The notes beneath the pieces are model-generated. The model had not been told where the DNA came from, did no database searches, and saw nothing but the letters and a program-made list of their open reading frames with translations. From a virus: a stretch of 64,000 bases of DNA. Made by a program: the position numbers and the translations under genes. Of this stretch, positions 1-64,000 are shown piece after piece (the stretch's first letter is position 1; every line of letters starts with the position of its first letter). The stretch lies in IMG/VR virus record IMGVR_UViG_3300044655_001360, one strand, 5' to 3'.

Positions 1-1023
1 GGTAAAATTAATTCGGGTGTAAACTTAAACAACCCAGTTACTATATTAGACAAAGCTAACTTCCATGGTGGTTTACCAGTATTTTCAGGAACAGCAACTG
101 CTGCAACTCAGTTAATTGTTGGAAAAGAAACTGTTGAATCTTCTAAGTTCTTACGTACTGATAAAATTAACAACACCGAGTATGCAATTAACATTAAACA
201 TAACGATGGACTTGCAATTGGTACTGATAGAAATCTAATAGTTACGTATAGTGCTAGTACAAAAGCTGCTGCTTTATACAATAGCAGTGAAGGTAGCATC
301 GAATTACAAACCAAAATCGACCATGCACCAAAAACCGTATTAAAAGTTACTGGTACAACAGTCGGAATTAATACCGAACACCCAGCTGCTGAATTGGATG
401 TAACTGGAAATGCTAAAGTAAGTGGAAAACTAACAATTGCTGGAATTAATGGTGATGGCCTTGATATTACCGGTAAAGTGACAAAAGGGTTAATCGTAGA
501 TCAAACGCAAAAAGATAGTGTTCTACCTACTGATACGATATTAATGTATCGTGATGGCGATTATTTGAGCAAAACTACAGTCGCTAATCTTTTAGCAAGT
601 GTACAACCTCAACAGCAAGTATCAAACGCGTTGCCTGCTAGAAAAACCCTACAACAAACTACTACCAATCTAGCAGCTGGTGCTTCTATTAAGTTAACAT
701 TACCTGGTGGATATAAAGGATACGCATTGTATTCGATTAATGTATCATCCTCTGCGTGGGTTAGAGTTTATACAACCAGCACTGATGCAACTTCATTTGC
801 CGAAGTGAATCGAGTAGAAGGAACACCAGCAGCAGCAAATTCAGGGGTTGTTGCGGAGATATCAACTACTACTGATAACGAAACCATCAAATTTACACCT
901 GCACTAATCGGGTATAATTCCGAAACAAACCCAAATAATGATGTTGTTATACGATTGAAAAATAAAGGTGCATCTGCAGTGGATATTACCGTTAAGTTAA
1001 CTATTTTACAATTGGAGGCATAA
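1..1023 (+). CDS. Tail fibre/baseplate-associated structural protein, 5'-truncated by the window edge
   Basis: Frame 1 is open from base 1 and continuous with ORF 394..1023. T/G/N-rich fibre-like sequence (VGINTEHPAAELDVTGN motif), followed by paralogous fibre genes. Confidence 0.65.
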   Translation, partial: GKINSGVNLNNPVTILDKANFHGGLPVFSGTATAATQLIVGKETVESSKFLRTDKINNTEYAINIKHNDGLAIGTDRNLIVTYSASTKAAALYNSSEGSIELQTKIDHAPKTVLKVTGTTVGINTEHPAAELDVTGNAKVSGKLTIAGINGDGLDITGKVTKGLIVDQTQKDSVLPTDTILMYRDGDYLSKTTVANLLASVQPQQQVSNALPARKTLQQTTTNLAAGASIKLTLPGGYKGYALYSINVSSSAWVRVYTTSTDATSFAEVNRVEGTPAAANSGVVAEISTTTDNETIKFTPALIGYNSETNPNNDVVIRLKNKGASAVDITVKLTILQLEA

Positions 1024-1026
1024 TCA

Positions 1027-2223
1027 ATGGCTTATACTATTAATGTAGCAGGAAACCAAGACATTATTGTTAATGACGGTACTGTTGATAAAGATTCTAC
1101 CGATTTAACCCTAATTGGTAAAAACTATTCTGGGTTTGGTCAGTCATTAAATGAGAATTTCATAAAGCTATTGGAAAACTTCTCATCTGATGAAGCTACA
1201 CCAGTTAACCCAATCACCGGACAACTCTGGTATGATAAAAAAATAGCAAAACTAAAAGTGTATAGCGGAACCGCGTTTGTACCAGTTAGTTCTACTACAG
1301 TAGCCGCACAGCAACCACTTAACATGGGTGTTGGTGATATGTGGTATAATACAACTACTAAACAATTAAACTTCTGGGATGGTAGTTCTATTATCTTATT
1401 AGGACCAACTTATACTTCAACCCAAGAAAAAAGTGGATTTGCAGTATACACGGTAAAAGATAACGTTGGGCAAGATAAAGTTATCACCTGTATCTATAAC
1501 AATGGTTTACTAGCTGGATTATTTGCAAATGAATCATTTACACTTCAAGACCCAACAATTATCACTGGATATTCACCAGATGGTATTATTCGTGCTGGAT
1601 TTAACCAAGGTACAATTCCAAATTTTAAGTTTAACGTTAATGCAGTAGATTCAGAAAAGCTAGGTGGTAATCCAGAATCAGCTTATATCAGAAGTGGTCG
1701 TGATGGTATTTTAGATCATCGTTTATATATCGACAGCAATGATGGCTTGTCTATTAAAATGGGTAACTTGAATATCGATTCAAATGCAGTTGTTTTGGAA
1801 AATACATTTTCTAATCAACCTCTCAAGTTAAAAGCTAAACATAGTAATACTATGGATACTGCGATTGATATACAACCTGGTAGTAGAACGGTGTATATTG
1901 GCAGTTCTGATGTACCCTATCAACTGAATTTGTATCAAGACCCAGTAATTAATAGCAGTGTCACTAATAAGACATACGTTGATCGTGAAATTTTAAAAAG
2001 AACAATGCTGTTGAGTATTATAGTAGATAACAGCACATCTGATTCTCAGCTTTTAAATATTGTTACCAAAATGGCACCTCTTGATAATCATTATCCAACA
2101 GATACCGCATTTAGACTACTTTGTTCACCTGCTAATCCAAGTGCACAAAAAACAATCAGAGTTTATCGAATAAACAGTTCTGGTATTTGGGAGTTCCGCC
2201 CATTAGAAACTGTGACAGTATAG
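1027..2223 (+). CDS. Baseplate/short tail fibre protein
   Basis: N-terminal 'DGTVD..TDLTLIGKNYSGFGQ..NENF..LLENF...P..P..GQLWYD' module is shared with the next two ORFs and is typical of jumbo myophage fibre proteins. Confidence 0.7.
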   Translation: MAYTINVAGNQDIIVNDGTVDKDSTDLTLIGKNYSGFGQSLNENFIKLLENFSSDEATPVNPITGQLWYDKKIAKLKVYSGTAFVPVSSTTVAAQQPLNMGVGDMWYNTTTKQLNFWDGSSIILLGPTYTSTQEKSGFAVYTVKDNVGQDKVITCIYNNGLLAGLFANESFTLQDPTIITGYSPDGIIRAGFNQGTIPNFKFNVNAVDSEKLGGNPESAYIRSGRDGILDHRLYIDSNDGLSIKMGNLNIDSNAVVLENTFSNQPLKLKAKHSNTMDTAIDIQPGSRTVYIGSSDVPYQLNLYQDPVINSSVTNKTYVDREILKRTMLLSIIVDNSTSDSQLLNIVTKMAPLDNHYPTDTAFRLLCSPANPSAQKTIRVYRINSSGIWEFRPLETVTV

Positions 2224-2236
2224 GAGCCAATGAATA

Positions 2237-3997
2237 ATGTCTTACCCAATCAATAAATCAAACGGCGATCCGCTTGTTACGTTAGAAGATGGTCAACTTA
2301 ATACCGATACCAGCGTTGGTTTAGTCGGTCGTAATTACGTCGGTTATGGCGAAATACAAAATGAAAACTTCTTACATTTACTTGAAAACTTTGCAAGTAG
2401 TGGACCACCAACTAAACCAATCAGTGGACAACTTTGGTTTAATACTTCACAGAAAATACTAAACATCTACGATGGGTCAGTTAAATCATGGAACCCAGTT
2501 GGTGGTTCTGCTACGGTAGCACAGGCATCACCTAACACACCATCAGCTGGTCAACTCTGGTATAATTCCAAAAACAATCAACTTAATGTCTATACTGGAT
2601 CTAGTTGGGTAGTTGTTGGCCCAGAAGCAATTGCAGATTTTGGTGAAACTAAAGCCAAAGCCTCTGTGTTATTGGATACAACTAATACAAAAAGACCTGT
2701 TGTTTTATTAGTAGTTAATAATAAGGTAATAGCTGTTATTGCAACCGATACCTTTAGAATAAATTCGTCCAATTCGATCAATGGTTTTGAAAGCATTGTT
2801 CCAGGTATCAATATATCAACAACCGTTGAATTTAATGGTACCTTGAACGGAACTGCCGATTATGCAAATAGATTAACCAGAGCAGCAAGAATCAATAATG
2901 TTGGTTTTGATGGTGCGGCTGATATTACAGTAAAAGCAAGTACATCAAAATCGTTAAAGATAGGCAATTATCTTTTAGGTAGTGATTTTGATGGTTCTGC
3001 TGAAGTTACTTTAGCTGTTAAAGCAGGTACTGCTAATACACCGAATACACTTGTTGCACGAGATGCATCTGGTAACTTTGTTGCCAATGAAATCACTGCT
3101 ACCTTAAAAGGTCAAGTAAATGCACCTTCTGGAACTAGCACGTTTGATAATATCACCTTTAATTCTATTACTGGTAATGGTGTTATTCAAGGAACAACTT
3201 CTTCTGCTAGCAGATTAAATCCAGGTGCAAGAATCAACGGTGTATTATTTGATGGATCTGCGGATAAGTTAATTCCTGCTGATGCTAATACCTTAACTGG
3301 TACCAATATAAATGCAACTGTAGTTGATTCAAGTTTACGAACTGTTGGTGTCTTACAATCTTTAAATGTAGGTGATGCTACACGTAAATTAACTGTAAAT
3401 CTAGTATCAAATGTACCAACAATAAGTGCATCTACCGGTAAATTGACAATCACAGCTGGTTCAACTGGTTCAGCTTTGACATTCTTGGATTCTGCGCAGT
3501 CAACTGCTGCAGGGTTGTCGAAAGTTTCAATTATACCGTCAGCTGATACTAACTTAGGCTCTTCTACTAATAAGTTCAATGAGATTCATGCAACTGAATT
3601 TAAAGGCGTTGCAACATCTGCATATTATGCTGATTTGGCAGAATGTTATGTATCAGATGAAGATTATAAAGCAGGTACAGTTGTTCAATTTGGTGGTGAT
3701 TATGAAGTAACCATTGCTAGAAATAAAACATCAAAGGTTGCAGGAGTTGTGTCAACTAATCCAGCATATTTGATGAATTCATTACAAGAAGGCGAACATG
3801 TAGTTGCGGTTGCATTACAAGGTAAAGTACCATGTAGAGTTGCAGGTTATGTGTCTAAAGGTGACATGATGGTTAGTGGAGGACAAGGATATGCTATGTC
3901 ATGCGATAATCCAACAATTGGTACCGTCATTGGCAAGGCGTTGGAGGATTTTCATGGTGAATTCGGCGTAATTAACATTGTTGTTGGTCGAGTATAG
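2237..3997 (+). CDS. Tail fibre protein with C-terminal intramolecular chaperone (peptidase G2/IMC-like) domain
   Basis: Same N-terminal module, 'ARINxVxFDGsaD' fibre repeats, and C-terminal 'YADLAE.Y...GTVV..GG..EVT...GVVSTNPAYLMN...G.VP'. Confidence 0.75.
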   Translation: MSYPINKSNGDPLVTLEDGQLNTDTSVGLVGRNYVGYGEIQNENFLHLLENFASSGPPTKPISGQLWFNTSQKILNIYDGSVKSWNPVGGSATVAQASPNTPSAGQLWYNSKNNQLNVYTGSSWVVVGPEAIADFGETKAKASVLLDTTNTKRPVVLLVVNNKVIAVIATDTFRINSSNSINGFESIVPGINISTTVEFNGTLNGTADYANRLTRAARINNVGFDGAADITVKASTSKSLKIGNYLLGSDFDGSAEVTLAVKAGTANTPNTLVARDASGNFVANEITATLKGQVNAPSGTSTFDNITFNSITGNGVIQGTTSSASRLNPGARINGVLFDGSADKLIPADANTLTGTNINATVVDSSLRTVGVLQSLNVGDATRKLTVNLVSNVPTISASTGKLTITAGSTGSALTFLDSAQSTAAGLSKVSIIPSADTNLGSSTNKFNEIHATEFKGVATSAYYADLAECYVSDEDYKAGTVVQFGGDYEVTIARNKTSKVAGVVSTNPAYLMNSLQEGEHVVAVALQGKVPCRVAGYVSKGDMMVSGGQGYAMSCDNPTIGTVIGKALEDFHGEFGVINIVVGRV

Positions 3998-4038
3998 ACC
4001 CTAAATACTACTAAATATATTCCCACGGAGTCCAAGTA

Positions 4039-5895
4039 ATGGCATACACAGTAAACAAATACAATGGTGATGTGATTGCAACCGTACTAGATGGTACAGT
4101 CGATCACACTACCGATTTAACTTTTATCGGTAAGAACTACGCAGGTTATGGAGATGTTCAGAACGAAAACTTCTTACATCTACTTGAAAACTTTGCAAAT
4201 ATAACCGAACCACCAAAACCAGTAGAAGGTCAGATTTGGTACGACAAAACATCCAAAGTTTTGAAATTCTACAATGGACTGCGTTTTAAAGCATCTGCAG
4301 TTGAATATGGCCCAACTATACCAACTGATCCATCACTTGGAGATTTATGGTTGGATTCAGTATTAAACAAATTATATTCATATACTGGATCTGGTGAGCG
4401 AAGTGGGTTTCATTTGGTTGGTCCTGATAATAATACAAGTCATACTTCACTTCAGGTAAGAACGATTCGTGATACAACAAGTGCTGACTCAGTGCATGAT
4501 ATCGTTCAAATTATTGCAAATGATGTGGTAGTTGCTATCTTTAATAGTGATGATGCGTTTGATGTGGTTGAAACCGACCCAATTGATGCAAGAGACCCTG
4601 ATGCATTTAGATCAATCAAAAAAGGTATTACACTACGTCACACCAATGCAAGTGGTGCTAGTTACTCAGTGGGTAATCCATGGCAATTCTGGGGTACTGC
4701 ATCTGATGCAAATACATTAGGTGGCGTTTCCTCTAATTTATTTGCGTTAACTACTGGTGCGACGTTTACTGGAGTTACTGATTTTAATGCTGGTTTAACT
4801 GTAAAATTGTTGACAGTTTCTGAAGATGTCAATAATAACACTGTATTTGCAAAAACTGGTGCGAATCCAATCAAGTTTACCGTTAATTCGTTATCCAATT
4901 TGGTTATTTCTTCAACATCAGTTGCACCTGACACAAATGCCACCTTGAATACTGGTACAATTGATTTAGGAACTTCGACTGCTAAATGGAAAGATATTTG
5001 GGCTAGTGGCACGGTCTCGGCAAACGCATTCTCTGGGGCTTTAACTGGTAATGTAAAAGATTCAACTGGTGCAGTCTTATTAGATAATACTGCTAAAATG
5101 TTCAAAGGTAGTATTAAAGCATCAGATGATACAACATTATTAGATAATACATCTAAAACGTTTAAAGGTAGTATTAAAGCATCTGATGATTCACCAGCAT
5201 ACGATTATACAACAAAAACTTTTACGGGTACATTAGTTGGTAGTTCAACCACTACAACTTCATTAAAAAAACAAACAACTGAAACTGCAGGTACTTCAGA
5301 TAGTTTCCTACCAGCAATTACAGAATTAGCATACACGGTAGTTGTTAGAGATGCCGATGGTAAAATCAACGTTGGTGCTATTGGTGGTAATGCTGAAGGT
5401 GCTAAAACACTATACCTACCAGGTGTTAATCTTTATAAACCTGCTGATATTGCTACAACCGCAAGCACTATTGCTGCTAGAGATACCAATGGAAATCTTG
5501 CAGCTGTTGAATTCAAAGGTACTGCATCATCGGCATACTATGCAGACTTAGCAGAAAAATACGTAGCAGATGCTGAATATGAAACAGGAACAGTGGTTGT
5601 TGTTGGCGGTTCTGAAGAAGTAACAGCGTGTTCAGTTGGTGGTTTTGCGATTGGTGTTGTTAGTAAAAACCCGGCATATATGATGAATAGTGGATTAGCT
5701 AACGGTACTTATATTGCTCTAAAAGGACGAGTTCCAACAAAAGTAGTTGGTGCGGTTAATAAAGGTGACAGATTGATTGCCGCTGCCGATGGGTGTGCAA
5801 CTGCCAATAACAGCACAGCCAACCATTGTTTTGGTATTGCTTTAGAAAGCAGTTCTGATATAGCAGTTAAATTAGTTGAAGTTTTGGTATTATAG
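4039..5895 (+). CDS. Tail fibre protein with C-terminal IMC-like domain
   Basis: Paralogue of 2237..3997 at both ends (NENFLHLLENF; YYADLAEKY). Preceded by CTAAATA late-promoter-like motifs at 4001 and 4011. Confidence 0.75.
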   Translation: MAYTVNKYNGDVIATVLDGTVDHTTDLTFIGKNYAGYGDVQNENFLHLLENFANITEPPKPVEGQIWYDKTSKVLKFYNGLRFKASAVEYGPTIPTDPSLGDLWLDSVLNKLYSYTGSGERSGFHLVGPDNNTSHTSLQVRTIRDTTSADSVHDIVQIIANDVVVAIFNSDDAFDVVETDPIDARDPDAFRSIKKGITLRHTNASGASYSVGNPWQFWGTASDANTLGGVSSNLFALTTGATFTGVTDFNAGLTVKLLTVSEDVNNNTVFAKTGANPIKFTVNSLSNLVISSTSVAPDTNATLNTGTIDLGTSTAKWKDIWASGTVSANAFSGALTGNVKDSTGAVLLDNTAKMFKGSIKASDDTTLLDNTSKTFKGSIKASDDSPAYDYTTKTFTGTLVGSSTTTTSLKKQTTETAGTSDSFLPAITELAYTVVVRDADGKINVGAIGGNAEGAKTLYLPGVNLYKPADIATTASTIAARDTNGNLAAVEFKGTASSAYYADLAEKYVADAEYETGTVVVVGGSEEVTACSVGGFAIGVVSKNPAYMMNSGLANGTYIALKGRVPTKVVGAVNKGDRLIAAADGCATANNSTANHCFGIALESSSDIAVKLVEVLVL

Positions 5896-5904
5896 GATAT
5901 TAAT

Positions 5905-8900
5905 ATGTCAACTCAAATTACAATCAATAGATACAATACTTTACAATCAGCAATAAATGAAATTCTAGGAACCGGTGCTACTGGATATGGGCAAGTTTTA
6001 AAAAGTTCACAGTTATCAATTCCAAGTGGTACCAGTAGATTGATTTATGCACAAGATGTTAACAACTTAGTTGCTGATTTGCGTAGAATACTACAACATC
6101 AAGATGGTGTTGATTATTCTACTAATATACCAACGGTTACCGCTGGTACAACAAAAGCAGCTGAAACAACATATGTAAATTTAGAAACTTACTTAGCACA
6201 AGCAACTACTAATCGTTGGAAAATGTCAGGTGATGCTTCGCAGTCAGCTACTGTTACTGGTGTTACAACACAAAGAACAACTAATTGGAATAGTGAAATA
6301 TACCATGAAGCAGTTGCAAATTTTAGTTCAGAATTGAATGCAAAGTATTTCTTTAATGCTGGTGGCGAGCTGATTGTGTCAACTTCAATGACTGGACAAT
6401 CTGGTGATAAAAGTAATGCATGGGCGCAGATGTTAAATTCAGTTGGTAATGTGACGATGAATTATACCACTACGTCAACTGGTACTAGTGTTTCTCAGAT
6501 TGGATTTAACGATTTGACTTCTGCATATCAGCTGTTGTATTCAGGGGCATGTAGTGCACCTTATACTACCAATACTTATACAGTGTCTGCTAAAAAAGAT
6601 GGTCAGTTTGTGTATTTTAAAATGACATATACAGATGCTGTCTCCGGTACACCAGATGAATTAATCAATGGTACTATTACAAGCACTGTGAAATATAGAG
6701 GTGCAGTCGGCGCAAGTGTCGTAGCACCCGTACCAACTATCACGACATTAAATGGCCTAGATTCTGGTGGTGTATCACAAGGATATACAGTATTATTATC
6801 TCCAAATTCAGTATCAGAAGGTAATGACATTCATGTTACCATTAGTTCATATCCACCAGTAGCCAGTGTCTGGTATGAAATTACAGGTGATGGACCAGGT
6901 GTTACGGTTGATGATTTCGATGATGGTAAAGTGAAAGAAAGTAAAACATTAACAAACGGTGGAATTCAATTTAATAAAGCGGTAGCAGTTGATGTATTAT
7001 CAGATTCATCAAACGTCACGATGAAGCTATATGATAAAGATCCAGCGATACCAGGCGCAGTTTTACTTAAAACCAGTAATACAATTTTGATAAATGACGG
7101 TAATCTTGATTTAACGCTATCGTTGGTTTCACCACTTACTCCAGTATTAGACGAATCAAGTAATAATATTGGTAATTTTGCAGTGGTTGGAACTGGTTTA
7201 CCAGCCACGACAACTGCTACTTGGACTGCAACTGGAACTGGAGCGACACATTTAACTAAAACAACCGATACGTTCACGATTAGTGGTGGTTCTGGAACCT
7301 TTGCAGTAACCGTTAGTCCAGATCATAAAACAACTGGCGATTTACCAGTGCAGGTTAAAGTATCTATTGGTGCAATCCAATCTAATACTATAGATTTAAC
7401 TATTAATGATACTTCTAAGCCAATTATAACGTATCATTCAACGAAAGATCCAGATTTTGGACTCTCTGCGTTTACATACGACGCGGATTTGTATTTCACG
7501 ATCACTGGTGGACCTCCAGGTGGTACATTCACGTTTACTCGTGATACCAATGAAACACCGGTGACTTATACATTGGGTAATACTGGTATATTCCCGCATG
7601 GTAGTTTTGATAATAAGATCGCTGCACTGACTTCACCTGGAACATTACACACAAAAATTGTATTTGCTGGTGAATCCCATGATTACCTACATGATATCGC
7701 ATTCACGAATGATGTTCAGGAAATAACAATACCATCGATACCCCCAGATATTACTAGTGGAAAAACATTACAAATTGATTTTTCATTGTCAAAATGCTAT
7801 ACACCTGCGATTATCAATTGGGAATTGATTGCACCAATTCCACCAATTCCAAATGGTATATACAAATCCGGTACTACAACAACTAGTGGTACTATAACAA
7901 CTACTGTAAACACTGGTAATGGTCTTGGTAGCCTTATATTAGAAGCTAATAGTGCAACGGTGGTCAAAGGAACTTCATTTACTGTTAAGTTTACGTTGAG
8001 TACACTTACCACAATTAATGCAACTACATCTGCTATTCGAATTATTGACGCGTTCCCATACACGACAAATGTCGATGCCCAAGTATTCTTACCAACGTTA
8101 GCTTCTGCTGTTACTATTAAAGCACGCGGTGGTGCTGGTGGTGGCGGTGGCCGTGATGGTAGCAATGGTGATGGTGGTGACGGTGCTTCAGCAAATACTA
8201 TCATAACAAAAGAACCAGTTGGTTCTGTTAGAACATTATCGGCTGTTATCGGTAAAGGTGGGAATCCAGGTACATCGAATGCAACTTCTGCTGGTGGTGG
8301 ATTGGGCGGTACTGGCTACAAAAAAGGTGGCGATGGTGGTGCGGTTCGTAATGATAATACTAGCGGTGGTGGTGCTGGTGGTGGTGGAGCGACAGCCGTT
8401 TCAGCTGATACTACCGTTTTAGTGGTTGCTGGTGGTGGAGGCGGTGGTGCCGGTGGTAGTTTGGATAGAGACGGAATAGACGCAACCGGTACAAATACCA
8501 CCGTTACTGTTTTAACAGGAACTGATGGTATTGCAGGTGACGGTGGTGGAAGCGGTGACGGTGGTGGTGCAGGTGGTAGTGGTGGTTTTGTCACAACTAT
8601 TGGAACTAACCTTAAAGGTGCTGATAGTAGCAGAAGTGCGACTGCTGGAACATCTGGTAACATTGCGTATAATAACTCACAACCAGCTGTGACCGGCACA
8701 CCTATTATATTATTAAATTCCTATACTGGTGGTTTGGGAGCTACTACTAAAATAGCAAGTACTGCTGGGTTAGACGGTGAAGTAACTATTTACGTTCAGC
8801 CAATGGCGCCTCAATATCCAGTCGCCGAATTACATCTAGGGTTGTCTGGTGCGGAAGAGTATTATATCAATGCCGATACACCATTAAAAGATGGTTCTGC

Positions 8901-10344
8901 ACCTGTTGATAATTACACAGTTACTGGTAGTAGTCCAGTAAACGGTGTTATTTCTGATACTGGTGCACTACCGATGACTGATTTCACATTTACTACCGGA
9001 CAACGTGCTGCGTTCAAAATAGCTGCAAATAACGTTTTTGGTAAAGGTGTCGAAATAGCAGTGCCAGTTCAAACGTTTAAAATAACAGACAACACAACGT
9101 TAGGTTCGAATATCGGGATTTCAGCTGCGATGTCTGGAGATGGTAATTATTTGGTAGTTGGCGCACCGTATGCTAATACTAAAGGATGCGCCTATGTGTA
9201 TCAGAGAAGTGGAAATAGATGGATTCAATCGGATATTTTGTTTGGGTTTGACACGGTTTCAGGTGATAGATTTGGTTATTCCGTCGATATTTCATATGAT
9301 GGTAGTAGAGTTATCGTTGGGTCTCCTGATAAAGCATTTATTGTTGGTGGAACGTCTTATCCAAAAACTGGAGCAGCCCATATATTCTTACGACTTCCTT
9401 CTGGGAAATACCTCGAAGAAGTTTTCTTAGAAAGCGGGAATAGTGATCACGATTTAACACCAATCGACAAACCAAATGATTTCTTCGGTACAGATGTGAA
9501 AATAAGTAGTGATGGAACCGTGGTGTTAATTGGTGCACCAGGTGATGATAGTGGTTCTACCTATAGTATTGGTTATATATGGCACTATTATATTAATTCA
9601 ACGACAAATTCATGGGCTGGCGTTTCTGGTACCACCGGTTCGAATTATTTACCAACTGGTGCTACTGAAGCACAGGCGTTGCACGGTTCATCGTTAGCAA
9701 TATCGTCAAATATGTTAGTTTGCGCTGAAGGCGCACCAGGCGATAATAACAAAGGTTGGTTTGCATCTGTATCTGTTGATTTGAACAATGCCGGTACGGT
9801 TTGTCTATTTAAAAGATCAAGCACGGCTGCTAAAACTTGGTCTGCGTTGAAAACTTACATGTATTCACCAACCCCGATTATTGACGGAAACTTTGGTTCA
9901 AGCATAGCATTAAATTCTACTGGTACTATATTAGTTGTTGGTGCACCTGGTGAATCTGCTTTTGGATTAGCCAAAGCTGGTGTAGTTCATATATTTGCTG
10001 GTTCTGGTACTGTTTGGGATATTCAAGCGAAATTAACCGCATCTGATGCACAAGCAGGTGCTAATTTTGGAACATCAGTATCTATCAATGACGCTGGTGA
10101 TGTCATATTAGTTGGTGCAAATAACGCGACTGCTGGTGGTAGAACTGGGTCTGGTATAGTTTATAAATATGTGAAAACTGGAACTACTTGGATTCAGGAT
10201 GCGATTATTACACCGTATGACAAAGCAGCAACCGATGCATTTGGTACTTCAGTTTCATTGAATTCAACTGGTGATTTGGCAGTTATCGGTGCACCAAACA
10301 CAGACCCAACGAAAGCAGGTGCTGCATACACCTTCCAAATTTAG
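5905..10344 (+). CDS. Large virion structural/adhesin protein: phage N-terminal domain, Ig-like segments, Gly-rich region, C-terminal FG-GAP propeller
   Basis: Gly-rich stretch at about aa 740-900 and repeated 'FGxSVxIsxdG..vvVGAP' FG-GAP motifs in the last ~420 aa. Confidence 0.7.
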   Translation: MSTQITINRYNTLQSAINEILGTGATGYGQVLKSSQLSIPSGTSRLIYAQDVNNLVADLRRILQHQDGVDYSTNIPTVTAGTTKAAETTYVNLETYLAQATTNRWKMSGDASQSATVTGVTTQRTTNWNSEIYHEAVANFSSELNAKYFFNAGGELIVSTSMTGQSGDKSNAWAQMLNSVGNVTMNYTTTSTGTSVSQIGFNDLTSAYQLLYSGACSAPYTTNTYTVSAKKDGQFVYFKMTYTDAVSGTPDELINGTITSTVKYRGAVGASVVAPVPTITTLNGLDSGGVSQGYTVLLSPNSVSEGNDIHVTISSYPPVASVWYEITGDGPGVTVDDFDDGKVKESKTLTNGGIQFNKAVAVDVLSDSSNVTMKLYDKDPAIPGAVLLKTSNTILINDGNLDLTLSLVSPLTPVLDESSNNIGNFAVVGTGLPATTTATWTATGTGATHLTKTTDTFTISGGSGTFAVTVSPDHKTTGDLPVQVKVSIGAIQSNTIDLTINDTSKPIITYHSTKDPDFGLSAFTYDADLYFTITGGPPGGTFTFTRDTNETPVTYTLGNTGIFPHGSFDNKIAALTSPGTLHTKIVFAGESHDYLHDIAFTNDVQEITIPSIPPDITSGKTLQIDFSLSKCYTPAIINWELIAPIPPIPNGIYKSGTTTTSGTITTTVNTGNGLGSLILEANSATVVKGTSFTVKFTLSTLTTINATTSAIRIIDAFPYTTNVDAQVFLPTLASAVTIKARGGAGGGGGRDGSNGDGGDGASANTIITKEPVGSVRTLSAVIGKGGNPGTSNATSAGGGLGGTGYKKGGDGGAVRNDNTSGGGAGGGGATAVSADTTVLVVAGGGGGGAGGSLDRDGIDATGTNTTVTVLTGTDGIAGDGGGSGDGGGAGGSGGFVTTIGTNLKGADSSRSATAGTSGNIAYNNSQPAVTGTPIILLNSYTGGLGATTKIASTAGLDGEVTIYVQPMAPQYPVAELHLGLSGAEEYYINADTPLKDGSAPVDNYTVTGSSPVNGVISDTGALPMTDFTFTTGQRAAFKIAANNVFGKGVEIAVPVQTFKITDNTTLGSNIGISAAMSGDGNYLVVGAPYANTKGCAYVYQRSGNRWIQSDILFGFDTVSGDRFGYSVDISYDGSRVIVGSPDKAFIVGGTSYPKTGAAHIFLRLPSGKYLEEVFLESGNSDHDLTPIDKPNDFFGTDVKISSDGTVVLIGAPGDDSGSTYSIGYIWHYYINSTTNSWAGVSGTTGSNYLPTGATEAQALHGSSLAISSNMLVCAEGAPGDNNKGWFASVSVDLNNAGTVCLFKRSSTAAKTWSALKTYMYSPTPIIDGNFGSSIALNSTGTILVVGAPGESAFGLAKAGVVHIFAGSGTVWDIQAKLTASDAQAGANFGTSVSINDAGDVILVGANNATAGGRTGSGIVYKYVKTGTTWIQDAIITPYDKAATDAFGTSVSLNSTGDLAVIGAPNTDPTKAGAAYTFQI

Positions 10345-10353
10345 GTAATACTC

Positions 10354-12318
10354 ATGAGTGGATTTTTATCAGTATTAGTTTCATATGGCGCTACCGCAGT
10401 GAAGGCCGCGTATCAAAAGATAATTGCATCTGACACTGCTTCGCAGACAGGTGCAAACTTTGGTTCTGCCGTTGCATTGAGTGGTAATGGTAATTACATC
10501 GTCGTTGGATCCGCATTAGCTGGTTCGGCTGACGACGGTGCAGTCTATGTTTATTATAACAATAGCGGAACTTGGGAAGAACAGGCTAAATTGGTTGCAT
10601 CCAATGCCGTTGTTGGTGATTGGTTTGGTTGTGCAGTTGATATTACCAAAACCGGTGATAGAATTATCGTTGGTGCTCAGAAAGCCAACGCATTACCTTA
10701 CAACCAAGATAACTCAGGTGCTGCTTATATATTTCAACGGTCTGGTACTACATGGACTGAAGAATTATATTTGCCTGGTGGTAATGGTGGTTCTAATGAT
10801 TACTGTGGTAATTCGGTAGCAATTAATGACAATGGTACTGCTATTTTTGTTGGTGCCTATGGTGATGAAGGTGACGGTACTAATGTAGGGTTTGTGCACA
10901 CGTTTCTAATAAAAGGCAATACTTGGGCTGGATTAAAATGGAACACTGATGATGATATGTTACCAACATCAGCAACTGAAAGTAATTCTCATCATGGATG
11001 GTCGGTTGCATGCAATGCCAATGGTGAAAGATGTATCGAAGGTGGGCCAGGTGATAATAATCAAGGAAAAACTAATTCTGGTGTAGTTACTATTCATCGG
11101 AGAGCTAGTCTCACTGGGGCATGGACTAGAGATATCTGGTTAGAACCACCATACCCATCAAATGACGGTCAGTTTGGTTGGAGTGTTGCGATGGATGCTA
11201 TAGGTGATCGAGTTGTTATTGGTGCAATAGGTGAAAGTCCAACTGGAATTATAAGTGCTGGTGCTGCTTATATCTACAAAAGAACCGGCACCGTATGGGC
11301 TTTAGAAGCGCAATTGACTGCGGATGCCAAAGAAGCTGGTGATAAGTTCGGTTATTCGGTATCTATCAATGCAGCAGGTGATAAAGTTACCGTTGGAACG
11401 ATATACGCGAATATACCAACTAAAGCAGCTGCTGGCGTTGTGTATGTGTTTGAACGTAGTAGTTCAATCTGGACTCAGTCATCAAAACTAACAGCTGGTG
11501 ATGCTGAAGCTGGTGATAACTTAGGTAGTGCGGTATCATTAGATGATGCAGGAACGGGTGTAGTCGTTGGTTCACTTGGTAATGACCCGTTTGGTAGTAT
11601 AGATTCAGGCGCTGCGTATTATTTTCCGTTAACGGTTACGCCGCCATATGTTCCAGTAGATCCTTATTGGAATGATGTAGTGTTGTTAATAACTGCTGAC
11701 AATGGTGCACAAGGAAGTAAAATATTCGTTGATTTGTCAAAAAATAACATCGGATTGACTTCACATTTAGCGGTCGTCACAGATACCAGTATTAAGAAAT
11801 TTGGTTCTGGATCGATTGCATTCCCTACTGCTGGTTACCTGATAACACCAACTACTAGTATTTTAGATTTCACTGACGCGCTGATGACCATCGAGGCTTG
11901 GGTATATCCAACCTCATTCGCGGCACCGCACAGCTGTATCGTAATGAATCCGTCTGCTGCTTCTGGGAAAGGTTGGGAATTGCAAGTCGAAGACAATTCC
12001 CGGTTGACTTTTCAATATAATTTTGCAGTATCTGGTTCAGTATTAACCGGTGACCCGTTAAATCTTAACGAGTGGAATCACGTTGCTGTTACTTACGATG
12101 GTAGTACCATTCGATTGTATTCAAATGGCGTCTTGGGTAATTCTATCACAACCACATTACGTATGGGAACTGGTGGTATTCGGATTGGATGGCATGCTAG
12201 TACCGGAGGTGGTGATGCCGATTATCGAGGATTCATGGATGAAGTGCGAATAACGAAAGGTGTTGCTAGATATACCGGTGCAACTTACACTATTCCAACA
12301 AACTCATTCTATTCTTAA
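10354..12318 (+). CDS. FG-GAP repeat beta-propeller plus LamG/concanavalin A-like domain protein (virion adhesin)
   Basis: Seven FG-GAP repeats. C-terminal 'TIEAWVYP...WNHVAVTYDG...LY.NG...G.MDEVRITKG' is a LamG signature. Confidence 0.8.
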   Translation: MSGFLSVLVSYGATAVKAAYQKIIASDTASQTGANFGSAVALSGNGNYIVVGSALAGSADDGAVYVYYNNSGTWEEQAKLVASNAVVGDWFGCAVDITKTGDRIIVGAQKANALPYNQDNSGAAYIFQRSGTTWTEELYLPGGNGGSNDYCGNSVAINDNGTAIFVGAYGDEGDGTNVGFVHTFLIKGNTWAGLKWNTDDDMLPTSATESNSHHGWSVACNANGERCIEGGPGDNNQGKTNSGVVTIHRRASLTGAWTRDIWLEPPYPSNDGQFGWSVAMDAIGDRVVIGAIGESPTGIISAGAAYIYKRTGTVWALEAQLTADAKEAGDKFGYSVSINAAGDKVTVGTIYANIPTKAAAGVVYVFERSSSIWTQSSKLTAGDAEAGDNLGSAVSLDDAGTGVVVGSLGNDPFGSIDSGAAYYFPLTVTPPYVPVDPYWNDVVLLITADNGAQGSKIFVDLSKNNIGLTSHLAVVTDTSIKKFGSGSIAFPTAGYLITPTTSILDFTDALMTIEAWVYPTSFAAPHSCIVMNPSAASGKGWELQVEDNSRLTFQYNFAVSGSVLTGDPLNLNEWNHVAVTYDGSTIRLYSNGVLGNSITTTLRMGTGGIRIGWHASTGGGDADYRGFMDEVRITKGVARYTGATYTIPTNSFYS

Positions 12319-12320
12319 AC

Positions 12321-12355
12321 AAAAAAGCCCATCACGTTTTATGTGATGGGCTTTT
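12321..12355. terminator. Bidirectional rho-independent terminator between convergent genes
   Basis: AAAAAA-GCCCATCAC-loop-GTGATGGGC-TTTT. Confidence 0.85.
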
Positions 12356-12367
12356 CAACATTCAAAC

Positions 12368-13141
12368 TTATACGTCAGAAGTTTCCTTTGATTCAACTAC
12401 TTTAGAAGTAGTCTTAGCAACGGTTTTAGCTACTGTTTTTACAGGAGCTTTAGTAGCAGTCTTTGCAGCAGGTTTAGCCTGTGCTTTTACTGCTGGTTTG
12501 GCTTCAACTGCTGCAACCACATCAGGTGGATCTAAGTCATCAGCTTGTTTTCGTAACTCAGCAGCCTCTTTCAAAAGAGATTCTGCTTGGCTACGATAGC
12601 TTTTAGCAATATCTGCATCTGATAATACAGCATTTGCATTGGCTTGTAGCGGCGCAACTGCGGCTTGTGCTCTAGCTGGTTCACCAACATCACGACCAAC
12701 ATCTTTAACTGGTTCAGCGGCTTCATTTGCAGCAGCATTTGCTTTAGCACCAGAAACAAACTGGCACAAATCATCAACTGCACAATTACGTTGTTCTGCA
12801 ATTAAAACATTCAAATCTGACAACAAGATTTCATCATTCAACGTAGGCATCATCATAACTGAATCAGTTGGTACTTTATGTAACAACCCATCAGCACGTA
12901 ATGCACGTAACATTGGACGACCATCTGGGAACATACGAGTGAATAAGATTTCACCAAACTCAAATGATTCTTGTGCTTGAATTGTTTCAACCAACTGATT
13001 AACTGCATCATGATACAAATCTGACAAACCAGCAGTTGGTAATACTAAAGCACTGTCTGAATCACCTGGTAATGTTCTGAATATAACAAGAACATTTTCC
13101 TTGGTTTTTGCAATTTTACCAATGTGTTTGAGAGTTCTCAT
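12368..13141 (-). CDS. Conserved-type hypothetical phage protein with an A/K/T-rich histone-H1-like C-terminal tail
   Basis: 257-aa ORF with C-terminal PAAKTATKAPVKTVAKTVAK repeats. Confidence 0.6.
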   Translation of the reverse strand: MRTLKHIGKIAKTKENVLVIFRTLPGDSDSALVLPTAGLSDLYHDAVNQLVETIQAQESFEFGEILFTRMFPDGRPMLRALRADGLLHKVPTDSVMMMPTLNDEILLSDLNVLIAEQRNCAVDDLCQFVSGAKANAAANEAAEPVKDVGRDVGEPARAQAAVAPLQANANAVLSDADIAKSYRSQAESLLKEAAELRKQADDLDPPDVVAAVEAKPAVKAQAKPAAKTATKAPVKTVAKTVAKTTSKVVESKETSDV

Positions 13142-13147
13142 GATTGA

Positions 13148-13420
13148 TTAGCCTTGTGATGCAGCAGCGTCTAAGAAAGTAGATAATTTGTTGAATGCTT
13201 TACCAACAGATTCCAATTCAGCTGCTTTGAATGTACCACGTTGTGATGCCACTTCAATGATTTGACGTAATACAGCTAAGTCATTTAAAGTTAATTCAGG
13301 AGCAGGTGCTGCATCAGCTGCTTGTGTAGATGCTTCTGCTGCGGTTGTAGTAGTTGTAGTATCAACAGTTTCTGTAGATTCTACGGTTGCGGTTGTTGCT
13401 TCTAATACAGCTTCAGTCAT
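13148..13420 (-). CDS. Hypothetical protein
   Basis: 90-aa ORF with an AGAGG RBS, in an operon. Confidence 0.6.
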   Translation of the reverse strand: MTEAVLEATTATVESTETVDTTTTTTAAEASTQAADAAPAPELTLNDLAVLRQIIEVASQRGTFKAAELESVGKAFNKLSTFLDAAASQG

Positions 13421-13421
13421 T

Positions 13422-13679
13422 TTAATTTCCTCTAAAGAATGTGCATGCTAACGCGAAATACGTGAGTTCATGCATGTTTTCAAAAGCCACATATGTGGCG
13501 GTTTTTCCAGAATCCTTGTTATTACTAGGATATCTAACTATACAAAATCGTCCTGAAAGTCTATTTCGAATCCATTCTCTTACTTCAGATTCCTTATCAT
13601 AACACATCTCGATTTTATGGAAATGTGGTGGTAAGGTTTTTAATTCTCTTTTCTTTACAATATCTAGTGGAGTATACAC
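13422..13679 (-). CDS. Hypothetical protein
   Basis: 85-aa ORF tightly packed in the operon. Confidence 0.55.
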   Translation of the reverse strand: MYTPLDIVKKRELKTLPPHFHKIEMCYDKESEVREWIRNRLSGRFCIVRYPSNNKDSGKTATYVAFENMHELTYFALACTFFRGN

Positions 13680-13684
13680 GATAT

Positions 13685-14080
13685 TTAGTCTCCGATTTCT
13701 TGCTGGAATTTCTTAGCAGATGCTTTGTTATTACCCATCTTCTTAAGATCACCATCGAATATCATCAATTCAAATGCCATTTTCTCACAGAATACAACAA
13801 TTATACCATGTTTTGCGAACCATGGGCAAGTAATAAACTCATCTAATTGCAACAAAAGTTGAGCAGTTACATCACCTTCGATCTTTAAATTGACTTCATA
13901 AGATGTAATATTAGCACGATAAAGTAAAAATTGCAACCCTTTTTCGGTTAATCTTAAACCTCGATTAGTTGCTCTTAGGTTGGCCCACCAGCGACTTCTA
14001 TGTTCTTTAACAGAAATGTCGTCAACTGGCAGTCCTGCTACCTCGAGGAATATCCTAGTGTACTTGGATTTCAAGTCCAC
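13685..14080 (-). CDS. Hypothetical protein
   Basis: 131-aa ORF whose start overlaps the upstream stop. Confidence 0.55.
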   Translation of the reverse strand: MDLKSKYTRIFLEVAGLPVDDISVKEHRSRWWANLRATNRGLRLTEKGLQFLLYRANITSYEVNLKIEGDVTAQLLLQLDEFITCPWFAKHGIIVVFCEKMAFELMIFDGDLKKMGNNKASAKKFQQEIGD

Positions 14081-14316
14081 TAGAAACCACCACCATCAAA
14101 CTTAACTTCAACTGATGTAGAAGATTCTTTGATTTCAGCCAACATGCTATGAATTTCAGTAACTGTTTTACCTAGATTCATAGTCATACCAGCCAATTCA
14201 GTGGCTAACTCACGAGCTTCTTGTATAGAAAGTCGAATATCTTTCTGTTGAGATTTCTCAGCAGCTGCAACTCGTTGAAACAATCTTTCAATTGTCGGCA
14301 AAGTCATGTTGCTCAT
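14080..14316 (-). CDS. Hypothetical protein
   Basis: 78-aa ORF with a GGAG RBS. Confidence 0.55.
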   Translation of the reverse strand: MSNMTLPTIERLFQRVAAAEKSQQKDIRLSIQEARELATELAGMTMNLGKTVTEIHSMLAEIKESSTSVEVKFDGGGF

Positions 14317-15307
14317 GTTTTACTCCGTTTGTGGTATATGAAGCACCTAATGGAGATGCATACTTAATGGATTGGTCTGAAATCTTCTTTAAATCATACA
14401 ATCCGCAAAACTTAATTAACCTAGAACCCACTTGATTAATAGACTTTGGTTCAACTGACCGAATAGTTTCATCAATAATAGCACGTACATCAGCTGGCTG
14501 TTTAGTCAAATCAATCAGGGTACAATTACGATTATAATCATCTAAAACACGATGGTCAGTACCGTTGTGATCTGTCCATTTCTGCAACATTAGATTATTC
14601 CAACTGAAACCTTTATGTTTTTTGTCTTCAAATGCTTCAAGTAAACCAACTTTGTTTTTAGTTCCTTTGGTACGAACCCCAGGATAAGCAGAAAACACAT
14701 TATCTGACGTATCACCACGTATACATTTTTCAAATAGCAACCATTGTGGATCTGGTGGTGGTTTTGGTAAGTTTGTTTTCTTATCAATAACTAACTTACC
14801 TTTTACATCAAAGAAACCACTTTCACATACGGTAGTTTCACTAACACCGTTATACTGACGTACATTCGGTGCAATTAACTGATAAAAATCACTATCTGTA
14901 CTAATAATAACATGATTATCATTGGGATGGTTTTGAATCCAACCAGCAATCAAGTCATCTGCTTCTAAACGAGGATGTTGTAATACTGTACAGTTAGTCT
15001 TTTCAGTTAAGAAGTTTGCTAACTTTTCATACGCTTCCCAGAAAACCTTTTCTTCAATGGCTTCTTTTTCAGTGTGTGCTGCTCTGGTATCAGAACGATT
15101 ACGTTTATAAGGTGGATAGAAGTCTTTACGCCAACTACGACCTTCTAAGAAGACAACCACATGACTGCCATCGAAGTCTTCCCATGCTTTCTTGATAGAA
15201 TGCAACGTAATATGAAATGCCATACCTAATTTAAGGTCAACATCCCCATTAATAGAGAATCTTGCTCTATAAAACGTATTTGATAAATCAACTAGGATGT
15301 GGCTCAT
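14288..15307 (-). CDS. rnh: T4 RNase H-like 5'-3' exonuclease (FEN/PIN family)
   Basis: Motifs LVD, WRK..YP.YK.NR, EADDLI, STDSDFYQL, GD.SDN. Confidence 0.9.
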   Translation of the reverse strand: MSHILVDLSNTFYRARFSINGDVDLKLGMAFHITLHSIKKAWEDFDGSHVVVFLEGRSWRKDFYPPYKRNRSDTRAAHTEKEAIEEKVFWEAYEKLANFLTEKTNCTVLQHPRLEADDLIAGWIQNHPNDNHVIISTDSDFYQLIAPNVRQYNGVSETTVCESGFFDVKGKLVIDKKTNLPKPPPDPQWLLFEKCIRGDTSDNVFSAYPGVRTKGTKNKVGLLEAFEDKKHKGFSWNNLMLQKWTDHNGTDHRVLDDYNRNCTLIDLTKQPADVRAIIDETIRSVEPKSINQVGSRLIKFCGLYDLKKISDQSIKYASPLGASYTTNGVKHEQHDFADN

Positions 15308-15798
15308 GCGTTTGCTCTCAAAACAGAGGCAATATCAAGTGTACCAGTAGTAATGTCACTTGGGTAATCATCTTCCATTACAACATTAGCACATAATTCT
15401 TTAAACCAACGATCGATAATACTTTCATCAGAATCGCCATTAGCACCATAGCCGTTATTTCTCAATTGGGTGATAAACATATCATTCCAATCAAGTTCAA
15501 AGAACCCATTACGGATATTATCAGCATTTACATGAGTTTCAAGTACACCAACCCAAGGTTCGCCATTGGCGGTTGCCTTATCTTTAGGTGATGCGTAATT
15601 GGCTTGTTGCTGCTCTGCTTTGATAATAGCTTCTTCTGCTTCGGCTTTTGCTTGTTCAGCAGCTTTAGTTGCTTTCTCAGCAGACTTAATCTTTTTCTGA
15701 AGTCTAGCCTCTGCTTCTTCTAATTGTTTAATAGTTGCTGCTGCAGTTTCTTCCATTGCAGCAATACCTGTTATCTTTCTAAGTGCGTCTTTAATCAT
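15304..15798 (-). CDS. Hypothetical protein with N-terminal coiled coil
   Basis: 164-aa ORF overlapping the rnh start (ATGA). Confidence 0.6.
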   Translation of the reverse strand: MIKDALRKITGIAAMEETAAATIKQLEEAEARLQKKIKSAEKATKAAEQAKAEAEEAIIKAEQQQANYASPKDKATANGEPWVGVLETHVNADNIRNGFFELDWNDMFITQLRNNGYGANGDSDESIIDRWFKELCANVVMEDDYPSDITTGTLDIASVLRANA

Positions 15799-15850
15799 TA
15801 TTGATTCCCGTATTGGTGGAAAACCGTGGGTAGATAACTACCCACACGTA

Positions 15851-16183
15851 TTACTTTGTATTTAATATGAACTGAGCAGACCAACCAGCTTTGACTGGCG
15901 TTAATTTCGTCAAACCTTTCATGGTTTCATAATACACCACTGAATCTACTGGAGTCAAGTCTAATGGCCAGTCAATGATCTCATCATACGAACTAAAGTC
16001 TAATTGCGTAGAATCTACCACATAATCAACTCGTTTAATAGTCCAAGATCCATCTTTATTATCAATCCATTCTACGTCATCACCACCGTTTAAGTCAACT
16101 GTATCTAAAAGATCATCAGGTAAGATGATAAAGTGTGAATCGGTTGTTTCGTCGTATTGTACTTCTGTTGTCCACTGCTTCAT
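15851..16183 (-). CDS. AbrB/MazE-like small DNA-binding protein
   Basis: 'IILPDDLL...L..GD.VEW' swapped-hairpin motif. Start taken at MKQW (ATGA overlap with the upstream stop). Confidence 0.5.
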   Translation of the reverse strand: MKQWTTEVQYDETTDSHFIILPDDLLDTVDLNGGDDVEWIDNKDGSWTIKRVDYVVDSTQLDFSSYDEIIDWPLDLTPVDSVVYYETMKGLTKLTPVKAGWSAQFILNTK

Positions 16184-16689
16184 ACTTGCCACCATCTTGA
16201 ATAAGGAAAAGTTATAAGGTATTCTTCTTTTTGGTAATGCATTTCAAAACCACAAAAGTCAATATTTTTGTTAAACTTACTAGTGGTATTATCAGCTACT
16301 ACTGCAAATTTAACGTTTGAGTTCCAAATGGAATCCCATTCAGGAGAATCTGGTAAACAAGCAGATTGCCAATCATCAACAATCCAGTTTAGGGTTTCAC
16401 CAGTTTCGTTTAAGTCATCAACTACTAGGATATTATTACGTTCACCTGATTCACCAAACACATCACATGGAATCCAGCAGTTATGCTCAGTATTTGAATG
16501 GGTGTGCAAGTTTACGCCAACTGAATGGTAGGGCACATCAAAATATTGGCTAATCATTACTGCTGGAACTGCACCACCACGGCCAATACCAACAACATAA
16601 TCAGGTTTCCAATTGGTTTTTGCGATTTTTCTACAGATATTAGCAACATATCCGTTAAACTCTCGCTGGTCAATTGTTATTAATTCCAT
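16180..16689 (-). CDS. Phosphoribosyltransferase-family protein
   Basis: VGIGRGG and ILVVDDLNETGET (PRPP-binding loop). Confidence 0.85.
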   Translation of the reverse strand: MELITIDQREFNGYVANICRKIAKTNWKPDYVVGIGRGGAVPAVMISQYFDVPYHSVGVNLHTHSNTEHNCWIPCDVFGESGERNNILVVDDLNETGETLNWIVDDWQSACLPDSPEWDSIWNSNVKFAVVADNTTSKFNKNIDFCGFEMHYQKEEYLITFPYSRWWQV

Positions 16690-16716
16690 CTTTCACCTCT
16701 TGATTTGTAAAAGCCT

Positions 16717-16745
16717 AGTTTAGTCTAAAAGATAATAGAAGTCAA
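16717..16745 (-). promoter_or_regulatory. Sigma70-like promoter with the 12-mer box in its spacer
   Basis: TTGACT-N17-TAAACT; the spacer contains ATTATCTTTTAG. Confidence 0.7.
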
Positions 16746-16748
16746 CCA

Positions 16749-17102
16749 TTAAATCCATCCGCATGGAGTATACCGTTCAGCCCATCGCCAATAAAGACCT
16801 ACCTTTGGTATATGCTTATCAGCAAATCTTCTTTCAGCAGAAGTCCATTTTGATTGAATCGGTAATGGTGCATGATAAGCTAGATAATGCAATTGACCAT
16901 GTATTTTCATCAAGGTTTTGCGATTTATAGTAGTTTGACTTTCCCAACCATAATACTTCTCAAACGCATAGTTTTCCCATTGACCTCTAAGTTTGGCTTT
17001 AAGTTTGAATATTGGACAGAAATACTGTGGTCTAAATCTAATAGTATAAGGAGCAGTGTCGTTTTCAACTGCATCGAAGAATTCTTCAGGAGTCATAATC
17101 AC
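16749..17102 (-). CDS. Hypothetical protein
   Basis: 117-aa ORF with a GAGGTG RBS. Confidence 0.55.
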   Translation of the reverse strand: MIMTPEEFFDAVENDTAPYTIRFRPQYFCPIFKLKAKLRGQWENYAFEKYYGWESQTTINRKTLMKIHGQLHYLAYHAPLPIQSKWTSAERRFADKHIPKVGLYWRWAERYTPCGWI

Positions 17103-17145
17103 CTCAAATTAAAAGAGCAGATTATCTAATCTGCTCTTGTCTGTT

Positions 17146-17376
17146 TTACGAATTTTGGTATTTCTTGTTTCTAGGATTATTACCTAGATACGGTTTTCGC
17201 GGACGTTTACTTGTAAGATAGGCAGTGTAATTTGCAGAATCTCTGCGATATAACTCCGCTGGGTTGTACTCTCTTAACTCTAAACGGCAGAAATCAAGAT
17301 ATGAATCTAAATCGTCAAAGATTTGGTCAACTGTACGTCGTCCATGATAAAAAACTGATGGTTCAATAGTAGCCAT
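17146..17376 (-). CDS. Hypothetical protein
   Basis: 76-aa ORF with an AGGA RBS, an upstream CTAAATA and a downstream hairpin terminator. Confidence 0.6.
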   Translation of the reverse strand: MATIEPSVFYHGRRTVDQIFDDLDSYLDFCRLELREYNPAELYRRDSANYTAYLTSKRPRKPYLGNNPRNKKYQNS

Positions 17377-17443
17377 TGTTTGGTTCCTAATTGTGTTATT
17401 GAAAAGGGTTTAAATTGCTTACTTAAGCAATAGTATTTAGCCC

Positions 17444-18040
17444 TTACAATGACTTCGTTGTTATTGTCATCCTTCGCATTTTCCCAACTTTTGCAGGAGT
17501 CCAGATAATATCACCCATCTTAGCATAGAATGATTTCCAATATCCTACGTCTGGAATGTGCTGCGTCGTTCGTTTTTCAAAATCAACGTAGTACACCTGT
17601 AGACCCTTATCAAATGCCTTTGGGATTAGACCCATCCAATATCGCGCACCGTCCCAAGACTGTCGAGAGTCAGTTAATACGGTTCCGTATGTCGGTATTA
17701 AATATTCAAAGAACACCTTATCAGGTAATCCGGTGGTGATTGGATCAATCTTAGAATGCCACACACTAGCTTGCCACACAAAGGTACCAATCAACGGATC
17801 GGTTTTTGTATTAAATTCCATATCATACGTCACTCGTTGGATGCTAGAATCTAAACAATAGATTTCCTTCGAATGAATATAAACCTTTGAAGTAGCTGAT
17901 AATGAAAATAATTCATCCTTGTTTGGCATTCGAGAAAACTGCAAATACAATTCATGATTATTTTCTTTGTTATGCAACTCATTTGGTTTATACGTGCTAA
18001 ACGTCTGTGGCATTTCGTTAATGAATTCCGATGCTTTCAT
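17444..18040 (-). CDS. Probable internal head protein, paralogue of 27784..28404 (possible GNAT-like fold)
   Basis: Leader MKASEFINE. Shares 'DS.Q..DG..[YF]W......AF..GL.VYY.D' with 27784..28404. Confidence 0.5.
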   Translation of the reverse strand: MKASEFINEMPQTFSTYKPNELHNKENNHELYLQFSRMPNKDELFSLSATSKVYIHSKEIYCLDSSIQRVTYDMEFNTKTDPLIGTFVWQASVWHSKIDPITTGLPDKVFFEYLIPTYGTVLTDSRQSWDGARYWMGLIPKAFDKGLQVYYVDFEKRTTQHIPDVGYWKSFYAKMGDIIWTPAKVGKMRRMTITTKSL

Positions 18041-18043
18041 AAA

Positions 18044-18235
18044 TCACCAATTACTCACATCTGTAATATCAATCGTAATTTGCAATGAACCATGTTCAAA
18101 CTTAACATAATCATTAACCCCAATACCAGATTCGGATTTCTCCCAAATCTCAAACTGTGGTATATCTTCAAACCTATCAGCGATTTCACTCAACTTACTG
18201 ATCTGTTCACGGGTTAATATCGTAACTCTTTGCAT
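18044..18235 (-). CDS. Hypothetical protein
   Basis: 63-aa ORF with a GGAG RBS. Confidence 0.55.
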   Translation of the reverse strand: MQRVTILTREQISKLSEIADRFEDIPQFEIWEKSESGIGVNDYVKFEHGSLQITIDITDVSNW

Positions 18236-18276
18236 AATGTCTCCGAAAAAGGGTGGCTATTAACCACCCTAAAAGA

Positions 18277-19017
18277 TTACTTACTAGATAATGCAGGTAA
18301 GATGTACTTATATACCGCAATACCACTATCAACAATAATTTGCATCGCACCAACATCAGAAATGTTCATAGTTTTAGTACCAGCTAATCCAAGAATCTGA
18401 ATGATTTGATGCACTGGCCAAGACCAAGTATATTTTAAGGATTCAGTAGCAGTAACTGTATGGAATATAAAACTACCAGCATGAGTAGATGCATCACCAA
18501 AACTAACGATTAAGTTATTGTTCTTTGTACTTATTTCCAGAACTGGTTCTTGTGAATGAGCCGTACTTTGATACTTCAAACGCGTAATACTTGCAATAGT
18601 CGGTTCAAATGAAATCTTCCATTGTGCGCCATTGAATATAGCATTCTTGATCTTTTCGTTAATAACCGCAGTACTCATAAAACGGTAGTCATTTGAAAAG
18701 TCACCTGCTGCATTTTCAAAATGTAGGGAAGTAGGTACTTCAACTCCGTCACGTACTTCACGTACAACTTCAATTTTGCCATCTTCACGGTATTCAGGAC
18801 ATTTTAAATGAATGTTTAGTTTATCTAAGTTGGGTAAACCAAATACACCTTCGAATTCTGCAACTGGCTTATGTACTTCAGCCTGCAAAATAACCGATTT
18901 ATCTTCGGCAATAGATTCAATAGAAGTTGAAGTTGGTGTTCCAGTTACTTTTACTGTTGGTAAAATGCCTAATGAATGAGTGTGTGCTACGATGTCTTGT
19001 AGAGTATCTTTAATCAT
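18277..19017 (-). CDS. Probable DNA polymerase sliding clamp (gp45/PCNA-like)
   Basis: About 246 aa with an alpha/beta pattern, adjacent to polB, with a clamp loader in the window. Start taken at MIKDTL. The function is inferred, with no decisive motif. Confidence 0.45.
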   Translation of the reverse strand: MIKDTLQDIVAHTHSLGILPTVKVTGTPTSTSIESIAEDKSVILQAEVHKPVAEFEGVFGLPNLDKLNIHLKCPEYREDGKIEVVREVRDGVEVPTSLHFENAAGDFSNDYRFMSTAVINEKIKNAIFNGAQWKISFEPTIASITRLKYQSTAHSQEPVLEISTKNNNLIVSFGDASTHAGSFIFHTVTATESLKYTWSWPVHQIIQILGLAGTKTMNISDVGAMQIIVDSGIAVYKYILPALSSK

Positions 19018-19083
19018 AATATAATCTCGAGGTTTGAAGTTAAAATAATCCACATATAAGTGGAATCTGGTACTGCTTTGTGT

Positions 19084-19112
19084 AGTTTAATAGTTTGTCA
19101 CTGGATTGTCAA
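19084..19112 (-). promoter_or_regulatory. Sigma70-like promoter
   Basis: TTGACA-N17-TAAACT. Confidence 0.7.
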
Positions 19113-19154
19113 GTTAAATATGTACCTAGTGGATACTAGGTACAATATACCAAT

Positions 19155-19176
19155 GCGAGGCGCGTTAGTGCCGAGC
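19155..19176 (+). repeat. Hairpin element, copy 1
   Basis: GCGAG GCGC GTTA GTGC CGAGC (one G.T pair on this strand). Confidence 0.75.
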
Positions 19177-19181
19177 CTTAG

Positions 19182-20201
19182 TTAAAAAGAAAACAACGAA
19201 TTGAAGAAGTTATCCTGACGAGTTTCACTCAAATCCCAGTTGAGTACACCAATCAAGTTGTCCAACTTGTCATCAATCAACTTCTCTTCCATGATAGCTT
19301 CATCAAATGGAAGTTCCTTAAACCATTGAGGTAAACGTTGTTCATCAACTGGATACGCTACGCTCTTGAATCCCATCGGGTTATCTTTAAGTGTACAAAC
19401 CACCACTTTGGAACCATCGATAATAGACATAGTATACTTGTCACTATTCATGCGTTTTAAGGTATTCCAATTGATACTAGCTCTGACTTGACCTGGCATC
19501 GTTGCTTTGCCTTTATCGGTTAATAACGTACCATACTTGGTAATGTTATTAGCTCGTTTTGGTGAACCCTTTTCCCAACCATTCCATTTCTTGAATTCTT
19601 GTCTGAATTCGGTAATGTAATTGATTGTATCCTCTTGTGGTTTGCCATTGAGAACCATATCTAATACATTACTTAAGAAGTCTTGAATTGCCGGTGGCGT
19701 GTCAGATCGTCTTAAGTCCAAACCCATTGCTTTTACTTTACCAGCTTTGCCATTCACATCCATACGTTTACCTTCCTTGTCGAAGTAAAGAACCGCGTAT
19801 CGTTTTTTGGTGATGAACAGCGCTTTAGAACCAATGATCTCGCGGCCTGCTTTGATTACTGAACCACGTGCTTTTGGGCAATGAAATGCAGTAGACATGA
19901 ATTTTGGGAAAGTCTCGTTAACTTCCTCACCAATCGCATCATAAAACTGAATGATTGATTCTTTATCCCATGGGATTTGACCAGAATCAATCAATGGTTT
20001 CAATGTTGGGTATGCAGAGAAATACACCGAGTTATGAATTAAAATGTCGTTACCAAAAAACCATGGATGATCTTCGTTTTTCATACCAATGTCATATACA
20101 TATTCATCCTCTGCTTTTCTTAGAAGTTTAACTGACTTCACTTTTCCACGGTGTAAACTTATTGTGTTAGTTTGTTGCATAATACCATTCCTTAATTTCA
20201 T
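19182..20201 (-). CDS. polB: Family B DNA polymerase, C-terminal part, with N-terminal split-intein C-fragment (20031..20201)
   Basis: 'YVYDIGM...FFGNDILIHN|SVYF' gives intein blocks F/G plus the +1 Ser. Followed by PolB motifs KKRYA and KAMGLD..RSD. The real start may be MQQTN at 20180. Confidence 0.93.
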   Translation of the reverse strand: MKLRNGIMQQTNTISLHRGKVKSVKLLRKAEDEYVYDIGMKNEDHPWFFGNDILIHNSVYFSAYPTLKPLIDSGQIPWDKESIIQFYDAIGEEVNETFPKFMSTAFHCPKARGSVIKAGREIIGSKALFITKKRYAVLYFDKEGKRMDVNGKAGKVKAMGLDLRRSDTPPAIQDFLSNVLDMVLNGKPQEDTINYITEFRQEFKKWNGWEKGSPKRANNITKYGTLLTDKGKATMPGQVRASINWNTLKRMNSDKYTMSIIDGSKVVVCTLKDNPMGFKSVAYPVDEQRLPQWFKELPFDEAIMEEKLIDDKLDNLIGVLNWDLSETRQDNFFNSLFSF

Positions 20202-21171
20202 TGATGACAGTCTCTTTGTCTTTATACCATGCTTTTTCCCAGATTACAAATACTTCATATCCTTGATTATTGGCATATGTACGTTTTGCTTGATCGCGGG
20301 ACCAAATGAAATAAGCATGTTGTCCTTTTTGTTTAAAGTAAAAATCTCTATCATATAAGTCTGGATCAGCATGCCAGTATGATCCATAAAACTCAATCAA
20401 CTTCTTACGCGATGGATCACCGTAATCATATGGTCCAATATGTGGATTATCTAGTCTAAAGGATAATTGTAAATCTGGCATTACTGCAACTAAATCCTCA
20501 TATGCAGATAATTCGATTTTTGATTGTATTCGTTCAACCGATGCACGACCAATACAAAACGCATCATACTTTTCAGTTCCATCTTCAAGACCATAAGTTT
20601 CCACAAAATATTCCAATGACGTGGTATATCGTTGTTGCTCGCAGTATATATTCCAATTAACCATACCAGCAACTACACCATGGCGGTCTATCATGTTTTG
20701 TATCGTTTGAGATCTTGAATTATTATACGCATTGAATTCATCAATAGTCATACCATATTTTGCTTCCTTGTACTCGAAGGTGTTAGTTTCTGCCTGTACA
20801 TCACAGTAACTTTTCCATCTGATCTTTCCTTCTTCTTCGCCGTATTTTTCAATCATCGCGGCTTCTGTAACACCGCACAATTCTTTTAAGTTTTCTGACA
20901 CGATTGGCGATGTTGGATACCTATGTATATATTCCGCTATTGTAATACTTTCAACACATTTACTTTTCAAATGGGTTGGTGTGATACGTTTATATGATTT
21001 CCCACACATTGCACATTTCACTTGGCTATTTGGGTCCGCAGAATCGACGGATCTTCTACTAACACCATACTTGTTAGTCTTTATGGTTATCCCATTAACA
21101 GGGGGGTTAACGCCCAACGAGTTCAATAACTCACCATACAACTGTTTTGTTTCATCGTCAACATTGTTCAT
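20167..21171 (-). mobile_element. Free-standing Vsr-like (very-short-patch/DUF559-type) homing endonuclease gene between the polB halves
   Basis: N-terminal CxxC..H..C Zn-finger, KYG.E.G repeats and C-terminal 'IEFYGSYWH...RD..K...A...GY.V.VIWE'. Has its own AAGGA RBS. Confidence 0.8.
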
Positions 21172-21183
21172 GCTATATCCTTA

Positions 21184-23370
21184 TTAGTTTATAAAATCTG
21201 AGTGTTTCACCGATATCAATATATCAGTCTCTAAAATGTCAATCGGTTTAGTTTCAATTAAATTACCATCTCTCTCAACCATAACTGAATGGTCTTCAGT
21301 TACAATTATGGTGTTTCCAAGTTCATCTTCAATTTCGTACAAATCCTTTGATACTTTATGTCGGTATATGTAGTTAATATTACCATAATACGGTGCATCA
21401 TCTTTTAGACTATACGATAAAACTTGTAGATCTGGGTTACATGCATACTCCTTATCACCATTATTCCAAAACTCAGTACACCCGTTAAACAACTCTTCGA
21501 TTGTCTTAACTCCTTGATTTGTATGGTGTTTCGTTTCGGAAAATTCGGAATCCGTGTCGTTATAAATGATTGATTTTCCTAGATAATTATATTCACCACA
21601 TACAATCTCGTTAACTTGTGCTGTCATATGACGGGTAATCGACCGTCCAGTTAATGTTGTACTTTGACCAATGCGTTTATCGAAAAACCTACAACCACTG
21701 TTCAAAATCGCCCCATAGCAGGAGTTCAAAAGTAATTTGGTATACTGTTCTTTAATACTCCAGTATCTTTCCTCGATGTCAAGTCCAGCATCCCGAGCAA
21801 CTTTCATTTTTTTCTGCATTACTTGACGATCAGCATACCATTGTTTTAACAAACCGGGAATGATTCCCTCTTTTTCAAAAGTAAAGATAGTACCATTTGC
21901 ACTTAACATCCATGATTGACCAGATTTGAAAATTAAATCATAGGTTTGAGCAGCACTAAGTTCATCACTACTACCCTCTTCCCAATCTATAGTAAGCATA
22001 CGATTCGAATCTCTTGACATAACATCATCATATTCTAAAGTCGAAAATACGCCTTCCCAACATGAAGCAAACTTCTTACCTGTAGCCATTTGATCCGCAA
22101 TAAACTTATCAGTTGCCACTGGTCTAAGTTGACCGATAATAGTCTCTGGACTCATATTAAGTGCACGGATTGTACTAGGGTACAGCGAGTTGATATCTAA
22201 TGAAGCAACCCAATCATGTAGACCTTTTTTGGGATAAGCAACATACGCACCAGCAGCTTGCGTGTTTTCATTATCATTACGTGGCTTTCTATTAGGTGCA
22301 ATCTGCCCTTTACTATGCGCCTCATTGATAATAGCTTGTTCAATAGCTGCAACGGAACCTAACGTAGTTGGTAACAATACAGTACAACCATGAGCAGTCG
22401 TATTAGCCAAATCCATAAACTTCAACTTCTTATCCATTCTATCTAACAGTGCAACGTCTTGTCGGTTATATTCGATAAAAGTCTTAAAGTCTTGATTGTA
22501 TAGCTGTTCTAACGTACCATCATAAACAGTTTTATGGTCACCTAATTCATATTCAGCAATCGCATCTAATCGATAAGATGGCTTTTCTTCATGAGTATAC
22601 TTACGATAAATGTCCAAGTAATCCATATGAACTCGACCAACCAAATCGAAAGTAGTCGAAACCTTACCAAACTTCTCGAATTCACGTTTCTTAGGAGATT
22701 GATCCCATAAACAGAATCGACGAGTATCGTTCTTACTTAAAACCTTAGCAACACGATTAACGGTATATGGAATATCGAATGATTCAGAATTCCAACCACT
22801 TAATACATCAGCATCTTCGATAATAGTAAGGAACGTATCTAATAATTCCTTTTCTGTTTTAAAGATAAACGTATTCTCAAACTCAGCTACTTGCTCTTCA
22901 GCTTCTTTGATACTCATATGTTTTGGTGGAATTGCCAAACAAATCATAGTTTCAGACCACTGTAGATATACAGCAATAGAAACAATTGGCATAAAAGGAT
23001 CATCTGGTGCGGCATAGCCGCGTTCAGGACACATACTGGTCTCGATATCGAAATACGCGACATTGAGTTTAGGTGCATCTGCGTTAAGGTAATGGTCTTC
23101 AAGACAACGATAGGTAACATTGATATCACTTTCATATAACTTCTTGGTTTGACCAAATATAGCAATATTCTTATGATGTTCTTTGTGGGTTTTACTTTTA
23201 ACCCTAGACAATGGTTTACCTTTCATTGAATGATGGTTACCATTTGGGTCTTCGTAATAAAAGACATAGTTTGCTGGAAATTCTCGGTAATGGCGAATGC
23301 CATCTGTATCACGTTCAACTACGTGGATAATATCGCGATCTTTTTCATAAAAAGCATCTACATAACTCAT
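21184..23370 (-). CDS. polB: Family B DNA polymerase, N-terminal part, ending in split-intein N-fragment (21187..21549)
   Basis: Exo motifs FDIET, GWNS..FDIPY and YN.QD. Pol motifs DINSLYPS, KLLLNSCYG and YNDTD. Then 121 aa of intein (S-start, block B 'VTEDHS') and a TAA stop. Confidence 0.93.
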   Translation of the reverse strand: MSYVDAFYEKDRDIIHVVERDTDGIRHYREFPANYVFYYEDPNGNHHSMKGKPLSRVKSKTHKEHHKNIAIFGQTKKLYESDINVTYRCLEDHYLNADAPKLNVAYFDIETSMCPERGYAAPDDPFMPIVSIAVYLQWSETMICLAIPPKHMSIKEAEEQVAEFENTFIFKTEKELLDTFLTIIEDADVLSGWNSESFDIPYTVNRVAKVLSKNDTRRFCLWDQSPKKREFEKFGKVSTTFDLVGRVHMDYLDIYRKYTHEEKPSYRLDAIAEYELGDHKTVYDGTLEQLYNQDFKTFIEYNRQDVALLDRMDKKLKFMDLANTTAHGCTVLLPTTLGSVAAIEQAIINEAHSKGQIAPNRKPRNDNENTQAAGAYVAYPKKGLHDWVASLDINSLYPSTIRALNMSPETIIGQLRPVATDKFIADQMATGKKFASCWEGVFSTLEYDDVMSRDSNRMLTIDWEEGSSDELSAAQTYDLIFKSGQSWMLSANGTIFTFEKEGIIPGLLKQWYADRQVMQKKMKVARDAGLDIEERYWSIKEQYTKLLLNSCYGAILNSGCRFFDKRIGQSTTLTGRSITRHMTAQVNEIVCGEYNYLGKSIIYNDTDSEFSETKHHTNQGVKTIEELFNGCTEFWNNGDKEYACNPDLQVLSYSLKDDAPYYGNINYIYRHKVSKDLYEIEDELGNTIIVTEDHSVMVERDGNLIETKPIDILETDILISVKHSDFIN

Positions 23371-23449
23371 TTAAACTCCTGATTGTTTATGGCCAATCTT
23401 ACCGTATAATCCGACACTTATGGCGGTCGTAAACCTTATTGATTATAAC

Positions 23450-23692
23450 TTATTTGCCGTGTTTTAAGCAATACATAGTCACCAGTGGATTTTCTTCCAT
23501 TACGATTAAGTCAAACTGATACTTGCGATAATGCCTATTACGCTCTCTGTCTATTTCTGTTATCATGATTAGTTTTGGGCATACCTTAGTTACTACGCCA
23601 ACTCGTAAGTCGTTATGATGTGCAAATGCTACGAAGTTACCTGCTACTACTGGTCTACCTAGTTTGTCACTTTGTTCGATTATTTTAGCCAT
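23450..23692 (-). CDS. Hypothetical protein
   Basis: 80-aa ORF with an AGGA RBS. Confidence 0.55.
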   Translation of the reverse strand: MAKIIEQSDKLGRPVVAGNFVAFAHHNDLRVGVVTKVCPKLIMITEIDRERNRHYRKYQFDLIVMEENPLVTMYCLKHGK

Positions 23693-23714
23693 TTTGAATC
23701 CTAATATCAGTTAA

Positions 23715-23736
23715 GCTCGCACCTAGCGGTGCTCGC
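23715..23736 (-). repeat. Hairpin element, copy 2
   Basis: Minus strand GCGAG CACC GCTA GGTG CGAGC. Confidence 0.9.
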
Positions 23737-23791
23737 AAGGTACGAGCAATGCACAAGTGAGGTACGAGTGAGGTACGAGCAAGGTACTAGC
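23737..23791. repeat. Short iterated AGGTACGAG repeats
   Basis: AGGTACGAGC, AGGTACGAGT, AGGTACGAGC, AGGTACTAGC. Confidence 0.8.
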
Positions 23792-23860
23792 GTAAACTAA
23801 TATTTAGACTCAAAATTAACTATTACAAAAAGAGCAGCCTGTAGGCTGCTCTATAATAGA

Positions 23861-24118
23861 TTAATCTAACCGTTTAGTGATATCAAGGATAGCTTCAACT
23901 TCTTCCCAGTCTTCATTAAAGGTAGACCAATTGCCTTTGTGAGCAATCTTGATGGCTTTGTTGATAATAGAAGGTTTGATTTGAAGTTCTTCAGCTACTG
24001 CTTTTACAGTATCTTTAAGACCCATAGAAAGGTCTTCAACTTCACGTAGTACGTTAGAACCTTCATTGATTAAACGTTCTAATTTTGCTTTTTCTTCTGG
24101 ACCGTAGATTTTTGACAT
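23861..24118 (-). CDS. Small dsDNA-binding protein (T4 DsbA-like/transcription regulator)
   Basis: 85-aa helical ORF 'LKDTVKAVAEELQIKPSIINKAIKIAHK' with its own promoter and terminator. The family call comes from recalled similarity only. Confidence 0.45.
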   Translation of the reverse strand: MSKIYGPEEKAKLERLINEGSNVLREVEDLSMGLKDTVKAVAEELQIKPSIINKAIKIAHKGNWSTFNEDWEEVEAILDITKRLD

Positions 24119-24147
24119 TTGATTCTCTCGTTGTGGTTAAAAATGAT

Positions 24148-24176
24148 ATTGTAAGTGAGTGGTTGGTAGTTGTCAA
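24148..24176 (-). promoter_or_regulatory. Sigma70-like promoter
   Basis: TTGACA-N17-TACAAT. Confidence 0.75.
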
Positions 24177-24283
24177 GCGTTATTTTTAGATACTTGAAAC
24201 TGCCAACTGAGAATGCAGTATAACATAGTAAAAACTAAAAAGCCAGCACGGTGGCTGGCTTCTTGTTCGATTATCTTTTAGAA

Positions 24284-25690
24284 TTAACGAAGTTTGTAGT
24301 GAACTGGGCGTTCATAACGACCGTCTGTTTCACGAGTTACTGAAATAAGGCGTTCACCATCATTTGATTTTACACGCACAGTTTGACCATATGAAATGTT
24401 ACGACCAGTTGGCCATTGGTCAACCAAACCTTCTGATTCTAATGCTGCGTTTAGAGTTTCAAACCAGTTTTGTTTAGCTTGATGTTTACCAAATGCTTCT
24501 TCGAATTCTTCGTCGAATGATTCTTGGAATGAATCGCCGATCATATCATCACTTGCTTGTTTTTGATAATGACCTTTGTTTTGTTGCATATACTGGTCAA
24601 TAGCATTACCATAAAGGTCTTTAACAACATGAACCAGTTGGGCTACTGCGTTAGCATCATTTTGGTTAGTAACGTGAGCTCTACCAATTGCTTTAATAGC
24701 ATCAACAAAGTCAACTGATTCATCGAAGTTATGCCATGCAAAGTCATAGAAATCTTCATCGAAGTCGGCAACAACATTATCAGGAACTGAATGATCTTGT
24801 TCACCACGGTTTGCTAAATCCATTTGTCTAGCCATTTGTGGGCGAGTTAATGTCGCTTCCGATAACACATCGAACATACGGAATTCACCACCCATGTTTT
24901 CGTATACCATACCAGCATAAAGTTCTTGTTTAACACCTTCGTATTTGGCACTAGCAACGCGTTGTGCCCATGCAAACAATTCAGTATCAACTGCATCAAT
25001 TTGTTGTTGACCACCGCTTTCTTGAACTAAAGTGACCATTTGTTTGAAAGTTAGTTTAGGTTCGATTGATTCCTTAACTGCTTTCTTTTTAGCTTGGCCT
25101 TTCCACATAGCGGCTGCTGCAACTGCTTTAGGGTCTTTAGCTCCACTTTTCGCTGCTGCTTTTTCAACTTTCTCGAAGCCTTTACCTTTTTTGCCAATAT
25201 CCTTACCGGCAACTGCTTTCTTAACTACTGCAGATTTCTCTTTTTTAGTTAAACCAGCACTTGGTTTAGAATCTTCTTTCATGTGTTGATCGAGTTCTTT
25301 TTTGAATGCTGCACCACCTTTACCATCTGGTTTTTTACCTTTACCAGATTGTGATTTTAATGCGTCGGTTGCAGTACCAGATTTAGCGGTTGGTGAAACT
25401 TTAGTAACTAAGTTTTTGAATTTTTCTTGTGCTGCGATTTGAGCAGCAGATTCTTCCAAATCTTCTTCCATGTCATCATCCAAACATTCAACTTGTTGTT
25501 CTTCGACTTTTTCTTCTTTCTTAGCTTTTGGTTTCTTTACCTTAGCTGCTTCAGTTAAAAGTGAAGATTGGCCTGCTAGTACACGTAATTGTGCACTTTC
25601 ATCCAATTGAATTGGTGATGGTAATGTGGGTGCTGCTACACCAGCTACTGGTGTTTCGATTGCATCGAGTTTATCTAAAATGTCTTTCAT
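24284..25690 (-). CDS. Probable prohead core/internal head protein
   Basis: Start at MKDILDKLDAIE. K/A/E-rich, with many [LVI]-x-E-[SA] candidate prohead-protease sites (LDES, LTEA, LEES, VKES, VQES, LSEA). Confidence 0.55.
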   Translation of the reverse strand: MKDILDKLDAIETPVAGVAAPTLPSPIQLDESAQLRVLAGQSSLLTEAAKVKKPKAKKEEKVEEQQVECLDDDMEEDLEESAAQIAAQEKFKNLVTKVSPTAKSGTATDALKSQSGKGKKPDGKGGAAFKKELDQHMKEDSKPSAGLTKKEKSAVVKKAVAGKDIGKKGKGFEKVEKAAAKSGAKDPKAVAAAAMWKGQAKKKAVKESIEPKLTFKQMVTLVQESGGQQQIDAVDTELFAWAQRVASAKYEGVKQELYAGMVYENMGGEFRMFDVLSEATLTRPQMARQMDLANRGEQDHSVPDNVVADFDEDFYDFAWHNFDESVDFVDAIKAIGRAHVTNQNDANAVAQLVHVVKDLYGNAIDQYMQQNKGHYQKQASDDMIGDSFQESFDEEFEEAFGKHQAKQNWFETLNAALESEGLVDQWPTGRNISYGQTVRVKSNDGERLISVTRETDGRYERPVHYKLR

Positions 25691-25700
25691 TTTGGGGTCC

Positions 25701-25955
25701 TTAAGGTTGTCTTTTGATGGGAGTTCCACCAAATAAGTTATCTTTTATATTTAGTGCGTTTTTAGCCGTACCATCTGAATTCGTTGGTTGAACCACTTTG
25801 GGTGGTTTCGGTGCTTTTGTTCCGGGTTTACCTGGGCTACCTGCGTAACTTTTTGATCTTTTACCAATGGCAAGATTTGGATTGTATACTGCCGCTATAT
25901 CACCTGCACTGGTTGCACCGGCACTAGCTTCTTCAAATAATTCGTGCAATCTCAT
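25701..25955 (-). CDS. Small probable head protein
   Basis: Leader MRLHELFEEA followed by 'SAGATSAGDIA'. Confidence 0.5.
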   Translation of the reverse strand: MRLHELFEEASAGATSAGDIAAVYNPNLAIGKRSKSYAGSPGKPGTKAPKPPKVVQPTNSDGTAKNALNIKDNLFGGTPIKRQP

Positions 25956-26164
25956 TGCTTGTCTCCAAATGGTGATTCACCAGTTAAGTGTGTTTGTGCA
26001 AACCAAAGTCTAAACCATTCTGGAGTTCCAGGTTGGATGTTATTTGATTTTTCAAAATCACGTTTCATAGTAGCAGTTGCGTGTTGTTCTGATGGCTGGT
26101 ATGTGGATAATCCAGCAAATGGCTTAATCCCTGCCAATAGTTTAATTCGTTCTAGTTCGTCCAT
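25952..26164 (-). CDS. Small conserved-type hypothetical protein
   Basis: MDELERIKLLAGI ... IQPGTPEWFRLWF. Confidence 0.55.
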   Translation of the reverse strand: MDELERIKLLAGIKPFAGLSTYQPSEQHATATMKRDFEKSNNIQPGTPEWFRLWFAQTHLTGESPFGDKQ

Positions 26165-26740
26165 TTACCTATTCTCGTGTATTTTATTTGATTGCTGGCT
26201 AAAAGATCCGGTATTACCAATAGCAGACTTTGCTTGATTTGATTTAAACGCAACGTAAGTTCCAATAGTTGGGTAATATAGTCCATCATGCCCAGCTTTT
26301 TCAACTTCAATCCGTGCGTATCTAGCACCATCAGTACCGTGTTTTTTGATAAGATCACGCAAGAACTCTTCAGGTTCGTCCACAATCACTGGGTTTTTGA
26401 TTGATAGAAACATTGGTTTTACGTTACCATTTTCTCTTTTCGCATAATCACTTGCAACTTGCGTGTCCGATGAAAAGAAAAATCCACCATCAAATGTATA
26501 GAATCCAGGTGAGACTTTATCACGATCATACTCATCAAAATCGCTAGGAGATCCGTTATAAACCACTAAGGGTTCACCGTTTCCATCAACCACTTTACTA
26601 TCACCAAACCATGATTTGAATTCAGGTGTTCTTACTTGTTGGTATTGAACCGGATTCAAATTACTTGGCTTTCCATTTGGTGCTAGTAATTGCTCAGATT
26701 CAAGTAACTTTAATTTGTCTAAAAGATAACGGATTTCCAT
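26165..26740 (-). CDS. ART-PolyVal-like ADP-ribosyltransferase domain protein
   Basis: LAPNGKPSNL...VRTPEFKSWFGDSKVVD.NGEPLVVY.G...GFFFS...A..YA...FL.IKNP...G.DG...KSAIGN.G.F. Confidence 0.7.
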   Translation of the reverse strand: MEIRYLLDKLKLLESEQLLAPNGKPSNLNPVQYQQVRTPEFKSWFGDSKVVDGNGEPLVVYNGSPSDFDEYDRDKVSPGFYTFDGGFFFSSDTQVASDYAKRENGNVKPMFLSIKNPVIVDEPEEFLRDLIKKHGTDGARYARIEVEKAGHDGLYYPTIGTYVAFKSNQAKSAIGNTGSFSQQSNKIHENR

Positions 26741-27552
26741 TAGAGTTCCTCGTGCATTTTGTCAGATTTGGTACTGAATCCTACATTACCAATCGCAGAT
26801 TTAACTTGGTTTGGGTTGAATGCAACGACGATTGCACCTTCATGTTTATTTTCGAGGAACATCATACCATCATAGCCAGCTGATATTAAATCATTACGTA
26901 GTAATGAACCACCACCGGTTAAGTATTTGTGGGTATCATGTAAATCAAATGAGGAACGGACACCATTCAAATAATTGACGATACTATCCAATGTATCAGA
27001 TGATAATGACACATTAGCGGTTTTCATTAATTTAACAAACTCGTCCATATCAGAAATGTATTCTTGCCGTAATCTTATTGGATTTCTTATATTTAAAAAT
27101 ACGGCTTGTGTATTACCCGTGTCACCTGTGTAATGGGTGGCATCGCTCGAGTCTGTACTAAAGAAAAATCCAAATGTATTACTTACTGATTTATGTGTTA
27201 GGTTTTGCTTATCATAAGAGAATGTATCACCAAAATCTTCGACGTTGCCTCGATAGCATACTAATGGTTCTTCATTCGCGCCAACGATTTCACTAGATTG
27301 ATACTTATGTTCATCGTGTTCCCAATCACCAAACCATGCTTTGAATTCAGGGGTTCTTACCATGCGGTATTGACCAGCATTTAATTTGGAAGGTTTTCCA
27401 TTTGGTGCCAATCGTTGTTCTGGTTTATCAACCTTTTGAGGTTCTTGTTTGACTGGTTCTGCCTTAACGGGTTCTTGAACTTCATCATCTTTTGGCTGTT
27501 CTACCTCAGATTCAATCAACTTTAATTTGTCTAAAAGATAACGGATTTCCAT
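26740..27552 (-). CDS. ART-PolyVal-like ADP-ribosyltransferase domain protein (paralogue)
   Basis: Same motifs as 26165..26740. Start taken at MEIRYLLDKLKL (27552). Confidence 0.7.
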   Translation of the reverse strand: MEIRYLLDKLKLIESEVEQPKDDEVQEPVKAEPVKQEPQKVDKPEQRLAPNGKPSKLNAGQYRMVRTPEFKAWFGDWEHDEHKYQSSEIVGANEEPLVCYRGNVEDFGDTFSYDKQNLTHKSVSNTFGFFFSTDSSDATHYTGDTGNTQAVFLNIRNPIRLRQEYISDMDEFVKLMKTANVSLSSDTLDSIVNYLNGVRSSFDLHDTHKYLTGGGSLLRNDLISAGYDGMMFLENKHEGAIVVAFNPNQVKSAIGNVGFSTKSDKMHEEL

Positions 27553-27553
27553 A

Positions 27554-27787
27554 CTATTTCTTCTTTTTCTCAGGTAGGCCTTTATGCTTAGTGCTAGCAA
27601 AGTCTTTAACATCTGATTTACTAATTGACTTAGCCATCTTTGCTATTTTAGGGCTGGATGCATCACCAGTTTCTTGGGCATGTTTAACCGCACCAAACAA
27701 CCGTTGTTGTGCTTTACTCAACGACTTTTCAGCTAGTATTTCTGATTCAATCAAATCCAGTTTATCAAGTATATCTCTCATGTTCAT
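27554..27787 (-). CDS. Small basic protein (DUF3008-like) with head-protein leader
   Basis: MNMRDILDKLDLIESE leader and 'SKAQQRLFG...DFASTKHKGLPEK'. Confidence 0.6.
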   Translation of the reverse strand: MNMRDILDKLDLIESEILAEKSLSKAQQRLFGAVKHAQETGDASSPKIAKMAKSISKSDVKDFASTKHKGLPEKKKK

Positions 27788-28404
27788 TCCGTCACTCTCA
27801 GTTTTTTGCTCGAAATAACAAAAACCTTTTCAAGTGAAGATTCTGCTCTGGTCCAAACACCATAAGCAAAGTCATAACGACTAATATCACCCGGTTTCTG
27901 TAATTGCTTTAATACATTTTTGTTTAAATCGGCATAGTAGACATTCAAACCACTACCAAATGCTGTATGTAGTTGTCGCATCCAGAACTTTTTACCATCG
28001 GGTGTTTGTTCTGAATCCGCAATAACCGTAAAGTAATCATCTATAAGTTCATTAAACATGCGAGTTGGAAGATTACCAAGTTCGCCTTTATACGCTTTAT
28101 CCATCCATAACCAACGTTGGATAGCAAATTCACCTAATAGTCTATTTGAATCTCGTTCAAATTCCATTAAGTAAACAACTTTATCATCACCGTCAACGCC
28201 TTCACTTTTAGCTGCCATGTAAACATTTCTGGTATTACCTTCGCCGTAGTACAATGTAATCGTATCGGATAGTTTCTCAACTGGCTCGCAAAAACGTCTG
28301 TATTTTGCGAACATCGAGTTATCGGCTTGGCTTGCCATCTTGGGAGTCACTGGATCGATGATCTGTGACATTTCACGGACATTAAACAATTCTAAAAGTA
28401 ACAT
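27784..28404 (-). CDS. Probable internal head protein, paralogue of 17444..18040
   Basis: Start at MLLLELF; shared C-terminal motif. Confidence 0.5.
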   Translation of the reverse strand: MLLLELFNVREMSQIIDPVTPKMASQADNSMFAKYRRFCEPVEKLSDTITLYYGEGNTRNVYMAAKSEGVDGDDKVVYLMEFERDSNRLLGEFAIQRWLWMDKAYKGELGNLPTRMFNELIDDYFTVIADSEQTPDGKKFWMRQLHTAFGSGLNVYYADLNKNVLKQLQKPGDISRYDFAYGVWTRAESSLEKVFVISSKKLRVTE

Positions 28405-28405
28405 A

Positions 28406-28897
28406 TTAAACCAACTTAAAAGCCTTAAGGTTTTTCCGAATAGTGCCTGGTCCAACATCTTTTGTTGAGTTTTGTTTGGTAACAATACCAACACCAGCTG
28501 CGTCTTCCATGTTAACCGAGTTCAAATACTCGCCATTACGAATATGCTCTTCTTGTTCAGCAGCGATGTGTCTTGCCAATTCTCTTATTAAAGAATCTGG
28601 GAATTTCTCATCTCGATCTTCAATATCAAAATGATCACAGTATTGGTCAATACTGGTTAATATAGGTTTGATGTAGATTTTATAGATATTTGCATTACCA
28701 ACATACTTGAGATGTTTCTTGGTAACTGGAAAGAAGTGGTTATTCAGTAACTTATCGTCATTATCGATATAGAACTTTAGGTCACCGAGCCAATCAATAT
28801 CCTGCGAATCATCTTCTGATGGGGCACCAATAGGAGAATACTCCTTAGCGTCTTCTGTTAATCGTTTGGTCGATGCGAATAATTCTAGTAATTGCAT
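28406..28897 (-). CDS. Hypothetical protein with head-protein-like leader
   Basis: MQLLELF...LTED; AAGGA RBS. Confidence 0.55.
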   Translation of the reverse strand: MQLLELFASTKRLTEDAKEYSPIGAPSEDDSQDIDWLGDLKFYIDNDDKLLNNHFFPVTKKHLKYVGNANIYKIYIKPILTSIDQYCDHFDIEDRDEKFPDSLIRELARHIAAEQEEHIRNGEYLNSVNMEDAAGVGIVTKQNSTKDVGPGTIRKNLKAFKLV

Positions 28898-28918
28898 TTG
28901 TATTCCTTTTTCTTGGTA

Positions 28919-29272
28919 CTAAATCTGATACCGGATTTGTACGATAGTACCTTGTTCTAGTTGATAAGCAGCCCTAATCCAAATGAATTTACCCCAGAAT
29001 GTATATGAGGAATTTGCACTGGATATATATGAACTATCACCACCTAATAAAGTTTCGGGCACGTCAAACCAATCCTGTTCACCCGGATATAACTCTAGGG
29101 TTGCTTGGATTTTAACTGTACCTTTAAACTGGTCAAATTGATAAACAACGAGATGACTTCCATCGTTATTATGTTGATAACCTGCACCTTTTTGCTTAGA
29201 AGTATAGGCAAATTCGGTAGGCATCGAATCATTTGAGTAGTTTGATATTAATATTTGACTTTCTTTTTGCAT
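28919..29272 (-). CDS. Hypothetical late (probably structural) protein
   Basis: Start taken at MQKESQ, just downstream of CTAAATA (29277..29283). Confidence 0.5.
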   Translation of the reverse strand: MQKESQILISNYSNDSMPTEFAYTSKQKGAGYQHNNDGSHLVVYQFDQFKGTVKIQATLELYPGEQDWFDVPETLLGGDSSYISSANSSYTFWGKFIWIRAAYQLEQGTIVQIRYQI

Positions 29273-29305
29273 ACCGTATTTAGCTTGAAAGTTCGGTATT
29301 TCTAG

Positions 29306-29327
29306 GCTCGCTCCTAGCGGAGCTCGC
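29306..29327 (-). repeat. Hairpin element, copy 3
   Basis: Minus strand GCGAG CTCC GCTA GGAG CGAGC. Confidence 0.9.
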
Positions 29328-29377
29328 ATATTATGCGTATATATTGATATATACAAGTTTAACTCTAATATTGGATA

Positions 29378-29399
29378 GCGAGTGCCGATAGGCACGAGC
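29378..29399 (+). repeat. Hairpin element, copy 4
   Basis: GCGAG TGCC GATA GGCA CGAGC. Confidence 0.9.
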
Positions 29400-29438
29400 C
29401 ATAAAAAAAGGGCAGTACCTGAGTACCACCCTTTGGGG

Positions 29439-30098
29439 TTAAGTTACGACATGTTCATAGATTCTACCGATAATGGCTTGGTTTCGCATCCTTAGCATCA
29501 AAAGAGTTTGCTCATCTTCTACTAGGATATATCTTGCATCACCAGACCATCTTGTATACATAATCCAATCTTGGATTGCTTCAGAGAATGTAATACGAGG
29601 TACTTGTGTATTCATCCACTTGATATATTCCTGCTTTTCAGCTGGATCAAGTATCTTATGTGGTTTCAAGAAAACCTTGAACCTATACTTACCATATGGT
29701 AATTTCTTAACAGAAATAACATTGGGTGTATCCAATATAGGATTTGTTAAGTCAGGTTCCCATCTTTCTAAGATTGGAAACTTAGCACTAATCGCATTAT
29801 ACATATTCACGTCATTTGTAAAGATAGAAATATCAAATTCCGTTCTAGCAGTCCAATCCGTTTTTGGATACATATCTACAAAATCAATCAATTCAATGAT
29901 TGCATCTTTATGGAGGTTCAACAAACGTTGTTGATGTTTGGAAAAACTCCAACAATAAGAACCGTTTTCGCAGAATTCTTTCATACGATTGCGGAACTTA
30001 TTGAAGTTTAACAACGCAGCACTGTATTGACTAACATCTATTGTGACTTTGTAAAGCCACTTGTCATAATACTTCTTAGTTGTCGTCTGCGTGATCAT
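29439..30098 (-). CDS. Hypothetical protein
   Basis: 219-aa ORF overlapping the clpA end. Confidence 0.6.
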   Translation of the reverse strand: MITQTTTKKYYDKWLYKVTIDVSQYSAALLNFNKFRNRMKEFCENGSYCWSFSKHQQRLLNLHKDAIIELIDFVDMYPKTDWTARTEFDISIFTNDVNMYNAISAKFPILERWEPDLTNPILDTPNVISVKKLPYGKYRFKVFLKPHKILDPAEKQEYIKWMNTQVPRITFSEAIQDWIMYTRWSGDARYILVEDEQTLLMLRMRNQAIIGRIYEHVVT

Positions 30099-32400
30099 CA
30101 GCTAATACCAATTGCCCATCTTCAACGATCAGTTTTTGATCTGATTCCACTACTGGTTTAACATACTCAGAAACTGTGAAAACGGGTTCGTCATTTTCGA
30201 TAGTAACTTTAACATGACCACCGTTAACCAAATCACCGAATAAAACACGACGACTTAATGGACTTTTCAGTTTAGTATCGATTACTCTTGAAAGAGGTCT
30301 AGCACCCATTTTCTTATCGTATCCAAGTTTAGCTAACCATTCAGCTGTAGTTTCATCGATTTCAATTAAGATATCTTTGTCTTTTAACTGGGCGTTTAAT
30401 TCACCAATGAATTTATCCACGATTTTAAGAACTGTACTATGTTCTAATGGAGCAAACTTGATGATAGCATCTAAACGATTGCGGAATTCAGGTGCAAAGT
30501 ATTCATTAATTGCTTTATCATCTTCACCAGTTCTAGCTAAATCACCAAACCCAATAGTATTACGTTCACTGTCACGAGCACCCAAGTTACTCGTCATAAT
30601 AAGAATACAGTTACGACCATCTGCTTGTTTGCCGTTAGAACCAGTTACAAAGCCATTATCCATGAATTGTAACATGATATTTGTTACATCAGGATGTGCT
30701 TTTTCGATTTCATCGAGTAGAAGAACACAGTGTGGATTTTCTTGCAGTTTAGTAATTAACTGACCTGCGTTGTCTTCAAATCCAACATAACCAGGAGGTG
30801 AACCAATCAATCTTGCCACTGAGTGTTTCTCTTGATATTCACTCATGTCAAAACGAACTAATGGCATGTGCATGTACTTAGCAAGTTGCATAGAAAAATT
30901 TGTTTTACCAACGCCGCTGGGTCCTGGGGCAAGAAAACATCCAATTGGTTTGTTAGGAGCTTTCATACCAGCTTGTGATAAGAAGATTTTATCAACCATT
31001 TTCTCAATAGCTTCGTCTTGTCCAAAGATAACCGATTTCAAATGAGGTTCTAATTCTTGCAAATCCGAACTTTCACGTTGATTCATTGATTCAAGTGGCA
31101 TACCTAGCATTTTAGACAATTCAAATGAAATCTGTTCGATGTCAACTATTTCAGTTACACCTTCAGTTGTCGGATCATCGTTCAATTTGAATCGAGCAGA
31201 AGCACAATCCAAGATATCAATTGCTTTATCTGGAAGTTGCTTGTCATTGATATACTTAACGGACAATTTAACTGCTTGTTCGATAGCTGCTGTAGTAATT
31301 TTCACATTATGATGTGCTTCATAATACTTACGAATACCTTTTAAGATTTTAACTGCCATTTCTGGTGATGGCTCATCCGCAGTAACTCGTTGGAAACGAC
31401 GCATTAATGCACGGTCATTTTCAAAGTGTTTGCGATAATCTTCCCATGTAGTAGAAGCAACAATTTTGATAGTACCTTTAGTTAATAAAGGTTTCAACAT
31501 ATTAGATAAATCATTAGCACTATTACTTGATGCACCAGCACCTTGCATCATATGAGCTTCATCAATGAATAATATAATTTTACCTTTTTTCACTAATGCT
31601 GCCAACACGCCTTTGATGCGTTCTTCAAAATCACCACGATACTTGGTACCAGCTAGTAACGAACTGATATCCAATGAATAAACTTCGTGGTCTTGAATGA
31701 ACTTAGGTACATCTTTCTCGTGAATTTTACGGGCTAGGCCAGCTATAATGGAAGTTTTTCCAACTCCTGGTGAACCGATTAAAAGTGCATTACACTTATG
31801 TCTACGAGCAAGAATCAATTGGATTTCTTCTAACTCGGTTTCACGACCGATAACTGGATCTATTTTGTTATCACGAGCAAGAGCACTCAAGTTAGTGCAA
31901 TACGCATCCAATAACTTATCTGGGTTTTTCGCACTACCAACTGCTTGATCACCCAAGTCACCATCTTCACGATTGGCATTGAAGTGTTTAGCAAACTTTT
32001 CTTTAGAAACACCACCACGATTAAAGAAGTAGTAAGCAAAACTGTTCTTTTCACTTAAGATACTAATGATAACATCAGTAACTTCAGTTGTATTACGACC
32101 ACTGAATACAACTTGAGTAAAGCAACGATGTAATACACGGTCAACCGAATTGGTTTTACGTGGTACGTGATTAGGATCATCGATTACGATTTCAGCCAAA
32201 TTGGTTTTCAAGTAGTGATCTAAGTTCATTTTAATAAACTTAGCATCTGCGCCAAAACCTTCGATTAAGTTATATGAATCTTGATCACTCATAATTGCAT
32301 ACGCAATATGTTCAAGAGTAATATACTCATGACTGTGTTCTTTTGCAATCTCAGTTGCTGCCTCAAAGATTGATTGTAAGTTTTTACTCGGTTCAATCAT
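30076..32400 (-). CDS. clpA: ATP-dependent Clp protease ATP-binding subunit ClpA
   Basis: Clp N-domain, two AAA+ modules (GSPGVGKT, GPSGVGKT, FIDEAH, LLLDEIEKAH), IGF ClpP-docking loop, no long M-domain. Confidence 0.93.
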   Translation of the reverse strand: MIEPSKNLQSIFEAATEIAKEHSHEYITLEHIAYAIMSDQDSYNLIEGFGADAKFIKMNLDHYLKTNLAEIVIDDPNHVPRKTNSVDRVLHRCFTQVVFSGRNTTEVTDVIISILSEKNSFAYYFFNRGGVSKEKFAKHFNANREDGDLGDQAVGSAKNPDKLLDAYCTNLSALARDNKIDPVIGRETELEEIQLILARRHKCNALLIGSPGVGKTSIIAGLARKIHEKDVPKFIQDHEVYSLDISSLLAGTKYRGDFEERIKGVLAALVKKGKIILFIDEAHMMQGAGASSNSANDLSNMLKPLLTKGTIKIVASTTWEDYRKHFENDRALMRRFQRVTADEPSPEMAVKILKGIRKYYEAHHNVKITTAAIEQAVKLSVKYINDKQLPDKAIDILDCASARFKLNDDPTTEGVTEIVDIEQISFELSKMLGMPLESMNQRESSDLQELEPHLKSVIFGQDEAIEKMVDKIFLSQAGMKAPNKPIGCFLAPGPSGVGKTNFSMQLAKYMHMPLVRFDMSEYQEKHSVARLIGSPPGYVGFEDNAGQLITKLQENPHCVLLLDEIEKAHPDVTNIMLQFMDNGFVTGSNGKQADGRNCILIMTSNLGARDSERNTIGFGDLARTGEDDKAINEYFAPEFRNRLDAIIKFAPLEHSTVLKIVDKFIGELNAQLKDKDILIEIDETTAEWLAKLGYDKKMGARPLSRVIDTKLKSPLSRRVLFGDLVNGGHVKVTIENDEPVFTVSEYVKPVVESDQKLIVEDGQLVLADDHADDN

Positions 32401-32431
32401 TCGTAACTCCTAGGTTGTTAATGTTATAGTT

Positions 32432-32526
32432 AGTTTAACTTGTTTTCTAGTACAAGTCAAGGTTTGTTTAAAAGTATTAATGTATGTAGCGAATATGTAG
32501 TATACTCTTGATTTTAGAATTGTCAA
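32432..32526 (-). promoter_or_regulatory. Two tandem sigma70-like promoters upstream of clpA
   Basis: TTGACT-N17-TAAACT (32432..32460) and TTGACA-N16-TATACT (32499..32526). Confidence 0.7.
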
Positions 32527-32536
32527 GTGTTTATTG

Positions 32537-32558
32537 GCTCGCTCCTAGCGGAGCTCGC
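32537..32558 (-). repeat. Hairpin element, copy 5
   Basis: Minus strand GCGAG CTCC GCTA GGAG CGAGC. Confidence 0.9.
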
Positions 32559-32569
32559 AAGATTATGGT

Positions 32570-32869
32570 TCAATTATCTTTTAGATCACGAATGGCTCTA
32601 ACACTGTTTATGTTTTCCTTGTATAGAGATGTTTGTATTCCGTTTTGGTTGAAACTTTTACACCAAACATAACTGATATTGTGTTCTGTGAACGACCAAT
32701 ATCGTTTCTTATCAAAATCATTATCTGATTCATATATTCTGTTTAATTCATCTTTAGTGGGTAATCGCCATCCAGTCTTACCATCTATATTAAGAGAAAA
32801 ACAATACAACTTGGCATCAAACCAGTTTAGTCTAATTTCAGTTGATTTAGGTGCTATTTCAAAGTTCAT
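32570..32869 (-). CDS. DUF1566/Lcl-like (C-type lectin fold) small protein, paralogue 1
   Basis: MNFEIAPKS...W.DA..YC..L.I.G..GWRLPT..EL...YWS...VRAIRDLKDN. Confidence 0.75.
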   Translation of the reverse strand: MNFEIAPKSTEIRLNWFDAKLYCFSLNIDGKTGWRLPTKDELNRIYESDNDFDKKRYWSFTEHNISYVWCKSFNQNGIQTSLYKENINSVRAIRDLKDN

Positions 32870-33059
32870 GATGATCATTATCCTCAACCGACCATTCAAT
32901 ATAGTCAATCAAATTTTGAATATCGCTACGTAGGACAGTTGCACGATATTGCCATTGGTTATTCTCGGTTACGAGTTTATCTTCGAGTGATTCAACAGTC
33001 GCTAAAAGATTATCGAGTTTTAACATTAAGATTTGTTTATGTGATAGGGATTTTCTCAT
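32859..33059 (-). CDS. Hypothetical protein
   Basis: 66 aa with a GGAGG RBS, downstream of the promoter. Confidence 0.6.
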   Translation of the reverse strand: MRKSLSHKQILMLKLDNLLATVESLEDKLVTENNQWQYRATVLRSDIQNLIDYIEWSVEDNDHHEL

Positions 33060-33084
33060 GATTGCCTCCGGTTAAGTTTTGCCT

Positions 33085-33112
33085 ATTATAACTAAAAGAT
33101 AATCGATGTCAA
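33085..33112 (-). promoter_or_regulatory. Sigma70-like promoter with the 12-mer box in its spacer
   Basis: TTGACA-tcgATTATCTTTTAGt-TATAAT. Confidence 0.8.
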
Positions 33113-33165
33113 CCATTATTTGCGAGCCCTAATAAAAGAATACCCAGACTAGCTGGGTATTGAAT

Positions 33166-33963
33166 TTAAGTAGCAACTGCTTGTATATGCAGTATTTGAT
33201 CTGGTGTTAAGTCTTTGGGTATCTTGATTTTAACTTTAATCAAAAGATTACCACGACGTTTAGTTTGCATATTGGGTAACCCTTCACCATTACAACTTAA
33301 AACAGTTTCGGGTTGGATACCAGCTGGGATTGTCAGGTTTAGCGTTCTGTCATCTAAGGTATGAATTTCAAGTTTAGTACCTAAAAGAGCATCCCAAACT
33401 GATATGGTTTTTTCAACTACTAGCGCATCACCTTCACGTCTAAACATTCGATGAGGTCTAATGTTAATATTAACAATCAAATCACCAGGAGGAATACCAG
33501 CAATCGAATCATCACCCAGACCTTGATAACGAATCTGCTGACCATGTAACACACCAGCAGGAACTTCAAGTTTAATCGTTTTCTTCTGACCAGATGGGTA
33601 AGCCAAGTCAGCATCAAATGATTTACCAGTTAGCACTTCTTCAAGTGAAACTTCTACATGGATAGAAAGACTGGTATTACGTTGTACGTGATGAAACCCA
33701 TGAGGACCACCGCCATGGAAAAATTCAAATGGATTAAATCCACCATGGAATTGCGGTTCAGGATTATTTGGATCTTGTCCATTATCAACCCGTTGTTTTT
33801 TAACTGGGTCACTTAAGACTTCATAAGCCGTTGCAATGTCTTTAAATTGTTCTTCAGAACCACCTCGGTCTGGGTGATGTTTCATTGCCAGTGAGCGATA
33901 GGCTTTCTTAATTTCATCTGCCGATGCGCCACGTGTTAAACCTAAAATCTTGTAGTAATCCAT
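33166..33963 (-). CDS. dnaJ: DnaJ/CbpA-type co-chaperone (J domain plus C-terminal domain, no Zn finger)
   Basis: DYYKILG...IKKAYR.LA..HHPD, G/F-rich linker, and DnaJ_C motifs (GDL, ALLG, G.GLP). Confidence 0.9.
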   Translation of the reverse strand: MDYYKILGLTRGASADEIKKAYRSLAMKHHPDRGGSEEQFKDIATAYEVLSDPVKKQRVDNGQDPNNPEPQFHGGFNPFEFFHGGGPHGFHHVQRNTSLSIHVEVSLEEVLTGKSFDADLAYPSGQKKTIKLEVPAGVLHGQQIRYQGLGDDSIAGIPPGDLIVNINIRPHRMFRREGDALVVEKTISVWDALLGTKLEIHTLDDRTLNLTIPAGIQPETVLSCNGEGLPNMQTKRRGNLLIKVKIKIPKDLTPDQILHIQAVAT

Positions 33964-33972
33964 ATTCCCAAA

Positions 33973-34587
33973 TTAAGGTAAATGTTTAAGGGCCAATGCG
34001 TAATTCGCATTGCGTTCTTCTAAACCATTAGTACCACCATTGATTTTCTTAGTAATGGTTAGCATATCTTTCTTGTCTGCATGGGTGTTAAGGTCGTGTT
34101 TATCCCAGAACCAGCAAGCAGATTCTAAAGCACCTTCCATGCTACACAGGTATTCACACAAATGATCTACTTCTACACCTAAGTCTTTAGCCATACTAAG
34201 GTAATTTGCTTTACCAGTCAATTGGATTAAACCACGACCACAAAACTTAAAGCCTTCACCAGTAGCTTCTGGACCATTCCCCATTCTACCACCATATACT
34301 TTATTTGCAATCTTTTCTGGTTGCTTTGCATATTGTTTGGCTACTGCTAAGGTAGGAAAGTACTTGGGGAATACTTTAACTAAGGTTTCAGCACGATAGT
34401 TCAAGTTTTCACGTAAGACAGTAAACTGACCACTTTCATGTGAACACTGGGCAATAAATGCAGCAACTCGTAACTTGGTATTGATTTCATACTTTGGTAA
34501 AATCTTATCTAATGCCGCTTTCCATTCATCAATGTGTTTGTTATTTGGTAATATAGCCGCCAAGTCAGCTTTTGTTATTTCATACAT
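33973..34587 (-). CDS. Glycoside hydrolase family 19 (chitinase-like) endolysin
   Basis: FIAQCSHESG, ENLNY, GRGLIQLTGKANY, SACWFW, INGG.NGL.ER. Confidence 0.9.
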   Translation of the reverse strand: MYEITKADLAAILPNNKHIDEWKAALDKILPKYEINTKLRVAAFIAQCSHESGQFTVLRENLNYRAETLVKVFPKYFPTLAVAKQYAKQPEKIANKVYGGRMGNGPEATGEGFKFCGRGLIQLTGKANYLSMAKDLGVEVDHLCEYLCSMEGALESACWFWDKHDLNTHADKKDMLTITKKINGGTNGLEERNANYALALKHLP

Positions 34588-35325
34588 TTAGTCAATCCTT
34601 TTTAATAGCATTGTGTTTGAATCGTTAGTAAACACAAAGTTCTCACCTATTTTGTTGATGTTATAATCACCTAGTACTTTAGTTAACCAAAAGATTTCAC
34701 TCATAGTGGCTTCATCCATTACATAACCTTCAGTACCTTCTAAAATGGCATTCTCTTGTACCAATCGAAGTTTGATTCGATTACCATAAGGTTTTACAAT
34801 AGTGATAACATCGTCTTCTAAGGTAAAATCATCCATTAAAGTCTTTGTAAAGAACTTACGAATGCTTTCAGTTCTGATATCACCTAACATAGCAACGTAG
34901 TCAGCTGGGCTAGACGGAACTATAGCAGTTAAAGTTTCTTCATTGGCTTCGTGTTCAGCTTCATTGGTATGAAACTTGAACTTAAAGTTTTTAATACCAG
35001 TCAACTTAGTAACACCATATAAGATTTCAGTGATATGATTGGCTAAATGAGATTCTCTTGGTAATTCAACGAATACATAGTAATCACCTGCATTCGATTC
35101 ACCAGCACTTACATCAGCATCCAACACATAATGGTATCCTTTTTCAATGAAATCCATTAAGTCCTTGGCAGGTGATCTATCTTTAAGTTGGAAACTCAAA
35201 ACACAAACGTCTTGATCTTCACCCATCTTAGACCGATACGTGTCAATCTCAAAGAATGGGTAAATCATATGTTCTAAATCTAAAGGTCTTAAACCTTCGG
35301 TCAAGTTAGAGTGGTGGAAGTTCAT
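34588..35325 (-). CDS. Conserved-type hypothetical late protein
   Basis: Start taken at MNFHHSNLTEGL; 'ID.Y.SKMG.D.DV.VLSF'. Confidence 0.55.
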   Translation of the reverse strand: MNFHHSNLTEGLRPLDLEHMIYPFFEIDTYRSKMGEDQDVCVLSFQLKDRSPAKDLMDFIEKGYHYVLDADVSAGESNAGDYYVFVELPRESHLANHITEILYGVTKLTGIKNFKFKFHTNEAEHEANEETLTAIVPSSPADYVAMLGDIRTESIRKFFTKTLMDDFTLEDDVITIVKPYGNRIKLRLVQENAILEGTEGYVMDEATMSEIFWLTKVLGDYNINKIGENFVFTNDSNTMLLKRID

Positions 35326-35839
35326 TCTCAGCCTCCATTGCTTGTGTTTCAGCTGGGTCAACATGCGCATTCACGCCCTGATTCATCGTAGCAATATCAT
35401 CTAACTTGTTTTTATCCAAATTAGTATAGCCACGTGTGATATCAGTCATGAGTTTCTTTGGCATGCCAATTTTAACTAGCCAAACTTCTTCGCGGTCAAT
35501 CTTACCTTTACGCGTGCCTGGTCTGATGTCATCAACTTTCTTAATCTTTCGAACTCTTGAAAAATGGGAACTAGCAAACTCAACTTTACACCCATACTCC
35601 ATTAGTCTTAATCCACCAATGGGTTCTGGCATTTGCTTTTTAGGCCACATAAAAGTACATTCAACAAAGTAACGACTTTCATTTGGTCCAACAACTAATT
35701 CACCATCAATCCAGTTATCATAGACATACGTGTCTAATTCATCTATAACCCGTTCGAAATCTTTTAGCAAAGCGAGACTGTTATTAGAACCATAAATCTG
35801 TTCAATATTCTGTATTACGTCTTTAATATCGGTTGCCAT
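35306..35839 (-). CDS. Conserved-type hypothetical late protein
   Basis: 177 aa with a GGAG RBS and CTAAATA at 35857..35863. Confidence 0.6.
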   Translation of the reverse strand: MATDIKDVIQNIEQIYGSNNSLALLKDFERVIDELDTYVYDNWIDGELVVGPNESRYFVECTFMWPKKQMPEPIGGLRLMEYGCKVEFASSHFSRVRKIKKVDDIRPGTRKGKIDREEVWLVKIGMPKKLMTDITRGYTNLDKNKLDDIATMNQGVNAHVDPAETQAMEAENELPPL

Positions 35840-35941
35840 AAATTCTCCTATTGACGTATTTAGGCGAATTTCATTTGGGTAGAAAAGAAAAAGGCTACCT
35901 GAGTAGCCTTTGTTTGTATGGATTATTGATCACACCTGATC

Positions 35942-36208
35942 TCATACGCGTTTAATCTCTAACTGGTTGACAATACCAGATAGGTTAAATAAAGCGATGA
36001 ACTTATCAAAATCAATTTGATTGCTGAATTTGATACTGGTTATATCATCATAGACGCTAGTTCGTAGTTTTGCATTGAAAGCCAACTTACAATACTCCTT
36101 ATATCCGTCTGTTCTTGACCAGCCTTGTGCTTTGGCTGCAGATCTGATTACATTAATGAATTGATCAGAAGTTACATCGTTATATTTGAATTTAATTGTA
36201 ATAGTCAT
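35942..36208 (-). CDS. Hypothetical early protein
   Basis: 88 aa with a GGAG RBS and promoter TTGACA-N16-TATACT at 36240..36267. Confidence 0.6.
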   Translation of the reverse strand: MTITIKFKYNDVTSDQFINVIRSAAKAQGWSRTDGYKEYCKLAFNAKLRTSVYDDITSIKFSNQIDFDKFIALFNLSGIVNQLEIKRV

Positions 36209-36274
36209 GTTGTTTACTCCAGTTAGTTAAGGTGTGAGTAGTATAATATATTATTTGGGAATGTCAAGTGTTTT

Positions 36275-36574
36275 TCAATTATCTTTTATATCTCTCACGG
36301 CGCGTACCCGAATATTATCACTTGATTTACCATGAGCGTATCGACTACCATCTCTAAATGATAAAGCATCAGCAAGTATATTAGTAATCTCAACAGATGT
36401 CCAGTAGTATGAACTTGCGAAATCATTTCCTGATTTGTATATTTCGTTTAATTCTTCATTGGTTGGTAGCCTCCATCCGGATTTACCGCCTATATCAAGG
36501 GAGAAACAATACAAACGGGCATCATCCCAGTTGGATCGGATCTCTGTTGATTTTGGTGCTATTTCAAATTTCAT
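36275..36574 (-). CDS. DUF1566/Lcl-like protein, paralogue 2
   Basis: Family motifs present; promoter TTGACT-N16-TATACT at 36608..36635. Confidence 0.75.
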   Translation of the reverse strand: MKFEIAPKSTEIRSNWDDARLYCFSLDIGGKSGWRLPTNEELNEIYKSGNDFASSYYWTSVEITNILADALSFRDGSRYAHGKSSDNIRVRAVRDIKDN

Positions 36575-36726
36575 GTTATTAACTCCGGTTCTGTTTAAGA
36601 TGCTGGTAGTATAACAACGAAACTAATAAAGTCAATACCTAAAACAAAGAAACCTCAAATAGAAATATTTGAGGTTTTCTAAGAGGTGTGATTTCTCAAA
36701 AGTATTATTTGATTATATTACTGATA

Positions 36727-36747
36727 GCTCGCGCTATTCGCGCTCGC
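36727..36747 (-). repeat. Hairpin element, copy 6 (21-nt variant)
   Basis: Minus strand GCGAG CGC GAATA GCG CGAGC. Confidence 0.8.
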
Positions 36748-36809
36748 ACAAATAGAAATGAAATAGATAATTGAACCCACCAGATTTTGGACGTAACTGT
36801 CCATTTAAA

Positions 36810-37260
36810 AGAATAATACTAAAAGATAATTGAACTATGATTGTCTTATAGATGATGTCGATTACTAAAAGATGATTGAACTATTATAGACTTATAGATG
36901 ATGTTTATATTTGATCTATTATCTTTTAGTTATGATATTCTTATTGATGATCTTATTGATGATCTTATTGATGTGAGTTATTAATGAATTATCTTTTAGT
37001 TCAAAATGTATATGTTCGAATAGATCTAAAATGTATGTGTGCAAATGGAAACAGCTAAAATGTATGGGTTCGTATAGAGTTAAAATGTATGTGCGCGAAT
37101 GGAAACAGCTATAAGGCAATTATCTTTTAGGTTCAAAATGTATGTGCGCGTGGCTTAAGCAGGTAGGATATAAGGGAAGATAAAGTTGAATCTATTATCT
37201 TTTAGATGCTCCTACAATAATAGATTAATTATAGATTAATTATAGATTCTAATAGAAGCT
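36810..37260. repeat. AT-rich iterated-repeat region, candidate replication origin
   Basis: Two ~40-bp direct repeats starting CTAAAAGAT, three short TCTTATTGATG repeats, AAAATGTAT x5 within longer duplicated units, ATAGATTAATT x2, and six 12-mer boxes. Confidence 0.6.
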
Positions 37261-37269
37261 CCTAATACT

Positions 37270-37900
37270 GCGGTATGTGGAGCTGAACATCTTAACCCGA
37301 AAAACTCGGGTTAATTCAAAGCATTCTGGAGGATACATTCTCAAGAAGTTCTGCGTACAAGTATCGCATCACAGCAGCAGTAGAGCATTACAGAGGCGGT
37401 CAGCCGGTACCTCGAGCTCAGTCTTATTAATCTGACGGTGGCTTGCTGGACAACTGCTACCTCATCCAACAAACGCGGGTTTTCTCAACCCATCTTTAGC
37501 CTTTGTTATATCTTTTTGCTGTAACTCAAATGGGTTGTATGAAGGCATATCCCATAACTCATCTGGTGGGGTAGTGAGTTACATCTCCGTTGCTAAATTC
37601 GGAACTTCCATCCCCTATGTGACAAGTAGACTAGGGTTTAAGGGCACGTAATGGTCGCCTGTGCGCGGCTTTCTTAGCAATTCTCTCGTCTTTCTATGTT
37701 CTATCTAGTAATTCGACGAGCAATGGTGGCGGGTGCCTAAAAGATAATTGAAGTAGTATTGAGATGGTCTCTGAAGTTGTAAAAGCGAATAGACTAGGTG
37801 TCGGTAGGGATTTGAGTTGGTCTCTAAAAGATCATTGAGTAATAGACTGGGTGTCGGTAAGCATTTGAGATGGTCTCGGTAAACTGCTTTTGAGTAGAAT
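37270..37900 (-). ncRNA. Candidate large structured non-coding RNA
   Basis: ORF-free, GC-elevated core with many helices whose G.U pairs favour the minus strand. Consensus promoter directly upstream. Ends are uncertain. Confidence 0.6.
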
Positions 37901-37907
37901 ATGATTA

Positions 37908-38019
37908 ATTATAACTTAGATTATGGGGACTGTCAACCTTTTTTCAAGGCTTCTCGTTAACTTCTTTTGGGTAATTTCATAATATGGTTAATTGTACCTT
38001 GTATAGAAATGGATGTCAA
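37908..38019 (-). promoter_or_regulatory. Two sigma70-like promoters pointing into the non-coding interval
   Basis: TTGACA-N17-TATAAT (37908..37936) and TTGACA-N17-TACAAT (37991..38019). Confidence 0.8.
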
Positions 38020-38025
38020 GTGTTT

Positions 38026-38316
38026 TTAATCATCTTTTAGATCTCGAACTGGCATAGTAACTGCTTCGCTTTCGTTTTTGTCCCATTCTATGAAGTGCAT
38101 TCCGTGTGGGCGCACTTGCATTGCATCCAATCCAAGGTCCTCGGAAGTCCAGTACCAATGATTGACAGCTGATGTGACTTGATTTGCGTGAAAATAATCT
38201 ATATCAGGTAAATGCCAACCGGTTTTACCATCGATATTAAGACAAAAACAATAAAACTTGGCTTCATACCAATTCAAATCGGATTTCCAATATTCTTCAG
38301 GTGCTATCTCAATCAT
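38026..38316 (-). CDS. DUF1566/Lcl-like protein, paralogue 3
   Basis: Family motifs; ends PVRDLKDD. Confidence 0.7.
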   Translation of the reverse strand: MIEIAPEEYWKSDLNWYEAKFYCFCLNIDGKTGWHLPDIDYFHANQVTSAVNHWYWTSEDLGLDAMQVRPHGMHFIEWDKNESEAVTMPVRDLKDD

Positions 38317-38576
38317 CTTTTAATTCTCGAGAAAAATCTAGGGTGAATAAGACAAAGTATTCTATTAAATATAGTTGGTTCAATATCTCTAACTGGTACT
38401 AGATGAAATTCGCAAGGACTATGTTGTAAATCATCATTTTGGTACCACATAACATGTTCAATGGCTTTGTATTCGTCAAGAGTTGGCAGTCTCCAACCAT
38501 CACCTAAACAAAAACAATACAAAACAGCATCTACATACGACATTCGGTTTTCTGGTGGTTTTCCTACTTCAATCAT
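38313..38576 (-). CDS. DUF1566/Lcl-like protein, paralogue 4 (short form)
   Basis: DA.LYCFCL..GWRLPT..E...PVRD. Confidence 0.65.
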   Translation of the reverse strand: MIEVGKPPENRMSYVDAVLYCFCLGDGWRLPTLDEYKAIEHVMWYQNDDLQHSPCEFHLVPVRDIEPTIFNRILCLIHPRFFSRIKR

Positions 38577-38832
38577 CGGTTATATCTCGCACTGGTATGG
38601 TATTCGAAACTTCATTTGTATTACTTTCACCCTCGCTATCCCAAAAAAGATAGCATGAACTTCTCAGTTGATTAAATTGCTCCCACAGAGTCACACCAAT
38701 TAAGGCATGTTCTGCGCTAGTCGGTAATCTCCAACCAGTCTTACCATTAATCGTAAGAGAGAAGCAATACATCTTAGCTTCATCGAATGTTAAATCTTTC
38801 CAGTATTTCTCGTTTGCAAACTCAAAGTTCAT
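38569..38832 (-). CDS. DUF1566/Lcl-like protein, paralogue 5
   Basis: Start MNFEFANE; YCFSLTINGKTGWRLPT...PVRD. Confidence 0.7.
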   Translation of the reverse strand: MNFEFANEKYWKDLTFDEAKMYCFSLTINGKTGWRLPTSAEHALIGVTLWEQFNQLRSSCYLFWDSEGESNTNEVSNTIPVRDITDD

Positions 38833-39047
38833 GTTATATCTCGCACTGGGGTTACTGGTAATGGTTCTGGACATTGCTCGTTTAAGTACCAACCTCGTAT
38901 GTTATAATGGTATTGAAATTCTTTGTCAGTCGGCATTCTCCATCCAATCTTACCATCGATGTTCAATGCAAAGCAATATAGCAATGCCTCGTCGTATGTT
39001 AACCAATTTTCCGATGTAGGTGCTATTTCAATTTTTGATTTCATCAT
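38829..39047 (-). CDS. DUF1566/Lcl-like protein, paralogue 6 (short form)
   Basis: IEIAP...YCFALNIDGKIGWRMPT...PVRD. Confidence 0.7.
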   Translation of the reverse strand: MMKSKIEIAPTSENWLTYDEALLYCFALNIDGKIGWRMPTDKEFQYHYNIRGWYLNEQCPEPLPVTPVRDIT

Positions 39048-39340
39048 CTTTTAGATCTCACGGCTCTAACCTTATTTTTACTTTCACGATGGGCATGAAA
39101 CTGGTGGTGAATTCCTCGATACGCGAAGCCTTTTTGAACCCAAATGCTTACATCACCCCATTCTTCGCTAGTCCAATAATAATCATTACCATTGAGAAAA
39201 TCAACCATTATATTCAACTCTTTCTTGGTTGGCAACCGCCATCCTGTTTTACCATCTATACGAAGAGCAAAACAATACAACCTGGCATCATTCCAGTTGG
39301 CTAGTATCTCGGTTTCTTTAGGTGCTATTTCGAATTTCAT
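39044..39340 (-). CDS. DUF1566/Lcl-like protein, paralogue 7
   Basis: Family motifs; ends VRAVRSKR. Confidence 0.75.
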   Translation of the reverse strand: MKFEIAPKETEILANWNDARLYCFALRIDGKTGWRLPTKKELNIMVDFLNGNDYYWTSEEWGDVSIWVQKGFAYRGIHHQFHAHRESKNKVRAVRSKR

Positions 39341-39627
39341 AGTAAATCCCTAACTAACCTAGTTCTAATCTTATCATCAAGTTTATTTGCCTTGTGAAAA
39401 CTGTTTGACAAGAAACTTTTAACCCAGGCGCGTGTGGTATCAATCTCGGTCGAAGACCAATACCAACCATCGAAATCGTTATCGGATTTCCAAATTTCAC
39501 TAAATTCGTTTTTAGAAGGTAATCTCCATCCGATCTTACCATCGATATTAAGAGAAAAGCAATACAATCGGGCATTATCCCAGTTGGTTCGGATCTCAGT
39601 AGATTTTGGTGCTATTTCAAAGTTCAT
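39337..39627 (-). CDS. DUF1566/Lcl-like protein, paralogue 8
   Basis: Start MNFEIAPKS; YWSS...AWV..F...RLVRD. Confidence 0.75.
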   Translation of the reverse strand: MNFEIAPKSTEIRTNWDNARLYCFSLNIDGKIGWRLPSKNEFSEIWKSDNDFDGWYWSSTEIDTTRAWVKSFLSNSFHKANKLDDKIRTRLVRDLL

Positions 39628-39890
39628 AAGATTTCCAAACATTCTACAATTACGTTTTCAGAATCATCGCCTCTAAAGCGATTGCAAGAACGGGCATAAG
39701 ACTCAGCATCTATACGATTGCCATATACCTTGTGGATTTCATTACCAAACTCATTGCAACAAACCCAAACAACATCTAGTTTTTCAGAACGACTCTCTAT
39801 TTCACCCCATTCGGAATCGCCTGCGTTACGATGCGCAGTTAACCCAGTGGAATCTTTGCGTATATAAACAGTATGTTGGTGGTATTTCAT
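39624..39890 (-). CDS. Hypothetical early protein
   Basis: Start taken at MKYHQ with an AGGA RBS, downstream of the promoter. Confidence 0.55.
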   Translation of the reverse strand: MKYHQHTVYIRKDSTGLTAHRNAGDSEWGEIESRSEKLDVVWVCCNEFGNEIHKVYGNRIDAESYARSCNRFRGDDSENVIVECLEIL

Positions 39891-39918
39891 GTTGGTTCCT
39901 ATTAGTTGAGTTTTGCGT

Positions 39919-39946
39919 ATTATAACTAAAAGATAACTGATGTCAA
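39919..39946 (-). promoter_or_regulatory. Sigma70-like promoter with the 12-mer box in its spacer, driving the six-gene DUF1566 array
   Basis: TTGACA-tcaGTTATCTTTTAGt-TATAAT. Confidence 0.8.
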
Positions 39947-39993
39947 GCATATATTACTGTATTGTATTGCATTGTATTCTCGCGAGTAATGTC

Positions 39994-40015
39994 GCGAGCA
40001 CCGATAGGTGCGAGC
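39994..40015 (+). repeat. Hairpin element, copy 7
   Basis: GCGAG CACC GATA GGTG CGAGC. Confidence 0.9.
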
Positions 40016-40118
40016 CATAACCATTATGACAACTCAAATACTACCAAAATGGCAAACTAAATACAAGCAGTGCAGTACTTAACGCAGTTCAAACTTCAAC
40101 CAAAAAGGACTTCAAAGC

Positions 40119-41678
40119 ATGACGAGAAAAAGATCAAGACACACGGATTCACGCGAGTATTTCAACGAAACGCATGAACCAAATACCCCACCCCAAAGCA
40201 AAAAAGCCCGTAGTAAAAACTCCAGTAGTAAACACCAGCAGTCCCATCAACAAAACCACCAGCAACAACCAGACCCACAGCAAATGTCAATCGATCAACG
40301 ATTGGCTGCTAAACGTAAACGGGTTCAAATTCACCCCAAAAACCTTAGCCAAGAACAATACTTAATGGAACTTAACAATCCTAAAAAACAAATTGTTTTT
40401 GCTATCGGGCCAGCTGGTACTGGTAAAGCTCAACCACTGTTTTCAAAAATAAAAATTCCAGGCGGTTGGACTACTATGGGTGATATCGCAGTAGGTGATA
40501 AAGTCACTACTCCTGATGGTAATACCGCTAATGTCGTCGGCTTATTCCCACAAGGTAGTAAACCGACTTATTCAATCACCTTGCACGATGGTCGTTCTAC
40601 TCTAGCCTGCGCTGAACACCTATGGGAAGTATTCCTTGATAATAAACCTGCAGTCATCAATACACTAGAACTACTTAAACTGCGTTATCATGGCTCTATT
40701 ATGCCTTATATTCGCCTACCTAAACACGAAATCATGGACGATGTAGAACTACCAATCGACCCTTTCCAATTAGGTACTATGCTCTTAAAAGACGATAAAG
40801 CTATCCCAGCGGAATATCTCAACGCTTCTCGTTCACAAAAAGTTAAATTACTACAAGGTCTGCTCGATACCAGTATTCATGCTGTCGATTCTGGTAACCT
40901 AGTCTTTACTGCCGGTGCCTTGTTACAAAACTCTGTTGTCTACCTTGTGCGTTCTATCGGTGGTTCTGCTTGTATCAAAGACACTGGTGTTCATATTCGG
41001 TTTAGTATCGTTGAGAGTCCTTTAGAGTTAATGCCGGTGTTGTCAGTTGTCGAATCCGAGGTGGAAGAGTGTCAGTGTATCTTGATCGATAGTGAGGAAC
41101 ACTTGTATGTTACTGATAATTATATAGTTTCCCACAACACGCTAATCGCAACTCAGTGGGCCGTTGATCAATTTAAAGCTGGTAAATGTGATAAGATTAT
41201 TGTAACTAGACCTGCAGTTTCAAACTCAGAATCTCTCGGTTACCTTCCTGGTAATTTGGAAGAAAAAATGCTACCGTGGACTGTTGGTATGTTTGACGTT
41301 TTTTACGAAAACTGGACTAAGGCAGAAGTCGAGTGGTTGATGTCCCGTGACTGTATATCCATTTCCCCGATGTCGTATATGCGCGGACGTACAATGAAAA
41401 ATGCTTGTGTTATTGCAGACGAGGTGCAGTTATGTAACCCAAGCCAAATGAAAATGCTTCTTACTCGAATAGGTGATCAGTCAAAAATGATTTTGACAGG
41501 TGATCTCGCACAAGCAGATAGAGGAGAATTTAACGGGTTAAAAGATTTTATGGGTTTATATGACAAGGCGTCTGTGAATAAGGAAGAATCCCGAATTGCT
41601 ATTGTTAGGTTTAGCCATTCAGATATCGAGCGGCACCCGGCAGTTGCCGAGGTGCTGAAATATTACGGTGAAGATTAG
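40119..41678 (+). CDS. phoH: PhoH-family ATPase containing an intein
   Basis: GPAGTGK|intein|T, TRPAV, LGYLPG..EEK..P, YMRGRT, DE.Q, LLTRIG, TGDLAQ.D, DI.RHP. Confidence 0.93.
   Translation: MTRKRSRHTDSREYFNETHEPNTPPQSKKARSKNSSSKHQQSHQQNHQQQPDPQQMSIDQRLAAKRKRVQIHPKNLSQEQYLMELNNPKKQIVFAIGPAGTGKAQPLFSKIKIPGGWTTMGDIAVGDKVTTPDGNTANVVGLFPQGSKPTYSITLHDGRSTLACAEHLWEVFLDNKPAVINTLELLKLRYHGSIMPYIRLPKHEIMDDVELPIDPFQLGTMLLKDDKAIPAEYLNASRSQKVKLLQGLLDTSIHAVDSGNLVFTAGALLQNSVVYLVRSIGGSACIKDTGVHIRFSIVESPLELMPVLSVVESEVEECQCILIDSEEHLYVTDNYIVSHNTLIATQWAVDQFKAGKCDKIIVTRPAVSNSESLGYLPGNLEEKMLPWTVGMFDVFYENWTKAEVEWLMSRDCISISPMSYMRGRTMKNACVIADEVQLCNPSQMKMLLTRIGDQSKMILTGDLAQADRGEFNGLKDFMGLYDKASVNKEESRIAIVRFSHSDIERHPAVAEVLKYYGED
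40428..41138 (+). mobile_element. Class-3-type intein (237 aa) in the PhoH P-loop, with degenerate LAGLIDADG remnants
   Basis: Starts AQPL; block B HLW, block F CQCI, block G YVT...SHN; +1 Thr. Confidence 0.88.
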
Positions 41679-41689
41679 TTAGTAATAAG

Positions 41690-41712
41690 AAAAGGGCCTT
41701 ACGGCCCTTTTT
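41690..41712 (+). terminator. Rho-independent terminator after phoH
   Basis: AAAAGGGCC-TTAC-GGCCCTTTTT. Confidence 0.8.
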
Positions 41713-41721
41713 GTTTATATG

Positions 41722-41743
41722 GCTCGCACCTATCGGTGCTCGC
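41722..41743 (-). repeat. Hairpin element, copy 8
   Basis: Minus strand GCGAG CACC GATA GGTG CGAGC. Confidence 0.9.
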
Positions 41744-41829
41744 ATGATAAAAAGTATAAATACAAATGAGATTCGCGACTGTAGGAAGTCCAATCCCTCT
41801 AACATTTAATCTTAAAGGAGAATGCCAGC

Positions 41830-43134
41830 ATGAGTATTTATGCACCAGTCAAAAACCCAATTTCATTGGGTACACAATCAAACACTGTACAACCACAACC
41901 AACAACTTTACCCGAAGATAATCAAATCCCAGGGTATGTATATCGACTTACCTGTATACCTACTGGACAGTTTTATATAGGATCTCGTGTTGGGAATATC
42001 ACCGAAAAGAAAATGCCGAAAGAAGACTTTTGGATTAATTATCATACCAGTAGTGAATATGTCACTGAGTTAAGAATACTGTATGGGAAAGCTAGTTTCG
42101 AGTATGAAATCATTTACGAGGATTGTGATAGAGATAAAGTATTTTGGTATGAACAGGAACAAATCCAAAAACATTATAATGACCCATTGATTTTGAATAA
42201 ACAGGTTAATGGATATAAAGATAAACATAAAGGTAAATCTATACCAATATCCACATCAGGAAAACATAGAAAATGGGAAGTTACAGCACCGTGTGGTGTT
42301 GTGTGGGTAGTGAGTAACCTTGAACGATATTGCAAAAATAACGACTTAGATCCAGAAACGATGCGTGGTTTAGCGAGAGGAAAAGGTAAGCAATACAAAG
42401 GCTTTAAGTGCAGACTACAACCCAAATTACCAGTTCCAGCTTGGTATGTTACTATTGACATGGGTGACATTATAAAACCAATCGAACCTATTATGATATT
42501 AGGTAAAGTTCCGGTCATCGATATCAATATCAATCTAGTAGTACCGGAATTGCATGTGATTAAGTTTAAGCATAAGGAAAAGACTGAATCGTTGAGATCA
42601 CAGTATAAGAAATTAACTGCTGCTAAACCAGCAAAGAAACCAAAACCAGTGATACCATACAGCCCATCTGTTGCTAAAGGCTTGGCTAAAAAGAAAGCCA
42701 ATGGAACTCTTAGCTCGGCAGCTATAAAAGGTCAGGCAACACAGAGAAAGAATGGAACACATCAAAATGGTAACAAGGCTACCGTGTTAGCAACTAGAAA
42801 AGTGTGGGAGATTACTGATCCAGCTGGTAATATTACTATTACCAATGATTTGACTGGTTTTTGTAAAGAAAACGGCTTATCAGTTGCTTGTATGCGAGAT
42901 GTTGCATTTAATAGGCAGTTACAACATCGTGGTGGGTGGAAATGTAAAGAATGCGTTGGTGCTAAACCAGCAATTCATTGGGAGATTACGGACCCATTTG
43001 GTAATATAATTACAACTGATAATATAAAACAATTCTGCGAGGATAATAGTTTGAGTGAACCAGGTATGCGAAAAGTTGCACTTGGTTCCGCAAAATCACA
43101 TCGAGGCGGCTGGAAGTGTAAACGATTAGACTAA
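41830..43134 (+). CDS. Free-standing GIY-YIG-type homing endonuclease with three NUMOD-like repeat modules
   Basis: GYVY...FYIGSR and Y.TSS; three 'W.[IV]T.P.G......NL..[FY]C..N.L....MR..A.....GWKC'-like repeats. TATAAATA at 41755. Confidence 0.7.
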   Translation: MSIYAPVKNPISLGTQSNTVQPQPTTLPEDNQIPGYVYRLTCIPTGQFYIGSRVGNITEKKMPKEDFWINYHTSSEYVTELRILYGKASFEYEIIYEDCDRDKVFWYEQEQIQKHYNDPLILNKQVNGYKDKHKGKSIPISTSGKHRKWEVTAPCGVVWVVSNLERYCKNNDLDPETMRGLARGKGKQYKGFKCRLQPKLPVPAWYVTIDMGDIIKPIEPIMILGKVPVIDININLVVPELHVIKFKHKEKTESLRSQYKKLTAAKPAKKPKPVIPYSPSVAKGLAKKKANGTLSSAAIKGQATQRKNGTHQNGNKATVLATRKVWEITDPAGNITITNDLTGFCKENGLSVACMRDVAFNRQLQHRGGWKCKECVGAKPAIHWEITDPFGNIITTDNIKQFCEDNSLSEPGMRKVALGSAKSHRGGWKCKRLD

Positions 43135-43177
43135 AAGATAATGGGGCTCACGCGAGTGGGCCCTTTCTTTATAACAA

Positions 43178-43199
43178 GCTCGCACCTAGCGGTGCTCGC
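43178..43199 (-). repeat. Hairpin element, copy 9
   Basis: Minus strand GCGAG CACC GCTA GGTG CGAGC. Confidence 0.9.
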
Positions 43200-43215
43200 A
43201 ACACACAATAATAAA

Positions 43216-43503
43216 CTAAGCAGAAACAAACCCATGTTCACGTAGCAACATAAGGTCTACGAACTCCCAGCTGATAACCCGATAGAACATAGTCATAGCT
43301 TCACTATGATCGTCGTAGTCTCTTTCCATACCAGTATCATCTTCACCCCAAACGCAAACACGCCATTGGCCATCCCCATTTGTTGGATCTGGACCAGTCT
43401 GTGTAAAGGAAACACAAACAAGTTGCAGGTTATCCCAACCTTTTACTTGGTATGAAGGGTACCAATCATCGTGGGTTGGTTTGTATACGTCAATTCTTTT
43501 CAT
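43216..43503 (-). CDS. Hypothetical protein
   Basis: 95 aa with an AAGGA RBS. Confidence 0.6.
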   Translation of the reverse strand: MKRIDVYKPTHDDWYPSYQVKGWDNLQLVCVSFTQTGPDPTNGDGQWRVCVWGEDDTGMERDYDDHSEAMTMFYRVISWEFVDLMLLREHGFVSA

Positions 43504-43529
43504 AGTGGATTCCTTGTTTTAATTATCTT

Positions 43530-43865
43530 TTATAGGTCACGAACAGGTAATACAAAATACCGATTGTATGGTATATTGTTTTTGCCTGGTATGCAATACG
43601 TTTGGAATCCTTTTCTGAAATCTTGAGTCCAAATGGCTTTGTCGAAATCTGGGTTATCACATACAATATACGGGGTACATGACCAGTAACAAACTGGGTC
43701 AAACCTTTGCACCTGTAATCGATTATCAAGGTATATTTGATTCAATTCATCCATAGTTGGTAGTCTCCAACCTGTTTTACCCTCAATGTTTGCCATACAG
43801 TAGAATCTGGCATCATCGTAGTTTGCTTCAATTACTGCTGACTTCGGTGCTGTTTCAAAGTTCAT
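43530..43865 (-). CDS. DUF1566/Lcl-like protein, paralogue 9
   Basis: Family motifs (GWRLPT..EL, YWS, PVRDL). Confidence 0.75.
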   Translation of the reverse strand: MNFETAPKSAVIEANYDDARFYCMANIEGKTGWRLPTMDELNQIYLDNRLQVQRFDPVCYWSCTPYIVCDNPDFDKAIWTQDFRKGFQTYCIPGKNNIPYNRYFVLPVRDL

Positions 43866-44215
43866 AGGATTTCTCTATATCCGTTCCATTTGTAGATCAA
43901 CCTACCAAACCAACCGACTTCTGGTAGGGTTCTAACTGGGACTACCAAACGTGGAGTATTAAGTTCGTAGTCATTGATAAGTGGCCATGGTAACGACCAA
44001 CAATCACGTAAGATAGTATAACCATCAGCACTCCAACAACCACGGTTAGAAGCCCATTCCTCGTAATCTATGGATTTCGTAATCTTATGCAATTCGTTGG
44101 TGGTTGGTTCACGCCAGCCTACCTTACCGTCAATGTTAAGGGAGAAACAATACATCTTTGCTGTATTTTGTGGCATTTTAACCTGATATTCGGGTGGTGC
44201 TATTTCGATGTACAT
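43862..44215 (-). CDS. DUF1566/Lcl-like protein, paralogue 10
   Basis: IEIAP...YCFSLNIDGKVGWREPT...PVR. Confidence 0.7.
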   Translation of the reverse strand: MYIEIAPPEYQVKMPQNTAKMYCFSLNIDGKVGWREPTTNELHKITKSIDYEEWASNRGCWSADGYTILRDCWSLPWPLINDYELNTPRLVVPVRTLPEVGWFGRLIYKWNGYREIL

Positions 44216-44538
44216 AGTCGGTTAATAATCCGTTTGAAGAGATTTGGAGTTTTGAAAATAGGTTGTTTAGTTCTAATTGGCAAAACCAAACATTTACTAC
44301 TAACCCGTGAACTGGTGCAACCACCTCTGCCTTTTTGTAAGTTAATGTAAACATATCTGAACTCAAGACGAGGAGGTTCACTAGTCCAATAAGGGCCTTC
44401 AAATCTAAATTCAGCAACTGAGAGTTCAAGGAATTCTTTTTCTGTTGGTAAACGATAACCTAGCGTGAAGCAATAGAATACTGCTTCATCGTAGGGTAGG
44501 CGAGTCCAATACTTTTCTGGTGCTATTTCGATGTTCAT
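44200..44538 (-). CDS. DUF1566/Lcl-like protein, paralogue 11
   Basis: Start MNIEIAPEK; YCF...YRLPT..E...YWTS...PIR. Confidence 0.7.
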   Translation of the reverse strand: MNIEIAPEKYWTRLPYDEAVFYCFTLGYRLPTEKEFLELSVAEFRFEGPYWTSEPPRLEFRYVYINLQKGRGGCTSSRVSSKCLVLPIRTKQPIFKTPNLFKRIINRLCTSK

Positions 44539-44554
44539 ACGGTTTTCCTTAATA

Positions 44555-44576
44555 GCTCGCACCTAGCGGTGCTCGC
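44555..44576 (-). repeat. Hairpin element, copy 10
   Basis: Minus strand GCGAG CACC GCTA GGTG CGAGC. Confidence 0.9.
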
Positions 44577-44582
44577 GTTGAT

Positions 44583-44894
44583 TCAATTATCTTTTAGATC
44601 TCTCACTGGTCTAACTCCTAGTATTTCATGTGATTTCCCACCAGTTGAATGATATCCCGTGTCGAAAAGTGAGTAACAATACACGCAGTTATTATCATAG
44701 TCTACCTCAGTAGATGACCAGTAATACCCACCCAGTACAAAATCACTGTCTATTTTTCTTATTGACATCAATTCATCAATGGTTGGTAATCGCCAATCAT
44801 TTTTCCCATCGATATTAAGAGAGAAACAATACAGTTTAGCATCACTCCACGTAAGTCTTGTTTCGGTTGATTTAGGTGCTATTTCAATATTCAT
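44583..44894 (-). CDS. DUF1566/Lcl-like protein, paralogue 12
   Basis: Family motifs; ends VRPVRDLKDN. Promoter TTGACT-N17-TAGACT at 44926..44954 overlaps a 12-mer box. Confidence 0.75.
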   Translation of the reverse strand: MNIEIAPKSTETRLTWSDAKLYCFSLNIDGKNDWRLPTIDELMSIRKIDSDFVLGGYYWSSTEVDYDNNCVYCYSLFDTGYHSTGGKSHEILGVRPVRDLKDN

Positions 44895-44950
44895 GTGATT
44901 CTCGATTGGTTGTTATGTTTCAAGTAGTCTAAAAGATAATGCGAACAAAG

Positions 44951-45247
44951 TCAACTATTATCTTTTAGATCTCTCACTGGTCTAGCGTAACGAATGTGTT
45001 CTTTAAAGCTATGAGATCCCAGTTCGGAATGCCAGTTGTAGCATACTATCCAGTCGCCATCGTCGTTGGAAGTCCAATACCATTCATCGGAACTTTCAAT
45101 GTTTTGTGATTTTAGAAACTCTTGTTCCTTATTGGTAGGTAAACGCCATCCAATTTTCCCATCAATGGTCAACGAAAAACAATATAATTTAGCATCTTCC
45201 CAGTTCAATTCTTTTTGGAATTCAATAGGTGCTATTTCGATGTTCAT
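44951..45247 (-). CDS. DUF1566/Lcl-like protein, paralogue 13
   Basis: Family motifs; ends RPVRDLKDNS. Confidence 0.75.
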   Translation of the reverse strand: MNIEIAPIEFQKELNWEDAKLYCFSLTIDGKIGWRLPTNKEQEFLKSQNIESSDEWYWTSNDDGDWIVCYNWHSELGSHSFKEHIRYARPVRDLKDNS

Positions 45248-45324
45248 TCAAAGTCCGTAAGAAAATCAGCAAGCATAAAAGCAAAAACAAATAAGAATGC
45301 GATAAAAGTAAGAGTGTAAAACAT
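45244..45324 (-). CDS. 26-aa hydrophobic membrane peptide
   Basis: MFYTLTFIAFLFVFAFMLADFLTDFE; AGGAGA RBS; stop overlaps the next ATG. Confidence 0.55.
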   Translation of the reverse strand: MFYTLTFIAFLFVFAFMLADFLTDFE

Positions 45325-45355
45325 GTTGATTCTCCTAGTAGTTGATACTGTATGT

Positions 45356-45383
45356 ATTATACCTAAAAGATAATGGATGTCAA
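45356..45383 (-). promoter_or_regulatory. Sigma70-like promoter with the 12-mer box in its spacer
   Basis: TTGACA-tccATTATCTTTTAGg-TATAAT. Confidence 0.8.
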
Positions 45384-45480
45384 CATTTTTCGATGGGTAA
45401 AGAAAAGGGCCTATTGGATAGACCCTTTTGATACTTTGCGAGCTCAATATGACTAAAAGATAATCGTGTATTACCTCCTA

Positions 45481-45502
45481 GCGAGCGCCGCTAGGCGCGA
45501 GC
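45481..45502 (+). repeat. Hairpin element, copy 11
   Basis: GCGAG CGCC GCTA GGCG CGAGC. Confidence 0.9.
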
Positions 45503-45506
45503 CTAA

Positions 45507-45800
45507 CTAAGCCTTAATGACTTCAGCTGACTCAACCGCATCAGAACCGAACTCTAATCCAAGATGAGCAATATATGGATCTAGTTGGGCACCGATCTCG
45601 TTTCTATAGATTGTCAATACTTCTAAGAAATCATATTTCTTTTGTAGACTGTTCTTGATAACTTTCTGATCTTTAAGATCTAAGATTACGCTTGCTTGTT
45701 GCAAATTGCTAGGTGATACTCGGTTTTTGAAATCAGTTAACTCATCGTATGAACCGTTTTTGGTTAGTACATAAGTTACGATCATAAAGCGTTCTTTCAT
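45507..45800 (-). CDS. Hypothetical protein
   Basis: Start taken at MKERF (AAGGA RBS, ATGA overlap). Confidence 0.55.
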   Translation of the reverse strand: MKERFMIVTYVLTKNGSYDELTDFKNRVSPSNLQQASVILDLKDQKVIKNSLQKKYDFLEVLTIYRNEIGAQLDPYIAHLGLEFGSDAVESAEVIKA

Positions 45801-46240
45801 TTGTTTTCCTTTACTTGGTGGACGGGGATGTTGCATTTTTTCAGGAACTCGATACCATCAGTTGATTTGTATTCAATTGAATAGTATACCTCTGAGATTC
45901 CTGCTTGGTAAATCATTTTTGCGCAATTTATACAGGGTGAGTGTGTTATGAACAAGGAGGCATCTAACGCAGACTCGTGACTTCTAGCTAATTTCAAAAT
46001 CGCGTTGGATTCTGAATGCGCTACCTCTGGTTTAGTTTTTAATTCAACTTCACCTGTATCTGGGTTTACTATCCGGTCTTCACAGTCATTTGACCAGCCT
46101 GAAGGCGTGCCATTATAACCAATCGATATGATACGGTTATCTTTGACCACGATAGAACCAACCTTCATTTTTTCAGCTGTACTAAGTTCAGAGAATGTAA
46201 AGGCAGTTTTCATGTAGGCTTGTATAAATTTAGGTTTCAT
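45797..46240 (-). CDS. cd: dCMP deaminase
   Basis: GYNGTP, HSESNAI and SPCINC Zn-binding motifs. Confidence 0.92.
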   Translation of the reverse strand: MKPKFIQAYMKTAFTFSELSTAEKMKVGSIVVKDNRIISIGYNGTPSGWSNDCEDRIVNPDTGEVELKTKPEVAHSESNAILKLARSHESALDASLFITHSPCINCAKMIYQAGISEVYYSIEYKSTDGIEFLKKCNIPVHQVKENK

Positions 46241-47172
46241 GACTTATTTAGCATCCTCATAATACGGATTAGACAAGCAGCCAGGTTGATTTCTGGATCT
46301 GCCACTGCCTGGTGGTCCACTAAAGATTGCTTAACTATTAAGATGATAGAATCTTGAACTGTGGAATCCTCACTGAAAATGGATAGGTTATCGTAGATAA
46401 ATCTATACACATCCTCCATTTCATCTGCTGAGATTTTACCACATAGTAATGCACGTGCATCGTTTATCTTACCAGCTTTGAATAACTCAACCATCTGAAA
46501 ACGCCATTCAGCCGTGCTATTATCACCATCACCTGGCGACACTAACTTATTTGAAATCGTATTTTGTTGTAATTCGTTGATACATTTCCGCAAATCTGGA
46601 TAGGTTGCTCTGACATACGAATCGAGAACATCCAATGAAAATTCAACGTTTTCGTTGATTAAAATTGTGGCAACTCTAGTAGTAAACTCGGTTACGTCAG
46701 GTTTCTCGATATGAAACCCTTGACAACGACTTTTCAACGCAGGGATGATCCGATGCGGGTAATTATAGGTTAGAATAAACCGTGCAGTATCACTATATGC
46801 CTCGATAACACCACGCAATGCCTGTTGGCCACTAAAAGATACGCCATCAGCTTCATCCAATAATATAATCTTAAATGCGCCAAATGGCATCATTTGAGCA
46901 AAGTTTGTTATACGGTCTCTGACTTCGTCGATACTAGAATTTCGACTTGCATTAATTTCTAAGAAATCGTATGGATTAACACCTAGTTCATTTACAAGTA
47001 ATCGTGCCAGAGTTGTTTTACCAACTCCTCCCGGACCGCTGAGACCCAAATGCCCAATGTTTTTCTCTTTAACCCACTTTTCAATAGTTGCTTTTTGTTT
47101 AGGATCAGTGAAAACATATCCTTCGAGTGTGGACGGTCTGTATTTTTCAACCCATAATTGTGGAATTGCCAT
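46237..47172 (-). CDS. Clamp loader small subunit (T4 gp44/RFC-like AAA+)
   Basis: LWVEKYRP, GPGGVGKTT, EINAS, LLDEAD, QQALR, SRC. Confidence 0.92.
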   Translation of the reverse strand: MAIPQLWVEKYRPSTLEGYVFTDPKQKATIEKWVKEKNIGHLGLSGPGGVGKTTLARLLVNELGVNPYDFLEINASRNSSIDEVRDRITNFAQMMPFGAFKIILLDEADGVSFSGQQALRGVIEAYSDTARFILTYNYPHRIIPALKSRCQGFHIEKPDVTEFTTRVATILINENVEFSLDVLDSYVRATYPDLRKCINELQQNTISNKLVSPGDGDNSTAEWRFQMVELFKAGKINDARALLCGKISADEMEDVYRFIYDNLSIFSEDSTVQDSIILIVKQSLVDHQAVADPEINLAACLIRIMRMLNKS

Positions 47173-47175
47173 ATC

Positions 47176-47388
47176 TTAGTTCTCTTTAAAGTTCATATAA
47201 GGAAGGATGTCATTATCGAATATCTTGGCCATACTACACCATAACGAAGTAGTTTTCATTCGTGGATCGTAAGCACGTCTTACATGCTTTGTTTCACCGG
47301 TTGGTCTTGGTAAGTATTCAAAATCAGGACGTGTACTGTAACACATATTTGTAATTATCGAAAGTCTTTTTTGTTCAAAGTCAGTCAT
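47176..47388 (-). CDS. Hypothetical protein
   Basis: 70 aa with an AGGA RBS. Confidence 0.55.
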   Translation of the reverse strand: MTDFEQKRLSIITNMCYSTRPDFEYLPRPTGETKHVRRAYDPRMKTTSLWCSMAKIFDNDILPYMNFKEN

Positions 47389-47450
47389 GGTGGATTCCTA
47401 TAGGTATAAACAGGAAATAGCCAGTTGGCTATTTCCTTGGTAGATCAATA

Positions 47451-47828
47451 TTATGCTACGTTTTCAAGAAACTGTGCTAGATTCGGTTCAGAGAATGTGG
47501 CTGGTTTAATCACCTTACCGTCTTCTCGACGGAGAACAGTACCGGTTTCAGGATCAATTTTGCTCTTATTGGAGCGAATAACTTCATTCCATATGGAATG
47601 AGGATTTACACCACGTGATAACAATGCACCAGCGCATACCACTATGATATCTGCCAATGCATCAATTTGTTCAACTGCATTTTTATCTTCGATCGCTTCT
47701 TGTAATTCAGTATATTCTTCAGATACTAAATTAAGATACATGTTGTATTGTGATGGATTGAAAGTAGTAGTTGATTGACCCCATGCTTCCATGCAGAATT
47801 TTTGATCTTCAAAAACGTTAGTACTCAT
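47451..47828 (-). CDS. MazG-like NTP pyrophosphohydrolase (PRA-PH-like family)
   Basis: EEY.EL.EA, DALAD, EV.RSN.SK, R.DGKV.KP. Confidence 0.85.
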   Translation of the reverse strand: MSTNVFEDQKFCMEAWGQSTTTFNPSQYNMYLNLVSEEYTELQEAIEDKNAVEQIDALADIIVVCAGALLSRGVNPHSIWNEVIRSNKSKIDPETGTVLRREDGKVIKPATFSEPNLAQFLENVA

Positions 47829-47837
47829 TTGATACCT

Positions 47838-47929
47838 CTAAAAGATAATTGAAAACGACTAAAAGATAATTGCTTTTAGTATTGAAAACGGCTAAAAGAT
47901 AACTGAACCATAAGGCAATTATCTTTTAG
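47838..47929. repeat. Cluster of four 12-mer boxes (three direct, one inverted)
   Basis: CTAAAAGATAA[T/C] at 47838, 47859 and 47892; ATTATCTTTTAG at 47918. Confidence 0.85.
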
Positions 47930-47945
47930 CCAAGGAAAGACTAGT

Positions 47946-48443
47946 TTACACCAATTCTGGTGTTTCGTAAAGGGGTTTCATGACATCAGTAACAACAAAC
48001 ATTTTCAACGAATCTACGTCAGAGGAAACAAGGGTATAACCTTTGTCATCAAGCCATTCGTATGCGTTTGTGATCGTATCTCGACCATCTTTGATATCGA
48101 TATACACCGATTGGTTATATCTAGCCGAATGAATCTTTAGTTGATAAACACCAGCATCGTTTTTCACTGTTGAAATTTCCAACACATGAGAAACGGGTAC
48201 ATTGTATTCGAAAAGATCAGGTACTGCACCTTCAAAATCGCAAACTATATGATTCATCATACAACCTAACACAGTGATATTCTTCTTCTGCAACCAGTTC
48301 ATTGCTGTGAAATCTGGTGTAGTAGTGTGATCTCGTGGAATGGTAACTCGTTTGTTATACTTCGGATCGAAGATTTCCAAACTATCAGGACTATTTTCTT
48401 CTTCGTAGGTATAATATAAAACTCTGGTATAAACTTGTGACAT
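47946..48443 (-). CDS. Hypothetical protein
   Basis: Start taken at MSQVY (AGGAGA RBS). Confidence 0.55.
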   Translation of the reverse strand: MSQVYTRVLYYTYEEENSPDSLEIFDPKYNKRVTIPRDHTTTPDFTAMNWLQKKNITVLGCMMNHIVCDFEGAVPDLFEYNVPVSHVLEISTVKNDAGVYQLKIHSARYNQSVYIDIKDGRDTITNAYEWLDDKGYTLVSSDVDSLKMFVVTDVMKPLYETPELV

Positions 48444-48451
48444 GGATTCTC

Positions 48452-48799
48452 CTAGCACTTAGATGGAATGTATTGATCGCCAATAGGTGGTTCTACATCA
48501 GATACAAGTAAAATTGCATCATTGTCTGCTCGTTGCAGATCCATTGGACCTTCTGGTGTTTCTACTCGTACTTTTCGTGTCCAACGAGCATGTTCAAGCA
48601 AAATCCAATCATCCTTCTTGATATATTTCTGATCCGGACCCACCATGAACACTTGAGCCCAACGAGGGCGTATACCGTGCGATTTTCCTGAATCAGAATT
48701 TAAAATTATACCAGATTGTAAAACGGTTTCACTATGACGCATGTTTCTGATTAAAATGTGATCCCGTATAGTTCGATCAATTGTAATTACTTCACTCAT
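48452..48799 (-). CDS. groES: Co-chaperonin GroES-like protein
   Basis: D.IL...E....SGIIL.....K.......V..VGP pattern. Confidence 0.8.
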   Translation of the reverse strand: MSEVITIDRTIRDHILIRNMRHSETVLQSGIILNSDSGKSHGIRPRWAQVFMVGPDQKYIKKDDWILLEHARWTRKVRVETPEGPMDLQRADNDAILLVSDVEPPIGDQYIPSKC

Positions 48800-48807
48800 A
48801 GAAAGCC

Positions 48808-49005
48808 TTAAATGTTACGTGGATTTTGATTGTAATAGTCTTGAAGTAATTCTTCGCGTGATTTGACAACTTTGCCATTTTCCAAAAGATCACCGCGAGC
48901 GTTGGATTTCATATTACCAACAGCAACACTGGATTCATTTTCTAAAGCTAAACGAGCCATGTCAACGGATTTACCTTTTGCAGATTTATAAACTTGATCA
49001 GTCAT
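48808..49005 (-). CDS. Conserved-type small hypothetical protein
   Basis: YKSAKGK.VDM..L...NE...AVGNM..NARGD; CTAAATA upstream. Confidence 0.6.
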   Translation of the reverse strand: MTDQVYKSAKGKSVDMARLALENESSVAVGNMKSNARGDLLENGKVVKSREELLQDYYNQNPRNI

Positions 49006-49034
49006 ATTTGTTCTCCTGATTAATAAAGCAGTAT

Positions 49035-49271
49035 TTAGTCAGCCATCTCAGCTGCGAAGTTTGGAAAGTTAAGATATTTGAATAGGAGTCGATCATCCCA
49101 TAGTTTGCAGATTCTATCTAATTCTTCCTGTGAAGCGTTTTCGGCATCAAAGTTTTCGATAGCGAATGCGTGGAAGTTTTCTGGTTCGATGTGATAGATG
49201 TTACTAGCATAGGTGCCATTGAGTGATACTACGGTTACGTCGCCTGCATCGGTTGTATTTAAAGTAATCAT
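49035..49271 (-). CDS. Hypothetical early protein
   Basis: 78 aa with an AAGGA RBS and promoter TTGACA-N17-TAAACT at 49305..49333. Confidence 0.6.
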   Translation of the reverse strand: MITLNTTDAGDVTVVSLNGTYASNIYHIEPENFHAFAIENFDAENASQEELDRICKLWDDRLLFKYLNFPNFAAEMAD

Positions 49272-49343
49272 TTGTAAAGTCCTTGTTAAGTTGAAAGTGG
49301 GTGTAGTTTAGTTGAATTAGAATTGTTTGTCAAGGGTTAATTA

Positions 49344-49799
49344 TCAACGCAAAAACTCATTAATGGCTAAACCGTATTTGATACTATCGATTTTATGGAC
49401 ACCGATAAGGAATAAGACGTAGCTTGACACTGAACTACCTCTACCTACACCCCATACTATATTATGGGCACGTAGGGTATCAACAATATAAATCATGCAT
49501 TGTAGGACTGGGAATAGGTTACGTGATTTAAACTCGGTTAGTTCTAATTCCACTCTTGCGACTTCCGTATCAGTGCTGCATTTGGCTAAACACCATTCTG
49601 CGATATCTAAGTTTTTGTAGGAATCTGGGATAAACCAGTTGTTTGGATTGGTTTCTTCGAGTGGTACTGGGTAATTAAGTCTTTCATCTAAAAGATAATT
49701 GACGTACTTTGAAATGTCATCGGAACATGTGCAATATCCCAGAATATCTGGGCCATGTCTTAAAACGCCTGTGACTAATTGGTCTACAGTATTGGTCAT
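49344..49799 (-). CDS. Stand-alone fragment of DNA polymerase III alpha (DnaE) domain
   Basis: R...EL......GVGRGSSVSSYVL.LIG...ID..KY.L matches DnaE GPGRGSAAGSLVAY.LGIT.IDP..Y.L. Confidence 0.8.
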   Translation of the reverse strand: MTNTVDQLVTGVLRHGPDILGYCTCSDDISKYVNYLLDERLNYPVPLEETNPNNWFIPDSYKNLDIAEWCLAKCSTDTEVARVELELTEFKSRNLFPVLQCMIYIVDTLRAHNIVWGVGRGSSVSSYVLFLIGVHKIDSIKYGLAINEFLR

Positions 49800-49808
49800 T
49801 TGGAACTC

Positions 49809-50042
49809 CTAATCTACGTTAATTAATTCTCCAAGGTCACCGTTTTCGGATTGGGTAATCTTAGCACGGAATCGGTTGGACATTTCTTCTTTGTAGATAT
49901 TAACAAAGGTAGCCAACTGTGTCAAGAGTTCTTGGTTACCTAGTCTATAAGCCGTGTGATATTTTTTCATGAGTTCGTTGAGTTTCAACTCGACTTCATC
50001 ATCTCGCATGGCGGTTAAATCAGGTGCGAATGGGTGGTTCAT
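49809..50042 (-). CDS. Hypothetical protein
   Basis: 77 aa with an AAGGA RBS. Confidence 0.6.
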   Translation of the reverse strand: MNHPFAPDLTAMRDDEVELKLNELMKKYHTAYRLGNQELLTQLATFVNIYKEEMSNRFRAKITQSENGDLGELINVD

Positions 50043-50060
50043 CGTGGTGTCCTTAAAAGA

Positions 50061-50084
50061 AGGGGCCTCTGGAAGAGGCCCCTT
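50061..50084 (-). terminator. Rho-independent terminator
   Basis: AGGGGCCTCT-GGA-AGAGGCCCCT, with the U-tract on the minus strand. Confidence 0.8.
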
Positions 50085-50093
50085 GTGTGAAAA

Positions 50094-53000
50094 TTAACGT
50101 GCTTGCCCGCCAGTCACCGTCAATTCGATATCGGTTGTTTGGGTGATTGCAGTGTCATCTGGGAAAGATGTGATTGTTAGCGGTGAACTTACCAGGTCAG
50201 TTGCATCAGTATCTGTGAACGTCAATTCAAATTCGGTTATTGCACTAGCATCCGTGATGGTAATATCAACTGCGGTTGTTCCTAATATATTATTACCAGT
50301 CACACGGTCTAGCGTTATAACACCGCTTGCATACTCAAGACCATTCGGGAATATATTATAACTAATGTAAACGTTCGAACTATCTACTTTGATATCACTG
50401 AATATACTTAGGTTAGTGAATACGCGTTTTGATAAAAGCGTACCAGATGCGTCATATGTTGCGTACAGTCCACCACCATCACAAGAACCAACAACATGTA
50501 TTATATTACTGGAGTCAACATCGATCGCGTAGAAATGAGAGTCAGCTGATGCTGATAATGCTTTAGTCCACAGGAGTGATCCAGTAGGCGAGTATTTCAC
50601 AACGAATGCATTTCTGGGAGAAACCCCACCATCTGAGGATTTAGTACCAGAAATATAAAAATTGTTGTTAGAATCGGCTGCTATACTTACATCTGTTATA
50701 TTGGCAGTACCAATATGTGTGTTAATTCGTTTCCATAGCAAGTTACCCGCATTATCGGATGCTGCGACTACGAAGTTAGTTATTCTACTACCAACAACAC
50801 CGATCGTATTGGTATTGGTAATCGCACACCCTGTTATATAGCAATCAGCTAATGATGTTGCCCATTGTAATACATTTGAACTACTATATTTTGCAATAAA
50901 ACCAGGGTTAGTACCACCGTTATTGAATGCATCGATACCGTAGTTACCAACTAATATCATATTATCGGCATGATCGATATGCACACTAGCATAACCTCTA
51001 TACCAACTGTTACTGGTTGATAAGTCCAATTTCTTCGCCCACAATAAAGTTCCTGTACTGCTATATTTTCGTACAAAGCCATCTCGAGAAATATCACCAG
51101 TAATATACACATTATTACTTGAATCGATAGCAACAGATGTACAGTGAAGCCAGGTATCGGTGATATCTTGTAGGTTGATTTGATGGGTTATTGCGTTATT
51201 GGTATAATACGTTAAACTCCCATGAAAGACACCAGGCATATCGAATTGAGTACTAACGGTTGCGTAGTTACCCGATAATAACGCAATCCCGTATATTCTA
51301 TCCGATGCCAAGTTTGTGCCGTCTCTTCTGGATGGTATCTGTTTGGTAGCATACCAACCACCGTCAATCGCGGCGATTGTGATGTTAATCGCTGGGCTTT
51401 TTCCACTTTCACCTGCTTGATTACTCAGAGTGTACTTAAAGTCGTAGTTACCGTCTGGTAACGCGGTGTCGGGGGTTAATGCTCCAGTTGCTGAATTGTA
51501 GGTTGCTGGTATATAAGTATTCCCGTTGTATAATTTCACTGTATCGGTTAAACCAGTTGGGATATTAATGCCTGGAGTTGTGTCATCGGTTGTCGATGCG
51601 GTGCTGGTATCGGATGTAACTGGTCCTGAATTATCCACGTATGATGCAGGTGCACTGGTCGGTGTTGTTGGAACCGTACCACCAGAACCACCATTAGTCG
51701 CGGTGCTATTGTTAATTCCGGTCATTGTTAACGAGGTAGCTTTATTGCCAGCCAAATCTTTTATTGCATCAGTACCTGATGGTGCGGTGTAGCTCATTGA
51801 TACAGTTTGATTTTGTTGTATTGCAATTGCTAACGTCAATGTAACATGACTGCTAGTGGCAGATACACCACTTACTGTTACTGGCGAACTATTCACTGAT
51901 ACTACAAATGCCGTTGTCGGTGCAGTTGTTGCATTCAAGGGTTCATCGTATGTTAAAATTACATTAAGGCCAGTTGTGTCGGTAGCAACACTTTGTAGTA
52001 CAGGTGATGTTGAATCGACCACTACCGTGCTATTATTAATTCCAGTCATTGCTATCGTAATTGCTTTATTACCAGCCGAATCTTTTATTGCGGCATTACC
52101 GGACGGTGCGGTATAAGTAACGTTAACTGTTTGTCCTTGTTGGATCGCTGTAGCTAATGTTAGTGAAACTGTGTTGTTGGTTACTGAAACCCCACTAACG
52201 GTTGCTGGTGAGTTATCTACCGAGACTGCAAACGCGGACGTAGGAGCAGTGGTTGCATTTAAAGGTTCGTTATAAAGCATGTCAACGGTTAATCCAGTAC
52301 TGACAACTGTAACACTTTGTAGAACCGGTGATATCGTATCAACTGTACTGCTATTTGTTAATGGTGTAAGAGGTATGGTAACTGCTTTGTTACCAGCCAA
52401 ATCTTTAATTGCGTTACCAGATTGAGGTGCTATATAGCAGAATTTTAAATCTTGCCCTTGTTGAATCGCAGTGGCTAATGTTAACGTGACGGTGCTGTTA
52501 CTAGCAACTGCACTACTGATAGTTGCTGGAGTATTATCGACTGTTACGGTAAATGCAGAAGCAGGAGCAGTGGTTGAACTTAAGGTTTCGCTATAGGTCA
52601 ACACAACATTCAGTCCATTTGAACTAACTGCTGCAGTTTGTAATGCTGGTGATATAGTATCAACTGTAAAACTAGTCGTATTGCTCACTGCAGGATTTCC
52701 TGCTAAATCAGACACTACTGTCACTAAATTGTAACTATTTCCGTTTGTCAGTGCGGTTAAATCTGCTAATGGTACAACTATAGATGTTGCGTTGTTAAGA
52801 ATAGTACCATGGTAATCCATTGAGTTTAATGTAGTGGTTACTATTTGATTATTTTCAACACCGGTCGTAGTTACATCGATAGTTCCATCGGTAGATATAT
52901 CAGTTGCATCTAGTACAAAACCCCAACTTGGCGTTACTGATACTATAGTTGGAATTTCGGTATCGATTGTAATATTAAGAGCAGCACTTAATCCACTTTC

Positions 53001-53864
53001 ATTGCCTAATGCATCAGTTAGAGTATATGCGAAACTGTATACGCCAGGTGATAGTTCTGCGTTTGGTGTTAATGACCCAATAGTTGAGTTATACACGGCT
53101 GCGGTTTCAGTACCATTAATGTATAATTTTATAGTCTTGGTTATATTAGCACCAATTAGAATTCCTGGTTTGGTGTCATCGGTTTTAATTGAGGAACTGC
53201 TTGGATTTTGTACAGCACCGACATTATCAACGTAGCCGCGTGGTTGTGGTGGTATCCATGCATTGTATTGGAATGATCCAATGTGTTTAATATAAATCGA
53301 TGGTGTTAATGTACCATTGTTTACCTGCCAAATATCAACAATCGTTGCAGTCTCTGTGACTGAGCCTTTTATTGTTATTTTACTTGTGTCTACAAATGGG
53401 TAATTTGAATCATATTTCAATGCCGCGTTAGTTGCGGTAAATTCAACCTTTCTATCTGTTGAATCTGCTGAAATATGAAGTCTAACTTTACCAACTTTAA
53501 AGTTGTCTGTTGTATCAGTTGGGAAATTAACAAGATTAATGGTTAAATTAGCACCAACTTTGACGTTTTGGTATAATCCATTGTTGTAATCTAAATTGAA
53601 ATTATTAACTTGTAAACCAGTGATAGCGTGGCGATACTCTGCCGTGGCTTTCATTACACACGTAGATAGTATATTACCATTTAAACTGCTTACTGCAGCA
53701 TCATCACGAACACCATGATTTAAGAATTGTTCAATTTCAGTTTTTGCACTAGCTAAACTTGTTTTTATGGTGGCGAAATTATCTCGGAATACTTGACTAT
53801 CGTTGGTAACTCCTTGAACTGGGAATTGATCATTGATAGTAGTTTTGATTGCTGAGTCTGTCAT
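50094..53864 (-). CDS. Modular virion protein: shared phage N-domain, Ig-like repeats, three SwmB-like repeats and a C-terminal beta-propeller
   Basis: N-terminal 'FP.....NDSQ.FRDNF..IK..L..AK.E'; three 'D..SP.LQ......G..V.L.Y.E.L....AP..AF.V.V....V.LTLA.AIQQ.Q....Y.AP....AIKD.AGNKA' repeats; 'V.KY...G.LLW' blades. Confidence 0.75.
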   Translation of the reverse strand: MTDSAIKTTINDQFPVQGVTNDSQVFRDNFATIKTSLASAKTEIEQFLNHGVRDDAAVSSLNGNILSTCVMKATAEYRHAITGLQVNNFNLDYNNGLYQNVKVGANLTINLVNFPTDTTDNFKVGKVRLHISADSTDRKVEFTATNAALKYDSNYPFVDTSKITIKGSVTETATIVDIWQVNNGTLTPSIYIKHIGSFQYNAWIPPQPRGYVDNVGAVQNPSSSSIKTDDTKPGILIGANITKTIKLYINGTETAAVYNSTIGSLTPNAELSPGVYSFAYTLTDALGNESGLSAALNITIDTEIPTIVSVTPSWGFVLDATDISTDGTIDVTTTGVENNQIVTTTLNSMDYHGTILNNATSIVVPLADLTALTNGNSYNLVTVVSDLAGNPAVSNTTSFTVDTISPALQTAAVSSNGLNVVLTYSETLSSTTAPASAFTVTVDNTPATISSAVASNSTVTLTLATAIQQGQDLKFCYIAPQSGNAIKDLAGNKAVTIPLTPLTNSSTVDTISPVLQSVTVVSTGLTVDMLYNEPLNATTAPTSAFAVSVDNSPATVSGVSVTNNTVSLTLATAIQQGQTVNVTYTAPSGNAAIKDSAGNKAITIAMTGINNSTVVVDSTSPVLQSVATDTTGLNVILTYDEPLNATTAPTTAFVVSVNSSPVTVSGVSATSSHVTLTLAIAIQQNQTVSMSYTAPSGTDAIKDLAGNKATSLTMTGINNSTATNGGSGGTVPTTPTSAPASYVDNSGPVTSDTSTASTTDDTTPGINIPTGLTDTVKLYNGNTYIPATYNSATGALTPDTALPDGNYDFKYTLSNQAGESGKSPAINITIAAIDGGWYATKQIPSRRDGTNLASDRIYGIALLSGNYATVSTQFDMPGVFHGSLTYYTNNAITHQINLQDITDTWLHCTSVAIDSSNNVYITGDISRDGFVRKYSSTGTLLWAKKLDLSTSNSWYRGYASVHIDHADNMILVGNYGIDAFNNGGTNPGFIAKYSSSNVLQWATSLADCYITGCAITNTNTIGVVGSRITNFVVAASDNAGNLLWKRINTHIGTANITDVSIAADSNNNFYISGTKSSDGGVSPRNAFVVKYSPTGSLLWTKALSASADSHFYAIDVDSSNIIHVVGSCDGGGLYATYDASGTLLSKRVFTNLSIFSDIKVDSSNVYISYNIFPNGLEYASGVITLDRVTGNNILGTTAVDITITDASAITEFELTFTDTDATDLVSSPLTITSFPDDTAITQTTDIELTVTGGQAR

Positions 53865-53916
53865 TATTTAATTCTCTCTATGTTATGGGAATGCTAGGTA
53901 TTTAGGGACATTTACG

Positions 53917-56202
53917 TTATAAATCCCCAGTATTTGTTGATGGGAATGCACGGTTAGACCCCCAAATGATACGGACTGCGCCATTACCACCTTCGGAATC
54001 TGGACGGCTACCATCAGAACCGCCACCGCCACCGCCACCGTACTGGCCACCATTACCACCTTGATTATTTGAAACCGATCCAGGATCACCACCGGAACCA
54101 TTAGAACCACCAGAACCACCAGAACCACCAGAGTCTGATGAACCCATGCCACTGGCACCTTCGCCGAGAAGTCCAACACCGCCACCACCGCCACCGCCAT
54201 GGTTAGAGCAGCCACCACCGCCACCGCCACCAGAACCATTGGAACCGAGTCGATGATAATCAGACCCATCTGCACCAGCACCACCATTTCCAGAATAACC
54301 AGCTGCACCGCCACCACCACCGCCATATAGACTGGTAAACGCATCACCACCGTTACTACCACCATTTCCACCCCAACCACCACCATCGCCAACAAAGTCG
54401 CCGCCGGTACCAATAAAGTTCACGGATGATCCCTTACCAGGATAACCACAGACGGTACCCGTGCTAATGAAATAACTAACTCCGCCGCTGCCACCTCCAG
54501 TACCACCGACACCAACGACTACTGTATAACTACCGCCAGGCGTTACTTGGATGTTATTTTTCCATCCTAATCCACCACCACCTCCACCAGCTTCATCTAA
54601 GGGGGAAGACCCTTGACCACTTCCACCGCCTCCAACAGCTACAACACAAACAGATGTTACTCCAGGTGGTGCTGTCCATACATGTGTACCTGGCGTTGTG
54701 AACGCAATTTGACCTCCGCTTGGTGGCGGTGGGGCTATAGTTATTTCTATTGTATTGGTTGCCATGCTTGTTTGTATATTACCGGCCACGTCTGTTTGTC
54801 TAACCTTTAATTGCCCTATTGGATATGTACCATTAGATACTGTAAATGAAGTACCAGACCCCGCAGTCCATGTACTACCGCCATCGATGCTATATTCCCA
54901 GGTTGCATCTGGTTCTAATCCACTAACTGTGATCCCACCAACAGAAGAATTACCATCAGATGAACTCACACCATCATCGACTGTCAATGATAATGTACCA
55001 GAGGTTGGAGCATTGGTATCAACCGTTATAGTATACGAGTTGGTAGGTATATTTACGGTTTGTACACTACCAATCGCATTTATTTGTCTCATTTTAATTT
55101 GACCAATACCGTACGTACCAGATGCTAACGTAAACGAATTACCTGTACCATCTACCCAGTTATTACCACCATCTATACTATATTGCCAAGAACAACCAGA
55201 ATCTAAATTGCTTACTGTTATTTGACCATTGTTAGTAATACCATCACTTGAATTAGAGCCGGTATCATATGCGAGTGAAATAGAACCAGTAGTTGGTGCA
55301 GATGTATCTATTGTTATTACTAATGGTGTACTTTGCATACTCTCATTACCCTGTGTGTCAGCTAAGGTATATGTGAAATTGTAGGTACCAGGCAATACGA
55401 TGGCTGTTGGTGTTAATATACCAGATATCGAATCATAAACCGATTCAGTATACACACCATTAATATATAAGACTGGTGTAAAATTAGTCACGTTAGTTAT
55501 CTTAATACCAGGTGTAGTGTCATCGGTAATTACAGACGTGCTATTTTGACTAGTTATAGTCCCTTGGTTATCAACATATGAAACAGCTGGTGACGGTGGT
55601 GCTGCACGATATGAATAACAACCAATGTATTTGATATAAATAGTTGGCGTTGAATTGTTATCATTTACTTGCCATATATCTACTATAACTGGGTCCTTTC
55701 CACCAGAACCAGGTATATTAAGTTTTTTAGTATTAACCAATGGGAAATTAGGATCATATTTTATCACAGCAGTTGTGCTGGTGAATTCTATCTTTCTAGT
55801 GGTTCTATCTGTTGCGATATGCAAGCGTAATTTACCAACATTAACAGAGGTTGAATCTGTCGGGAAGTTTTTTAACTTTATACCAACATCAGCACCAATT
55901 TGTACAGTTTGATATTGCCCATCAGTATAATCAATTTCAAACGATTGTAATTGCAACCCGGATATATCATGTCTATAAATTGCCATTCCACTATGTACTT
56001 GATTTTTAATCAAGGTATTATTGAAATTATCGGATGTATTATCAGATCTAATAGAATTAGACAACAAATCGGATAATTCCAGTTTAGCCGTAGTTAAACT
56101 GGCTTTAATTGTGTTAAAATTGTCACGAAATATCTGGCTATCATTATCATTAGCTGTTGGATAATGAATGTTTATATTTGTATTGATTTTAGATTGTGTC
56201 AT
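53917..56202 (-). CDS. Modular virion protein: shared phage N-domain, bacterial Ig-like repeats and Gly-rich C-terminal domain
   Basis: Same N-domain; two 'L..D.G..SSDG......W.YSIDGG..W..G.G.SFT' repeats; 'FTTPGT..WTAP.GVTSVCVVAVGGGG...GAVRIIWG..RAFPST' tip domain. Confidence 0.75.
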   Translation of the reverse strand: MTQSKINTNINIHYPTANDNDSQIFRDNFNTIKASLTTAKLELSDLLSNSIRSDNTSDNFNNTLIKNQVHSGMAIYRHDISGLQLQSFEIDYTDGQYQTVQIGADVGIKLKNFPTDSTSVNVGKLRLHIATDRTTRKIEFTSTTAVIKYDPNFPLVNTKKLNIPGSGGKDPVIVDIWQVNDNNSTPTIYIKYIGCYSYRAAPPSPAVSYVDNQGTITSQNSTSVITDDTTPGIKITNVTNFTPVLYINGVYTESVYDSISGILTPTAIVLPGTYNFTYTLADTQGNESMQSTPLVITIDTSAPTTGSISLAYDTGSNSSDGITNNGQITVSNLDSGCSWQYSIDGGNNWVDGTGNSFTLASGTYGIGQIKMRQINAIGSVQTVNIPTNSYTITVDTNAPTSGTLSLTVDDGVSSSDGNSSVGGITVSGLEPDATWEYSIDGGSTWTAGSGTSFTVSNGTYPIGQLKVRQTDVAGNIQTSMATNTIEITIAPPPPSGGQIAFTTPGTHVWTAPPGVTSVCVVAVGGGGSGQGSSPLDEAGGGGGGLGWKNNIQVTPGGSYTVVVGVGGTGGGSGGVSYFISTGTVCGYPGKGSSVNFIGTGGDFVGDGGGWGGNGGSNGGDAFTSLYGGGGGGAAGYSGNGGAGADGSDYHRLGSNGSGGGGGGGCSNHGGGGGGGVGLLGEGASGMGSSDSGGSGGSGGSNGSGGDPGSVSNNQGGNGGQYGGGGGGGSDGSRPDSEGGNGAVRIIWGSNRAFPSTNTGDL

Positions 56203-56225
56203 TTAAGTACCCAGCGGTAATCATT

Positions 56226-56825
56226 TTAGCTATACATCCCTTCACAGTTTATGTATATAGTTGGGGTTGCAGTTCCATTGTTTACTTGCCAGATATCCAA
56301 TATTGTCGGATCCCATGTTGGAGAACCAGTGATGCTGAGTTTGGTAGTATCAACAAATGGAAATCCATCATTGTATTTTATTACAGCATTTGTTGATGAA
56401 AATTCAACTTTTCGAGAACTAGCATTTGAGAATAAATGCAATCTTATAATACCAATCTGGTTGGCATTAGCTGTATCGATAGGGAAATTCTTCAAATTTA
56501 TCGTTAAATCAGCCCCAATTTGAGCAGTTTGGTAAACTCCATTATTATAATCTACATCAAAGTTAGCAGTTTGTAATCCAGGAAACGTGTATCTTAATGT
56601 AGTTGTATTCTTAAGAACTACATTTGTTATTATCTGACCATTATAGTCAATTTCTCCGGTGTCTTTTCTAATAGTATTGGTTAGTAAATCTGATATTTCA
56701 TCTTTTGCAGTTGTTAAACTGTTTTTGATAATGGAGAAATTGTCACGAAATCCTTGTAAGTCATTGTCTACCCCTGGGTATGGATATCGTTCATCGATGT
56801 TTGGATTGATTGCTGAGTTTGCCAT
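56226..56825 (-). CDS. Virion protein consisting only of the shared N-domain
   Basis: 199 aa; aligns along its full length with the N-termini of the two downstream ORFs. Confidence 0.7.
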   Translation of the reverse strand: MANSAINPNIDERYPYPGVDNDLQGFRDNFSIIKNSLTTAKDEISDLLTNTIRKDTGEIDYNGQIITNVVLKNTTTLRYTFPGLQTANFDVDYNNGVYQTAQIGADLTINLKNFPIDTANANQIGIIRLHLFSNASSRKVEFSSTNAVIKYNDGFPFVDTTKLSITGSPTWDPTILDIWQVNNGTATPTIYINCEGMYS

Positions 56826-59504
56826 TTAATTCTCTCTATTATTTGGGAATGCGAGGTATTTATCAGCAATTTGGTCACTGATAGCATCGATAACATAACG
56901 ATCTGCGGTGAAATTAAGTGCTTTGAACTCAAAATTGCGAGACCAGTTAACAGAATTATCGGATGGTTTTGAATTTGTGTTATTAACGGCACACGTATAG
57001 TAAAAACCAAGATATGAAACAGTGTCACCTATTTGATATGCTGCTTGATTATTCCAAGCACCACGCGATGCAGTGTGTAGTTTTGCTTTAATTCTAGCAA
57101 GTACGTTTGGTGCATTGCCTGGTTTAACATAACAAAGAACGACCACACTTGCATAACCAGCTGAGTATATACCTGTCATCCATGCTGGAAGATATGTACT
57201 GGTATGAGCTCCTGAGTTTGCAATTCGGGCTCTCATGTTTTCAATTGAGTTAGGGAATACTTGTTGTTTATCACTATCACTGACATACGGTATATCGCTA
57301 TCGATGGTGATGGTATCAACGCTGGTTAGTATCTTTGCTTTTAAGTCATCAGATAAGTCTTGTGATGTTTCGGTGCTTATTCCTGCTATGTCGTCGATTA
57401 TTTCAACATAAACCACTTCGTAAATTGGTTCTTTGGAAGATGGATCGTAAGCAGTTGCATATTTGATATCTCCAAACAACATTTGTTTCTTGTTATGATT
57501 GCGACTTACTGCTTGTACAAAGTTAACAATATCTGAGTTTTCAACACCCGCGTAGATGAGAGTTCTCAACTCTGTTTGAACGCCGTAGTTCACGTCGCCT
57601 GGGCGGTAGAATTCATTTGCTTTAAATAAATTGCTATCTGTGATGAAGTTATACCACTCATTACGTTGTTCTTTACTCAAAAATGCTTTTACGTACAGAT
57701 TACAATACTTGGTTGGGTTTGGATCTGCTACTTTTAACGTAAATGTTCTATCTACTGCTGAAAGATTAGTTGCATCGTGTGCAGTTACTGTAAACTTATA
57801 GGTTCTGTTAAACGTGGTGTACCCAGCGTCGAATGTTATATCAAATGTAGTAACACCATTAACAATATCATAGAATCGATTGTTGTCTTCGGCTTTACCG
57901 ATAATGTTACCATTGGGTAGTAAAGACAATCCTTTAGGTAAAGAACCTGATTTTAATTCGACTGAAACTTGTGCATCTGCAAGTAAACTAATTGCTTCTA
58001 GGTGTAATGTACTGTCATGATACGGTAGAATACTACCTAGATCAGCAGGAGTAACCCATTCAATAGAGCTTTCTATTTCACCTATTACATCGACAGTAAA
58101 CGTTCTAGTTGAGAATACTGAATTAGTGTACCAAAGATTCTGATTATACAACTTAGGTATTTCATTTTCACTAGCTATAGAATTTTTTTCTTTGCATATA
58201 TAGATTTCATATTCATATCTCACTGCTTGATATGGAAAGTAAGTTACACCATATACTAAGTCTACTGGCGCGGTGACATACCAGTAATCAGTATAGATCT
58301 GCTTATCAATATCTTCGTCGTAGTTTGGTTTTACATTTATATTATCTTTTATGCAAATATATAGCTTTGTATCACCATTATCAATCTTTGGGTCTCTATA
58401 TCTAACTGCTTGACTGGTAGTATACGCGGTCACAGCATTCCAATCACCAACCACCTTAAATGTTGGAGTTTCGAATGTAGTATGGAACTTAGTTGCTTTT
58501 ATTGTAAATTGATGTCTGGTAGTTACCGCATTTTGTTTTGGTATAGAACCTTGTAAAGTACCAGCGTGAGTATCTAATATTAACCAATCTGGTAAACTTA
58601 CATTAACAACGCTAAAAGATATTAAACCAGGTAATGTTGGTGGATCATATACTTCAAGTGGAATTGTGATCTTGTTATTTGCACGAAATCTTCCAAGATA
58701 AGGTTCGGTAATCCAATAAGGAACTCGATGATATGATATATTGTTTTGTATTAAGAAATCGTCAGTGATAATGTAGATTTTAAACATGCGTGAAATGGAA
58801 GTTGTTCCATCTGATGCTTCTACTGAAAAAGTATAGACTCTATTCAATCTCACTGGGTTTGTATCTACTTCAGAGAAATCGTAAGTATCGATGTCGTATG
58901 AATAATCATCGAAGCCTGATACCGAGTCGGTGACAATATCTAACGGTAAAGTATCCCACGGGGTTGTATCATAACCTGCTTGCACACCATCGAAATTGAG
59001 TGCTAGAATTGGTTGAGTAAACCCAGTGATACGACCAGTTGGCGATAGGGTTAATCCAGGTGGAAACTGACCAGCGTTAGGTAATAATCTATAAGTTAAT
59101 ACATTACCTGCGGTTGTATCACTATCTGTTGCTTCTAATTGGAAATCAACATAACTATTATCTAATACATATTCGGTTCCAAGAACTCCCATAGGCAAAA
59201 AACCACTAGGTGTAACCCATTGTGGTTCATCTGCACCCTCTACGATTAATGTAAATGTTCTATCTGCGATATCAACACTCGTTGATGCCCTAATGACAAA
59301 TTTAAATTCAGTGATATCAGCGACTTCGTGAGGAGTACCTGAGATTAAACCAGTTGAACTTAATCGCAAGCCAGCAGGTAAATTACCTGCTAATACTTTA
59401 AACGTTACCGGTAACGTTGATAGTGCTACTAACTGAAACGAGTATGTTACAGACTCTTGTATAGTATTAATGTTACCAGCTGGTGTTACCCATTGAATTT
59501 CCAT
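56826..59504 (-). CDS. Baseplate/structural protein with putative Ig (He_PIG-like) repeats
   Basis: Repeated 'W.TP.G.L...G.LP.GL.L...G.I.G' units; baseplate gene context. Confidence 0.65.
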   Translation of the reverse strand: MEIQWVTPAGNINTIQESVTYSFQLVALSTLPVTFKVLAGNLPAGLRLSSTGLISGTPHEVADITEFKFVIRASTSVDIADRTFTLIVEGADEPQWVTPSGFLPMGVLGTEYVLDNSYVDFQLEATDSDTTAGNVLTYRLLPNAGQFPPGLTLSPTGRITGFTQPILALNFDGVQAGYDTTPWDTLPLDIVTDSVSGFDDYSYDIDTYDFSEVDTNPVRLNRVYTFSVEASDGTTSISRMFKIYIITDDFLIQNNISYHRVPYWITEPYLGRFRANNKITIPLEVYDPPTLPGLISFSVVNVSLPDWLILDTHAGTLQGSIPKQNAVTTRHQFTIKATKFHTTFETPTFKVVGDWNAVTAYTTSQAVRYRDPKIDNGDTKLYICIKDNINVKPNYDEDIDKQIYTDYWYVTAPVDLVYGVTYFPYQAVRYEYEIYICKEKNSIASENEIPKLYNQNLWYTNSVFSTRTFTVDVIGEIESSIEWVTPADLGSILPYHDSTLHLEAISLLADAQVSVELKSGSLPKGLSLLPNGNIIGKAEDNNRFYDIVNGVTTFDITFDAGYTTFNRTYKFTVTAHDATNLSAVDRTFTLKVADPNPTKYCNLYVKAFLSKEQRNEWYNFITDSNLFKANEFYRPGDVNYGVQTELRTLIYAGVENSDIVNFVQAVSRNHNKKQMLFGDIKYATAYDPSSKEPIYEVVYVEIIDDIAGISTETSQDLSDDLKAKILTSVDTITIDSDIPYVSDSDKQQVFPNSIENMRARIANSGAHTSTYLPAWMTGIYSAGYASVVVLCYVKPGNAPNVLARIKAKLHTASRGAWNNQAAYQIGDTVSYLGFYYTCAVNNTNSKPSDNSVNWSRNFEFKALNFTADRYVIDAISDQIADKYLAFPNNREN

Positions 59505-60106
59505 TAGACTATAGCACCCATATCAATACCAAAAGAACTTGGTGTAGTTACTGTACCAAAATCAATTGGTGTAGTAGCTAAGTATAATTCAAATACGTTG
59601 TTTACAGCACTATCCAGTTGACCAAAGTCATACGTTTTTATGAGTTGACCAAGTGGTAAGTTACTTCTAATATTAACAACACCTGGTATTGTTTGTCCTG
59701 GTGGAATTGAAGTACTTGGAATTGGTTGCGTGAGTGTAACATTAATATCAGCATCACCAGCAAATTTCAAGGTAGAAGTTAGTGCTGAATTGATTTCACT
59801 GGTTGCTGTTGCAACCTTTGAAAACATTGATGCGTTATTTGAAATGATAACCGAATTTGGAGTTTCATTAAACGAAATGTTTCTACCAGCGGCTAAGTCT
59901 TTAAATTTCAATGCTGAATTTTCAAGACCTGTGAATATGCTATAACCAGATGGGTTTGCTGGTGCAGTAATACTAACAGTGGTAATTGCGTTTGCAACTA
60001 CTGAAAGCTCTGTGAAATTAGCATTTACTTTTTCAAATGCAGTTCTTAGGTTATCACCTAAACCGTCGTTTGCATTATTACCTATGTTAATTGTGGTTAT
60101 AGACAT
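59504..60106 (-). CDS. Baseplate wedge/tail-fibre connector-like protein (T4 gp9/gp10-type N-terminus)
   Basis: INIG..ANDG.GD.LRTAF.KVNANFTEL. Confidence 0.7.
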   Translation of the reverse strand: MSITTINIGNNANDGLGDNLRTAFEKVNANFTELSVVANAITTVSITAPANPSGYSIFTGLENSALKFKDLAAGRNISFNETPNSVIISNNASMFSKVATATSEINSALTSTLKFAGDADINVTLTQPIPSTSIPPGQTIPGVVNIRSNLPLGQLIKTYDFGQLDSAVNNVFELYLATTPIDFGTVTTPSSFGIDMGAIV

Positions 60107-60117
60107 ATTGTTTCCTG

Positions 60118-60498
60118 TTATGCGCAGCCAACTGCGATTTCTATCGTTCCGATATGATCAGAACTAAACTCTTGTAGTGCTTTACCGATTATCGTACCTG
60201 CGATTGCACCGCTGGTTGGAACAACAGCTACACCTGCGATTCTTGATGTTACTAAAAGATCACCTTTTTCAACTTTACCTACTACCCTGTATGGTGCTCT
60301 TCCATGACTAGCTACTGGGATATTAAATCCAGGAAATAGGTGTACTGGGTCTGCAATAGTCGCAACAACACCAGCAACTCTTGTATCTGAGTATTGGTTT
60401 GAAATAGTGACTTCTCGTTCACCACCGAAGATAACTACAGTTCCTACTGCATATTCTCGATCTCCGTCGTAGTGGTCAATAGTTGGGTGTACAGACAT
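60118..60498 (-). CDS. Stand-alone IMC/peptidase-G2-like chaperone domain protein
   Basis: GTVVIFGG.REVT...RVAGVV...G.V.KGDLLV...GTIIGKAL, matching the C-termini of the fibres at 2237 and 4039. Confidence 0.65.
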   Translation of the reverse strand: MSVHPTIDHYDGDREYAVGTVVIFGGEREVTISNQYSDTRVAGVVATIADPVHLFPGFNIPVASHGRAPYRVVGKVEKGDLLVTSRIAGVAVVPTSGAIAGTIIGKALQEFSSDHIGTIEIAVGCA

Positions 60499-60592
60499 TT
60501 TTGTTCCTTTAATGGTTTGTATATCTGGTATTTATCCGATTTTGGCTTAAACTAAATACGTTATCTTTAAACAATCCCCAAAGGAGCAGTAC

Positions 60593-61036
60593 ATGTTTGA
60601 TTTTATCAAAAACATTTTCAAGAAAGAACCACAAGAGGAGCAAGTCGTGGAAGTAGAAGTTAAAGCGAAGCGTAAGTATAAGCCTCGCAAACCTAAAACG
60701 GAAGTTAAGGTCGAAGAATCTGTGGTGGAACCTGTTGTTGCTGAAGCACCGGCAGAACCAGTTAGAGCACGTATCATGGCTAGACAATTAGTTGGAGCTT
60801 CTACACCTGTTGCACCGGCAGAAGCGGTTGCCGAACCAGTGGTAGAAGAAGCGGTTAAAAAAGCACCGGTGAGAAAGAAACCTGCTGCTAAGAAACCAGT
60901 TGAAGTTGCGGTTGTAGAACCAGTAGTAGAAGTAAAAGTCGAACCTGTGGTTGTAGCATCGGCACCTAAGAAACCCGAAAACAAACCAAAGGTGGTTCAG
61001 AACAAACCACCACGTGGCAAAAAGAAAAAACGTTAA
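60593..61036 (+). CDS. Low-complexity P/E/V/K/A-rich hypothetical protein
   Basis: AAGGAG RBS, CTAAATA at 60552 and a terminator at 61042..61064. Confidence 0.65.
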   Translation: MFDFIKNIFKKEPQEEQVVEVEVKAKRKYKPRKPKTEVKVEESVVEPVVAEAPAEPVRARIMARQLVGASTPVAPAEAVAEPVVEEAVKKAPVRKKPAAKKPVEVAVVEPVVEVKVEPVVVASAPKKPENKPKVVQNKPPRGKKKKR

Positions 61037-61066
61037 AACACAAAAGGGGCTTATTAGCCCCTTTAC

Positions 61067-61762
61067 TTAATCTATTCGCTTGAGAATTTCCCAAGTATCC
61101 TTCCAATTGGCAACAGTCTCAAACGTTCCTCGACGTTGTTCGACTGTAGCATAAGCTAATGCATAATCATTACCAATTGGGTCGGTTCTATCACCAATGA
61201 ATAAGATATCTCCTTTAATCCATTCTAGGACTTGTGATTTATCTGCTCCAATACTTGCTATATCAATACTAGTTTCACCACCAACAACTGCATGTAAATC
61301 AGGCCAGGTTTCATTGATGGTATTTACAATCCTAGTACGCTCGTTGTTCTTCAAATCCCAGTCGTAGTAATCTACTCTATCGCGACCTTTTGCATTTCTA
61401 CCAACAATAGAAAAGTTAAGCATACCTGTGCGATGTTCAAAATGTTTACCGAAACGTTCTTCGTATGGACTTGTGAATAGTTCAGATTTTAAGTAATCCA
61501 TTACGGGTTCTGGTACTGACCAAGCATGTTCATATATAATTTCGCCATTCTCACGAACAACGTTACCAGAACAACTGAATATAAACTTCGTAGCTTCTAC
61601 TATATCTGGTCCTAGTTGCTCTAAGGTTTTTTCATAATCACCACCAGAAACAAGTGATACGTTGTGGGTTCGAGCAAATCCTAGAAACCAATGACCAAAT
61701 GCTGGGTTTATCTTTTCACGGCTTGGTGTTAATGTTCCGTCTACATCAAACAGATAGTGCAT
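61067..61762 (-). CDS. HAD-IIB hydrolase, eukaryotic-type phosphomannomutase-like
   Basis: FDVDGTLTP.R, VSG.D, E.R.GMLNFS..GR, GG..SID, F.GD.....GND. Confidence 0.85.
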   Translation of the reverse strand: MHYLFDVDGTLTPSREKINPAFGHWFLGFARTHNVSLVSGGDYEKTLEQLGPDIVEATKFIFSCSGNVVRENGEIIYEHAWSVPEPVMDYLKSELFTSPYEERFGKHFEHRTGMLNFSIVGRNAKGRDRVDYYDWDLKNNERTRIVNTINETWPDLHAVVGGETSIDIASIGADKSQVLEWIKGDILFIGDRTDPIGNDYALAYATVEQRRGTFETVANWKDTWEILKRID

Positions 61763-61908
61763 CTATAATCTCCAATTCAATTAAGTTTTCTGCGTTCGTA
61801 AACGGTTTGCGATCGGTTTAATGGCCGTCTGTAGTCTACCTCACGTACTTTTAACCAGGTTGCTGTTATAAGTGCCTCCAATACTAGTCTTAACATATAT
61901 CTCTCCTT

Positions 61909-62607
61909 TTAAACCCAGTTATCAATAATGAACTGGTCTTGAACTTCGTGTGGTTTTGGTTCGCCGTGAAATACTAATACACAGCATTCGTCTGATATAA
62001 CAGGGTTGTCTACTTTAGACTCAAAGTTTCGTTTACCATCGGTTAATACTAACTCGTTTCTATTACGAACTTCCCATTTGTAACTTTGTATCCATGAATC
62101 AGGCCAAAAGATAATTTTAGACTTGGCAATCCGCCATATCCAATCTTGGTCTCCGTGGGTTCGCATTGCTTCTTCTGGCAGTTTGATGAATTGTTCCCAT
62201 ATAATACCATGATCACCATGTGACCATGACATAACTGAACTATTTAAACATTTGTAGTCCTTGTTAAACTTACGATTGAAGTCACGGATACCATAGAAGT
62301 TTCCTTCTTTTGATATCAACTTATCAATATTACCAGTGATAACAACATCTAAGTCAAAATATAAGATGGTATCTTCTACAGGTAGATTAGGGTCAAACAT
62401 GTGTACTTTGTACCACCAACCACGTTTATAATCTGCAGTTGGTTGTACGATAAGTCTAACGCCTTCGATTGCGGTTGGATCATCTGTTAGGCAAACAAAT
62501 TCATATGGAACTGTTAAGTACCTATTTACCATGTTACGTAGTCTAATAACGTAATCGGGGGAGTAAGCAGTTCCAAATTTAACACATAATACGGTTATTT
62601 TCTTCAT
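61909..62607 (-). CDS. Glycosyltransferase (GT-A fold, GT8-like)
   Basis: CVK.G..Y...YV..L..MV, GWW.K..F, YFDLDVVI, NSSVM, GDQD, FHG.PKP. Confidence 0.8.
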   Translation of the reverse strand: MKKITVLCVKFGTAYSPDYVIRLRNMVNRYLTVPYEFVCLTDDPTAIEGVRLIVQPTADYKRGWWYKVHMFDPNLPVEDTILYFDLDVVITGNIDKLISKEGNFYGIRDFNRKFNKDYKCLNSSVMSWSHGDHGIIWEQFIKLPEEAMRTHGDQDWIWRIAKSKIIFWPDSWIQSYKWEVRNRNELVLTDGKRNFESKVDNPVISDECCVLVFHGEPKPHEVQDQFIIDNWV

Positions 62608-63583
62608 GTTGGTTAAAAAGTTGTTGAGATGCTAGGTTTTTTGATTTTGCTTCGCACATGATGTCAGCCCAAGCAAGATGAGTTAATGCCCAATCGTTAA
62701 TCTTGGTGTTATTGAACATATCGCTATGTGCACGAAGTTTACTTTTGCTTGATTCCAGCAATAGGGTATCCATTGATGGTATATCTATGTATTTACCTAA
62801 AAACTCTTCTTTGGATTGGCTATAGTGGATAACTGGTCTAACACCTTGCCAACTATCAATAACATGCTGAATTCTTGGATCAGTGGCTTTAATGTATTCA
62901 CCAGTCATAATCAAATGATGATGAATATCAAGCACGATGCCTACCTTATCTTTTAGTTCTAAAAGATCATCGAGACCTTTTTGATACTCGTCGTTTTCTA
63001 AAGTTAATGTATTTCGGAGTTCTGGACACATGCGATTCCAAGCTGCATTAAAGCCATCAGCACCTAGTTTACCACTAAGGTGTACATTGAGTTTAAAATC
63101 TAATTTGGATCGACCATAGCCCATCCAGCGTGCCATATTTGCATGGTATTCTAGTTCTTCAAGAGAACTATCAACGACTTCTGGTCTATCACTGACGATA
63201 CAGCAGAACTGACCTGGGTGAAAACTCAATCTAACTTGCTTTTCACGGGCTAAATTGCCAATCTTACTGAATCCTTGTTCTAAGTAGTTGATGACGTCTG
63301 GTTGTTGATAGAAGTTACTGAAATCTTTGTGAGTATAGGCAGTTAGTACATCAGAACCTATGCGAAGCATACGTAAAGATTCTGGTAGTTGGCCAACACG
63401 TTCAACTAACTTATAGGTAGCAGTTAAGTTAGCTTGCATTAAATCGGTTAGTTTTTGTTCTGCTGCTGCCCGTGATTGACGATTAAGCCAAGCGATTGTA
63501 GTAGTACCCATGTTTAATTCTGGTACGTTGACTACGCCTTTTGACGTTTGTTGAACGTATTTACAAGCAAATCCTATTCTCAT
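62579..63583 (-). CDS. uvdE: UV-damage endonuclease (UvdE/UvsE)
   Basis: RIGFAC, R.SFHPGQF, LENDE, VLDIHHH, HYS, RAHSD, DIMCEAK.K. Start at MRIGF; promoter at 63614..63642. Confidence 0.92.
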   Translation of the reverse strand: MRIGFACKYVQQTSKGVVNVPELNMGTTTIAWLNRQSRAAAEQKLTDLMQANLTATYKLVERVGQLPESLRMLRIGSDVLTAYTHKDFSNFYQQPDVINYLEQGFSKIGNLAREKQVRLSFHPGQFCCIVSDRPEVVDSSLEELEYHANMARWMGYGRSKLDFKLNVHLSGKLGADGFNAAWNRMCPELRNTLTLENDEYQKGLDDLLELKDKVGIVLDIHHHLIMTGEYIKATDPRIQHVIDSWQGVRPVIHYSQSKEEFLGKYIDIPSMDTLLLESSKSKLRAHSDMFNNTKINDWALTHLAWADIMCEAKSKNLASQQLFNQHEENNRIMC

Positions 63584-63644
63584 GATGTTCTCTGGTTGGT
63601 TTAAGTTGGGCATATACTAACTTACTAATTACATGATGTCAAAC

Positions 63645-63675
63645 AAAAAACCCAGATTTTTAAGTCTGGGTTTTT
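63645..63675. terminator. Rho-independent terminator
   Basis: AAAAAACCCAGA-loop-TCTGGGTTTTT. Confidence 0.8.
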
Positions 63676-63678
63676 AAG

Positions 63679-63999
63679 TTAATGTACTTTAACAAGTATC
63701 TGATTGGGATTTATCCTACCATTTGCCTTTATTTCAACGGTAGTAAGACTATCAAAGAACTTGTTAATCGCTGTCTTACTACCGGCCTTGAATATTGCCA
63801 GTTGTTCTGCTGGTTTCCTGATTGTTTTACCAATCGATTTATTTGGGTCGTAACCTATTATAGTAGTACCTTTGACACCTAATGGTCCGTCTATCTCGTC
63901 GGCTAGATACCTGAATAACTTCTTAGTTTTACTATCGTAACACCATAGTATAGCAGCACCAATGATAGTTACTGGATTAATAGATACTAACTTAGAATT
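63679..63999 (-). CDS. C-terminal part of a conserved-type phage hypothetical protein, truncated by the window edge
   Basis: Open frame NSKLVSINPVTIIGA...VKGTTIIGYD...KTIRKP...NGRIN...LVKVH*; absent from the ORF track. Confidence 0.65.
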   Translation of the reverse strand, partial: NSKLVSINPVTIIGAAILWCYDSKTKKLFRYLADEIDGPLGVKGTTIIGYDPNKSIGKTIRKPAEQLAIFKAGSKTAINKFFDSLTTVEIKANGRINPNQILVKVH

Positions 64000-64000
64000 A

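What the first reader, a model, noticed from the sequence alone, without database searches (positions are those of the whole stretch)
37270..37900. Candidate large, ornate non-coding RNA behind a perfect consensus promoter
Seen: TTGACA-N17-TATAAT (37908-37936, minus strand) fires into an ORF-free region with a GC-elevated core (about 37270-37740). Helices: 37292-300/37306-314 (9 bp); 37441-450/37465-474 (10 bp with two G.U pairs only on the minus strand); 37477-491 GGGUU/AACCC; 37520-528/37575-583 (9 bp, enclosing a further stem 37530-555); 37613-617/37632-636; 37644-647/37661-664; 37393-396/37410-413. Long-range pairings: 37345-351/37602-608 (7 bp) and 37590-596/37674-680 (7 bp, from a hairpin loop, so a possible pseudoknot). 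Established: phages carry large structured RNAs of unknown function (GOLLD, ROOL). I cannot assign this one to a family.
Basis: partly seen in the sequence, partly recalled or inferred. Interest (0 to 1): 0.82.

Follow-up and report, generated by a model that had tools for sequence, protein, structure and literature searches.

The report
Full-length Polynucleobacter-1 phage RNA gene
The gene-free stretch is a real, knotted non-coding RNA gene of about 390-450 bases with its own strong promoters in a giant phage. Its first third is a catalogued RNA family (Rfam Polynucleobacter-1) whose function nobody knows, so it is a new member of a known orphan family rather than a new class.

Summary
The observation largely holds. 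The perfect sigma-70 promoter, the ORF-free and G+C-richer core, and all seven local helices are present on the minus strand.

Rfam assigns 37669-37519 (-) to Polynucleobacter-1 RNA (RF01718) at 68.3 bits against a cut-off of 37.

The RNA is larger than the 141-nt Rfam model. A 3' tail (37518-~37348) and a terminal hairpin (37314-37292) are conserved in all 63 IMG/VR contigs found. The tail helices covary strongly: 98% paired, 20 of 24 pairs with double changes. A pseudoknot is 100% paired in an alignment not fitted to structure. This tail and its pseudoknot were already sketched in Weinberg 2010's supplement.

The other is invariant and cannot be tested. MFE is no better than shuffles (z = -0.9).

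This copy differs from the usual ones:
- It is a stand-alone unit with two conserved tandem promoters.
- It has a G-poor tandem-repeat leader and a conserved G-poor iteron-like field.
- The whole 1.24-kb module is bounded by a dispersed 15-mer.
- It is not next to the minimal GIY-YIG gene that precedes the RNA in most T4-like phages.
- It has no clear "twin box".

This scan has met the family many times on other DNA (236 notes), including a second copy in this genome. Function remains unknown.

The parts
38026..38040 (-). Upstream border of the conserved module. A copy of the dispersed 15-mer box (CTAAAAGATGATTAA) that also forms the last codons of the DUF1566-like ORF 38026-38316.
   Evidence: Box scan found 33 copies against 0.44 expected. 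Homology to relatives begins here.
37991..38019 (-). Distal sigma-70-type promoter, TTGACA-N17-TACAAT.
   Evidence: 11/12. Kept in L002, L003, L005 and L008.
37908..37936 (-). Proximal perfect sigma-70-type promoter, TTGACA-N17-TATAAT. The start site is inferred near 37901.
   Evidence: 12/12. The -35 hexamer and the 17-nt spacing are kept in all relatives, including L001, while the spacer sequence differs.
37737..37900 (-). G-poor leader made of tandem repeats: a 53-nt unit x2.2, containing two reverse-complement copies of the 15-mer box (37824-38 and 37737-51).
   Evidence: RNA-sense G is 9.8%. Copy number and leader length vary among relatives (151-296 nt; 14-nt unit x9.4 in L001).
37678..37736 (-). 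Clade-specific 5' extension: GCACCCGCC..., hairpin P0 (37720-15/37690-85), and UUGCUAA (37680-74).
   Evidence: P0 shows CUCGUC/GACGAG against CUCACC/GGUGAG in L004, L006 and L007. The hairpin is absent from L001 and from the T4-like clades.
37519..37669 (-). Rfam RF01718 Polynucleobacter-1 core, with helices P1, P2, P3, P4 and P6 and the invariant motifs GGGAUGGAA and CACUACCC.
   Evidence: cmscan 68.3 bits against a gathering score of 37, model positions 1-141. Compensatory changes in P4 and P2 appear among relatives.
37348..37518 (-). 3' tail that Rfam does not model. It holds the conserved AAGGCUAAAGAU, T1 (37491-87/37481-77), T2 (37474-64/37451-41, UAGC loop), T5 (37419-16/37386-83) enclosing T4 (37413-10/37396-93), pseudoknot 37436-32 with T4-loop 37403-399, and T6 (37368-65/37355-52).
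   Evidence: nhmmer and the profile search detect it in all 63 viral contigs. Model R1 gave alignment A4, with 98.3% paired, 20 of 24 pairs showing double changes, and 0 of 500 shuffles reaching this. The pseudoknot plus T4 are 100% paired on the unfitted alignment A2. The same tail and pseudoknot appear in the Weinberg 2010 Stockholm file. T6 rests on the window clade only: its alignment to other clades was inconsistent, so it was left out of the pair counts.
37285..37347 (-). Variable hairpin T7 (about 37347-37324) followed by conserved hairpin T8 (37314-06/37300-292). No U-tract follows T8, so it is not a canonical terminator.
   Evidence: T7 has three different self-complementary versions in the clade. 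One search shows no terminator call here. The T4-like clades have an equivalent hairpin followed by GUGUGAC.
36800..37284 (-). Conserved G-poor, A+T-rich repeat field. It holds ATAATTAATCT x2, ACATACATTTT x5 (37003-37145), CATCAATAAGAT x3, four forward and two reverse 15-mer boxes, and a 31-nt imperfect inverted repeat (36861-36933). It forms the downstream part and border of the module.
   Evidence: It is as conserved among relatives as the RNA, and homology ends at 36775-36882. G is 9.5% and C 18.8% in RNA sense. Whether it is transcribed is not known.
36650..36677 (-). First canonical intrinsic terminator downstream (12-bp stem plus U-run). It lies outside the conserved module and is followed by the next gene's own promoter (36635-36608).

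Best explanation
Window 37736-~37285 (minus strand) is a stand-alone gene for the full-length form of the Polynucleobacter-1 RNA, about 390-450 nt. It consists of the 141-nt Rfam core, a 3' tail with nested helices and a loop-to-strand pseudoknot, and a terminal hairpin.

The RNA sits in a giant (about 350 kb) T4-related phage, inside a 1.24-kb conserved module (~38040-36800). The module is made of two tandem host-type (sigma-70) promoters, a G-poor tandem-repeat leader, the RNA, and a G-poor iteron-like field. Copies of a 15-mer that is dispersed through this hyperplastic region bound the module.

Shown:
- family membership
- the fold, by covariation
- the strand
- promoter conservation
- the module borders
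- the absence of an adjacent nuclease gene

Inferred:
- The RNA is made early by the host polymerase as an independent transcript.
- It acts in trans through its compact tertiary fold, as a protein-binding or self-assembling RNA that serves host takeover or counter-defence.
- It is not a cis-regulator, a primer or a guide.

I put the identity and anatomy at about 0.9. The trans-acting scaffold or decoy reading is only about 0.3. The biochemical function is not known for any member of the family.
For: Family and fold:
- RF01718 matches at 68.3 bits, full model.
- The same RNA scores 75-94 bits in the 13 related loci scanned with Rfam: 8 close relatives plus T4-like and bacterial loci.
- The profile search finds the full ~350-nt RNA in all 63 IMG/VR contigs.
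- Tail helices are 98.3% paired with 149 double-change cells; slid controls give 35-48%.
- The pseudoknot is 100% paired with 34 double-change cells, on an alignment not fitted to structure.
- G.U pairs and the Rfam hit fix the minus strand.

Transcription unit:
- Promoter hexamers and spacing are kept in every relative while spacers and leader length change.
- The T4-like copies start a median 33 nt after a GIY-YIG stop codon, so they have no promoter of their own. This copy does.
- The paralogous copy's orthologue L001 has the same promoter-repeat-RNA layout next to RNase HI.

Module and independence from a nuclease:
- Only ~36800-38040 aligns with relatives (77-82% identity). The flanks are unrelated.
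- No GIY-YIG orthologue is found in the window or in 246 kb of relatives' contigs.
- Cultured phages carry that nuclease family without the RNA.
- The next gene downstream has its own terminator-promoter pair.
Against: - There is no transcript evidence.
- MFE is not better than shuffles.
- No protein partner, ligand or oligomeric state is known, so the trans-acting decoy or scaffold function is a guess by exclusion.
- The conserved repeat field downstream, which is as conserved as the RNA, is not explained by this reading.
- In T4-like phages the RNA is tightly linked to a minimal GIY-YIG gene (69 of 76 loci). That protein is more conserved than the core genes (73% against 52% and 31%). This hints at a functional tie that the present copy may keep in trans from an unseen part of the genome.
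Confidence: 0.8

Rival explanations
1. RNA-primed (R-loop) replication origin. The strong promoter drives a structured RNA into an A+T-rich iteron field. There the transcript stays hybridised, is cut by RNase H, and primes DNA synthesis, as in ColE1 RNA II or T4 oriF/oriG.
For: The layout is promoter, then RNA, then a conserved A+T-rich repeat field with five ACATACATTTT copies. The second copy's orthologue lies directly after an RNase HI gene. T4-type phages use several transcript-primed origins (textbook knowledge).
Against: - The RNA is G-poor exactly where a hybrid should form: 9.5% G in the field and 9.8% in the leader. Stable R-loops favour G-rich RNA.
- There is no cumulative GC-skew turn at 37 kb beyond what gene orientation gives.
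- The same RNA family sits in T4-like phages between a nuclease gene and a convergent baseplate gene, and in bacterial islands, without such a field.
- Dozens of invariant unpaired bases and two pseudoknots exceed what priming needs.
- An earlier follow-up on the paralogous copy found no support either. That is an AI note, not independent evidence.
Confidence: 0.07
2. RNA partner (scaffold or guide) of a minimal GIY-YIG nuclease, as omega RNAs are for TnpB/IscB. In this phage the two genes would have been separated and work in trans.
For: - In T4-like phages a 142-aa GIY-YIG-only protein (PF19835, no DNA-binding domain) directly precedes the RNA in 38 of 63 RNA loci, and in 69 of 76 loci picked by the protein alone. 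The median gap is 33 nt.
- The protein is more conserved than gp46 or the baseplate hub in the same contig pairs.
- The T4-like RNAs carry two identical, fast-evolving 7-9-nt boxes.
Against: - No orthologue is found in the window or in five relatives' contigs.
- The window RNA shares only CGCAG between the two box positions.
- Ten RNA loci have a PDDEXK nuclease in that place instead.
- The nuclease family occurs in 250 cultured-phage records. None of the five inspected has the RNA next to it.
- No complement of the boxes occurs within the RNA itself, and extra copies in the held loci are few.
- A homing endonuclease parked beside a conserved target gene explains the linkage equally well.
Confidence: 0.06
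3. Cis-acting element: a long structured 5' leader or processed UTR that controls the downstream DUF1566-like gene (36275-36574) or the stability of a long early transcript.
For: The Rfam and Weinberg table lists the motif as possibly cis-regulatory. No canonical terminator follows the RNA until 36677-36650. Complementary 15-mers bracket the RNA (37751-37 with 37205-191 or 37130-116) and could form a processing stem.
Against: - About 700 nt, a strong terminator and a separate promoter (36635-36608) lie between the RNA and the next gene.
- In relatives the sequence downstream of the module is unrelated.
- In T4-like phages the RNA is followed by a convergent gene.
Confidence: 0.03
4. Not an RNA gene. 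The pairings would be by-products of DNA repeats, or of a decayed gene, in a repeat-rich intergenic region.
For: The region is full of direct and inverted repeats, and the MFE z-score is insignificant.
Against: Compensatory double changes occur in 20 of 24 tail pairs, and a pseudoknot is 100% maintained across 38 diverse sequences. G.U pairs work on one strand only. The Rfam structural model matches. The repeats lie outside the core.
Confidence: 0.02

Closest known systems
Polynucleobacter-1 RNA motif (Rfam RF01718; Weinberg et al. 2010, Genome Biol 11:R31, PMC2864571)
   Same: The full-length match is above the gathering score. The same invariant motifs are present (GGGAYGGAA, CACUAYCC). The same helices form. 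The same 3' 'tail' and pseudoknot appear as in the 2010 Stockholm file (GCCGU.., UAAGAC, GGUACCG..ACCGCC). The family is linked to phage-like DNA of fresh and estuarine waters.
   Different: - Rfam models only 141 nt. The RNA here is about 390-450 nt, with a clade-specific 5' hairpin.
- The small CC/GG hairpin of the model is not formed here.
- This copy is not downstream of the GOS11034 / minimal GIY-YIG gene. It has its own tandem sigma-70 promoters, a repeat leader and a conserved repeat field.
- The 2010 authors had found none in a sequenced purified phage.
GOLLD, ROOL and OLE large ornate RNAs (Rfam; cryo-EM in Kretsch et al. 2025, PMC12286853)
   Same: These are large, highly structured, orphan RNAs, often on phage or prophage DNA. 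Many conserved unpaired bases suggest tertiary or quaternary structure.
   Different: There is no sequence or structure match. This RNA is about half their size. Oligomerisation is untested here.
Omega/HEARO-type nuclease-associated RNAs (IscB, TnpB)
   Same: In T4-like relatives the RNA starts directly after a small nuclease ORF, lies on the same transcript, and carries short fast-evolving boxes.
   Different: The nuclease is a GIY-YIG domain with no known RNA dependence. Cultured phages have that nuclease without the RNA. In this window there is no adjacent nuclease and no clear variable box.
ColE1 RNA II and T4 oriF/oriG origin transcripts
   Same: A promoter-driven structured RNA runs into an A+T-rich repeated region. 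An RNase HI gene lies beside the paralogous copy.
   Different: The RNA is G-poor over the candidate hybrid region. There is no skew signal. The family occurs elsewhere without such a field.
PeSL promoter/stem-loop cassettes of T4-type hyperplastic regions (Arbiol et al. 2010, PMC2839356; Comeau et al. 2014, PMC4122927)
   Same: A short conserved motif coupled to early sigma-70 promoters marks the borders of exchangeable units. Only the unit, not its flanks, is shared between related phages.
   Different: The motif here is a 15-mer that also lies inside promoter spacers and in frame at ORF ends. The cargo is an RNA gene rather than an ORF. Recombination at the boxes is inferred, not shown.

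Membership tests
Rfam RF01718 Polynucleobacter-1 RNA | Covariance-model score at or above the curated gathering score over the whole model | tested here: met
   68.3 bits against 37, E = 2.3e-12, model positions 1-141 of 141, window 37669-37519 (-).
Rfam RF01718 Polynucleobacter-1 RNA | Invariant single-stranded motifs GGGAYGGAA and CACUAYCC at the junctions | tested here: met
   GGGAUGGAA lies at 37614-37606 and CACUACCC at 37576-37569. Both are invariant in 38 aligned homologues.
Rfam RF01718 Polynucleobacter-1 RNA | All model helices formed | tested here: inconclusive
   P1, P2, P3, P4 and P6 form. The short CC...GG hairpin after CACUAYCC is marked non-canonical in the window and its clade. 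P4 and P2 show compensatory changes among relatives.
Rfam RF01718 Polynucleobacter-1 RNA | 3' 'tail' with extra stems and a pseudoknot (the 'tail' and 'tailpknot' subfamilies of the 2010 alignment; not in the Rfam model) | tested here: met
   The 2010 Stockholm file shows the tail. Tail helices are 98.3% paired and the pseudoknot 100% paired, both with covariation.
Rfam RF01718 Polynucleobacter-1 RNA | Usual context: directly downstream of a GOS11034 / minimal GIY-YIG gene | tested here: not met
   The upstream gene is a 96-aa DUF1566/Lcl_C-like ORF. No orthologue of the 142-aa GIY-YIG protein is in the window. Context is not a membership criterion in Rfam.
GOLLD / ROOL | Match to the Rfam models | tested here: not met
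   No hit at gathering threshold on the window, and none at E <= 1 on 36500-38100.
Transcript-primed origin (ColE1 RNA II / T4 oriF type) | G-rich RNA over a C-rich template that gives a persistent hybrid, plus an initiation signal in strand composition | tested here: not met
   RNA-sense G is 9.5-9.8% in the field and leader. There is no skew inflection. Actual initiation cannot be tested with these tools.
Nuclease guide/scaffold RNA (omega-RNA-like) | Adjacent nuclease gene and a variable targeting segment | tested here: not met
   No adjacent nuclease. The twin box is reduced to CGCAG. Action in trans is not excluded.
PeSL-type shuffling cassette | Composite early promoter plus stem-loop motif at both borders of a unit that is exchanged between related phages | tested here: inconclusive
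   The 15-mer boxes coincide with both homology borders, and one abuts an early promoter.

The most novel reading that the evidence does not exclude
The 1.24-kb box-bounded unit would be a self-contained, shufflable 'RNA cassette' kept twice in a giant phage. It comprises tandem early promoters, a G-poor repeat leader, the full-length Polynucleobacter-1 RNA and a G-poor iteron field. Its abundant early RNA would work without the GIY-YIG gene. It could act as an RNA-only multimer or as a decoy that titrates a host factor or defence protein, with the unstructured G-poor repeat flanks serving as protein landing pads. That would make this copy the cleanest natural separation of the RNA from its usual nuclease neighbour, and a handle on the function of the whole orphan family.
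Probability: 0.15. Interest if true: 0.7.

Novelty: new member of a known kind. Interest (0 to 1): 0.4.

Why it matters
Polynucleobacter-1 has been an orphan Rfam entry since 2010. It was described as a 141-nt motif that might be cis-regulatory and had not been seen in any sequenced phage.

This locus and its relatives show three things. The real RNA is a doubly knotted molecule of about 400 nt. It is common in uncultured T4-like and giant freshwater phages. It can be an independent gene driven by host-type promoters, with no nuclease gene beside it.

That argues against a purely cis role. It weakens, without excluding, the idea that the RNA exists only as a partner of the GIY-YIG protein. It also gives a compact natural construct (promoters plus RNA) for expression, structure probing and cryo-EM.

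It is not a new class, and the scan has met the family many times.

Tried and rejected
- fold_alignment (RNAalifold) on the 38-sequence MAFFT alignment returned only the T4 hairpin, because the variable hairpins were misaligned. I replaced it with a covariance model of the tail.
- A brute-force search for covarying column pairs was too noisy to use.
- Model R1, built from the window clade, did not reach the third T4-like clade at E <= 0.01. Tail statistics therefore rest on 22 sequences, and the pseudoknot on 38.
- T6 could not be aligned consistently outside the window clade, so it was left out of the counts.
- blastn of the 1.4-kb region, and of a T4-like copy, against 50,697 phage records found no RNA homologue.
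- No whole genome is held for the window. The second copy could only be studied through its orthologue L001.
I dropped the idea.
- Group I intron or hammerhead resemblance (CAGAUGAG, GAGACU): there are no Rfam hits and no consistent pairing partners. I rejected it by inspection.
- A search for a partner of the twin boxes found no complement inside the RNA and no consistent extra copies in the loci.
- The weak cow-rumen-2 hit (20.7 bits against 66) is chance.

Full report
**1. The observation**

A second near-consensus promoter lies 83 nt upstream at 38019-37991. Between 36615 and 38025 there is no ORF above 66 aa. The core 37270-37740 has 46% G+C, against 38% for the window and 29% just downstream.

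Single-sequence thermodynamics does not support the fold: the MFE z-score is -0.93 on the minus strand and -0.63 on the plus strand. The case rests on comparative evidence.

**2. Identity**

cmscan against Rfam 15 gives one hit in the whole 64-kb window. It is RF01718, Polynucleobacter-1 RNA, at 37669-37519 (-), with 68.3 bits (gathering score 37) over model positions 1-141. Nothing else in 36500-38100 reaches significance.

The family comes from Weinberg et al. 2010 (PMC2864571). Their supplement says three things: the 3' half "is not always detected", most examples lie downstream of GOS11034 genes, and none was found in a sequenced purified phage. Their Stockholm file already carries 'tail' and 'tailpknot' subfamilies. 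It shows GOS sequences with the same GCCGU.., UAAGAC and GGUACCG..ACCGCC blocks that occur at window 37430-37385.

**3. Real extent and fold**

Pattern scans found the motif in 63 IMG/VR contigs and 42 genome or MAG contigs.

- A profile search aligns all 63 viral copies over about 350 nt, covering the Rfam core plus a 3' tail.
- The Burkholderiales chromosomal and MAG copies align only over the 5' half.

A covariance model of the tail, built from the window clade (A3, R1), aligned 22 sequences (A4). Helices T1, T2, T5 and T4 are 98.3% paired, and 20 of 24 pairs show changes on both sides. The covariation score is 0.83, against 0.22 in shuffles (0 of 500 reach it). Controls with the 3' partner slid by 1-3 columns give 35-48% paired.

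On the plain MAFFT alignment of 38 distinct RNAs (A2), the pseudoknot between 37436-32 and the T4 loop 37403-399 is 100% paired, as is T4. The pseudoknot pairs alternate UA/CG, AU/GC and UA/GC.

The window clade adds a covarying 5' hairpin, CUCGUC/GACGAG against CUCACC/GGUGAG. It also has a variable hairpin T7 and a conserved hairpin T8 (37314-37292). The other clades have an equivalent hairpin followed by GUGUGAC.

- 37345-51/37602-08 is not kept in L004 or L001 and competes with P3.
- 37590-96/37674-80 is invariant in the clade, so it is untestable.

**4. The carrier and the module**

The window encodes these products:
- a B-family DNA polymerase, 49% identical to those of Pseudomonas PA5oct-type jumbo phages
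- a Lon-like protease
- DnaJ
- PhoH
- an endolysin
- virion and tail-fibre proteins

Relatives' contigs are rated 7-20% complete at 23-72 kb, which implies a genome of about 350 kb.

Only window ~36800-38040 aligns with relatives L002-L008, at 77-82% identity. The flanks are unrelated apart from DUF1566 paralogue fragments. Both borders coincide with copies of a 15-mer, CTAAAAGATAATTGA. That 15-mer occurs 33 times in the window against 0.44 expected. It is found at ORF ends, inside the spacers of sigma-70 promoters, and in arrays.

The module therefore behaves like the promoter/stem-loop (PeSL) cassettes of T4-type hyperplastic regions (PMC2839356, PMC4122927), with an RNA gene as cargo. This is an analogy. 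Recombination at the boxes was not shown.

Within the module:
- Promoter hexamers and the 17-nt spacing are kept in every relative.
- Spacers, leader length (151-296 nt) and repeat number (53-54-nt unit x2.2 to x4.3) vary.
- The leader and the downstream field are strikingly G-poor in RNA sense (9.8% and 9.5% G), while the core is balanced.
- The field carries five local copies of ACATACATTTT and is as conserved as the RNA.

**5. A second copy**

Notes from this scan report a paralogous copy about 31 kb before the window, next to RNase HI. I could not read that DNA.

L001 is its evident orthologue. It has an ORF ending in the RNase HI signature ..GHSGVPGNERADELA, then TTGACA-N17-TACAAT, then a 14-nt unit repeated 9.4 times, then the RNA. 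Its P1 shows compensatory changes relative to the window copy.

**6. Context elsewhere and what it says about mechanism**

Upstream neighbours of the RNA in the viral loci:
- In 38 of 63, a 142-aa protein that is only a SegE-type GIY-YIG domain (PF19835) lies directly upstream on the same strand.
- In 10, a PDDEXK_15 nuclease takes that place.

Further neighbours are gp46/gp47-like genes, a convergent T4 baseplate-hub gene and a gp20-type portal, so these carriers are T4-like myoviruses.

I also picked loci by the protein alone. At least 585 IMG/VR contigs encode it. Among the 80 best, 69 of the 76 testable loci have the RNA starting a median 33 nt after the stop codon. The seven exceptions have a long protein ORF (about 380 aa in five) overlapping the stop instead. 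The protein is more conserved (median 73% identity) than gp46 (52%) or the hub (31%) in the same contig pairs.

Against an obligate RNA-nuclease partnership:
- The family occurs in 250 cultured-phage records at 40-52% identity. These include Melnitz, phiM12, ACP17, C48C1 and V45v66. None of the five inspected has the RNA beside it.
- The window and 246 kb of its relatives hold no orthologue.
- The paired 7-9-nt 'twin boxes' of the T4-like RNAs are reduced to CGCAG here.

In Burkholderiales chromosomes the 5' half lies divergent from a DUF6641 gene. In Polynucleobacter rarus it lies 2.6 kb from a partial tmRNA match, which suggests an island at ssrA.

The RNA is thus a widely travelling component of mobile DNA, and its neighbours change.

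**7. Mechanism**

- A cis-regulatory role is unlikely here. A terminator and a separate promoter lie before the next gene, and downstream DNA is non-homologous in relatives.
- An R-loop origin is attractive by layout. It is disfavoured by the G-poor transcript, the absence of a skew signal, and the absence of such a field in other carriers.
- A nuclease-guide role is not supported for this copy.

By exclusion, I favour an independently transcribed, early, trans-acting folded RNA. It could be a protein-binding scaffold or decoy, or a self-assembling RNA in the manner shown for GOLLD, ROOL and OLE (PMC12286853). I put that reading at about 0.3. Identity and anatomy I put at about 0.9.

**8. Verdict**

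This is a real feature, correctly spotted. It belongs to a catalogued though poorly described family, so it is a new member of a known kind.

Its value lies in three points:
- It shows the full-length RNA as a promoter-driven, nuclease-free cassette.
- It documents the tail and its pseudoknot with covariation.
- It shows that the whole 1.24-kb module, including the unexplained repeat field, is the conserved unit.

The scan has reported this family many times on other DNA (236 notes in at least 147 genomes). Those notes were used as leads only.

Noticed in passing
window-wide; e.g. 32570-84, 33092-106, 36275-89, 39926-40, 44583-97, 45363-77, 47838-47929: The 15-mer CTAAAAGATAATTGA occurs 33 times (0.44 expected). 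It appears in frame as ..LKDN* at the ends of small DUF1566-like ORFs. Its reverse complement fills the 16-17-nt spacer of sigma-70 promoters (TTGACA-[TCNATTATCTTTTAG]-TATAAT). It also forms a four-copy array at 47838-47929. This looks like an operator and/or a PeSL-like recombination motif.
   Followed up: partly
window 37003-37145 (-): Five copies of ACATACATTTT lie 25-53 nt apart, inside two 54-nt tandem units. The motif is found nowhere else in the window on that strand. The stretch is 94-100% identical in several relatives.
   Followed up: partly
window 36861-36933: An imperfect 31-nt inverted repeat is built from a forward and a reverse 15-mer box. It lies at the downstream border of the conserved module.
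   Followed up: no
window 36720-36750 and 36650-36677 (-): A G+C-rich hairpin (GCGAGCGCGAATAGCGCGAGC) resembles hairpins seen after other small genes of the region. It is followed by a strong intrinsic terminator and the next gene's promoter (36635-36608).
   Followed up: no
L001:1-1168 (IMGVR_UViG_3300047301_000031): This is the orthologue of the genome's second RNA copy. Its layout is an RNase HI gene, a consensus-like promoter, a 14-nt unit (TTACCCTAAAGCAG) repeated 9.4 times with 100% identity, and then the RNA.
   Followed up: partly
L009-L063, L111-L190 (T4-like IMG/VR contigs): A 142-aa GIY-YIG-only protein is more conserved (73%) than gp46 (52%) or the baseplate hub (31%) between the same phages. 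It is followed within about 33 nt by the RNA in 69 of 76 loci. The RNAs there carry two identical 7-9-nt boxes that differ between lineages (GGATAAT, AGATGAA, AGTCAAG and others).
   Followed up: partly
L085:5495-5565 (Polynucleobacter rarus chromosome): A partial tmRNA match (18 bits, E = 0.002) lies 2.6 kb from the chromosomal Polynucleobacter-1 copy. This suggests the RNA rides on an island integrated at ssrA. A DUF6641 gene lies divergently upstream in 28 bacterial loci.
   Followed up: no
window 41830-43134 (+): A 434-aa ORF combines a distant GIY-YIG domain (27-32% identical to the RNA-linked family) with an HNH motif. It is a likely free-standing homing endonuclease, on the opposite strand from its neighbours.
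   Followed up: no
window 30076-32400 and 33166-33963 (-): The phage encodes a Lon-like ATP-dependent protease (phrog_4871, E = 5e-242) and a full DnaJ (J domain plus C-terminal domain).
   Followed up: no
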